Assembly: GCA_025454275.1 (NCBI GenBank)
Contig: JALOOS010000005.1
Span: forward strand, 1-33,192
Reading direction: 5' to 3'
DNA length: 33,192 bases
DNA from: Desulfobacterales bacterium
GTDB taxonomy: Bacteria > Desulfobacterota > Desulfobacteria > Desulfobacterales > SpSt-501
Positions 1 to 33,192 of this stretch are shown one piece after another. Within the stretch, counting starts at the first letter, position 1. Each line of letters begins with the position of its first letter. The translations under genes were made by a program, and so were the position numbers. The notes under the pieces were generated by a model that was not told the DNA's origin, did no database searches, and saw only the letters and a list, made by a program, of their open reading frames with translations.

Positions 1-2240
1 TTGGCGTAGATGACCTTGCTGTCGCCGGGCGCGTAGAAATCCTCGAGCACCGATGCCGTGCGAAATCCCGTGCGCTCATAGAAGGCGCGGGTGCTGGCAT
101 ACTGCGGCCGGCCCGAAGTATCCGCGTAGAGCGTTGCCCCTCCCGCCTGACGGATCAACCGCTCCACCTCCATGAGGATCATTCGCCCGAGGCCCTTGCC
201 CTGGTTGTCGGGGGCCACCACGATCCAATAGAGGTCGAAGGCCGAGACCGTCATGGGCACCGGCCCATAGCAGGCATAGCCAGTCGTCTGGCCGTTCCGC
301 TCCATGAAGACGAAATGGTACCCGCTGGCCGCTCCCTTGGCGATACGCTCCAGCACAAGCTCTTCGGCGACGATCACCTCGGCGCGGCTGAAGAAGCCGG
401 TGGCCTCCGCCAGGCGACGCACGCGCTGGGGGTCCTGGGGCTCCACGTGGTGCCGGAGCCGGTAGGTCGCAACGGCCGGCGGCGCCGCCCGGCGGCGCGG
501 CGCGGCGGCGCAATGCGCGGCGGAGAGGCCCTCGAAAAAGGCGCGGGCGTTCATTCCCAGCGTGCGCGTCCGGTAGCCTCCCTCCTGCACGACCAGAACG
601 GGGATGCCGAGCTCCCCGATCATCCGCCCGTTGTGGCGGAAATCGGTGCGGGTCAGCGTCCAGGTGCCGGTAGGGTCTCCTTTGGCGGCATCCAGTCCGA
701 GCGCCACGACCAGGAAATCGGGGTCGAAATTCGCGATGCGCCGCAGGGCCGTCGCCAGCGCCTTGCGATAGCGTTCGCCGTCGATCGCCTCCGGCAGGGG
801 CAGGTTCAGGTTGAAACCGGCGCCCTCGCCGCTGCCGATCTCGTCGCGGAAGCCTGAGAAATAGGGGTAGGCGAAACTCGGGTCCCCGTGGATCGAGACC
901 GTCAGGACGTCCGGGCGGTCGTAGAAAATCTCCTGTTGGCCGTTGCCGTGGTGGTAGTCGATGTCGAGAATGGCCACCCGACCCTGCCGGCGCAGGAATT
1001 GGGCGGCGATGGCCGTGTTGTTGAAATAACAAAACCCGCCGAAGGCGCGCCGCTCGGCGTGGTGACCCGGCGGCCGCACGAGGGCGTAGGCCATCCGCCG
1101 CCCGTGGATGAGCTCCTGGGCGGCGGTGAGGGTGCAGTTCACGGCGCCGCGCGCGGCGGCATAGGCGTGGCGGGTAATCGGGGTGAAGGTGTCGATGCAG
1201 AAGTAGCCGGCCAGCACCGAACGGTCTTTCGGGGGGCGGGCCTTGTTGCGGATCGGAAAGACGTAGGGATAGATGGGGTCGTCCTCCTGGATCTCGGCGC
1301 AGGTCCGGCGGAGGAAGTTCACGAAATCGGCATCGTGCACGCTGAGCAGGAGTTTTTCCGGGAAAACCGCGGCCGGAAGGATGTCGAACAGAGGGCCGGC
1401 GGCTATTTCCGACAGAATGCTGCGCACCCGCGCCGGGGCTTCGACGTAGCCGCGCTCGTGTACGTGGTGAATCGCATGCTGGTCGTGAAATACAAGGACG
1501 ATCTTTTCGCAGGGGGTGCCGGCGAGGGCCGGGGCCACCGAGGCAGGCGTGAGGTAGCGGAACTCGCGGAGCCGGACCGGGTCCTCCGTAATGGAGGCGA
1601 CCACCTTCTCCACATATTCCGGGGGAACGGCGCCGGCGTACTTGCGCTCCAGGATCGTGCGGGCCACCGCGCGCATGAAGTCACGCCCCGGCCGTTCGGT
1701 CCGGTCCAGCCCGTCGAACATCAGGTAGGGCATGCAGGTCTGGCCGGCCTTGTACGGGGTCTCGTAGGCCGTGCCGATGATCGGGCGCGCCCCGTAGCGC
1801 TCGTAGAACCTCAGCCGCGCCCGGTTGTCGGGGAGAAGCGCCTCCTGAGGGCAGAGGGCCGAATCATCCGGCAGGCATTCGAAAAAGAGGGCCTGGGCGC
1901 CGGAGGCCGCGGCCTCCTGGCGCACCCGTTCGTAGAGCGCACCGCCCACTCCGCCGCTGGCCCGGCCGACCCGGGTGGCGATCCAGTCGAGGTAGCAGAA
2001 GCGGATGCGGGGCTCGTGCAGGAGAACGGCAAATCCCAATACGCGCCGGCGGCCGTCCTCCGCCACCGAAAGGGTGGTGCGGAACCGTTTCAGAAAAGGG
2101 TCGTGGAGATGGCGGCCGAGCTGGTCGATTTCGGCCGCGGGGACGGCCGCGAAGCGGCTGCGCATGATCGCCTTCACCTGCTCCAGCGCGGCCCGGTTGA
2201 CCGGCAGCACCTCGTCGTAAACGCGGCGGATGCGGAACAT
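1..2240 (-). CDS. GNAT acetyltransferase - Zn-dependent deacetylase (HDAC/acetylpolyamine amidohydrolase family) - GNAT acetyltransferase three-domain fusion; 3' end lies beyond the window
   Basis: Missing from the ORF track because it has no stop in the window. Hand translation from ATG 2240 (MFRIRRVYDEVLP) is stop-free to base 1 (>746 aa). N-terminal GNAT-like part: CYLDWIAT..GGVGGALYER..RLRFYERYGA. Deacetylase motifs: RPPGHHA, GGFCYFNN, LDIDYHHGNG, GLDAAKGD, VQEGGY. C-terminal GNAT: FDLYWIVVAPDNQGKGLGR, TRAFYERTGF. Confidence 0.9.
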   Translation of the reverse strand, partial: MFRIRRVYDEVLPVNRAALEQVKAIMRSRFAAVPAAEIDQLGRHLHDPFLKRFRTTLSVAEDGRRRVLGFAVLLHEPRIRFCYLDWIATRVGRASGGVGGALYERVRQEAAASGAQALFFECLPDDSALCPQEALLPDNRARLRFYERYGARPIIGTAYETPYKAGQTCMPYLMFDGLDRTERPGRDFMRAVARTILERKYAGAVPPEYVEKVVASITEDPVRLREFRYLTPASVAPALAGTPCEKIVLVFHDQHAIHHVHERGYVEAPARVRSILSEIAAGPLFDILPAAVFPEKLLLSVHDADFVNFLRRTCAEIQEDDPIYPYVFPIRNKARPPKDRSVLAGYFCIDTFTPITRHAYAAARGAVNCTLTAAQELIHGRRMAYALVRPPGHHAERRAFGGFCYFNNTAIAAQFLRRQGRVAILDIDYHHGNGQQEIFYDRPDVLTVSIHGDPSFAYPYFSGFRDEIGSGEGAGFNLNLPLPEAIDGERYRKALATALRRIANFDPDFLVVALGLDAAKGDPTGTWTLTRTDFRHNGRMIGELGIPVLVVQEGGYRTRTLGMNARAFFEGLSAAHCAAAPRRRAAPPAVATYRLRHHVEPQDPQRVRRLAEATGFFSRAEVIVAEELVLERIAKGAASGYHFVFMERNGQTTGYACYGPVPMTVSAFDLYWIVVAPDNQGKGLGRMILMEVERLIRQAGGATLYADTSGRPQYASTRAFYERTGFRTASVLEDFYAPGDSKVIYA

Positions 2241-2243
2241 GAC

Positions 2244-3254
2244 TCACCCCCCCTTGCGCCCGGCCGCAGCGATAATGCGCGCCACGGCCGTCTGGAAGGG
2301 AATGCCGGCTGTTTCCAGTGCGGCCGCAAAACCGGCATCAGGCGAAAGGCAGGGGTTGGCGTTGATCTCGAGGATCCAGGGCTCTTCCCCGCCATCGACC
2401 CGGAAATCGACCCGGGCGTAGCCGTTCAATCCGAAGAGCTTCCAGCAGCTCAGGGCCAGGGCTCCCAGCCGCTCCAGCAGGGCGGCATCCTGCCGCGGAA
2501 ACTCGAACCGGCGAGGGGTGTGGCTGAATTCGAAGGAGTCCGGATCCCACTTGGCGCGGTAGCCGACGATGCGCGGCCGGTTTTCGGGATAGCCTTCGAA
2601 GAGAATTTCCGCCGGGGGCAGGAGTTGCGGGCCTTGGGGCGCGGCCAGCAGCGACAGGTTGAACTCCCGGCCGGCGATGAAGCACTCGGCGAAACAGGCG
2701 CCGCCGAGGCGCGGGGCCCTTTCCGGGAGCGCCGCCGCGGCTTCGGTCGCGTTCTGCATGAGCGTGAGATCCGTTTCGTCGAGACCGATCGAGGCATGCT
2801 CCCACACCGATTTGACGATCCATTGCGCACCCGGCGGCGTCTCCGGGGGGGCGGCCAGGTCCGGGGCGTCTGCCGGGAAAGGGCCGATCCAGGCCGGTGT
2901 CGGCAGGCGGGCCGCGGAGAGAAGCTGCTTGGCGAGGATCTTGTGGGAGGTGAGGGCGACGGCCTCCGCCGGAGCCCCGGTGTAGGGCAGGCCGAGGGCA
3001 TCCAGGAGGCCGGGAACCAGGTGGATCAGGCGCCCCGTGCGGTCCAGGGATTCCACCAGGTTGAACACGCAATCGGGCGCAAGCTCAGCCAGGCGCCTCT
3101 TCGCCAGGGCCAAATCCAGGCTGCAGGGCAGGGGGACAGCCGTATGGCCGAGCGCGTGCAGGGCGGCCGCTACCGCGTCGACCTGAACCTCGACATCGCG
3201 TGCATCGGGTGCCTCATGGTCATCGACGGCATTGTGGGCGATGACTACGCGCAT
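2244..3254 (-). CDS. D-Ala-D-Ala-ligase-like ATP-grasp amide ligase (paralogue B)
   Basis: 336 aa. Motifs VFNLVES, LPYTGA, WIVKSVWEHASIG, ECFIAGREF, GYARVDFR, LEINANP. Lacks the GGxSxE N-terminal motif of cell-wall Ddl. Overlaps the upstream gene by 10 nt. Confidence 0.85.
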   Translation of the reverse strand: MRVVIAHNAVDDHEAPDARDVEVQVDAVAAALHALGHTAVPLPCSLDLALAKRRLAELAPDCVFNLVESLDRTGRLIHLVPGLLDALGLPYTGAPAEAVALTSHKILAKQLLSAARLPTPAWIGPFPADAPDLAAPPETPPGAQWIVKSVWEHASIGLDETDLTLMQNATEAAAALPERAPRLGGACFAECFIAGREFNLSLLAAPQGPQLLPPAEILFEGYPENRPRIVGYRAKWDPDSFEFSHTPRRFEFPRQDAALLERLGALALSCWKLFGLNGYARVDFRVDGGEEPWILEINANPCLSPDAGFAAALETAGIPFQTAVARIIAAAGRKGG

Positions 3255-4258
3255 GGCCGCGCGCGCGCAGCGGGCACGGGGATCCGCATCCCGGCGGAGG
3301 CAAGGATCCGGGCGATCAGCTGGTCGAAGGAGATGCCGGCCAGGCCGCAGATGATCGGCAGATCGGAGTGTTCGGGATGCAGCCCGGCGAGCGGGTTCAC
3401 TTCCATGAACTGCGGCCGGCCGCGCCGGTCGCAGCGCAGGTCGAGCCGGCCGGCGTCCCGGCAGCCGAGGACCCGCCAGGCGTTCAGGGCGATCGCTTCG
3501 ACCTCGGCTACCAGCGGGTCCTCTTCCGGGCGCAGGAGCCGGTAGCGCACCAGCTCCTCGGAGTTCTCCTTGTTGTGATAGGAATAGACCTGCTGCTCGG
3601 CGGCCGCTAGAAGCAGCACTTCCATCGTCCCCAGGACCTCCGCTCGCGGCCCGGTGCCGATCACGGCGGTCGTGAACTCCCGGCCGGGCAGAAACCGCTC
3701 CACGAGCACCGGCTGCCCGTAGGCGGCGAGCAGGGCGCCGCAGGCCGGCGGCAGGGCACGCCGGGAGCGGACGATGGAGCTGGCGGAGACGCCCTTGCCG
3801 GTGCCCTCCGCCACGGGCTTGATGAAGTAGGGCGGCCCGAAGCGGATCTCCGCCGCCGCCTCCGGCGAGGCCGCGACGCCGAAATCGCAGGTGGGGATCC
3901 GGGCGTCGCGGATCACGTGCTTGGTCATGCCCTTGTGCAGGGTGAGGCTCATGACCAGCGGGTCTGAAAAGGTATACGGGATTCGGTAGGCGTCGAGAAG
4001 CGCGGGAACCTGGGCTTCGCGGCCGATCCCGGTCAACCCTTCGGCAATGTTGAACACGAGGTCCCAGCGGCCGCCCGCCGCCAGGCGCTCCACCAGCTGT
4101 TGGACGTTTCCGATCCGGTCGGTCTCGTGGCCCAACCGGCGGAGCGCCGCCTCGATGGCCGCAATCGTCTCCTCGCGGTCGAACTCGGCCGTTTCGTCTT
4201 CCGAGTACCCCCGCGCCAGGTACTCGCTCCTCAGATCGTATGTCAGGCCGATCCGCAT
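3245..4258 (-). CDS. D-Ala-D-Ala-ligase-like ATP-grasp amide ligase (paralogue A)
   Basis: 337 aa. Motifs VFNIAEG, IPYTFSD, FIKPVAEGTGKG, ERFLPGREF, AGRLDLR, MEVNPLAG. No GGxSxE motif. Confidence 0.85.
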   Translation of the reverse strand: MRIGLTYDLRSEYLARGYSEDETAEFDREETIAAIEAALRRLGHETDRIGNVQQLVERLAAGGRWDLVFNIAEGLTGIGREAQVPALLDAYRIPYTFSDPLVMSLTLHKGMTKHVIRDARIPTCDFGVAASPEAAAEIRFGPPYFIKPVAEGTGKGVSASSIVRSRRALPPACGALLAAYGQPVLVERFLPGREFTTAVIGTGPRAEVLGTMEVLLLAAAEQQVYSYHNKENSEELVRYRLLRPEEDPLVAEVEAIALNAWRVLGCRDAGRLDLRCDRRGRPQFMEVNPLAGLHPEHSDLPIICGLAGISFDQLIARILASAGMRIPVPAARARPCA

Positions 4259-4274
4259 GCGGGCGCGTTCCGTG

Positions 4275-5600
4275 TCAGGAACCGATCACGTCCGGGTAGC
4301 GGTACTGACGGTCGCAGTAGTTGCGCAGCAGCAGCATGTCCCCCTCGCGTCCCTCCACGTAGTTCGGCATCAGCGGGATTTTACCGCCGCCGCCGGGGGC
4401 GTCGATCACATAGGTGGGCACGGCGTAGCCGCTGGTGTGGCCCCGCAGGCCGCGGATGATGTCGAGGCCGGATTCGACCGCCGTGCGGAAATGGCTCGAC
4501 CCGGTGATCGGGTCGCACTGGTAGATGTAGTACGGCCGCACCCGCATGCGCAGCAGCTGGTGACAGAGCGCGGTCATGGTGGCGACGTTGTCATTGATCC
4601 CCTTGAGCAGCACGGTCTGGGAGCCCAAGGGGATGCCCGCGTTTGCCAGCCGCTCGCAGGCGCGGGTCGCCTCCGGCGTACACTCGGAGGGGTGGGTGAA
4701 ATGCAGGCTCATCCACAGGGGATGGTAGCGCCGCAGCACGCGGACAAGATTCGGGGTGATGCGCTGGGGCAGCACGGCCGGGACCTTGGTGCCGATCCTG
4801 AGAATTTCCACATGCGGGATCGCCCGCAACTGGGAGAGCAGCCACCCGATGCGCTCATCGTTCAAGGTCAGGGGGTCGCCGCCGGAGATCAGGACGTCCC
4901 GCACCGCAGGTGTTGAGCGGATATACTCGATGGCGCGCTCCAACCGCGAACGGCTGGGGTAGATGGCGCCGTGGCCCACCACGCGGGAGCGCGTACAGTA
5001 GCGGCAATAGGTCGAGCAGAAATCCAGCACCAGCAGCAGGACCCGGTCCGGGTAGCGGTGTACCAGGCCGGGGACCGGGCTCATGGAGTCTTCGCCCAGG
5101 GGGTCGTCGGCCTCCTCCGGCGTGGTGATGAACTCGGCTGCCGTGGGCACCACCGTCCGGCGCAGCGCCTCCTGCGGGTCGTCCCGGGAGACCAGGCTCA
5201 TGAAGTAGGGCGTAATGCCGACCGGCAGCCGGGACTGGATTTTCTCGACCGCCGCGCGCTCCGGTTCGGAGAGGTTCAACATGCGCTCCAACTGATCCAT
5301 GTGACGGATCCGGTGGCGGATCTGCCACTGCCAGTCATTCCACTCTTTGTCGGTTACAGCGGGGAAAAAGGTGCGGCGAAACGCGGCCGTCTTGGGGTTC
5401 GAGGCGGGGCGTGACCGGGAGGCCGGAAAGACCGAAACCTTCCCTCTTAAACGCGGCGTGATGTCGGGTAATGGGACAACGTTTTGAAGACAGGCTGCAG
5501 AACCGGGAGGTTCGTCCTCGTTTTCACCTGCCAGCTCCCCGCCTGACCCCGGCACGGAGGCGCTGACAGGTTGCTGAAAACTCGCCGCATCTGGTTTCAT
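4275..5600 (-). CDS. kamA: KamA-family radical SAM/PLP 2,3-aminomutase (lysine 2,3-aminomutase-like)
   Basis: Radical-SAM motif CSTYCRYC, plus LVHRYPDR, SGGDPL, YIYQCD and the PLP-lysine motif DAPGGGGKIP. Start placed at ATG 5600 behind AAAGGAG (441 aa); the ORF-track start at 5741 lacks an RBS. Confidence 0.9.
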   Translation of the reverse strand: MKPDAASFQQPVSASVPGSGGELAGENEDEPPGSAACLQNVVPLPDITPRLRGKVSVFPASRSRPASNPKTAAFRRTFFPAVTDKEWNDWQWQIRHRIRHMDQLERMLNLSEPERAAVEKIQSRLPVGITPYFMSLVSRDDPQEALRRTVVPTAAEFITTPEEADDPLGEDSMSPVPGLVHRYPDRVLLLVLDFCSTYCRYCTRSRVVGHGAIYPSRSRLERAIEYIRSTPAVRDVLISGGDPLTLNDERIGWLLSQLRAIPHVEILRIGTKVPAVLPQRITPNLVRVLRRYHPLWMSLHFTHPSECTPEATRACERLANAGIPLGSQTVLLKGINDNVATMTALCHQLLRMRVRPYYIYQCDPITGSSHFRTAVESGLDIIRGLRGHTSGYAVPTYVIDAPGGGGKIPLMPNYVEGREGDMLLLRNYCDRQYRYPDVIGS

Positions 5601-5613
5601 GGGTTGATTTGAT

Positions 5614-5675
5614 CTCCTTTCTGTTTCGCAATGGTTCCCATTGCCGATTTGCTTGAATTCACATACATAAAGGAG
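5614..5675 (-). promoter_or_regulatory. Candidate RBS-sequestering structure in the kamA 5' leader
   Basis: On the minus strand CTCCTTTATGT (5675-5665) can pair at 10 of 11 positions with ACAGAAAGGAG (5624-5614), which contains the SD. The pairing encloses a perfect 7-bp hairpin GCAATGG-GAA-CCATTGC (5644-5628). Confidence 0.4.
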
Positions 5676-5789
5676 TATGCTGGTTCCATCGGTGATGCTT
5701 TTTACGACGGAGGTGGTTCTGCCGGCCCCGCTGTGCGGCATTACCTGAGAATCAGCCCTTTACCCCCTCGATATGGTATTTTGGCGGCG

Positions 5790-5818
5790 AACCTAATACA
5801 AAATAAAGTGCATGTCAA
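5790..5818 (-). promoter_or_regulatory. Putative sigma70 promoter of the kamA operon
   Basis: TTGACA-17 nt-TAGGTT in an AT-rich intergenic stretch. Confidence 0.55.
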
Positions 5819-6064
5819 CAAAATATTCGCCCGGCCGGGTTTCGCTCTGCAGGCGATTGAAAGTGATTATACAATAAAATTCCGATGATTACAACATATT
5901 CCGGAGCTCCTTGCAGGGAGCCCCCGCACGCGTTTCATCATAATAACCATATGATATGATTAAAAGTGTTTTACGGCCCACGGCGTGCACATTATCGGCC
6001 GGTTTCTGTGAAACTTGAGTTTCAATCATCAGCTCCAACCTTTTGCGGAGAAAGGAGGTCGGTG

Positions 6065-6382
6065 ATGCCTCGACCACCGAAACGAACGAAAAAGAGAGCC
6101 CCTTCACGGCGCCGGATCGAATTCGTCCTGGACAGCCCTCAGGCGAAACAGGTGATACTGATGGGGGATTTCAACCAGTGGGATCCCAAGGTCCACCCGA
6201 TGAAAAAAGACTCCGGCGGCCTTTGGCGCCGGCGGGTGATGATCCATCCCGGGCGCTATGAGTATCGTTTCTGGGTGGATGGGGAGTGGGTCAACGATCC
6301 TCAGAATCCCGAGCGCTGTCCCAACTGCTTCGGCAGCGAAAACAACCTCATCACCGTGACGGATCGAACCGCGCCCGCCTGA
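6065..6382 (+). CDS. Stand-alone glycogen-binding (CBM48/AMPK-beta-like early-set) domain protein
   Basis: AAAGGAGG precedes ATG 6065 (105 aa). Motifs AKQVILMGDFNQW, GRYEYRFWVDGEWVNDP, FGSENN; basic N-terminus. Confidence 0.85.
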   Translation: MPRPPKRTKKRAPSRRRIEFVLDSPQAKQVILMGDFNQWDPKVHPMKKDSGGLWRRRVMIHPGRYEYRFWVDGEWVNDPQNPERCPNCFGSENNLITVTDRTAPA

Positions 6383-6451
6383 GGCGTTGCGCCCGGGAAC
6401 GGAAGCGGCTCGCGCAGACGAGTCACCGCGCGGAGCAGGTCTGCAGCGGAG

Positions 6452-7108
6452 ATGCGCATGTTCAACTTCCTCTTCAAAAAGGAAAAGCAGCTCGAGTCCC
6501 TGATTTACCAGTATCTCGACCATTTCGGCCAAACCCGGGAGCACTTCCTCAAGGCCATGGACACCTGCCTGAACGAAGGCATCTGCGGCGAGTTCGTCTT
6601 CCTGACCGATCAGACCCACAAGTTCGAATCCAAGGCGGATGAGATCCGCGACGAGATCAACTACATGATGTACAGCCGCGCGCTGATCCCTGAATCGCGC
6701 GAGGACATCATGAGCCTGATCGAGCAGGTGGAGGTCATCCCGCGCATTTTCGAGCTGATTCTGCACATCATTCGCACCCAGAAGCTGAAGATCCCCGAGT
6801 TCGTGGTGCTCGAGGTGAAGGACCTGCTCCGCATTTCCGCGGAGAGCTGCGAACTGGTGAGCAAACAGATCGACCTGCTGCTCAGGAACCGCCAGGGCAT
6901 CCGGGTGCTGCTGGCCACCATCGACGGCAACGAAAGCCACTGCGATCACATCGAGCGCAGCCTGATGACGAAGATCTTCGACTCCGATCTAGAGATCGTG
7001 CACAAGCTCCAACTCAAGGAGTTGATCGTGGCGATGGGCGAGATTTCCGACCAGGCCGACCGGGTCTCGCGGCGGGTGAATATTCTCACCCTCAAGAGGC
7101 GGGTCTGA
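6452..7108 (+). CDS. DUF47 family (PhoU-like) phosphate transport accessory protein
   Basis: 218 aa, helical. Repeated ESKADEI / ESHCDHI motifs and EISDQAD. Stop overlaps the start of the PiT gene (TGATG). Confidence 0.85.
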   Translation: MRMFNFLFKKEKQLESLIYQYLDHFGQTREHFLKAMDTCLNEGICGEFVFLTDQTHKFESKADEIRDEINYMMYSRALIPESREDIMSLIEQVEVIPRIFELILHIIRTQKLKIPEFVVLEVKDLLRISAESCELVSKQIDLLLRNRQGIRVLLATIDGNESHCDHIERSLMTKIFDSDLEIVHKLQLKELIVAMGEISDQADRVSRRVNILTLKRRV

Positions 7109-8049
7109 TGCTGCCGCTGTTGGGGGGGGTGTTCCTGGGCTGGTCCCTGGGGGCCAACGACGCGGCCAACTGCTTCGGCTCGGCGGTGGCCTCCCGCATG
7201 GTCAAGTTCCGGACGGCGGCTGCGCTGTGCGCGCTCTTCGTGGTGGTCGGTGCGGTGTTGCAGGGCCGCGCGGGCATCGAGACGCTCAAGGAGCTGACGG
7301 GGGTCAACCTGGAGCAAGCCGTGGTGATTACGGTGGCCGCCGCCCTGACCGTAAGCATCATGACCATAACCGGCCTGCCGGCCTCGACCTCCCAGGCCGC
7401 GGTGGGGGCGATTTTGGGGATCGGCTTCTTCAACCAGGACCTGAACCTCGCGGGGCTGGGCAAGGTGGTGGCCTGCTGGTTCGGCACCCCGGTCGGGGCC
7501 GTGCTGGCCGCCCTGGCGCTCCACCAGCTGCTCGGTGCGGTCTACAACCGGCTGCCGATCACCCTTTTTCAGAGCGACATGCTGCTCCGGGCCGGGCTCA
7601 TCACCGCTGGCGCCTACGCCTCCTACGCCCTGGGGGCGAACAACGTGGCCAATGCCACCGCGGTCTTCGTCGGGGCGGAAATGCTCTCGGTCTCCGCGGC
7701 CGCGCTGATCGGCGGGCTGAGCATCGCTTTCGGCGTGCTCACTTACAGCCGCGGGGTCATGGAGACCGTGGGGCGCAAACTGGTCCGGCTGGACCCCTTC
7801 TCAGCGCTGGTGGTGGTTCTGGCCGGAGGGGTGACGGTGCACTTCTATACGCTCATGGGGGTGCCGGTCTCCACCTCCCAGGCGGTGATCGGCGCGGTGC
7901 TCGGCATCGGTATCATCAAGGGGGTGCAGACCATCCGGCGCGCGACGCTCTACGGGATCCTGGCGGGCTGGTTTCTGACGCCGCCGGTCGCCTGCTTCAT
8001 CGCCATGTGCATTTACTTCGCGATGCACCTGCAGTACGTCCCGCGCTGA
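7108..8049 (+). CDS. pit: PiT family inorganic phosphate transporter
   Basis: Twin signatures GANDAAN and GANNVAN, PASTSQ/PVSTSQ, many hydrophobic helices. Confidence 0.9.
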   Translation: MLPLLGGVFLGWSLGANDAANCFGSAVASRMVKFRTAAALCALFVVVGAVLQGRAGIETLKELTGVNLEQAVVITVAAALTVSIMTITGLPASTSQAAVGAILGIGFFNQDLNLAGLGKVVACWFGTPVGAVLAALALHQLLGAVYNRLPITLFQSDMLLRAGLITAGAYASYALGANNVANATAVFVGAEMLSVSAAALIGGLSIAFGVLTYSRGVMETVGRKLVRLDPFSALVVVLAGGVTVHFYTLMGVPVSTSQAVIGAVLGIGIIKGVQTIRRATLYGILAGWFLTPPVACFIAMCIYFAMHLQYVPR

Positions 8050-8053
8050 CGAC

Positions 8054-10411
8054 TCACTTCTCGAGTGCGATCTTCAGGACATCCGTCATCTTGTCGACGA
8101 AGTGAAAGCGGATCTCCTTCTGCACCTTTTTGGGGATGTCCTCGATGTCCTTCTGGTTCTCCTTGGGCAGGATCACGGTTTTGATGCCCGCCCGGTGGGC
8201 GGCCAGCACTTTTTCCTTGATGCCGCCGACCGGGAGCACCCGGCCGCGCAAGGTGATTTCGCCGGTCATCGCGAGATCCCGGACCACGCGCTGCTTGGTG
8301 AGAAAAGAGACGAGCGCCGTCAGCATCGTGACCCCGGCCGATGGCCCGTCCTTGGGGATGGCCCCGGCGGGGATGTGGATGTGAATGTCGAGGTTTTCGA
8401 AGGTCTCCTCGGAAATTCCCAGCCGCGAGGCCTTGGTGCGGATGAAGCTGAGCGCCGCCTGGGCGGACTCCTTCATCACATCGCCGAGCTGGCCGGTCAG
8501 AATCAGGCGGTCCTTGCCTTTCATGCCGGTGGCTTCCACGAAGAGGATGTCGCCGCCGAACTGAGTCCAGGCGAGCCCGGTCGCCACCCCGGGCGTCGAG
8601 GTGCGGGCCTTGGCCTCGGCGGTGAACTTCACCGGGCCCAGGTATTTGGCGATGGCCTGGGTCTTGATCGTCTCAGAGGTGACGCTCCCCTCGGCGACCC
8701 TGCTCGCCACCCCGCGGCAGATGGTGCCGATCTCCCGTTCCAGGTTGCGCAGACCCGCCTCGCGCGTGTAGCCGGAGATGATGTGCCGCAGGGCGCCGCG
8801 GCTGAAGCGGACCTGTCCGGCTTTCAGCCCGTTCGCCTCCCGCTGGCGGGGGATGAGGTGGCGCTCGGCGATGTGAACCTTCTCGTCCTCGGTGTAGCCC
8901 AGAAGCTGCAGCACCTCCATGCGGTCCCGCAGGGCCGGAGGGACGGTGTCGAGGATGTTGGCCGTGGCGATGAACATCACCTTCGACAGGTCGAAGGGGA
9001 CATCGAGGTAGTGGTCCTGGAAGGAGTGGTTCTGCTCGGGGTCGAGCACCTCCAGCAGGGCCGAGGAGGGGTCGCCGCGGAAGTCGGCGCCCAGCTTGTC
9101 GATTTCATCCAGCATGAAGACCGGGTTGTTGGACTCCGCGCGCCGGATGCCCTGGATGATCCGTCCCGGCAGGGCCCCGACATAGGTGCGCCGGTGGCCG
9201 CGGATTTCGGCCTCGTCGCGCACCCCGCCGAGCGACATGCGGTGGAACTTGCGTCCCAGCGCCCGTGCGATCGACTGGCCGAGGGAGGTCTTGCCGGTGC
9301 CGGGCGGGCCGGCGAAGCAGAGGATCGGCCCCTTGGAGTCCGGCTTGAGCTTGCGCACGGCCAGGTACTCGATGATGCGCCGCTTGGGTTTCTCCAGGCC
9401 GTAGTGGTCGTCGTCGAGCACCTTGCGGGCTTTTCTGATGTCGAGGTTGTCCTCGGTCCCCTGGTGCCAGGGCAGAGCGGTCAGCCAGTCGAGAAAGGTG
9501 GTGGCGACCGTGTACTCCGCCGAGGAGGGATGCATGCGCGCCAGGCGCTCCAGTTCGCGGTCGGCCTCCTTGGCCGCCTCCGGCGGCAGGTTCTTCTCCT
9601 TGACCTTGGCCCGGTACTCTTCGATCTCCACCGAGCCCTCGTCTTTTTCCCCCAGCTCGCTCCGGATCGCCTTGAGCTGCTCGCGCAGGTAGTACTCGCG
9701 CTGCTTTTTGTCCATGTCCTCCTTGACCTGGTCGTGGATCTTCTTGCCGAGCTCAAGGATTTCGAGCTGCTTGTTGAGGATGCGGCTGACGAGCTTCAGG
9801 CGTTCGCCGACCGGCAGGGTTTCGAGCACCTTCTGTTTTTCCTCCATGGAGGCGTTGAGGGAGGAGGCGATCATGTCGGCCAGGGTTCCCGGCTCCTTGA
9901 TCGACTGCGCCATGTACACCACCTCGGCCGGCAGCGTCGGGGAGTGCTGCACCACCCGGGCGAAGAGGTTGACGACGGTGGTCATCAGCGCCTCGATCTC
10001 GGTGTCCCGGGCGGGGTCCTCCTCCAGGTGCTCGACGGCGGCCTGCTGGAAGGGCTTGCCCTCGGCCGGCTGAATCTGCTTGATGCGGAAGCGGCCCAGC
10101 CCCTGCACCAGCAGCTGGGTGCGGTTCTCCGGGGTCTTGGCCATCTTCAGGATCATCGCGCTCGTGCCGATGGCAGCGTAGTGGTCGGCGGGCGGCATGG
10201 CCTCGGGGTTTTCCGCGGAGCGGGCCGGCACCATGCCCAGCATGCGGTCCTTGGACATGGCCTCGTCGATCAGCTGGACCGAGTCCGGGTGCACGACCAT
10301 GAGCGGGAAGACCATTTTCGGGAAGAGCACGTTGTCGGTGATGGGCAGGACGGGCAGGACCCCGGGCATCTTGGCCGCGCCCGGTTGCTCCGGCGCTTTT
10401 TCGTCAGTCAT
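8054..10411 (-). CDS. lon: ATP-dependent Lon protease (LonA type)
   Basis: 785 aa. Lon N-domain, Walker [23 protein letters not shown], Walker B MLDEIDK, catalytic Ser in PKDGPSAG and Lys in VGGIKEK. Confidence 0.97.
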
Positions 10412-10486
10412 CGTCGTCTCCCTCTTTTGCGGCCGTGACGGCAGCCACCGCGGTCGCCGTGCAGGCGTCAGCGGGCGATTTCACGG

Positions 10487-10933
10487 TTATTCGTCGGCGA
10501 TGGGCACCTTCACTGCCTGATCGGTGGGCCGTTTCACCAGGCGGATTTCCAGGAACCCGTTCTTGGAGGCCGCCGATACCTTGTCCGGGTCGATCGGGCT
10601 CGGCAGGAACAGGATGCGCTCGAAACGGCCGTACTGGATCTCGGCCAGCCGGTAGGTGTTTTCCGGGCCGCAGGCCGGCGCCTGGCGTTGCCCCTGGATG
10701 CGCACCGCCTTGCTGCTGATCTCCACCTCGATGTCCTGCCCGGAGACGCCGCCGACCTCCGCCATGATCACGATCTGCTCCGGCGTTTCGTACATGTCCA
10801 TCGGCGGCCGCCAGGTCCGTTCGGACAGCATGAAGGAGGGGCCCATCGAGCCGAGCATGTCCTCCAGGGTCTTTTCAAAACGGGAGGAGAGCTCATCGAA
10901 GTTGTCTCCGAATCGAATCTTGAAGAATTCCAT
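10487..10933 (-). CDS. Hsp20/alpha-crystallin small heat-shock protein
   Basis: Motifs WRPPMDMYET, EIQYGRFERILFLP, NGFLEIRL. Lies directly upstream of lon. Confidence 0.92.
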   Translation of the reverse strand: MEFFKIRFGDNFDELSSRFEKTLEDMLGSMGPSFMLSERTWRPPMDMYETPEQIVIMAEVGGVSGQDIEVEISSKAVRIQGQRQAPACGPENTYRLAEIQYGRFERILFLPSPIDPDKVSAASKNGFLEIRLVKRPTDQAVKVPIADE

Positions 10934-11013
10934 GGCGAGTTCCTTGATCGTTGAGGGTCCTCGGGAAGGATGCGCCGACTGATCCGGTGGAAGTGGTTTT
11001 ACAATCCCGTCTG

Positions 11014-11051
11014 ACGGCCGCGGGTCCCACCGCGGCGGGACCCGCGGCCGT
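11014..11051. other. 15-bp GC-rich inverted repeat between epmA and hsp20
   Basis: ACGGCCGCGGGTCCC-8 nt-GGGACCCGCGGCCGT with no U-tract. Could be a terminator or a 5'UTR structure. Confidence 0.5.
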
Positions 11052-11157
11052 GATCCGAGGTTATCGAAACGCTTCTAGCACATGTCGGAGGGCAAGTAAA
11101 CCCATGCCGAACGCAGGGGGCGGCCGGGTGGGGAGGAGGTTAGACACCCTCCGGTGC

Positions 11158-12066
11158 TCAGAGCGCCTCCGGCACAAAGGCCACGACCGCGTCGATCGCG
11201 GCCGCATCGCAGAAGAGCATCGCCAGCCGATCGAGGCCGAGTGCGTTTCCGGCGCAGGCGGGCAGGTCGGCCAGTGCCGCAAGGAATCGCTCCGGCAGCG
11301 GGGTCACGGTTTTTCCGGCGGCGCGCTGGCGCTCCTGCTCGGCTTCGAATCGGCGCCGCTGCTCGCGCGGCTCGTTCAGCTCGCTGAAGCCGTTGCAAAG
11401 CTCCAGGCCGCCGATGTAAAGCTCGAAGCGTTCGGCCACCCTTGGATCGCCGGGCTTCAGGCGGGCGAGAGAAGCGTGTTCGGCGGGGTAGTCGACCAGG
11501 AAGGTCGGCCGCTGTCGGCCGAGATGAGGTTCGATCGCAAGCCCCATCCATTCGTCGAAGCGGCCCTGCGCCAGGGCCTCCGCGACCGGAACGGGAGCGA
11601 AGCGGGAGAAGGCTTCGGCCACGCTCAGCCGCTCCCAGGGCAGGGAGAGATCGATCGCAAGCCCCTGGTAGGTGAGCGTTCGGTCCGAGCCCAGCTCGCC
11701 CGCAATGGAGCGCACCAGCGCCTCGCAGTCGCGCATCAGGTCGTTGTAGGAGGCGCCGGCGGCATACCACTCGATCAGGGTCATCTCCGGCAGGTGCCGC
11801 CGCCCCCGCTCCGCCTTGCGGAAACATTTGCTGATCTGGAAGATGCGTTCGCAGCCGGCGGCGAGCAGCCGTTTCATGCAGATTTCGGGCGAGGGCTGCA
11901 GCACCCACCCCTCGGCGGTGATGAACTCGATGTGGGCCTCGGGCAGCGCCGCCGGCAGGCGCAGCGGGGTCTCCACCTCGAGGTAGCCGCCGGAACGGAA
12001 GAAACGGCGGACAGCGTCCACGATTGCGGCGCGTCGCTCCAGATTGCGTTGGTTGGGGTGCGGCAT
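11158..12066 (-). CDS. epmA: EF-P beta-lysyl transferase EpmA (GenX/PoxA)
   Basis: 302-aa class II LysRS-like catalytic domain with no anticodon domain. Motifs LEVETP, LQPSPEICMKRLL, HLPEMTLIEWY, ERFELYIGGLELCNGFSEL, ALGLDRL. Confidence 0.92.
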   Translation of the reverse strand: MPHPNQRNLERRAAIVDAVRRFFRSGGYLEVETPLRLPAALPEAHIEFITAEGWVLQPSPEICMKRLLAAGCERIFQISKCFRKAERGRRHLPEMTLIEWYAAGASYNDLMRDCEALVRSIAGELGSDRTLTYQGLAIDLSLPWERLSVAEAFSRFAPVPVAEALAQGRFDEWMGLAIEPHLGRQRPTFLVDYPAEHASLARLKPGDPRVAERFELYIGGLELCNGFSELNEPREQRRRFEAEQERQRAAGKTVTPLPERFLAALADLPACAGNALGLDRLAMLFCDAAAIDAVVAFVPEAL

Positions 12067-12263
12067 AATTTAAAATCGGGCAGGCCGGCGCACCCGCCGC
12101 CGGGTCGTTGCAGCCTCGCGCATTTGCTGATATGACCTCTCTACATCATGATATTTCCCGGCGTCAAACGCGCGCCGGCCGAGGCCGCCGGGAGCGGTCA
12201 CGACCCGATCCGCCGGGGCCGCTCAGACGGCCGATCGGATGACGCCGACGAAAGGACATTCAG

Positions 12264-12362
12264 ATGGCCAAATCGCAGGATGTGAAGAAGGACGCCAAGA
12301 AGCAGCCCAAGAAAACGCTCAAGGAGAAGCGCCAGGAGAAGAAGCTGAAGAAAAAGCAGTAG
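12264..12362 (+). CDS. Small lysine-rich protein (32 aa, MAKSQDVKKDAKKQPKKTLKEKRQEKKLKKKQ)
   Basis: AAAGGA SD 7 nt upstream, AAG-dominated codons matching host bias, stop followed at once by a hairpin. Not listed in the ORF track. Confidence 0.7.
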   Translation: MAKSQDVKKDAKKQPKKTLKEKRQEKKLKKKQ

Positions 12363-12364
12363 CC

Positions 12365-12398
12365 ATGTTTCCTGCGCCGCCGGCGGCGCAGGAAACAT
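12365..12398. terminator. Perfect 34-bp palindrome, likely a terminator between convergent genes
   Basis: ATGTTTCCTGCGCCGCC|GGCGGCGCAGGAAACAT, starting 2 nt after the small-ORF stop. Confidence 0.55.
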
Positions 12399-12472
12399 TC
12401 ATGTGCACAAAAAGTTCTCGCCGGGCGGGATGGCCTGCGGTCGCATTCCTCTTCCGGGTGAGTCCCTCGGGG

Positions 12473-12808
12473 CTAGTAGCGCCGGCCGCCGCCGGCGCCG
12501 CGCGCGAACCCGGAACCGGGACGGCCGCCGCGGCCGCCGCCGAAGCCGCCCTCCCGCTCTTTGCGCTCCCGGGCCTCGCTGACGGTGATCCGCTTGCCGC
12601 GCAACTCCCCTCCGTTGAACTGCGCGATCGCCTTCTGGGCCTCCTCCTCGCTTTCCATCTCCACGAACCCGAACCCTTTGCTCTGGTTGGAAAACCGGTC
12701 CTTTATGATGGCGACGGAGGCCACTTTGCCCACGGATGAAAAATTGTGGGTCAGGTCCGTTTCCGTGACATCGCTCGCCAGATTGCCGATGTAAAGCCGC
12801 TTGTTCAT
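12473..12808 (-). CDS. RRM (RNP-1) RNA-binding protein with Gly/Arg-rich tail
   Basis: Start MNKRLYIGNL (RNP2), KGFGFVEM (RNP1), tail GGFGGGRGGRPG...GGGRRY; 111 aa. Confidence 0.93.
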   Translation of the reverse strand: MNKRLYIGNLASDVTETDLTHNFSSVGKVASVAIIKDRFSNQSKGFGFVEMESEEEAQKAIAQFNGGELRGKRITVSEARERKEREGGFGGGRGGRPGSGFARGAGGGRRY

Positions 12809-12868
12809 GATCCAGATCCTTTCATTTTCGTAAAGGGTGGGGTGCCGGGCGGCCGCTGATGCGGACAG

Positions 12869-12902
12869 AAAAAAACCACCACACTTTGTATAGTGTGGTG
12901 GT
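12869..12902 (-). terminator. Intrinsic terminator within the leader of the RRM gene
   Basis: Minus strand ACCACCACACT-ATACAA-AGTGTGGTGGT followed by a T-run, about 60 nt upstream of the RRM start. Confidence 0.65.
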
Positions 12903-12980
12903 CTCATCCGACACTTCAAAATGTTGGTCCACCCCTGTCGGCCGCGGCGGCCATCGATATCGTTCCGCTGGGGCAGTGAT

Positions 12981-13009
12981 AAACTAACCCAAAACAGGTG
13001 GCCGGTCAA
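12981..13009 (-). promoter_or_regulatory. Putative sigma70 promoter for the RRM gene leader
   Basis: TTGACC-17 nt-TAGTTT. Confidence 0.5.
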
Positions 13010-13041
13010 GGGCATATTTCGCTTCCGCAAACACCGATTGC

Positions 13042-13070
13042 TTGAAACCCGTCCGAAATTTAGATAAATT
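13042..13070 (+). promoter_or_regulatory. Putative sigma70 promoter for the ABC exporter operon
   Basis: TTGAAA-17 nt-TAAATT, about 30 nt upstream of the GTG start, which has an AGGAGG SD. Confidence 0.45.
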
Positions 13071-13099
13071 CAACAGATAGGGCCGTAAAAAGGAGGGCC

Positions 13100-14266
13100 G
13101 TGAAAAAGCGCTTGATTCTTGTGGCATTCGTGCTGCTGGTGGCCGCTGTCGGCGCTCTGGTTCTATGGGGCCAACGCGCCCGCCGCGCCGCCGAGCGCTA
13201 TTACTCCGGTACGATCGAGGCGACTCAGGCCCGCCTCTCCTTCCAGGTCAGCGGCCGGGTGCAGGCGGTTCCGGCGGACGAGGGCCGGTGGGTGCAGCCG
13301 GGCGAGGTCATGGCCATCCTTGAACGGGAGGAGTTCGACGCGCAGCTTGAGCAGGCGCGGGCGGCGTTGCGCCGGGCCGAGGAGGCGGTCAAACAGGCCG
13401 AGGTCGCCCTCCAGGTCGGCCGCCGGGTGCTGCCGGCGGAGGTCGAGCGGGCCGAGGCGGCCGTCAAGGCCCTGGAGGCGCAGCGCCTGCAGGCGGAGAA
13501 GGGATTCCGCATCCAGGAGGTCGAGCGCGCGCGGCTGGCGGTCGAAGCCGCCCGGGCGACGCTCGACAATGCCCGCCGGGAAAAGGAGCGCAACGAGGCG
13601 CTCTTCCGGAAGGGGGTCGTGGCCGAACGCACCCGGGACAATGCCGATCTGGCCTTCCAGACCGCGCTCCGGGAACACGGCCGGGCACTGGAGGCCTACC
13701 GGCTGGCCCAGGAAGGCTCACGACCCGAGGAGATCGATACGGCCCGCTCACGGCTCGAGGAGGGGCAGGCCGCCCTGCGGCTGGCCCGGAGCAACCTCCA
13801 GCGGCTGCAAGCCTTCGAGCAGGAAGTGGAGTCCGCCCGCGCCCAGGCGGCCGCCGCGCGCGCCGCGCTCCATCTGGCGGAGATTCAGCGCAACCGCACC
13901 GAGCTCAGGGCGCCCTTTGCCGGCATCGTTCTCAGCCGCAGCCTCGAGCCGGGCGAGGTGGTTTCGCCCGGCCGCGAGGTGCTCTCCATCGCCGATCTGA
14001 GCACGGTGGATCTCAAGATTTTCGTGAGTGAGACCGAGATCGGCCGGGTTGTGCCGGGCCAGGCGGTGGAGGTGCGGATCGATACCTTTCCCGACCGGGT
14101 CTACCCTGGGCATGTGGCCTACATATCTCCCCAGGCCGAGTTCACCCCGCGAATCATCCAGACCCCGCAGGAGCGGGTCAAACTGGTCTACCTGGTGAAG
14201 ATCACGGTCGCCAACCCGAACCTGGAGCTTAAGCCCGGGATGCCCGCCGATGCCTGGTTGCGTTGA
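13100..14266 (+). CDS. HlyD-family membrane fusion protein (YbhG-like)
   Basis: N-terminal TM anchor, SGTIEA, long coiled coil, LRAPFAG, ISPQAEFTPRIIQT, LKPGMPAD. Confidence 0.9.
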   Translation: MKKRLILVAFVLLVAAVGALVLWGQRARRAAERYYSGTIEATQARLSFQVSGRVQAVPADEGRWVQPGEVMAILEREEFDAQLEQARAALRRAEEAVKQAEVALQVGRRVLPAEVERAEAAVKALEAQRLQAEKGFRIQEVERARLAVEAARATLDNARREKERNEALFRKGVVAERTRDNADLAFQTALREHGRALEAYRLAQEGSRPEEIDTARSRLEEGQAALRLARSNLQRLQAFEQEVESARAQAAAARAALHLAEIQRNRTELRAPFAGIVLSRSLEPGEVVSPGREVLSIADLSTVDLKIFVSETEIGRVVPGQAVEVRIDTFPDRVYPGHVAYISPQAEFTPRIIQTPQERVKLVYLVKITVANPNLELKPGMPADAWLR

Positions 14267-15041
14267 GCCGCCCCGGGACGCCTCCCGCGCGTCCGGAGAC
14301 ATCGCCGTGGAGGGGGTCAGCCGGCGCTTCGGCGCTCTCACGGCCGTCAGCGCGGTCTCCTTCCATGTTCCGCAGGGGGAGCTGGTCGGCCTCGTGGGCT
14401 CCGACGGCGCCGGCAAGACCACGCTCCTGCGGATGATCGCCGCCCTGCTGCCGCCGAGTGCCGGGTCGATCCGGGTGGGCGGCCTCGATACGGTGGCCGC
14501 CCGCACCGGCGTTAAACGGCGGATCGGCTACATGCCCCAGCGCTTCGGCCTCTACGCCGACCTCACGGTGGCCGAAAACCTCGACTTCGTCATGGACGTC
14601 GGCGGTATCTCCGGCGCCGAACGCCGCCGCCGCCGCGAGCGCTATCTTGCCTTTTCGAACCTTTCGCCCTTTGTCGACCGCCGCGCCGGGGATCTCTCCG
14701 GGGGGATGAAACAGAAGCTGGGCCTGGCCTGCGTGCTCGTGCACGAGCCCGCGGTGCTGATTCTGGATGAGCCCACCAGCGGGGTGGACCCGGTCTCGCG
14801 TCAGGAGTTCTGGGAGATTCTCTCCGGCATGAACGCCGCGGGCATGACGATCCTCTTCTCCACGGCCTACCTCGACGAGGGGGAGCGCTGCCGGCGGCTG
14901 CTCGTGATGCACAACGCCCGCATCCTGGCCGACGCGGCGCCCGGGGCGATCCGGGCCGGCTTCAGCTCGCTCGAGGAGGCCATGATCGCGCGGCTGCAGT
15001 CGGCGGACGCGGCCCTGAGCGAGGAGCGCCTTGGGACCTGA
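14250..15041 (+). CDS. ABC exporter ATP-binding protein (like the N-terminal half of YbhF)
   Basis: GSDGAGKTT, LSGGMKQK, LILDEPT, STAY. Start codon uncertain. Confidence 0.88.
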   Translation: MPGCVEPPRDASRASGDIAVEGVSRRFGALTAVSAVSFHVPQGELVGLVGSDGAGKTTLLRMIAALLPPSAGSIRVGGLDTVAARTGVKRRIGYMPQRFGLYADLTVAENLDFVMDVGGISGAERRRRRERYLAFSNLSPFVDRRAGDLSGGMKQKLGLACVLVHEPAVLILDEPTSGVDPVSRQEFWEILSGMNAAGMTILFSTAYLDEGERCRRLLVMHNARILADAAPGAIRAGFSSLEEAMIARLQSADAALSEERLGT

Positions 15042-15777
15042 TGCCGTCCATGTGACCGATCTCGTCAAGCGCTTCGGCCGGTTCACGGCGGTCGACCGCA
15101 TCAGTTTCTCCGTGCGCCCGGGGGAGATCTTCGGGTTCCTGGGGCCGAACGGCGCCGGCAAATCCACCACCATCCGCATGCTCTGCGGGATCATTGCACC
15201 CACGAGCGGCGCGGGCCGGGTCGCAGGGTGCGATTTGATGGCGGAGCCGGAGCAGGTCAAGCAGCGGATCGGGTACATGTCCCAGAAATTCTCCCTCTAC
15301 CCCGACCTGACCCCGTTCGAGAACATCCGTTTCTATCTCGGGATCTACGCCGTGCCGGAGCCCCAGTGGGCCGAGCGCAGTGCCTGGTGCCTGCAGTTGA
15401 CCCGACTCGAGGCGGTCCGCAGCCGCCTCACCCGGGAGCTTCCCCCCGGCTGGCGCCAGCGCCTGGCGCTCGGCTGCGCGCTGCTCCACCGTCCGCAGCT
15501 GCTCTTTCTGGATGAACCGACCTCGGGGGTCGACCCGGTCACCCGGCGCCGTTTCTGGGACTTCATCCGCGGGCTTGCGGCCGAAGGGGTGACGGTCTTC
15601 GTGACCACCCATTACATGGACGAGGCCCGCCACTGCGACCGCGTGGTGATGATCAATGCCGGCCGGATCGTGGACGGCGGTCCGCCGGCGGAGATCGTCC
15701 GCCGCGCCTGCCCCGATCGGCCGGCGGCCGACCTGAACGACGCCTTCGTGGCCCTGGTGCGGCGGGGTGTCCCATGA
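15031..15777 (+). CDS. ABC exporter ATP-binding protein (like the C-terminal half of YbhF)
   Basis: GPNGAGKST, degenerate signature LPPGWRQR, LFLDEPT, TTHYMDEA. TTG start with GAGGAG SD. Confidence 0.9.
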   Translation: MGPDAVHVTDLVKRFGRFTAVDRISFSVRPGEIFGFLGPNGAGKSTTIRMLCGIIAPTSGAGRVAGCDLMAEPEQVKQRIGYMSQKFSLYPDLTPFENIRFYLGIYAVPEPQWAERSAWCLQLTRLEAVRSRLTRELPPGWRQRLALGCALLHRPQLLFLDEPTSGVDPVTRRRFWDFIRGLAAEGVTVFVTTHYMDEARHCDRVVMINAGRIVDGGPPAEIVRRACPDRPAADLNDAFVALVRRGVP

Positions 15778-16907
15778 CGGCGCGCACCATAGCGGCCATC
15801 GCCCGCAAGGAGAGCCTGCACCTGATGCGCGACCCCCGCAGCCTGGTGCTGGCCTTTGCCATCCCGGCGCTCCTGATCCTGCTCTTCGGGGCGGCCCTGA
15901 GCCTGGACGTCGAGCACATCGCCACGGCGGTGGTCGACCACGACCGCACCCCCGAGAGCCGGGATTTCATCCGCCGGCTGGATGCCTCCGTCAGCTTCGA
16001 CGTGACGCGCCATGCGGCGAGCGCGGCCGAGCTGACCGACCTCCTCGACCGCAACCGGGTGGTGATGGGGGTCGTGATACCGCCCGGCTGGGCGGCCGCG
16101 CTGCGGGCCGACCGCCCCGCACCGCTGCAGGTGATCATCGACGGCAGCGACCCCAACACCGCCGGCAACACCCGGGCCTTCATCACGGCTTTCATCGCCG
16201 GGCTCAACGAAGGGCAGTTGATCGATTTCCTCAACCGCGGGGGGCTGGAGCCCATCCAGCCGCCGGTGGAGGGCCGCATCCGGGTGTGGTTCAACGAAGA
16301 CCTGCAGAGCCGCAATTTCATCGTGCCCGGGATCATCGCGGTCATCATCATGATCGTGGCGGCGCTGCTCACCTCGCTCGTGATCGCGCGCGAGGTCGAA
16401 ACCGGCACCATGGAGACCCTGCGCACCCTGCCGGTGGGGGCCGCGGAGCTTTTCCTCGGCAAGGCGGGACCCTACTTTCTGATCGCGTTGGCCGATGTCT
16501 TCCTCGCCATCCTGATGGGGCAGCTGCTCTTCGGGGTGGTGATGCGCTCCAGTTTCTGGTTGATGGTGCTCGCCTCGACGGTCTACATCGGGGTGGCCCT
16601 CTGCCTGGGGCTGCTGATCTCGACCGCGATCCCATCCCAGCTCGTGGCGAACCAGGTGGCTGTCCTGACGACCTATCTGCCCTCGCTCCTGCTCTCGGAT
16701 TTCGTCTTCCCCCGGGCGAACATGCCGGTGCCGCTGCAGCTGCTCTCCCAGCTGATGCCGGCCACCTACTACATCGACATCCTGAACGGGCTTTACCTGC
16801 GCAACCTCTCGCTGCCCGATCTCTGGCCGAGCTTTCTCGTGCTCGCCCTGATGCTGGCCGTGCTGGCGGCGGCGGGCATTCTCGCCCTCGCCCGGGAGGG
16901 CCTCTGA
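15774..16907 (+). CDS. ABC-2 type permease (YbhS-like)
   Basis: RKESLHLMRDPR, QVIIDGSDPN, VWFNEDL, AREVETGTMETL, multiple TM helices. Confidence 0.9.
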   Translation: MTARTIAAIARKESLHLMRDPRSLVLAFAIPALLILLFGAALSLDVEHIATAVVDHDRTPESRDFIRRLDASVSFDVTRHAASAAELTDLLDRNRVVMGVVIPPGWAAALRADRPAPLQVIIDGSDPNTAGNTRAFITAFIAGLNEGQLIDFLNRGGLEPIQPPVEGRIRVWFNEDLQSRNFIVPGIIAVIIMIVAALLTSLVIAREVETGTMETLRTLPVGAAELFLGKAGPYFLIALADVFLAILMGQLLFGVVMRSSFWLMVLASTVYIGVALCLGLLISTAIPSQLVANQVAVLTTYLPSLLLSDFVFPRANMPVPLQLLSQLMPATYYIDILNGLYLRNLSLPDLWPSFLVLALMLAVLAAAGILALAREGL

Positions 16908-16908
16908 C

Positions 16909-17995
16909 ATGAGCTGGCGGCGCGTGCGGGAGCTGATCCGCAAGGAGTTCATCCAGCTGTTCCGGGACCGCCGGAACCGGCCCCTGCTCGTCATTGCGCC
17001 GCTCATCCAGCTCGTGCTCTTCGGCTACGTCGTCACCACCGATGTGCGCGACATCCGGATGGCGCTGATCGATCTCTCCCGCACCCCGGAGAGCCGCCGC
17101 CTGGCCGACGCCTTCGACGCCAACCCGACCTTTCGCATCACCCACGTGCTCGAGAGCCCCGCGGCGCTGGACCGGCTGTTGGTCGAGCGCCGGGTGGACC
17201 TCGGGGTGCGGATCCCGCCCGATTTTGCGGCCGACATCCGCCGGGGGGATGAGCAACATGGCGGCTGTGCGCATCGCCTACGCCGCCAGCGTGATCGAGC
17301 GCTTCAACACCGAGCTCCTGCGCGAGCGCCATCGCGGGCGGATCGATTTCGGCGAGATCGACAGCCGCCTGCGCACCTGGTACAACCCCAACCTGGACAG
17401 CCGCTATTTCTACGTGCCGGGCATCGTCGCCTTCCTCGTGATGCTGCTCTCGCTGCTCTTCACCTCCATGGCCATCGTGCGCGAGACGGAAGCCGGGACC
17501 ATGGAGCAGCTGATCGTGACCCCGCTCCGCCCCGCCGAGCTCATCCTGGGCAAGACCATCCCGTTCATTCTCATCGCCCAGGCCCAGATGGTGCTGGTGA
17601 TCCTTTTCGCGCGGGGGTGGTTCGGCATCCCGATGGCGGGCAACGGGGCGCTGCTCCTGGCAGCGAGCTCGGTGTTCCTGCTGAGCACGCTCGGGATCGG
17701 GCTCCTTATTTCCACGGTCTCCCGGACCCAGCAGCAGGCCATGATGACCACCTTTTTCTTCATCCTGCCCTTTTTCATGCTGAGCGGCTTCGTCTTCCCC
17801 ATCGCCCATATGCCGGCGCCGATCCAGTGGCTGAACCACGCGAACCCCTTGAGCCATTTTCTGATCATCGTGCGGGGGGTGTTTTTGAAAGGCACGGGGT
17901 TTTCCGTGCTCTGGCCGCAGTTCCTGGAGATGGCCGTCATCGGTTGCCTGGTCTTCACCGCTGCGATCCGTCGGTTCCGCAAACGCCTGGAATAG
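16909..17995 (+). pseudogene. ABC-2 type permease (YbhR-like), frameshifted at ~17248
   Basis: N-part MSWRRVRELIRKEFIQLFRD...IPPDFAADIRRG is in one frame. C-part MSNMAAVRIAY...WYNPNL...RETEAGTMEQL...RRFRKRLE is in the next frame. About 12 residues present in the adjacent paralogue are absent at the junction. Confidence 0.8.
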
Positions 17996-18070
17996 GCGGC
18001 CGCCCCTGGCGGGGATGGCCACGGACACGGCGCTGTGATATAAGCATCGGCTCAGCCGCGAGGCCTTATC

Positions 18071-19288
18071 ATGTCTACCATCGAACTTGAAAAACTGCGG
18101 ATCGAGAAACCCGCCCTGCGCCCGGGCGGCCGCCGCAAAAGGCGCCTCGCCGGGGCGGTGGTCCTGGTGCTGCTCCTGGCGGCGGCCGCGGCGGCCTACC
18201 GCCAGGGGTGGCTTGCGCCCGCGGTTGCGATCCAGACGGTCCTCGTCCAAAACATCCATCCCTCCCAGGCCCTCGCCCTGTTGAACGCGAGCGGCTATGT
18301 GGTGGCGGACCGCAAATCGGCGGTCGCCTCCAAGGTCACGGGGCGGCTCGTTTTCCTGGGGGTCGAGGAGGGCAGCCGTGTCACGCAGGGACAGGTCATC
18401 GCACGGCTGGAGAGCAAGGATGCCGCGGCGGCGCGCGACCGGGCCGGGCACAACGTCGCGGCGGCCCGTCACCAGCTCGCCCAGGCCCGGGCCGAGAAGG
18501 TCAACGCCGGCCTCGACTACGAGCGCAAGAAGGCACTCGTTGAAAAAGGCACGATCTCCCGCTCGCTCTTCGATGCGGCCGAGGCCCGCTTCCGGACCGC
18601 CGCCGCGGCCGAGGAGGGGCTCTCCGCCGCCCTGCTCGCGGCCAAGGCGGCCCTGGCGGAGGCCGAGGTGCTGCTCGACTACACCAACATCCGCGCTCCC
18701 TTCGATGCGGTGGTGCTGACCAAAAACGCCGACATCGGGGATATCGTCACCCCGCTCGCCGCCACGGCCGATGCCAAGGCGGCCGTCGTGACGATCGCCG
18801 ACATGGAATCGCTCCTGGTCGAGGTGGATGTGTCCGAGTCGAACATCGGCCGGGTGGCGGCCGGGCAGCCCTGCGAGATCCGGCTGGATGCCTTTCCGGA
18901 CAGGCGTTTTCCCGGGCGGGTGCACATGGTGCTCCCGACCGCCGACCGCAGCAAGGCCTCGATCACGGTCAAGGTGGCCTTCGAGGAGCGCGCCGCCGGG
19001 GTCCTGCCCGAGATGAGCGCCAAGGTGGCCTTTCTATCGCGCGCGGTCGGCCCCGACGAGCGGGAGCCGGTGGCGGCCGTGCCGGACTCGGCCGTGGCCC
19101 GGAGCGGCGGCGGCCCGCGACTCTTCCTGCTCGACGGCGAGAGGGTCCGTGCGGTGCCGGTCACGCTCGGCCGCCGCCTGGGCGAGATGGTGGAGCTGCG
19201 CGCGGGGCCAGCGATCGGCAGCCGCATCGCCGCGGCGCCGATCGCATCCTTGTCGGACGGGGCCCGCGTGTCGGTGACGAACCAGTGA
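18071..19288 (+). CDS. Periplasmic adaptor/membrane fusion protein (MacA-like)
   Basis: TM anchor, LNASGYVVA, VASKVTGR, IRAPFDAVV, EVDVSES, LPEMSAKV. Confidence 0.88.
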   Translation: MSTIELEKLRIEKPALRPGGRRKRRLAGAVVLVLLLAAAAAAYRQGWLAPAVAIQTVLVQNIHPSQALALLNASGYVVADRKSAVASKVTGRLVFLGVEEGSRVTQGQVIARLESKDAAAARDRAGHNVAAARHQLAQARAEKVNAGLDYERKKALVEKGTISRSLFDAAEARFRTAAAAEEGLSAALLAAKAALAEAEVLLDYTNIRAPFDAVVLTKNADIGDIVTPLAATADAKAAVVTIADMESLLVEVDVSESNIGRVAAGQPCEIRLDAFPDRRFPGRVHMVLPTADRSKASITVKVAFEERAAGVLPEMSAKVAFLSRAVGPDEREPVAAVPDSAVARSGGGPRLFLLDGERVRAVPVTLGRRLGEMVELRAGPAIGSRIAAAPIASLSDGARVSVTNQ

Positions 19289-19292
19289 TGAG

Positions 19293-20009
19293 ATGAGCAC
19301 CGATCGCCCGGCCGTCGTCGAGATCCGCCGCCTGTCGAAATCCTACCGCCGCGGCACCCAGATCATCCCGGTCCTGGAGGGGATCTCCCTCACCATCGCC
19401 GCGGGGGAGTTCCTGGCCTTGATGGGTCCCTCGGGCTCGGGCAAGAGCACACTCCTCAACCTGATCGCCGGGCTGGATCGGGCCGATGCCGGCACGGTCA
19501 CGATCGGCGGCATCGAGATCTCCTCCCTCTCGGAGACTGCGCTGGCCGCCTGGCGGGCCGCGCATGTCGGCTTCGTCTTCCAGTTCTACAATCTCATCCC
19601 GGTGCTGACGGCCTTCGAAAACGTCGAACTGCCGCTTGTCCTCACCGATCTCTCCCGGCGCCGGCGCCGGGAGCAGGTCGACACGGTCCTCCGCCTGGTC
19701 AACCTCCAGGACCGCAGCGACCATTATCCCGGGCAGCTCTCCGGCGGCCAGCAGCAGCGGGTCGCCATCGCGCGGGCGATCGTGACCGACCCGACCCTTA
19801 TCGTGGCCGATGAGCCCACCGGAGACCTCGACCGGGTTTCGGCCGAGGAGGTGCTCGTGCTGCTCGAGCGCCTGAGCCGGGAGATGGGCAAAACCGTCAT
19901 CATGGTGACCCATGACCCGCGCGCGGCGGGGCGGGCGGGGACCGTCAAACACCTCGACAAGGGGGTGCTGGCCCATGCTGGGGAAGCTCCTGTTCCGGAA
20001 TGCCTTTAG
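19293..20009 (+). CDS. ABC ATP-binding protein (LolD/MacB-type)
   Basis: [46 protein letters not shown]. Confidence 0.93.
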
Positions 20010-21129
20010 GCACACCCTGCGCACCCTGCTCACCCTCTTCGGGGTGGCCGTGGCCGTTCTCGCCTTCGGGCTGCTGCGCACGGTGGTGGACGCGTGGTAC
20101 GCAGGGGTCTCCGCGGCCGCGGCCAACCGGCTCGTCACCCGCAACGCCATTTCGCTGACCTTCTTTCTGCCGATCGCCTACGGCGAGAAGATCCGGGCCG
20201 TCGACGGGGTAGAGGCCCTCTCCCACATGACCTGGTTCGGCGGCGTTTACATCGACCGCAAGAATTTCTTCGCCAATTTCGCCGTGGACGCGAAAACCTA
20301 CCTGGGGCTCTACCCGGAGTTCATCGTCCCCGAAGCGCAGGCGGACGCCTTCGGGCGCGACCGCAAGGGCTGCGTCGTCGGCCGGGGGCTCGCCCGGCGG
20401 TTCGGCTGGCAGGTGGGGGACGCGATCACCCTGCAGGGCACGATCTTCCCGGGGGAGTGGCCCTTGACCGTGCAGGCGATCTATTCCGGGCGCGACCGGA
20501 GCATCGACGAGAACCAGCTCTTCTTCCACTGGGACTATCTCAACGAGCGTCTCAAGATGGTAAGCCCGCGCCGGGCCAACTATGCCGGGATCTACGTCAT
20601 CCGGATTGCGGAGGCGGGCGCGGCCGCGGAGGTCTCGGCGGCGGTCGACGCGCTTTTCGCCAACTCGCTGGCCGAGACACTCACCGAAACCGAACGGGCC
20701 TTCCAGTTGGGGTTTGTCACCATGAGCGAGGCGATCCTGATGGCGATTCGCATGGTCTCCTTCATCATCATCGGCATCATCATGGCGGTGGCGGCCAACA
20801 CCATGATCATGTCGGTCAGGGAGCGGATGCACGAATTCGCGGTCTTGAAGACCCTCGGTTTCGGCGGGCTGCGCCTGGGCGGGCTGATCGCGGGGGAGTC
20901 TTTCGTGATCTGCGCGGCGGGCGGCGCGCTGGGGATCGCCGCCACCTTTCCGGCCCTGCGGATCATGTCCCACTACGTGAGCAACGTGTTCCCCGTGCTC
21001 GACATCACCGCCGCCACGCTGGCCTACGATCTCCTGGTGGTTCTCGCCGTGGCCCTGGTGGCGGCCCTTTTTCCCATCCGGCGCGTGGTCACGGTGCCGA
21101 TCGTGGCGGCGCTCGGGAGGGTGGGGTGA
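19975..21129 (+). CDS. FtsX/MacB-like ABC permease 1
   Basis: Start [13 protein letters not shown]. One TM, a periplasmic domain, [23 protein letters not shown], then three further TMs. Confidence 0.88.
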
Positions 21130-22265
21130 ACATGCTGGCTCGGCGGCTGACGACGCTGCTGACGGCCGGGGGCATGGCGCTCGTCGTTTTTGCCTTTGCG
21201 GCGATCGTGATGCTGGCGGAGGGGCTTGAAACCACGCTGGTCGATTCGGGCTCCTTCGCGAACGCGATCGTCATCCGCAAGTCCTCCACCTCCGAGGTCC
21301 AGAGCGGGGTCTCGCGTGGCGAAGCCGCCATCATCGAGACCCAGCCGGAGGTGGCCCTCGATGCCGCCGGGCGGCCGCTCGTGGCCAAGGAGGTGGTGGT
21401 GCTGATCAACCTGCGCAAGCGGGGATCGGAGAGCACCTCCAACGTCACGATCCGCGGCACCTCCCCGGCCTCCGCTGCGCTGCGGCCGGAGGTGCGGCTG
21501 CTGGAGGGGCGCGCCCCGCGTCCCGGGTCGGATGAGATCATGGTGGGCACGGGAATCGCGCGGCGCTTCCGGAACGCCGGGGTGAACGAAACGATCTCCT
21601 TCGCCCGGAGCGACTGGCGGGTCGTGGGCGTCTTCGATGCCGGCAACACGAGCTTCTCCTCGGAGATCTGGGGCGACGCGGACCGGTTCATGCAGGCCTT
21701 CCGCCGCCAGGCGTACTCCTCGGTGATACTGCGGATGCGGGACCCCGAGGGGCTGGCGGCGCTCGCGGAGCGCATCGCCTCCGACCCGCGCCTGGCCTGC
21801 GAGGTCAAGCGCGAGGTCGTCTACTACCGGGAGCAATCCGAGCTGACGGCCAAATTCCTGAGGATTCTCGGGACGGCGCTCACCCTGATCTTTTCGGTCG
21901 GGGCCGTCGTCGGGGCCATGATCACCATGTACGCCGCCGTGGCCAACCGCACGGCCGAGATCGGAACGCTCCGGGCAATGGGCTTCCAGCGACGGGCGAT
22001 CCTGACGGCCTTTCTGCTCGAGTCCCTGCTTCTGGGCGGCACCGGGGGGGGTGCAGGAGTTGCGCTCGCATCCCTGCTGCAGACGGTGACGGTCTCGACC
22101 ACCAATTTCCAGACCTTCGCCGAGCTCGCCTTCCGGTTCCGCCTGAGCCCGGCGATCGTGGGGGAGGGGATGCTCTTTGCGCTCCTCATGGGTCTTGCGG
22201 GTGGGCTGCTGCCGGCCGTGCGGGCGGCGCGCATGAACATCGTCGCGGCCTTGCGGGAAGCTTGA
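21126..22265 (+). CDS. FtsX/MacB-like ABC permease 2
   Basis: Corresponds to the C-terminal part of ORF 20094..22265. Start is GTG 21126 (GTGA overlap, GGAGG SD) or ATG 21132. Motifs TMYAAVANRTAEIGTLRAMGF and PAVRAARMNIVAALR. Confidence 0.85.
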   Translation: MNMLARRLTTLLTAGGMALVVFAFAAIVMLAEGLETTLVDSGSFANAIVIRKSSTSEVQSGVSRGEAAIIETQPEVALDAAGRPLVAKEVVVLINLRKRGSESTSNVTIRGTSPASAALRPEVRLLEGRAPRPGSDEIMVGTGIARRFRNAGVNETISFARSDWRVVGVFDAGNTSFSSEIWGDADRFMQAFRRQAYSSVILRMRDPEGLAALAERIASDPRLACEVKREVVYYREQSELTAKFLRILGTALTLIFSVGAVVGAMITMYAAVANRTAEIGTLRAMGFQRRAILTAFLLESLLLGGTGGGAGVALASLLQTVTVSTTNFQTFAELAFRFRLSPAIVGEGMLFALLMGLAGGLLPAVRAARMNIVAALREA

Positions 22266-22353
22266 GTTTTGAAAAAAGGTCGTTTACAAACCAACCACGG
22301 GGCCATATGCGCCGGCCGGGCGCAGTTCCGGATTTGGAAAAGGAGGATGCGAT

Positions 22354-22791
22354 ATGATCGGGAAGACGATCGACGAACTGAAGGTGGGGGACAGTGCCGA
22401 GTTCTCCAAGACGGTGAGCGAGGCGGACATCTATCTCTTCGCCGGGATCACCGGGGATTTCAACCCGGCCCATGTCGACGAGGAGTACGCCCGTAAGACC
22501 TACTTCGCCACCCGCATCGCGCACGGCATGCTCTCGGCGGGCTTCATTTCGACGGTGCTGGGCACCCGGCTGCCGGGCCCGGGCACGATCTACATGCGCC
22601 AGGAGCTGACCTTCCTGGGGGCGGTCAAAATCGGGGATACCATCACGGCGAAGGCCGAGGTGATCGAGATCGACACGGCCAAGGGCCGGGTGAAGCTCCG
22701 GACCACCTGCGACAACCAGGAAGGCCAGCGGGTCCTGACCGGCGAGGCCCTCGTCAGCCCACCCCGGCCGCCGAAAAAAGCCGGCGGATAA
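22354..22791 (+). CDS. MaoC-family (R)-specific enoyl-CoA hydratase/dehydratase (hot-dog fold)
   Basis: TGDFNPAH catalytic D/H motif, RIAHGML, LPGPGTIY; AGGAGG SD. Confidence 0.92.
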   Translation: MIGKTIDELKVGDSAEFSKTVSEADIYLFAGITGDFNPAHVDEEYARKTYFATRIAHGMLSAGFISTVLGTRLPGPGTIYMRQELTFLGAVKIGDTITAKAEVIEIDTAKGRVKLRTTCDNQEGQRVLTGEALVSPPRPPKKAGG

Positions 22792-22869
22792 TCGCCCCGG
22801 AACCCCGCCGATCGAATTTCAGGCTGCTTCGGGATCAATCGGAGCGGCCGTTTCGGCTCGGCCGCATCG

Positions 22870-23737
22870 CTACTTCATGAGCAGGAGACTTGCGGCCATC
22901 ATCAGCATCCCTCCCACGAGGCCGAGCAGGCTGTCGTGGTCCTTGCCATAAGACCATGATGCCGGCGACCCCGGCAAAGAGGATTCCCATCAGTTCGGCC
23001 GGGATCACCCCGCCCTCGCCCGCCACGACCCAGCGCAGCATCAGATAGGCGATAACCGCCCCCACGGGCTCCGACAATCCGCTTAGGAGGGAATACAGAA
23101 ACGCCTTTTTCCGGTTGCCGGTTGCATAAAAAATCGGCACGGAAACGCTGATCCCCTCGGGGATGTTGTGCAACGCCACGGCGATGGCGATGGCGAGGCC
23201 CAGGCTCGGGTCATGCAGGGCCGCCAGAAACGTCGCCAGCCCTTCCGGAAAGTTGTGGATGGCGATCGCCAGGGCCGTGAACAACCCCATGCGCATGAGT
23301 TTTTTCCGTTTCATGCCGTCGCCGGCGAGTCCGGGGCCCGCGTCCGGATCGCACGTGCAAACGGAGGCCGTGCGGGCGTTGCCCGAAGAGGGGATGGTGT
23401 GCAGCGGTGCCGTTTCGGTCTCCGTGCGCGTCTCGTGCGGATTCTCCCCTGCGGGGATCAGCGCATCGATCATGCCGATCAGAAACATTCCGCCGAAAAA
23501 GGCGGCGGTATTGGCCCACTGCCCCCAATACTCGCCGTAGGCCGCCGTCAGGGATTCAAGCCCTTTGAAAAAAATCTCGACAAAGGCAACATACAGCATC
23601 ACCCCGGCGGAGAACCCGGTGGCGACGGAGAGAAACCGGAAGTTCGTTCGTTTGGCGGTGAAGGCGATGATGCTGCCGATGCCGGTCGCCATGCCGGCGA
23701 ATACGGTGAGTCCAATCGCAATGGCCACGTCGTTCAT
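22870..23737 (-). pseudogene. zupT: ZIP-family zinc transporter ZupT, frameshifted near the 3' end (~22951)
   Basis: Start [15 protein letters not shown]; motifs [27 protein letters not shown]. After GVAGIMV the natural C-terminus [26 protein letters not shown] (stop 22872-22870) is in another frame, and the usual YISLDELLP segment is absent. Confidence 0.82.
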
Positions 23738-23853
23738 CGGTTTCCGGCCCTCCGGGTGCCACGGATGAAAGCGGCCTGATTGCCGGCCGCCGATTTCTTC
23801 GACGGCGCAGGAAAGCACCATATTCCAGCCGACAGCGGGCAATTGACAGCCAT
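23734..23853 (-). CDS. Putative 39-aa upstream ORF coupled to zupT ([39 protein letters not shown])
   Basis: Strong SD AAAGGAGGA 7 nt before ATG 23853. Its TGA overlaps the zupT ATG (ATGA). Confidence 0.4.
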
Positions 23854-23987
23854 GGTAAACTCCTCCTTTTCGGTGGCGTACCCGTGTCACGCCGTCAAAA
23901 ACGAAGACGTATAGAGAATTGAGTTCCGCCAGCGGCGGTGGGCCGGTTATTCCTGCGGCGGCCGCCCGCAGCCTCATCGCATCCGTT

Positions 23988-26936
23988 CTATGCCGTCCCT
24001 TGTCCTCCGGCGCCGGGGTCCAGCATCCTTCTCAGGGTCCTGGCGAGATCGCCCAAGGCGAGGGGTTTGAAGGCGAATTCCCGGATCCCGGCGGCGCGGG
24101 CCTTCTGTTCGTTGGCCTGGTCGCTGAAACCGGTGCAGAGGAGAATGGGCAGACCCGGTTTGATCCCGAGCAGCGTTCTGGCAAGGTTCACCCCGTTCAT
24201 CTGCGGCATGGTCATGTCGGTGATGACGGCATCGTACCGGCCGGGGCCGGCGCTGAAGGCCTCGATCGCCTCGATCGGGCTGGTGCGCGTTTCAACGGTG
24301 TAGCCCATCCGTCTCAGCATCTGGGCGGTCATGTCGACGAGCGCCTTCTCGTCGTCCACCACCAGGAGGGTCTCGGAGCCCCCCGGAAGGGTCGCGGGGG
24401 AAGCGGGCGCCTCCGGCGGGGCGCCCTCGGCGACGAGGGGCAGAAATATTTGAAAACGGCTGCCTTTCCCAGCCTCACTCTCCAGCATGATAAACCCGTC
24501 GTGCGATTTGACGATGCCATGGACGACCGACAGTCCGAGCCCGGTCCCCTTGCCCTGCTCCTTGGTCGTGAAATAGGGATCGAAGATGCGATGCTGGATC
24601 TCCGGCGCGATGCCGGCCCCCGTGTCGCTGACGGTCAGCCGGAGGAACTCGCCGGGCTCGACGCCCGGTTCGAAGCCCGCCTGCTCGGCGCTGATCGTCG
24701 CCTTGTCGATGCGGATCTCGAGCAGGCCGTTTTCCTGGTGCTCCATGGCGTGCGCGGCGTTGGTGCACAGGTTCATCAGAACCTGCTGCATCTGGGTGGG
24801 GTTGCCGAGAATGGCGGATCCCGCATCCACGCCGATGTGGCGTTCGACCCGGATGCTGCTGGGAAGGGTGGACTTCAGAAAATCGTAAGTTTCCTGGACC
24901 ACCGATTTCAGGTTGATGAGCATCCGCTGTTGTTCGTCCCGCCGGCTGAAGGTCAGGATCTGCTTCACCAGCTGCCGGGCGCGTGTGGCCGCGATCTGGA
25001 TCTGTTGGACGGAGAAACGGTCGTTCTCCGGGGCCCCGTCCGACAGCATCAGCATGTCGGCGTTGCCGATGATGACGCTCAGGATGTTGTTGAAATCGTG
25101 TGCGATCCCCCCGGCCAGAACCCCGATCGCCTCCATTTTCTGGGCCTGCTGCAGCTGGGATTCCAATTTTTCGCGGTCCCGCTCGGCCTTGAGGCGGCTG
25201 CTGATGTCGGTGACGAAGGCATAGGAAAAGCCGCGGCCGTCTTTTTCGATGAAGTTTGCGGTTATCTCCACCGGGAAGCGGGACCCGTCCTTTCGCCGAT
25301 GGTGGGATCGGACGACCCGAACCCCCTCCTGGGCGAGGATTCGGCGGTGGTCGGCCCATTTTTCGGGTGTGAAGTCAGGGTCGATCTCGAAAACGGTTCG
25401 CCCGACAAGCTCCTGCCGGCCGTACCCGAGGCTGCGGCAGGCTTCCGTGTTGACATCCAGGATCCGGGCCCCATCGCCCACGCGGAAGATGGCCACCGCC
25501 GCGTGGTCCAGGCAGAATCGCGCCAGCCGCAGCTCCTCTTCGGCCTTCCTGCGCTCGGTGACATCCTTCAGCGTCCCCTGGTAATACTGGATGCGCCCCT
25601 GGTCGTCGCGGATCGCGATCCCCTGGTTTTCGACCCAGATGATGCGGCCGTCCCGCCGCCGCATCTGAAATTCCAAGGGTGTCAGCCCGCTGCTGCCATC
25701 GACCTGCTGCATGAAGAGGCTGCGGTCCTCCGGATTCACGTACAGCTGCCCTGCCGGGAGGGAGAGAACCTCCTGCTTGGTCGCGTAGCCGAACATGTTC
25801 ACCAGGGGCGAATTGACATCCAGGACGCGTCCGCCGGGCTCGGAGCGGTAGATCCCGATCGGAACGTTTTCAAACAGGCCGCGGTAGTGGTCTTCACTTT
25901 CCGAAAGCGCCTGCTGGGCCTCCCAGAGCTTTTCGAACGAGGATTGGATCTTCTTGAACTGATCGATGATCTGTTCGCGCATCCGGCCGAAAGCCGCGGC
26001 GAGTTCACCGATTTCATCCGGACGCTGCGCCAGAGGCGCCAATTCGGCGGACGGCTGCATGGTTTTTCCGAATCCGGCCGCCTCCCGGGCCAGCTGCTGA
26101 ATGGGGCGCACAAAGCGGGCCGAGGCGCGCCGGCCCAGCCAGAAAACGGCGGTCAACGTGGCCAGCAGGATCACCCCCATGCCCCCGCCGATCCGCCACA
26201 CAAGCCCCGCGCTGTAGGCCCGGTAGCTATCGGCGATCCGCCGGGCGCGCTCCCGCGTGAACCGGACCGGGGATAGGAACTCGTCCAGGTAGGTCGTGGC
26301 GGCCACCATCAGGGTGCGCCCCTCGAGCGGCGTCCGGACGGGCAGCATCACCATGAATTTCTGGGTCAGGCGCCGGTCCTCCTCGCGCCACTGGTAGTAA
26401 CCCGACGACTCCCTTCCGGAGAGGGACGGCTCGAACACCGACCACCAGGAGGGCAGCGCCGCTGCCAGCGACGGCATGCTGAGGCCGATCAGCTCCGGGT
26501 TGGGATGCAGCCGCATCGTGCCGGTGCCGGCTTCATAAAGGCAGGTGTAGCCGGTCAATCCGACCTGTTGGACGGCGATAGGCCGGATCGCCGGGCTCGC
26601 CTGCAGCGCTGCGATCGTCAGGCCGGGATGGGCCGTGATATAGGCGTCCATTTGGCGGGCGGCTTCCTGGGCCCGGATGCGGATGTGGTTCTCGCCGTCT
26701 TGCACCATCTGGGCCTCGATGTCGTCCTTGAGCGTGTGCATGGAATCGTCGATCAAATCGCCGATGTGATCCTGCGCAAAATAGGCCCCGATGAGGATGA
26801 ACACGAAAAAAGAGATGAAGGGCACCAGGGACAATACGAGGTAATCGCGGTTGAGCTTGTCGACGATTGAGTGTCGGGCGGCGTCTGTTTTCAACGCAAA
26901 AGACCCTCCAGCGGCTGTCGGTGCCTTCACGGGCAT
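23988..26936 (-). CDS. Hybrid sensor histidine kinase (TM-Cache-like-TM-HAMP-PAS-PAS-HisKA-HATPase-REC)
   Basis: H-box [10 protein letters not shown]-box [26 protein letters not shown], receiver [28 protein letters not shown]. Start uncertain. Confidence 0.93.
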
Positions 26937-27167
26937 TCCGAGTCGGATCAGGTCCGGAGTATTCCGGCAGGCGGCGGGCCGGCAGGCATGAACTCGATCC
27001 TCAGCGGGTTCAAGTTGTTTTCAGGTCTGGATCGGGGATGGATTTCCCGCAGGCAAGTGCGGCCGCACGCCGGCTCCGTAGGGCATTATCCCATTTATGG
27101 GAGAAAGCATCAAGAAACAGGGACCGACGTTGCCACTGATCGACCCGGGTGTCGGGGAGCCGAAAGA

Positions 27168-27923
27168 TCAGGGCGGGCCGTAGAGCGTGCCCAGGAAATG
27201 GTTCATCTGGCGGTACCACCAGGGCCAGTCGTGGTTGACCTCCGGGCCCCAGAAATCGACCCAGGCGGGGGTTGCCTTTTCGCGGAAGATGCGATCCAGT
27301 GCGCGGGTGTCCTCGATCGCCTCCTCCTCCCAGGCCCCCTGGCCGACGCAGACGATGATCCGGCTCCGTCGATACCAGTCGAGAAACCACGGGTCGTTCA
27401 GACCCGGCAGATAGGAGAGGGGTGAATTGAAATAGACCGCGGGGAGATCCTCCGGCCCCAGGCCGAACTCGGGACGGTCGAGCCGGTAGAGGCCGGAGAG
27501 GGCGATGGTCCCCTCGCAGGCGTCGGGGTGCTTGAGGAAGAAATTCACCGCATGGTAGGCGCCCATGCTGCAGCCGGTCGCCATGGGCCGCTCCCCCGGC
27601 GTGGCGCAGTGCCCGCGGATGAAGGGCACGACCTCCTGAACGATGTATGCATCGTAGGCTTCGTGGCGGGCGTTGCGCTCGGCCGGCGGGATGCCGGTGT
27701 GGTACCAGGACTCGGCATCCACGCTGTCGACGGCATAGAGCTTGATCCGGCCGGCGTTGATGAAGGGGGCGATTTCGGCCACCATGCCCAGCCCCTCGAA
27801 GTCGAAGTACCGACCCCGGGAGCAGGGAAAGACGATGAAGGGCTTGCCCCAATGGCCGTAGACCTTGAGCTCCATCCCGCGGTTGAGATGCGGACTCCAC
27901 CAGTGGTGATGTTCGGTGTGCAT
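27168..27923 (-). CDS. Alpha/beta-hydrolase, putative esterase family
   Basis: Nucleophile elbow GCSMG and C-terminal HDWPWW. Start MHTEHHHWWS with GAGGGG SD; 251 aa. Confidence 0.88.
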   Translation of the reverse strand: MHTEHHHWWSPHLNRGMELKVYGHWGKPFIVFPCSRGRYFDFEGLGMVAEIAPFINAGRIKLYAVDSVDAESWYHTGIPPAERNARHEAYDAYIVQEVVPFIRGHCATPGERPMATGCSMGAYHAVNFFLKHPDACEGTIALSGLYRLDRPEFGLGPEDLPAVYFNSPLSYLPGLNDPWFLDWYRRSRIIVCVGQGAWEEEAIEDTRALDRIFREKATPAWVDFWGPEVNHDWPWWYRQMNHFLGTLYGPP

Positions 27924-27939
27924 GGCCCCTCGTTTCCGG

Positions 27940-29115
27940 TCAGCCGGAGCCGCCGGGTGCATGGATGAACCGGACCGCCTCGATCACCTCTGCGAGGTCC
28001 GGTGCGCGGAAGATGTAGCCGATGTCGCCGAGCGCACTGCGAAAGACCCCCGGAACGCTCTCCACCTGCAGGATCAGGTGGCCGAAGCGCGAGAGGACCT
28101 CCTGGTGAGCGTGCGCGTAGCGGGCGGTCTGCTTGCGGCTCGCGTAGCAGCAGTGGTAGCGCCGTTCGTAGTCGAGATCGGCGCGGCCGTGGACCAGGAG
28201 CTCGGCCCAGGCGCGGTAAATGTCGATGTCGGCCGTGTAGTTGAACATGTCGGTCGTGTAGCCGCCCGGGGGCCGCATGTTGACCTCGAGCGCCACGTAC
28301 TCGCCGGCTGCGGTGCGGAAGAACTCCATGTGAAAGAAGCGCTCGCGCACCTCGAAGTGGGCCAGGCAGCTCCGCCCGATCCGTTCGAGCTCTTCAGGGA
28401 TCTCCCTGAGGGAGTAGTAATAAATGTGGCGCTCCTCGTTTACGGTCTCCATGATGCCCTGGCTGAAGACATGGGCGGTCATGAAGAGCGGGTTTCCGGC
28501 CGCATCCGCCAACCCGTCGAAGGAGTGGATGGTGCCGGTGATGAACTCCTCCAGGATGTACGCCACCGGGGGGGGATTGCCGAAGAAGGCCTCGAGGTCG
28601 GCCGCGGAGTCGAGGCGGAAGGTGTCCAGCGCCCCCACTCCGATATCGGGCTTGGCGATCAGGGGGTAGCCGGTTTCGGCGGCGAGGGCGCGCCCCTCCT
28701 CGAGGGATCGGGCCACCCGGCCCCGGGCGACCCGCACCCCGGCCTGCCGGAAGCGCTCCTTCATCTTCGATTTGCGGCGAATCACGTCGATGCCCGCCCG
28801 GCGCACGCCGGGTATGTTGAAGTCGTCCCGGATCCGGGCCTCGGTGCCGAGCCAGTACTCATTCAGGGAGTCGAAGCGGTCGATTTTCCCGTAGCGGTGG
28901 GTGAAGTAACCGCAGGCCCGGATGAGGGCATCGTCATCGTGCATGTCGTCGACGCGGTAGTACTCGGTCAGCGCCGCGCGCAGCTCCCCGGGCAGGCTCT
29001 CGCAGGGCGCATCGCCGATGCCGAGCGCATTGGCCCCCGCCTGCCGGATCCGGGCCCAGAAGCGCCGGTAGTGCGGCGGAAAGTGGGGCGAGAGCAGCAC
29101 GATGTTGCGGTTCAT
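27940..29115 (-). CDS. ATP-grasp domain protein (carboxylate-amine ligase-like), paralogue B
   Basis: SPHFPPHY, SLNEYWL, PLIAKPDIGVGA, YILEEFI, FFHMEFF, LEVNMRPPGG. Confidence 0.88.
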   Translation of the reverse strand: MNRNIVLLSPHFPPHYRRFWARIRQAGANALGIGDAPCESLPGELRAALTEYYRVDDMHDDDALIRACGYFTHRYGKIDRFDSLNEYWLGTEARIRDDFNIPGVRRAGIDVIRRKSKMKERFRQAGVRVARGRVARSLEEGRALAAETGYPLIAKPDIGVGALDTFRLDSAADLEAFFGNPPPVAYILEEFITGTIHSFDGLADAAGNPLFMTAHVFSQGIMETVNEERHIYYYSLREIPEELERIGRSCLAHFEVRERFFHMEFFRTAAGEYVALEVNMRPPGGYTTDMFNYTADIDIYRAWAELLVHGRADLDYERRYHCCYASRKQTARYAHAHQEVLSRFGHLILQVESVPGVFRSALGDIGYIFRAPDLAEVIEAVRFIHAPGGSG

Positions 29116-30284
29116 GTCGCCGGGCCTGTCTGCCGCAGGGCGGCGGCGATGGCGGGGATCTCGGATTCGTTGGGGGTGCGGAAGAGGTAGCGCACCCGGC
29201 CCATGATGTCCTGGTAGACCGCCGGGTTTTCGGCCGTCTCCACGAGCAGCGGCCCGTAGCGGGCGAGGATCTCCTCGTGGGAGAGGGTGTAAGCCTTATC
29301 GGTGCGGCCGATGTAGGCGACGGCGTATTTCTTCTCGCGCGGCAGCTCGACGGGCTTCCCCGTCACCATGCAGGCCCAGGCGCGGTAGAGGTCCCCGTCC
29401 ACGCTGAAGTTCATCATGTCCAGGATGGCTCCGCCGGGCGGGCGGCTGTTGATCTCCATGGGGAGATAGACGCCCCCGCGCTCGAAGAACTCGAAGTGGA
29501 AGAACTTGCGGCGGATGCCGAACGCGGCGACCAGGGCGGCGCCGATCGCGGGCAGCGCCTCCGGAATGCGGCGGCTGACATAGAAGTAAGGGTCCGTGCC
29601 GCGGGTGTATTCGATCAGCCCCTCGCCGTAGACCAGCGTGTTGCCGAAAAGGATCCGCCCCTGCCGGTCGGTGAGCCCGTCGTAAGTGACGATCGGGGCG
29701 TCGATGAACTCCTCCAGGAGATAGCCGGCGGGGAGCTCCGGGAACACCGTGCGCAGCGCCTCCGGGCTCTCGACCCGGTGGGTGCCGCCGGCGCCCACCC
29801 CCTCGTCCGGCTTGAGGATCACCGGGTAGCCGACCTCCGCGGCGAGGCGCAGGGCGTCGTCCAGCTCGGCCACCGGCCCGCCGCGGGCCGCGGGCAGGCC
29901 GAGGCTGCGGAAAACCTGCTTCATGAGCGATTTTTTCTTGATCGTCTCGGTTTCCTGGAGCGAGAGCCCGGGCACGCCGAAACGCTCGTTGAGGATCGCC
30001 TCCAGCCGCAGCCAGGTTTCGTTGTGCGATTCCACGAGGTCGAAGGTGCCCTCGTGTCCCAGGGCGTGCTTCGCCTCCAGCAGCTCTTCGACGGCGCGCA
30101 CCGCGCGCCGCCAGTTTTTGAGTTCGGTGCGCACATACCAGCGGATCGCGGCCCGCAGATCGGGGGCCATGGAGAAGAACTCGGTCTCCCCGATGGCCCA
30201 CACCCGTGCTCCCAGGGCGTCCGCCTGACGGATGAAGTGGGTGTAGTTGGGCGGGAACTCGGGTGAAATGTAGAGAATGTCCAT
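29112..30284 (-). CDS. ATP-grasp domain protein, paralogue A
   Basis: Start MDILYISPEFPPNY (ATG 30284); SHNETWL, PVILKPDEGVGA, YLLEEFI, FFHFEFF, MEINSRPPGG. ATGA overlap with the next gene. Confidence 0.88.
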   Translation of the reverse strand: MDILYISPEFPPNYTHFIRQADALGARVWAIGETEFFSMAPDLRAAIRWYVRTELKNWRRAVRAVEELLEAKHALGHEGTFDLVESHNETWLRLEAILNERFGVPGLSLQETETIKKKSLMKQVFRSLGLPAARGGPVAELDDALRLAAEVGYPVILKPDEGVGAGGTHRVESPEALRTVFPELPAGYLLEEFIDAPIVTYDGLTDRQGRILFGNTLVYGEGLIEYTRGTDPYFYVSRRIPEALPAIGAALVAAFGIRRKFFHFEFFERGGVYLPMEINSRPPGGAILDMMNFSVDGDLYRAWACMVTGKPVELPREKKYAVAYIGRTDKAYTLSHEEILARYGPLLVETAENPAVYQDIMGRVRYLFRTPNESEIPAIAAALRQTGPAT

Positions 30285-30328
30285 GGCCTCGTCTCCGGCC
30301 GGGTCGCACGCATCGGCCTCACCGGGCG

Positions 30329-30356
30329 ATTCTAAGACAGGCGCAGGAGGGGTCAA
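30329..30356 (-). promoter_or_regulatory. Putative sigma70 promoter of the ATP-grasp/esterase operon
   Basis: TTGACC-16 nt-TAGAAT, about 45 nt upstream of ATG 30284. Confidence 0.5.
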
Positions 30357-30374
30357 GCCCGGCGGCGGCGATTC

Positions 30375-32249
30375 TCAGGCGAGTTCGTCGAAACGGCAGG
30401 TGAGGGAGACCCCTTCCCCGTCGAAGGCGCTCTTCACCTTGTAGGGCAGGGTCTTGAAGAGCCGGATCATGGCCTGGTTGCCCGGGGTGGTGTAGGCGAT
30501 CAGGCCGAAGACCCCGTTTTCACGCGCCGCATCGGCCAGTTTGCGCAGGATGCGGCGCGCGATGCCCTTGCCCTGGTAGTTTTTGTTGACCGAGAAGGCC
30601 ACCTCGGCCATGTTCGTCCTGGGCAGGAGCATGCACTCGCCGACCGCCACCACGCGGCCGAAGCCGAATTCACCCACCAGGGCGAGCAGGGTCAGGTCCT
30701 TGACGTAGTCGATCTGGGAGCGGGACTCGACCTCCGTGCGCGGGAAGCTGGTCTTCTCGTGCATGAACCGCGAAAAGATATCGTCCTTGTCCAGGCTGTA
30801 GAAGTGCTCCTGGATCCGGCGCTCATCGACCGGCTTGGCGGGCCGGATGGTGACTTCCTCCCCCTCGACCGCCATGGTCTCTTCGAGCTTCACCGGGTAG
30901 ATGCCGCGCACCGCCTCGCCCAGGGTGCGCTCCGTGCCGATCAGGCCGAGCTCCTTGGCGTCGGCGAAGAGGCGCTCGCGGAAATCGGGGTGGGCGATGC
31001 TGATCATGCCCATCACCCGCTCCTGCAGGCTTTTCCCGAAGAGGTTGAAGATCCCGTATTCGGTGGCCACGTAGTGGACATCCGCGCGCGGCACGGCCAC
31101 GTTGGTGTTGTTGAGGAGCGGTACGATGGTGCTGGTTCGTCCGTCGTCCGCGGTCGAGAAGAGCATGATGATCGATTTGCCGCCGGGCGAGCGCTTGGCG
31201 CCCCGCACGAAGTCGACGATGCCGGAGGTCCCCGCGAAGAAGGTCAGGGCCGAGGCCTCCACCTCCACCTGGCCGGTCAGGTCCATGGTGCGGGCGACAT
31301 TCATGGAGACCATGCGGTGATGGCGCGAAATGATGAACGGGTCGTTGACGTAGTCGGAGGGGTGGAAGTCGACCGCCGGGTTGTTGTCCAGGAAGTCATA
31401 CAGGTTGCGGGAGCCGATCGCGGCCGAGGCGACGATCTTGCCCTCGTTGAAACCTTTCAAACGGTTCGTGATCACGCCCTGGGAGTAAAGGTGCATGATG
31501 TCGTCGGTGATGAACTGGGAGTGCACCCCCAGATCGTTTTTTTCGCTCAAGGCCTGGATGGTCGCCTGGGAGGCGGCGTCCAGGCCGATCTGCAGGGTCG
31601 AACCGTCTTCGATCAGCCTCGCGATCAGCGTGCCGATGCGCGCGGCGGTTTCCGAGGCCGAGCCCGGGGGGACGGTCATGAGATCCTCGTCGTGCTCGAC
31701 GATCAGATCCACGTCGTTGACGTGGATGAAACTCTGGCCGAGCACCCGCGGCATGTTCGAGTTCACCTGGGCGATGAGCAGGTCTGCGGAGAGGGCCGCG
31801 GCCCGGGTCACGTCGACCGAGATGCCGAGGCTCATCCAGCCGAAATCGTCGGGCGGCGAGGTCTGAACGAGCGCCACGTGGATCGGCAGCTTCTGGGAGG
31901 TGAAGAGGTCCGGGACCTCGGACATGTTCATCGGGGTGATGAAGCGCTTGTGACGGGCGATCGACTCGGCGTTGCTGGCGCCGAGATAGATGGTGCGGAT
32001 GTTCAGGGCGAAATCCTGGGTCTGGTCGGCGAGCGAGGAGAGGGCGGCGGTCTCCCGGCTCATCAGCCGCACCACCTCGAGCCCGCTCAGCTTCCCGGCG
32101 GACTCGAAAAGCGCCTGGACCAGGGCCTGGGGCTGGCCGCAGGCCGAACCGATGAAAACGCGCTGGCCGGGCCGGATCAGCCGCATGGCCTCGTCGGCGC
32201 GGCGGCGCTTTTCGAGATAGGCATCCGCCCAGTAGGTGGATTTCGGCAC
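30375..32249 (-). CDS. Acetyl-CoA hydrolase/transferase-family domain fused to a C-terminal GNAT acetyltransferase
   Basis: GTG start (PKSTYW) with GGAG SD; 624 aa. CoA-transferase motifs VFIGSACGQP, SPPDDFG, DGSTLQIG, DFVRGA, VATEYG. GNAT part IRPAKPVDE...AEVAFSV..YQGKGIA...NQAMIRLF. Confidence 0.9.
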   Translation of the reverse strand: MPKSTYWADAYLEKRRRADEAMRLIRPGQRVFIGSACGQPQALVQALFESAGKLSGLEVVRLMSRETAALSSLADQTQDFALNIRTIYLGASNAESIARHKRFITPMNMSEVPDLFTSQKLPIHVALVQTSPPDDFGWMSLGISVDVTRAAALSADLLIAQVNSNMPRVLGQSFIHVNDVDLIVEHDEDLMTVPPGSASETAARIGTLIARLIEDGSTLQIGLDAASQATIQALSEKNDLGVHSQFITDDIMHLYSQGVITNRLKGFNEGKIVASAAIGSRNLYDFLDNNPAVDFHPSDYVNDPFIISRHHRMVSMNVARTMDLTGQVEVEASALTFFAGTSGIVDFVRGAKRSPGGKSIIMLFSTADDGRTSTIVPLLNNTNVAVPRADVHYVATEYGIFNLFGKSLQERVMGMISIAHPDFRERLFADAKELGLIGTERTLGEAVRGIYPVKLEETMAVEGEEVTIRPAKPVDERRIQEHFYSLDKDDIFSRFMHEKTSFPRTEVESRSQIDYVKDLTLLALVGEFGFGRVVAVGECMLLPRTNMAEVAFSVNKNYQGKGIARRILRKLADAARENGVFGLIAYTTPGNQAMIRLFKTLPYKVKSAFDGEGVSLTCRFDELA

Positions 32250-32269
32250 GGCTCTTCTCCCGGTACGGT

Positions 32270-33192
32270 TTAAAATGGGGTAGGGGGGGTGCCGGTGTGC
32301 TGGATATCGGCCAGCAGGCGGCGGCACTGCTCGAAGGAGAGCCGGCGGACGAAGCCGATGGTCTCGATTTCGTTGCGGGTATGCGGATAGTCGCCCGGGG
32401 CGGGCACCATCTCCTCTTTGGCGAGCAGTTTGTTGTAAACCAGGGCGGCGGCGGCCAGATGGTCGTCGTGGAGGCTGCCCGGCCGCGCGGGGCAAAAAAG
32501 GTAGCGCAAAGTGAGGAGGTCGCCGGGGCCGAAGAGGTGAGCTCGCCCCGCATGGGTTCGATACACCGGTTCCAGGACGAAGCAGCGTGTCAGCCGGCTT
32601 CGCCCCGCAAGCCGCCGGCGCAGCTCCCTCCAGAGGGCCTGGTGGATCTCACCGGCTTCAATCAGCGTGCTCGTGTGCCCCGGAACGACCGCGGCAATGG
32701 CCGTTGCCCGGAGATCGTCCCGCAGCCGGAAGCGGTCGGCATCGGCCCGAGCGAAGCGTTTGACCGCCTCCAGGGTCTCGCCGAAGCTGCCTTCTGCGGC
32801 CGCTTCATAGAATTCCAGCAAACGGCCGGTGGCCACCCGCTCGGCGGCATAGACCGGGGCGAGGTCCGGATCGGCCGCCACGGCGGCGGGGGGCTCCCCG
32901 TCGGCCAGGCGCTCGTGGATCGCGACCAGCGCCTCCAGGAAGGGCTCCACCTGGAAGATGCGATGGCCCCGGCGGTGGAGGTCCCGGAGGAGACCGCACA
33001 GGCCGCGGCTGTATTCGGGATACTCCAGGTCGAGGGGCAGCAGGTAGTCTTCCACCGCAAGCTCCCCTTCAAGCATCGATGCCAGCCGCGGGTCCGGCGG
33101 CTCCTCCAGGACGATGGCCTCATGGCCGGAGGCGATCTCCGCCCAGAGGGGCAGGGTCTCGGGCCGGTGGGTCGAAAAGGCGACGGTGACGT
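32270..33192 (-). CDS. Hypothetical protein, 5' end beyond the window (weak TraB/ChaN-like motif pattern)
   Basis: Frame is open to the window edge (VTVAFSTHRPETL...IVLEEP...RLRDDLRA...IEAGEIH) with host-like codon bias. Confidence 0.7.
   Translation of the reverse strand, partial: VTVAFSTHRPETLPLWAEIASGHEAIVLEEPPDPRLASMLEGELAVEDYLLPLDLEYPEYSRGLCGLLRDLHRRGHRIFQVEPFLEALVAIHERLADGEPPAAVAADPDLAPVYAAERVATGRLLEFYEAAAEGSFGETLEAVKRFARADADRFRLRDDLRATAIAAVVPGHTSTLIEAGEIHQALWRELRRRLAGRSRLTRCFVLEPVYRTHAGRAHLFGPGDLLTLRYLFCPARPGSLHDDHLAAAALVYNKLLAKEEMVPAPGDYPHTRNEIETIGFVRRLSFEQCRRLLADIQHTGTPPTPF

Follow-up and report, generated by a model that had tools for sequence, protein, structure and literature searches.

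A widespread bacterial gene cassette that most likely makes beta-lysine, joins it through a two-part ligase and acetylates it reversibly

Several described systems resemble parts of the locus analysed here. In the NAGGN osmolyte pathway, Ngg combines an acetyltransferase with an ATP-grasp ligase and yields an N-acetylated dipeptide solute; glutathione synthesis uses two successive ATP-dependent ligases to make a tripeptide from free amino acids. Both are similar to our locus in their logic, and both differ from it in using alpha-amino acids and no aminomutase. Graspetide clusters of the microviridin type contain two ATP-grasp ligases and a GNAT, with a gene for a precursor peptide next to the ligases. 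In methanogens and some bacteria, AblA and AblB produce N-epsilon-acetyl-beta-lysine (Pflueger et al. 2003, cited in PMC3543383; Sowers et al. 1990, cited in PMC11201294; excerpts of both citing papers). EF-P is beta-lysylated by the EpmA/EpmB (YjeA/YjeK) system, in which, according to an excerpt of PMC2821294, beta-lysine comes from a KamA-family enzyme without the C-terminal multimerisation domain of lysine 2,3-aminomutase (LAM).

The analysed stretch of DNA (the window) has 33,192 nucleotides and comes from a Desulfobacterales bacterium (GCA_025454275.1, JALOOS010000005.1:1-33192). ORF calling gives four co-oriented ORFs on the minus strand: KamA, Lig1, Lig2 and a GNAT/deacetylase/GNAT fusion. 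The spacing computed from the coordinates is 16 nt, a 10-nt overlap (the start of Lig2 over the end of Lig1) and 3 nt, exactly as in an earlier reading made from the sequence alone (the sequence-only reading), which had described four tightly packed genes. The Pfam domains are Radical_SAM and LAM_C in KamA, Dala_Dala_lig_C in both Lig1 and Lig2, and Hist_deacetyl and GNAT in the fusion. The features are as follows.

3..2240, minus strand: GNAT / acetylpolyamine-amidohydrolase-like / GNAT fusion, 746 aa, open at the contig's first base
3..500, minus strand: C-terminal GNAT domain of the fusion (aa 581-746); about 3 codons before the stop are lost at the contig end
525..1445, minus strand: HDAC-family deacetylase domain of the fusion, acetylpolyamine-amidohydrolase-like (aa 266-572; Hist_deacetyl, PDB relatives)
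1491..2240, minus strand: N-terminal divergent GNAT domain of the fusion (aa 1-250; Acetyltransf_1, E = 1.3e-4)
2244..3254, minus strand: Lig2, second, different Ddl-fold ATP-grasp ligase, 336 aa (profiles, fold, residues)
3245..4258, minus strand: Lig1, Ddl-fold ATP-grasp ligase, 337 aa (profiles, fold, residue conservation)
4275..5600, minus strand: KamA-family radical-SAM/PLP lysine 2,3-aminomutase, 441 aa (profiles, 2A5H alignment)
5601..5783, minus strand: leader of about 180 nt (conserved 5' box, inverted repeat, RBS)
5790..5818, minus strand: promoter-like site TTGACA (5818-5813), 17 nt, TAGGTT (5795-5790) (genus conservation)
5866..5894, minus strand: second, upstream promoter-like site TTGTAA-17-TATAAT (scan; in the genus only TATAAT is invariant)
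11158..12066, minus strand: EpmA/GenX, EF-P lysine beta-lysyl ligase, outside the cassette (TIGR00462, 315.9 bits, cut-off 286.9)

The longest ORF of KamA spans 4275-5741; translation probably begins at the ATG at 5600, which the RBS GAAAGGAGA (5621-5613) precedes, so that the protein has 441 aa. The fusion homologue at locus L015 has 749 aa, compared with 746 aa here, and about three codons are therefore absent from the fusion end. This four-gene cassette is most likely a widespread, unstudied bacterial pathway in which beta-lysine is made, ligated by a two-part ligase and reversibly acetylated. No description of a KamA-Lig1-Lig2 cassette was found in the literature searched, in agreement with the sequence-only reading, which knew of no characterised pathway with such a gene set.

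KamA, Lig1 and Lig2 are colinear in nine of the ten loci of the order. The same arrangement is present in 73 of 80 named loci, picked by Lig1, from several phyla; the record titles of the cassette lineages include Planctomycetota, Bacteroidota and Acidobacteriota, and there are at least 592 matches among species-representative genomes. The synteny in other genomes on which the sequence-only reading had staked its proposal is thus found across phyla, and on account of this conserved order the cassette is far beyond chance. The adjacent KamA is absent in four loci with upstream room. Four of 25 genus genomes yielded no Lig1 match, one of them (G009) rated 100% complete, so the cassette is dispensable. 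Clustering of neighbouring ORFs of at least 90 aa from the 80 loci gave no further conserved neighbour (none in more than 8 loci), and no linked transporter, regulator, hydrolase, depolymerase or exporter. By their record titles, the sources span saline, peat and freshwater habitats; a purely osmotic role is for this reason not favoured.

KamA aligns with residues 6-359 of 416 of PDB 2A5H (E = 7.8e-138). It is extended by about 75 aa at the N-terminus, and most of the clostridial LAM C-terminal domain is absent, the matched positions of the LAM_C profile being 1-48 of 127. The alignment shows that KamA retains the cysteines of CxxxCxxC, the Arg two residues past the third Cys, the Asp of YQCD (2A5H 293), and the Asp (330) and Lys (337) of VIDAPGGGGK. 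The three radical-SAM cysteines are kept in 71/71 orthologues covering the site, and the 2A5H positions 134, 293, 330 and 337 in 71, 73, 73 and 72 of the loci covering each (71-73 orthologues). The two aspartates and the Arg singled out by the sequence-only reading are therefore conserved well beyond this genome. We take the Lys to be the PLP-binding residue, and the Asp pair and Arg to hold lysine as in the 2A5H structure.

On the subfamily model TIGR00238, KamA scores 354.1 bits, above the cut-off of 199.2. The lysine model TIGR03820 gives 487.7 bits, the glutamate aminomutase model 437.6 and the arginine aminomutase model 384.9. The value on TIGR03820, an AblA equivalog model, is below its cut-off (525.4) because just profile positions 3-352 of 417 are matched. 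On the EpmB model TIGR03821 the score is 248.1 bits, below the cut-off of 369.3. By these profiles and residues, KamA most likely turns lysine into beta-lysine. Of the two basic beta-amino acids proposed from the sequence alone, beta-Lys is favoured by the best score and the lysine-type residues, and beta-Arg is unlikely.

Like AblA/AblB, the cassette would couple a KamA-type lysine 2,3-aminomutase to acetyl-CoA-dependent N-acetylation of a beta-lysine amine. It differs in lacking an AblB-type GNAT, in having two additional, obligatory ATP-grasp ligases and an optional deacetylase with a second GNAT, and in its KamA without most of the C-terminal domain. The absence of the LAM C-terminal multimerisation domain is shared with EpmB (YjeK), as described in the PMC2821294 excerpt; however, the cassette KamA falls on the LAM/AblA side (487.7 versus 248.1 bits) and adjoins ligases, not efp.

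Lig1 and Lig2 are 24-32% identical. The nearest fold of both is Ddl (E. coli DdlB, PDB 2DLN; TM 0.70-0.76), with which they have in common the ATP-binding, Mg-binding and acyl-phosphate-stabilising residues: equivalents of K97, K144, E180, E187, K215, R255, D257, E270 and N272 are present in both. Each of these nine positions is retained by 79-80 of 80 loci in Lig1 and by 75-76 of 76 in Lig2. Dala_Dala_lig_C is also the top Pfam family of the two proteins, as would be expected if they were ordinary cell-wall D-Ala-D-Ala ligases lying beside the aminomutase by accident. The probability of this is negligible in our view, as the scores on the Ddl models TIGR01205 and NF002378 (110.6 and 155.2 bits for Lig1; 75.2 and 94.4 bits for Lig2) are far under the cut-offs of 245.65 and 243. 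A regular expression search found the N-terminal GG.S.E motif in neither protein, as the sequence-only reading had noticed, and the substrate side of Lig2 is altered at the equivalents of S150 (to A), Y216 (to W), S281 (to A) and L282 (to G). The D-Ala-binding residues of Ddl are presumably these four and E15 in GG.S.E. Lig1 has a Glu at the position after the conserved Lys. The genome has a genuine Ddl elsewhere (contig C181, 246.3 bits), and a Ddl above the cut-off is present outside the cassette in 4/4 genomes tested. The earlier distinction from cell-wall Ddl is borne out, and a modified cell-wall peptide, listed at that time among the possible products, is without support.

A further difference from Ddl is that Lig1 and Lig2 probably form a heterodimer or a fused chain. 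The model of the Lig1+Lig2 complex has ipSAE values of 0.80, 0.80 and 0.78 (best control 0.00), a partner pLDDT of 87 and a contact agreement of 94%; 58 of 80 solved complexes pass the mark for such models, as do 2 of 110 mismatched pairs. In both chains the predicted interface is formed by the N-terminal and central parts, again as in Ddl, and since Ddl homodimers have been solved, the pass may mirror this likeness. Among the best 120 of 502 long homologues there are 92 single-chain Lig1::Lig2 proteins, 19 KamA::Lig1, two Lig1::Lig2::GNAT, six double Lig1-like and one other. Lig2 and the C-terminal GNAT (cGNAT) form a single open frame in 7 of 31 loci. Model and fusions suggest that Lig1 and Lig2 probably act as one unit, a point that is new here. 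The proposal that the beta-amino acid is ligated twice, or by a heterodimeric ligase, is in keeping with the conserved catalytic residues, the complex model and the single-chain fusions in many bacteria.

One unit with two different active sites could also be a polymerase. The alternating sites would build a beta-lysine polyamide, cyanophycin-like or poly-beta-lysine-like, from a monomer that has a carboxylate and two amines. In this scheme the role of the GNAT would be capping or priming and that of the deacetylase uncapping, and the product would be a nitrogen store or a polycation. Lig1 does match the cyanophycin synthetase model NF010623, at a weak 26.2 bits that shows a shared ATP-grasp fold only. 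We find a polymerase unlikely: the nearest enzymes by sequence and fold are the dipeptide-forming Ddl enzymes, the deacetylase is nearest to enzymes of small acetylpolyamines, and the neighbour clustering linked no depolymerase or exporter.

The N-terminal GNAT domain matches Acetyltransf_1 weakly (22.7 bits, cut-off 20.7), and the checked Gly of its glycine-rich stretch is kept in 31/31 loci. The C-terminal GNAT domain scores 59.7 bits in Pfam and the Gly of its acetyl-CoA motif (R/Q-x-x-G-x-G/A) is kept in 40 of 46 loci; it also matches PDB 2r7h (E = 2.7e-49), a structural-genomics entry without known substrate. Among solved structures, those closest to the deacetylase domain are acetylpolyamine amidohydrolases: PDB 6PHR, aligned over about 306 residues (E = 2.5e-73), and 9GKZ, 3MEN and 3Q9B. 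Every locus compared (31-32 of 31-32) retains the His-His pair, Asp/His/Asp and the Tyr of GGY; we assume that Asp/His/Asp are the Zn ligands and that the Tyr is catalytic. Unlike these relatives, the domain has a GNAT domain fused on either side and is tied to a beta-lysine pathway. The reversible acetylation suggested by the sequence-only reading is supported by the acetyl-CoA motifs of both GNAT domains and by the complete set of catalytic residues in the deacetylase.

The deacetylase half is present in 35 of the 80 named loci, and a GNAT in 66 compared with 77 for the ligases. Seven loci with room beside the ligases have no acetyl module there, and in three of the three genus genomes without an adjacent GNAT a cGNAT homologue is present elsewhere. 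The acetyl module is optional or unlinked; of the four-gene set first described, it is the KamA-Lig1-Lig2 core that is constant. The ligases might nevertheless have an unrelated function, beside a synthesis of N-epsilon-acetyl-beta-lysine such as that of methanogen AblA/AblB (Pflueger et al. 2003, cited in the PMC3543383 excerpt): the AblA model gives the best KamA score and a GNAT is usually present. This is very improbable, because the ligases occur in more loci than the GNAT and are fused to KamA and to GNAT in other bacteria, and because the model of the AblB-type GNAT, TIGR03827, has no match in the fusion and is above its cut-off in 0/4 genomes, compared with 2 of 14 control genomes.

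We think it probable, with moderate confidence, that the locus is a biosynthetic cassette complete in itself, with a small cytoplasmic amide or peptide of beta-lysine as its product. KamA, judging from its conserved active-site residues, would convert L-lysine to beta-lysine. Lig1 and Lig2 would pair as a heterodimeric twin ligase whose two active sites differ; each enzyme would turn a carboxylate into an acyl phosphate, and the two would jointly form two amide bonds around beta-lysine. The existence of KamA::Lig1 fusions suggests that Lig1 receives beta-lysine, and that of Lig2::GNAT fusions that Lig2 either uses or yields the acetylated species. The C-terminal GNAT would then acetylate a free amine of the product, and the extra N-terminal GNAT and the deacetylase would remove and reset an N-acetyl group on an aminoalkyl chain, for example on the epsilon-amine of beta-lysine. 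The compound would thereby alternate between a positively charged and an uncharged state. The product might serve as a compatible solute, as a polyamine-like cation or as a store of nitrogen.

EpmA lies 5.6 kb from the cassette. As in the EpmA/EpmB system, the genus has EpmA and a Lys-loop EF-P (with a PGKG loop in the source genome). EpmB was not found in the genus, and the only KamA-family gene there is that of the cassette. For these reasons the cassette KamA may also be the source of beta-lysine for EpmA and EF-P in the genus, a link that is new here. EpmA is near the cassette in 2 of the 80 named loci, both from close relatives, that is, within the genus only.

The proximity of EpmA in a genus without EpmB could also mean that the cassette modifies a macromolecule (EF-P, another protein or a cell-wall precursor) by adding a beta-lysyl peptide and, reversibly, an acetyl group. 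The C-terminal GNAT resembles RimI (TIGR01575, E = 1.5e-10) and proteins are also deacetylated by HDAC-family enzymes. However, the proximity is limited to the genus, while the cassette also occurs in the other phyla named above; the RimI score of 41.3 bits is below the cut-off of 86.4, and the deacetylase domain is closest to small-molecule enzymes. Ddl-fold enzymes, for their part, act on small substrates. We consider a macromolecular target decidedly unlikely.

The reading as a small-metabolite cassette has a bolder form. Each neighbouring pair is fused somewhere, and KamA, Lig1, Lig2 and the GNAT might on this ground be a physical assembly line for an undescribed class of beta-lysine metabolites, in hundreds of mostly anaerobic species of many phyla; the acetyl switch would set the charge and, in the genus, the job of EpmB would also be taken over. 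We regard this as possible but doubtful. If true, EF-P modification and the metabolite would share one beta-lysine pool in the genus.

A promoter scan found two sites in 6.5 kb, compared with 0.8 +/- 0.9 in shuffles, and places TTGTAA-17-TATAAT at 5894-5866. In an alignment of eight genus loci, in one of which (L019) the spacing is 10 nt wider, TATAAT is invariant; an invariant TTGACA (5818-5813) follows about 54 nt downstream, and 12 nt after it an invariant TGTATTA. Ten genus loci share TTGACA and TGTATTA unchanged and at fixed spacing, and the TAnnnT pattern of this site is kept in seven of the eight aligned. The leader has a conserved 5' box, CAAAAYACCATAT..AGGGG, and an inverted repeat at 5628-5644. 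It had no match in an Rfam search, no conserved fold was found in the genus loci, and it is not conserved as coding sequence in the genus alignment.

No RNA contig lies on the TTGTAA-17-TATAAT site, which is not evidence of absence. RNA contigs from four metatranscriptome runs end at 5702-5757, just downstream of the TTGACA site, a weak hint. The libraries may carry DNA, and such contigs are therefore no proof of cassette transcription. In four runs of wetland metatranscriptomes there are contigs at least 99% identical on KamA, Lig1 and Lig2 (Lig2 in one run), and one RNA contig bridges the Lig1/Lig2 junction.

The cassette consists of four reading frames that are all co-oriented on the minus strand, with a spacing of 16 nt, an overlap of 10 nt and a spacing of 3 nt between successive genes. 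The source is a metagenome-assembled genome, rated 80% complete, in 380 contigs; the window is the opening 33,192 bases of its contig C150. The frames given by the ORF listing are:

4275-5741, minus strand: KamA-family gene (longest ORF)
3245-4258, minus strand: Lig1, a Ddl-fold ATP-grasp ligase
2244-3254, minus strand: Lig2, a second, different Ddl-fold ligase
3-2240, minus strand: GNAT/deacetylase/GNAT fusion ORF, 746 aa, running off the contig end

The ATG at 5600 is most likely the start of KamA: GAAAGGAGA lies before it, equally spaced in every aligned relative, and the sequence further upstream shows no conservation as coding. Only about three residues are missing from the fusion protein, as judged from its homologue at locus L015, which has 749 aa. 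A divergent group upstream of the cassette (5966-8049, plus strand) encodes a small CBM48/AMPK-beta-like protein (138 aa) and a DUF47 (PhoU_div) protein; it also includes a probable phosphate-permease gene (7108-8049, plus strand), named by eye.

Lig1 has thousands of close relatives, with identities of 70-100% among the best 120. It is present in 29 of 41 genomes of the order, representing 8 of 17 genera, and KamA, Lig1 and Lig2 are colinear in 9 of the 10 loci fetched from genomes of the order. When a single genome of each species was scanned, at least 592 Lig1 matches were obtained, of which the best 80 loci were surveyed. KamA lies directly 5' in 73 of these 80 (three of the other seven end at a contig edge and four have room), Lig2 comes next in 77 (the other three loci are truncated there) and 66 then have an acetyl module. 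The module is the full GNAT-deacetylase-GNAT in 28 of the best 80 loci and the C-terminal GNAT (cGNAT) alone in 26; it is absent from seven despite about 6 kb of room. Three genomes of the genus have no adjacent GNAT, and each of them has a homologue elsewhere, 53-54% identical. No other gene family occurs in more than eight of the flanks of the best 80 loci. Clusters found in the flanks of 15-17 loci were rejected as conserved neighbours, being antisense shadow ORFs. From the locus counts, the unlinked GNAT homologues and the lack of a recurring neighbour, the cassette is a self-contained three-gene core with an acetyl module that is optional and sometimes unlinked. The operon proposed in the sequence-only reading is real, conserved and uncharacterised.

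Among the matches listed, the record titles name Desulfobacterota, Planctomycetota, Acidobacteriota, Bacteroidota, Ignavibacteriales, Gammaproteobacteria, Lentisphaerae, Fibrobacteres and others, and one cultured carrier, Desulfosarcina variabilis Montpellier. The cassette of locus L037, 57-79% identical to that of the window, is on a contig labelled Patescibacteria group; this label is probably a binning error, because the contig is so short (3.5 kb).

KamA contains a Radical_SAM domain and matches positions 1-48 of the 127 of the LAM_C profile. It exceeds the cut-off of the KamA subfamily model (354.1 bits, cut-off 199.2). The subtype was placed by the scores of curated models, with 2A5H as the sole reference alignment. 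The AblA lysine 2,3-aminomutase model scores highest (487.7 bits); the glutamate model follows with 437.6, the arginine model with 384.9 and the EpmB model with 248.1. KamA does not reach the cut-off of the AblA model (525.4) because it has no match to the C-terminal part of that profile. The clostridial enzyme of known structure, 2A5H, aligns with E = 7.8e-138; all three cluster cysteines are matched, as are Arg134, Asp293, Asp330 and Lys337, which are functional residues of that enzyme. All these equivalents are kept in every orthologue from the named loci that covers the site (71-73 of 71-73). This conservation, together with the model scores, indicates that the substrate is almost certainly lysine.

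Both ligases match only the C-terminal ATP-grasp domain of Ddl, with scores far under every Ddl cut-off, and their cross-hits are 24-32% identical. The predicted structures of Lig1 and Lig2 (10-row alignments; pLDDT 86 and 82, respectively) have Ddl as the nearest fold (TM 0.70-0.76), and fold searches with these models returned no relatives of use beyond Ddl. Equivalents of K97, K144, E180, E187, K215, R255, D257, E270 and N272 of Escherichia coli DdlB (numbering taken from the alignment), the ATP, Mg and catalytic residues of that enzyme, are present in both proteins. These nine positions are kept in 79-80 of 80 Lig1 sequences and 75-76 of 76 Lig2 sequences. The GG.S.E motif is absent from both Lig1 and Lig2, and the D-alanine-side residues S150, Y216, S281 and L282 are replaced in Lig2 by A, W, A and G. 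In Lig1, a Glu follows the conserved Lys. Contig C181 encodes a true Ddl, which scores 246.3 bits although the contig end truncates it, and one is also found in all three other genomes tested. The retained ATP-grasp residues, the lost D-alanine side and the separate true Ddl lead to the prediction that Lig1 and Lig2 are active ligases whose product is not D-Ala-D-Ala.

Two loci carry a third Ddl-like paralogue of the ATP-grasp type, which scores 82.8 bits on TIGR01205 and is 344 aa long in genome G024:

G000:C233:1560-2267 (L108)
G024:C14:48659-49372 (L109)

It was rejected as cassette-related, being solitary with unrelated neighbours (GH17-like, beta-CASP RNase, DUF192).

The sequence-only reading had envisaged either two ligation steps or a heterodimeric ligase; the complex model and the gene fusions favour the two ligases working as one unit. 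The Lig1-Lig2 complex model (10-row alignment each) gives ipSAE values of 0.80, 0.80 and 0.78, with 0.00 for the best of three controls, a partner pLDDT of 87 and a contact agreement of at least 94%. Of 80 solved complexes, 58 attain the mark used for such models, as do 2 of 110 mismatched pairs; that Lig1-Lig2 passes it may partly reflect likeness to Ddl homodimers, since these are solved. A search for longer homologues found 502 proteins at E <= 1e-40, and the best 120 of them were classified: 92 are Lig1::Lig2 single chains, 19 are KamA::Lig1 fusions, two are Lig1::Lig2::GNAT fusions, six have two Lig1-like halves and the remaining one is of another kind. Seven of 31 loci also have Lig2::GNAT as a single open frame. 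Any two adjacent genes of the cassette therefore have a fused form somewhere, which speaks for a physical assembly line that follows the gene order. The six double-Lig1-like proteins (P0208, P0211, P0218, P0222, P0224 and P0227), from Myxococcota-labelled records, have halves 35-44% identical and constitute a more distant double-ligase family.

In the fusion protein, the N-terminal domain is a weak GNAT match. The best solved relatives of the deacetylase domain are acetylpolyamine amidohydrolases (6phr, E = 2.5e-73; 9gkz, 3men and 3q9b), and cGNAT matches the structural-genomics entry 2r7h (E = 2.7e-49), which is uninformative on substrate. A candidate locus tag for 2r7h was dropped, since the single match, Dde_3047, figures in a paper on copper stress as a Ser/Thr phosphatase. 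The catalytic and cofactor motifs are conserved in all three domains. The neighbours of the unlinked GNAT or GNAT-deacetylase genes in relatives are unrelated, except for TctC/TctA in one genome. There, at 6583-11177 of locus L107 (G019:C20), a stand-alone GNAT-deacetylase gene of 602 aa comes immediately 3' of the transporter genes TctA and TctC, which run in the same direction; the cassette of this genome is without an acetyl module.

An invariant TATAAT (5866-5871 in the window) is common to ten loci of the genus, as is, about 54 nt 3' of it (64 nt in the group of loci L019/L026/L028), an invariant TTGACA, followed after 12 nt by TGTATTA and then by a leader of 195-233 nt. The -10 element at a 17-nt spacer from TTGACA is TAGGTT in the window, and 7 of 8 aligned loci have the pattern TAnnnT. 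A conserved box, CAAAAYACCATAT..AGGGG, at 5761-5783, the presumed 5' end of the leader, is common to all aligned loci of the genus. An inverted repeat at 5628-5644, with perfect 7-bp arms separated by 3 nt, sits just 5' of the ribosome-binding site; it might form a hairpin that masks translation or serve as an operator. Palindromes occupy the same place in relatives, with the same arms in locus L024 and of the GTTGA..TCAAC type in L014, L016 and L027. A sigma-54 promoter was rejected: with at most two mismatches allowed, the window contains 3 matches to the motif TGGCAC-N5-TTGCW, fewer than the expected 10.9, and none of them is near the operon. The Rfam search of the leader gave nothing but a chance-level intron fragment (E = 0.49), and that of the whole window gave no match at gathering score. 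RNAalifold found no conserved fold in the leader of nine genus loci (three pairs, none covarying, -0.19 kcal/mol).

This DNA is present in wetland and sediment metagenomes. In four wetland metatranscriptome runs there are contigs at least 99% identical to the 5' part of KamA with the leader, and to Lig1; a Lig2 contig of the same identity occurs in one run, and a single contig spans the Lig1/Lig2 junction. The upstream ends of the KamA/leader RNA contigs are at 5702, 5733, 5753 and 5757. The RNA contigs cover neither the fusion gene nor 5860-6076 which, for contig data, does not imply absence. These matches hint at expression driven by the downstream promoter but do not prove it, because the contigs come from libraries possibly carrying DNA.

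The closest known system is AblA/AblB, the lysine aminomutase and acetyltransferase pathway to N-epsilon-acetyl-beta-lysine. The cassette differs from it in that the AblB model is unmatched and the ligases are the constant partners; it differs from Ddl in that its ligases are not Ddl. A full-text literature search (supplements outside its scope) found no product, no description of the cassette and no known osmolyte, polyamine or peptide pathway matching it. The earlier interpretation, in which a basic beta-amino acid is ligated and reversibly acetylated, is supported overall: on balance, the cassette probably makes a small beta-lysine amide or peptide via a two-site ligase, with an acetyl switch. 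To identify the compound would close a metabolic gap in sulfate reducers and other anaerobes that live in wetlands and sediments, establish two-site ligation by a heterodimer or a fused chain as a new use of the Ddl fold, and explain the job of an acetylpolyamine-amidohydrolase-like enzyme between two acetyltransferases. The new results are the complex-model support, the counts of fused forms, the metatranscriptome hint, the sigma-54 and leader-RNA negatives in this lineage, and the occurrence of EpmA, the beta-lysyl ligase of EF-P, without EpmB, its usual aminomutase.

EpmA is encoded in the window, on the same strand as KamA and 5.6 kb upstream of it:

11158-12066, minus strand: EpmA/GenX (315.9 bits, cut-off 286.9)
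10487-10933 and 8054-10411, minus strand: Hsp20-like and Lon genes, between EpmA and the cassette

The EF-P of the source genome has the loop KPGKGQA. EpmA is over the cut-off in 23 of the 25 genomes of the genus. Exactly one KamA-family gene, that of the cassette, is present in 20 of the 25; in one (G001) it is split into two pieces, and in four (G006, G009, G014 and G018) it was not found. None of the 25 has a second KamA-family gene or an EpmB-type gene. By coordinates, EpmA and KamA are 4-6 kb apart on the same strand in 11 genomes of the genus. Among the best 80 named loci, two, both from close relatives, have EpmA in their flanks; loci from beyond the genus do not.

Bailly and de Crecy-Lagard (PMC2821294) report that just 2 of 725 genomes have yjeA but no yjeK, and that YjeK is without the LAM C-terminal domain and produces (R)-beta-lysine. 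The cassette KamA resembles YjeK, as described there, in that this domain is missing, but by model score it is not EpmB. On the simplest reading, the cassette KamA would also supply EpmA in the genus, provided that it makes a suitable enantiomer of beta-lysine. Against this, no KamA at all accompanies EpmA in genome G009, whose completeness is rated at 100% and whose contamination is 10%. The pattern raises the question of whether a LAM-type aminomutase can serve EF-P. Other families of the order have an extra, short YjeK-type gene (268-293 bits, frames of 360-410 aa). Another KamA-family type, with open frames of about 600 aa scoring 314-339 bits on TIGR00238, is also seen in other families of the order; examples are:

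G026:C18:877-1923
G034:C154:739-1776
G040:C77:27510-28556

This type is possibly the fused aminomutase of another cassette.

Follow-up and report, generated by a model that had tools for sequence, protein, structure and literature searches.

The window, a contig of 33,192 nucleotides analysed here over its full length, begins with a gene for a single polypeptide, P0001, in which a zinc-dependent deacetylase is flanked on both sides by GNAT acetyltransferase domains, and this three-domain fusion is real. It is the last gene in a row that also encodes a KamA-family enzyme and two ATP-grasp ligases. Sequence comparison across the phylum indicates that the chain consists of two modules, a C-terminal GNAT that follows the ligases and an optional N-terminal GNAT-deacetylase. 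We propose, with the chances about even, that this two-gene fusion protein adds and removes an acetyl group on a small beta-lysine amide, the predicted product of the operon. The features discussed below are the following.

1..2240, minus strand: three-domain gene P0001 (GNAT-deacetylase-GNAT); 746 residues visible, 3-7 more expected, open at the contig end
1545..2240, minus strand: N-terminal GNAT (N-GNAT); residues 1-182 form the core, followed by helices that extend it to about residue 232; G97-x-G99, E121, N139 and Y146 conserved
525..1505, minus strand: Zn-dependent deacetylase, residues 246-572, acetylpolyamine amidohydrolase type; H393/H394, D426/D428/H430, D517, Y556
459..524, minus strand: Ala/Pro/Arg linker, residues 573-594, the fusion point; low model confidence, relaxed selection
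3..464, minus strand: C-terminal GNAT (C-GNAT), residues 593-746, a homologue of 2R7H (Dde_3044); QGKGLG, D707, Y714, Y721
2244..3254, minus strand: second Ddl-like ATP-grasp ligase, 3 bp from the fusion gene; relatives often have the C-GNAT fused to this ligase
3245..4258, minus strand: first Ddl-like ATP-grasp ligase, with clear ATP-grasp homology
4275..5600, minus strand: radical SAM enzyme of the KamA family (lysine 2,3-aminomutase type); start placed at 5600 from a ribosome-binding-like site

The three-domain gene and its domains

The minus-strand frame from 2240 to 3 contains no stop, as the first-pass annotation had it, over 746 codons and was missed by the stop-to-stop ORF track because it is open at the contig end. 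The contig (C150) is the whole window, and no other contig of the genome overlaps its end. The C-termini of the 15 closest homologues lie 3-7 residues beyond the last visible residue of P0001, suggesting that the contig end removes only the last few codons. The best 119 homologues are 735-766 residues long, and an identical protein of 746 residues is present in a public protein collection. Among the 80 best GTDB loci, a set biased toward close matches, 71 have the same three domains in one ORF; the remainder are two-domain genes (3), genes cut by a contig end (3) and genes broken inside the deacetylase (3). A cultured organism, Desulfatitalea alkaliphila M08but (L029), also carries the fused form. 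Contigs from four sequencing runs cover P0001 with substitutions and without indels. One of them, from run X5, covers positions 358-968 and thereby the linker, in which the stop or frameshift that would have undone the fusion was looked for and is absent; run X5 is not flagged as a possible source of the assembly, as run X1 is. The first domain boundary is spanned by contigs of X5, X6 and X8, and contigs of X1, X5 and X6 extend beyond the window edge. The homologues and the indel-free contigs of other runs rule out an assembly artefact as the cause of the fusion.

The linker, which had been placed at about 530-460, was found at 524-459, and the catalytic and acetyl-CoA motifs lie where they had been read: RPPGHH at residues 389-394, D426-x-D428-x-H430, GLD517, EGGY at 553-556, the canonical QGKGLG of the second GNAT at 680-685, and RASGGVGG at 93-100. 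In comparison with six close relatives, dN/dS is 0.26-0.51 in the linker, 0.115-0.137 in the N-GNAT, 0.080-0.105 in the deacetylase and 0.111-0.175 in the C-GNAT, which points to purifying selection on both GNATs, like that on the deacetylase.

The central domain matches Pfam Hist_deacetyl over residues 266-571 (E 8.8e-77). Its catalytic motifs, described as intact from P0001 alone, are so throughout the family, as the His pair, the Zn ligands and the XGGY tyrosine are invariant in all 65 rows of an alignment in which two rows are the same record; together with the arginase-like fold of the predicted model they place the domain in the HDAC family. Sequence scores are far better with polyamine amidohydrolases (E 1e-73 to 1e-62) than with bacterial HDAH/HDLP-type chains (1e-36 to 1e-32), and acetylpolyamine amidohydrolases (ApaH) are also the closest structural match of the predicted model (40% identity, TM 0.89, rmsd 2.5). 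The RPP and XGGY motifs of ApaH are present, and the extended L2 loop is kept, collinear with 3Q9B and 9GKZ, with R331 equivalent to R95 in 65/65 rows. Several specificity positions differ. S341 stands in place of the acidic, polyamine-binding E106 of the M. ramosa enzyme (most rows have Ser, Pro, Ala or Tyr here), F352 (Phe in 64/65) replaces E117, which presumably has a role in polyamine binding, PTG is found instead of the gatekeeper motif PIS in 65/65 rows, and R398 occupies the D163 position, where the R95-D163 salt bridge of ApaH has no counterpart. The domain also has conserved motifs of its own (YPYxFPxRN, CIDTFTP and DPTG). It might represent a deacetylase subfamily whose specificity pocket is altered. 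A prediction of the head-to-head dimer that closes the active site in ApaH scored 0.09 for this domain, which speaks neither for nor against such a dimer. The accessible text of PMC11532494 lists the L2 loop with Arg95, PIS, the R95-D163 pair and acidic amine-binding residues as marks of ApaH (cluster 4), and describes PsApaH, which lacks E106, as a polyamine deacetylase nonetheless. The same text reports activity of PsApaH on peptides and on one protein, acetylated AcsA, so that protein substrates can be envisaged for this fold.

The N-terminal region had been called GNAT-like, a reading that the lack of a GNAT fold would have refuted; both Pfam and the predicted structure show such a fold. 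Scanned alone, the N-terminal 240 residues pass the Acetyltransf_1 cut-off (22.8 versus 20.7 bits), and 34 of 37 family members match as well. The predicted model (pLDDT 95.3) aligns with 2WPW over 168 residues (Z 15.7, rmsd 2.9) and with 2R7H at Z 15.2, and its top Foldseek matches are GCN5-type protein acetyltransferases of 11-15% identity, tied with small-molecule GNATs. A search of the ESM Atlas returned generic GNAT clusters only, and a search of 50% clusters many short, probably fragmentary matches. Motif A is atypical, as had been noted: of the pattern R/Q-x-x-G-x-G/A the GxG is kept (65/65) and the R/Q is absent, position 94 being mostly Thr or Ala, which seems to lower the canonical status of the domain and not its GNAT membership. 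An Arg is found at position 96 in 8 of the 20 two-domain rows and in none of the 45 fused rows. E121 and Y146 are invariant in the 65 relatives and N139 is found in 64; E121, N139 and Y146 pair, in this order, with D707, Y714 and Y721 of the C-GNAT (hhalign 96.7%) and, in the register given by the C-GNAT, with E103, N108 and Y115 of RimI. E103 and Y115 are the catalytic base and acid proposed for RimI in the accessible part of PMC3347575; that of PMC8556138 accepts Y115 and names no acidic base. The N-GNAT thus has a base, a motif-B Asn and a Tyr acid of the RimI type.

The C-GNAT has a Pfam GNAT match at residues 638-727 and is closely related to 2R7H (E 7e-48; profile E 1e-61). Position 707 is Asp or Glu, and position 721 Tyr, in 120/120 sequences; at position 714 a Tyr is found where the motif-B Asn is expected.

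Gene context and distribution of the two modules

The genes lie on one strand in the order kamA, ddl-like, ddl-like, fusion gene, with gaps of 16, -10 and 3 bp. Of the 71 three-domain loci, 54 have kamA and both ligase genes within 6 kb, seven the ligase genes only and ten neither. KamA matches 2A5H at E 8e-138, and its CxxxCxxC motif is invariant in 82/82 loci, as are the residues at the positions of R134, D293, D330 and K337 of 2A5H, which we take to be the lysine- and PLP-binding ones. It scores above the KamA subfamily cut-off and below the TIGR03820 equivalog cut-off (487.7 versus 525.4 bits), although TIGR03820 remains its best model. Both ligases fall below all listed NCBIfam Ddl cut-offs (155 and 94 bits versus 243). 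At E 1e-30 a single KamA-family gene is found in each of the 27 genomes of the genus, none of which shows a separate EpmB; the only visible source of beta-lysine would be the KamA of the operon. KamA and EpmB products are opposite beta-lysine enantiomers. RNA-run contigs are sparse and short and lie mostly over the 5' part of kamA; two of them stop at 5757, which is no more than a weak hint, and a promoter scan gave two sigma-70-like sites versus 0.8 expected, which is not significant.

Several other genes were observed around these loci. EpmA is encoded at 11161-12066 (minus strand, above cut-off), 5.5 kb upstream of the operon, and scores above cut-off in 24 of the 27 genus genomes; an EF-P with a PGKG lysine loop is encoded elsewhere in the genome (G000:C191:6614-7162). 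A cysteine-rich ORF of 174 residues, with a weak, below-cut-off match to PF03692 (CxxCxxCC), is present at 19 loci, at one of them between kamA and the first ligase gene (L068:3159-3683), and none was seen in the window. The window also contains a small stand-alone gene for a CBM48/AMPK glycogen-binding domain, divergent from kamA (6065-6382, plus strand), a gene for a single-RRM RNA-binding protein (12473-12810, minus strand), and at 27168-32495 (minus strand) a further cluster, with genes for a fusion of acetyl-CoA hydrolase/transferase and GNAT, for two ATP-grasp proteins and for a putative esterase.

To count how often the last GNAT is fused or separate, as had been suggested, the N-GNAT, the first ligase and the C-GNAT were searched in one even draw of 300 genomes of the phylum. 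The N-GNAT was found in 18 genomes, in all 18 accompanied by the deacetylase, and only four of these copies have three domains, the other 14 having two. A close first ligase (at least 48% identity, a chosen cut that leaves out 30 weaker matches) is encoded by 53 genomes, about one in six; 46 of them have the C-GNAT, in 42 within 6 kb of the ligase. The N-GNAT-deacetylase is present in 13 of the 53 genomes with a close ligase versus 5 of the 247 without, counts that are not independent since the genomes are related, and it was not detectable in the other 40 of the 53. In seven of the 13 genomes having both, it lies within 6 kb of the ligase. Of the five N-GNAT genomes in which the close ligase is missing, one (G036) has a divergent operon adjoining and another (G288) a 40% match elsewhere. 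At three loci (L093, L094, L095) the two-domain gene and the C-GNAT gene are separate but lie next to each other, in precisely the order seen in the fusion, and are unfused precursors in that sense. The N-GNAT-deacetylase unit has become part of the operon in no fewer than three gene arrangements. Near its stand-alone copies no recurring neighbour was found at E 1e-25 among the 52 scanned of 109 candidate flanking ORFs.

A tree of N-GNAT plus deacetylase (65 rows, with 45 of 77 fused sequences kept; a quick, thinned LG+G4 tree without outgroup, root unplaced) groups all 45 fused rows in one clade with a support of 99, requiring two changes versus 17.3 after shuffling. Four two-domain rows are nested in this clade as sister to the group of the window, which suggests a fission in that lineage; a fused-only clade was not rejected by an AU test (p 0.063). 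Fusion of the C-GNAT to the second ligase, found in nine of 57 rows of a ligase and C-GNAT tree, needs seven changes; this tree was likewise quick, thinned and without outgroup (LG+G4), and two of its rows labelled separate (L024, L063) are frameshifted three-domain genes. These data indicate that the usual form is not the three-domain chain, which arose by fusion of adjacent genes and is restricted to one clade, and the writer-eraser-writer arrangement is less surprising because it is a gene fusion at the level of a clade. The alignment gave no support for retention of the linker of P0001 at the ligase::C-GNAT junctions. Frameshifts or stops in the deacetylase were observed in L137 (G001), L024, L063 and L083, and in L137 kamA and the first ligase gene are broken as well, suggesting assembly errors there.

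Within the genus the N-GNAT-deacetylase is frequently absent. All 14 good genomes encode KamA and one copy of the C-GNAT, while the N-GNAT is found in six and the other eight have no N-GNAT-deacetylase match. Thirteen further kamA loci of the genus all retain both ligases, of which one has the full three-domain gene, two a ligase::C-GNAT fusion and ten neither; kamA and the two ligase genes are thus without an N-GNAT-deacetylase at 12/13 of these loci. Ligase::C-GNAT fusions occupy the same locus in G016, G004, G013, G332 and G331, and in the first three of these a stretch corresponding to about 430-2275 of the window is missing at the same Lon-flanked locus. In G007 a scar remains, consisting of the first 21 codons of the three-domain gene (L150:4333-4484) between the second ligase gene and a yitT-family gene. 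The chain has thus been dismantled several times, with the C-GNAT as the part that genomes keep. At eight loci (L134-L136, L138-L140, L142, L143) the gene is lost beside kamA and one C-GNAT of 51-56% identity is encoded elsewhere, with no ligases nearby; arfB recurs beside some displaced C-GNATs and beside one two-domain copy.

Proposed function and alternatives

In the scheme that we put forward, with substrates that we infer throughout and an order of steps that is a guess, KamA would supply beta-lysine, and the two ligases would join it by an amide bond to a partner molecule. The C-GNAT would carry out a core step, N-acetylation of beta-lysine or of the ligated product, and the optional N-GNAT-deacetylase would take the acetyl group off again, in turnover or salvage, and place one on another amine. 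Both GNATs would be catalytic, on different substrates, and joining the domains in one chain would tie their expression and stoichiometry together, adding no new chemistry. The target of P0001 is likely a small molecule built from beta-lysine rather than proteins. Of the first-pass interpretation, the general idea of small-molecule acetylation and deacetylation tied to the neighbouring ligases finds support, but the two specific mechanisms offered with it, acetyl protecting-group chemistry and a GNAT acting as acyl-CoA sensor, are both weakened.

The N-GNAT-deacetylase could instead be an acetylation-deacetylation pair for polyamines or diamines that shares the operon only loosely. The best relatives in sequence and structure are acetylpolyamine amidohydrolases, the long L2 loop and the R95 equivalent R331 are kept in 65/65 rows, and many copies of the unit lie away from the operon; on the other hand genomes with the ligase have the unit more often than those without, it has entered the operon repeatedly, and E106, E117 and PIS are replaced, albeit this is a weak argument since PsApaH itself lacks E106. 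We regard this alternative as unlikely. An obligatory protecting-group cycle, in which one beta-lysine amine is masked by a GNAT ahead of ligation and freed by the deacetylase once ligation is complete, is quite unlikely. Beta-lysine has two amines, and masking could set the regiochemistry; fusions of the C-GNAT to the second ligase have arisen repeatedly, and some HDAC-family gene, possibly a stand-in deacetylase, is present in all 31 genomes examined. Yet such a cycle fits poorly because the module is optional, being absent from 40/53 close-ligase genomes, 8/14 good genus genomes and 12/13 genus loci, and the accessible text of a paper on mangotoxin holds no precedent for this chemistry.

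Also quite unlikely is a protein lysine writer/eraser that switches the ligases, KamA or an acyl-CoA synthetase in the manner of AcuA/AcuC, a known opposed pair in one operon according to the accessible text of PMC8556138. The action of PsApaH on acetylated AcsA (PMC11532494, same portion as above) and the GCN5-type Foldseek matches of the N-GNAT would fit it, but these matches are remote and tied with small-molecule GNATs, the deacetylase is far closer to polyamine amidohydrolases, and no target gene recurs among the 52 ORFs flanking stand-alone copies. That the N-GNAT is a non-catalytic acyl-CoA sensor switching the deacetylase is very improbable, for although it always accompanies the deacetylase in the 18 phylum matches, lacks the Arg/Gln of motif A, has Arg at position 96 in some two-domain rows only, and inactive GNAT domains exist in Eis-type enzymes (accessible text of PMC8556138), a pure sensor role is hard to reconcile with the RimI-type E121 and Y146 kept in 65/65 relatives and N139 in 64, and both GNATs keep the GxG loop, base and acid under apparent purifying selection.

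If acetylation and deacetylation of a beta-lysine amide is the correct reading, the acetyl group might be moved between two amines, for instance turning a neutral storage form of the compound into a charged, active one and back, and the same KamA may feed beta-lysylation of EF-P, linking the beta-lysine pool to translation. We extend this, tentatively and with considerable doubt, to a widespread, undescribed pathway in sulfate reducers and their relatives, in which an acetylated beta-lysine amide is finished and reversibly edited by one chain. Since a close ligase is encoded by 53 of the 300 genomes drawn from the phylum, anoxic sediments may commonly contain the metabolite. The fused, split and re-fused variants that nature provides could assign domains to steps and offer ready comparisons.

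Comparison with known systems

The superfamilies of all three domains are known; their arrangement and the pathway were not found in the literature searched. Full-text searches returned no description of the fusion or operon, of which the operon may be mentioned in an ATP-grasp neighbourhood survey (Iyer et al. 2009), and the portion of PMC11532494 that was accessible contains no GNAT-deacetylase fusion, some of which its supplements may list.

The ApaH enzymes of M. subterrani (6PHR), Pseudomonas (9GKZ) and M. ramosa (3Q9B) share the fold of the predicted deacetylase model (TM 0.88-0.92, 36-40% identity), the Zn ligands, the His pair, RPP and EGGY, and the long L2 loop with the R95 equivalent. 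Here, in contrast, one or two GNATs are added, E106 is replaced by Ser, E117 by Phe, D163 by Arg and PIS by PTG, and kamA and two ligase genes adjoin. AcuA/AcuC of Bacillus subtilis likewise combine an acetyltransferase with a Zn deacetylase encoded alongside it, but they are separate proteins, with a deacetylase of cluster 2c and the protein substrate AcsA (PMC11532494, accessible text).

AblA/AblB, which form N-epsilon-acetyl-beta-lysine, similarly combine a lysine 2,3-aminomutase with a GNAT; the two ligases and the deacetylase are extra here, neither GNAT domain matches TIGR03827 (AblB) at E 0.1, and AblB was found in 0/27 genus genomes, in a search that detected the positive controls. Streptothricin acetyltransferases acetylate the amino-acyl (beta-lysine) arm of streptothricins. 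Three of them, 7YPU (OrfE), 5C82 and 3PP9, are the top PDB matches of the N-GNAT profile (E 3e-6 to 3e-4); structural comparison does not distinguish them (7YPU ranks 47th, Z 13.1), and this likeness is a lead only.

Finally, Dde_3044/2R7H, annotated as a putative D-alanine N-acetyltransferase, belongs to the family of the C-GNAT but is a stand-alone chain. A literature search for its function found no paper, and its name is an annotation rather than the result of an assay; a function for this orphan structure would follow from the role proposed here for the C-GNAT.
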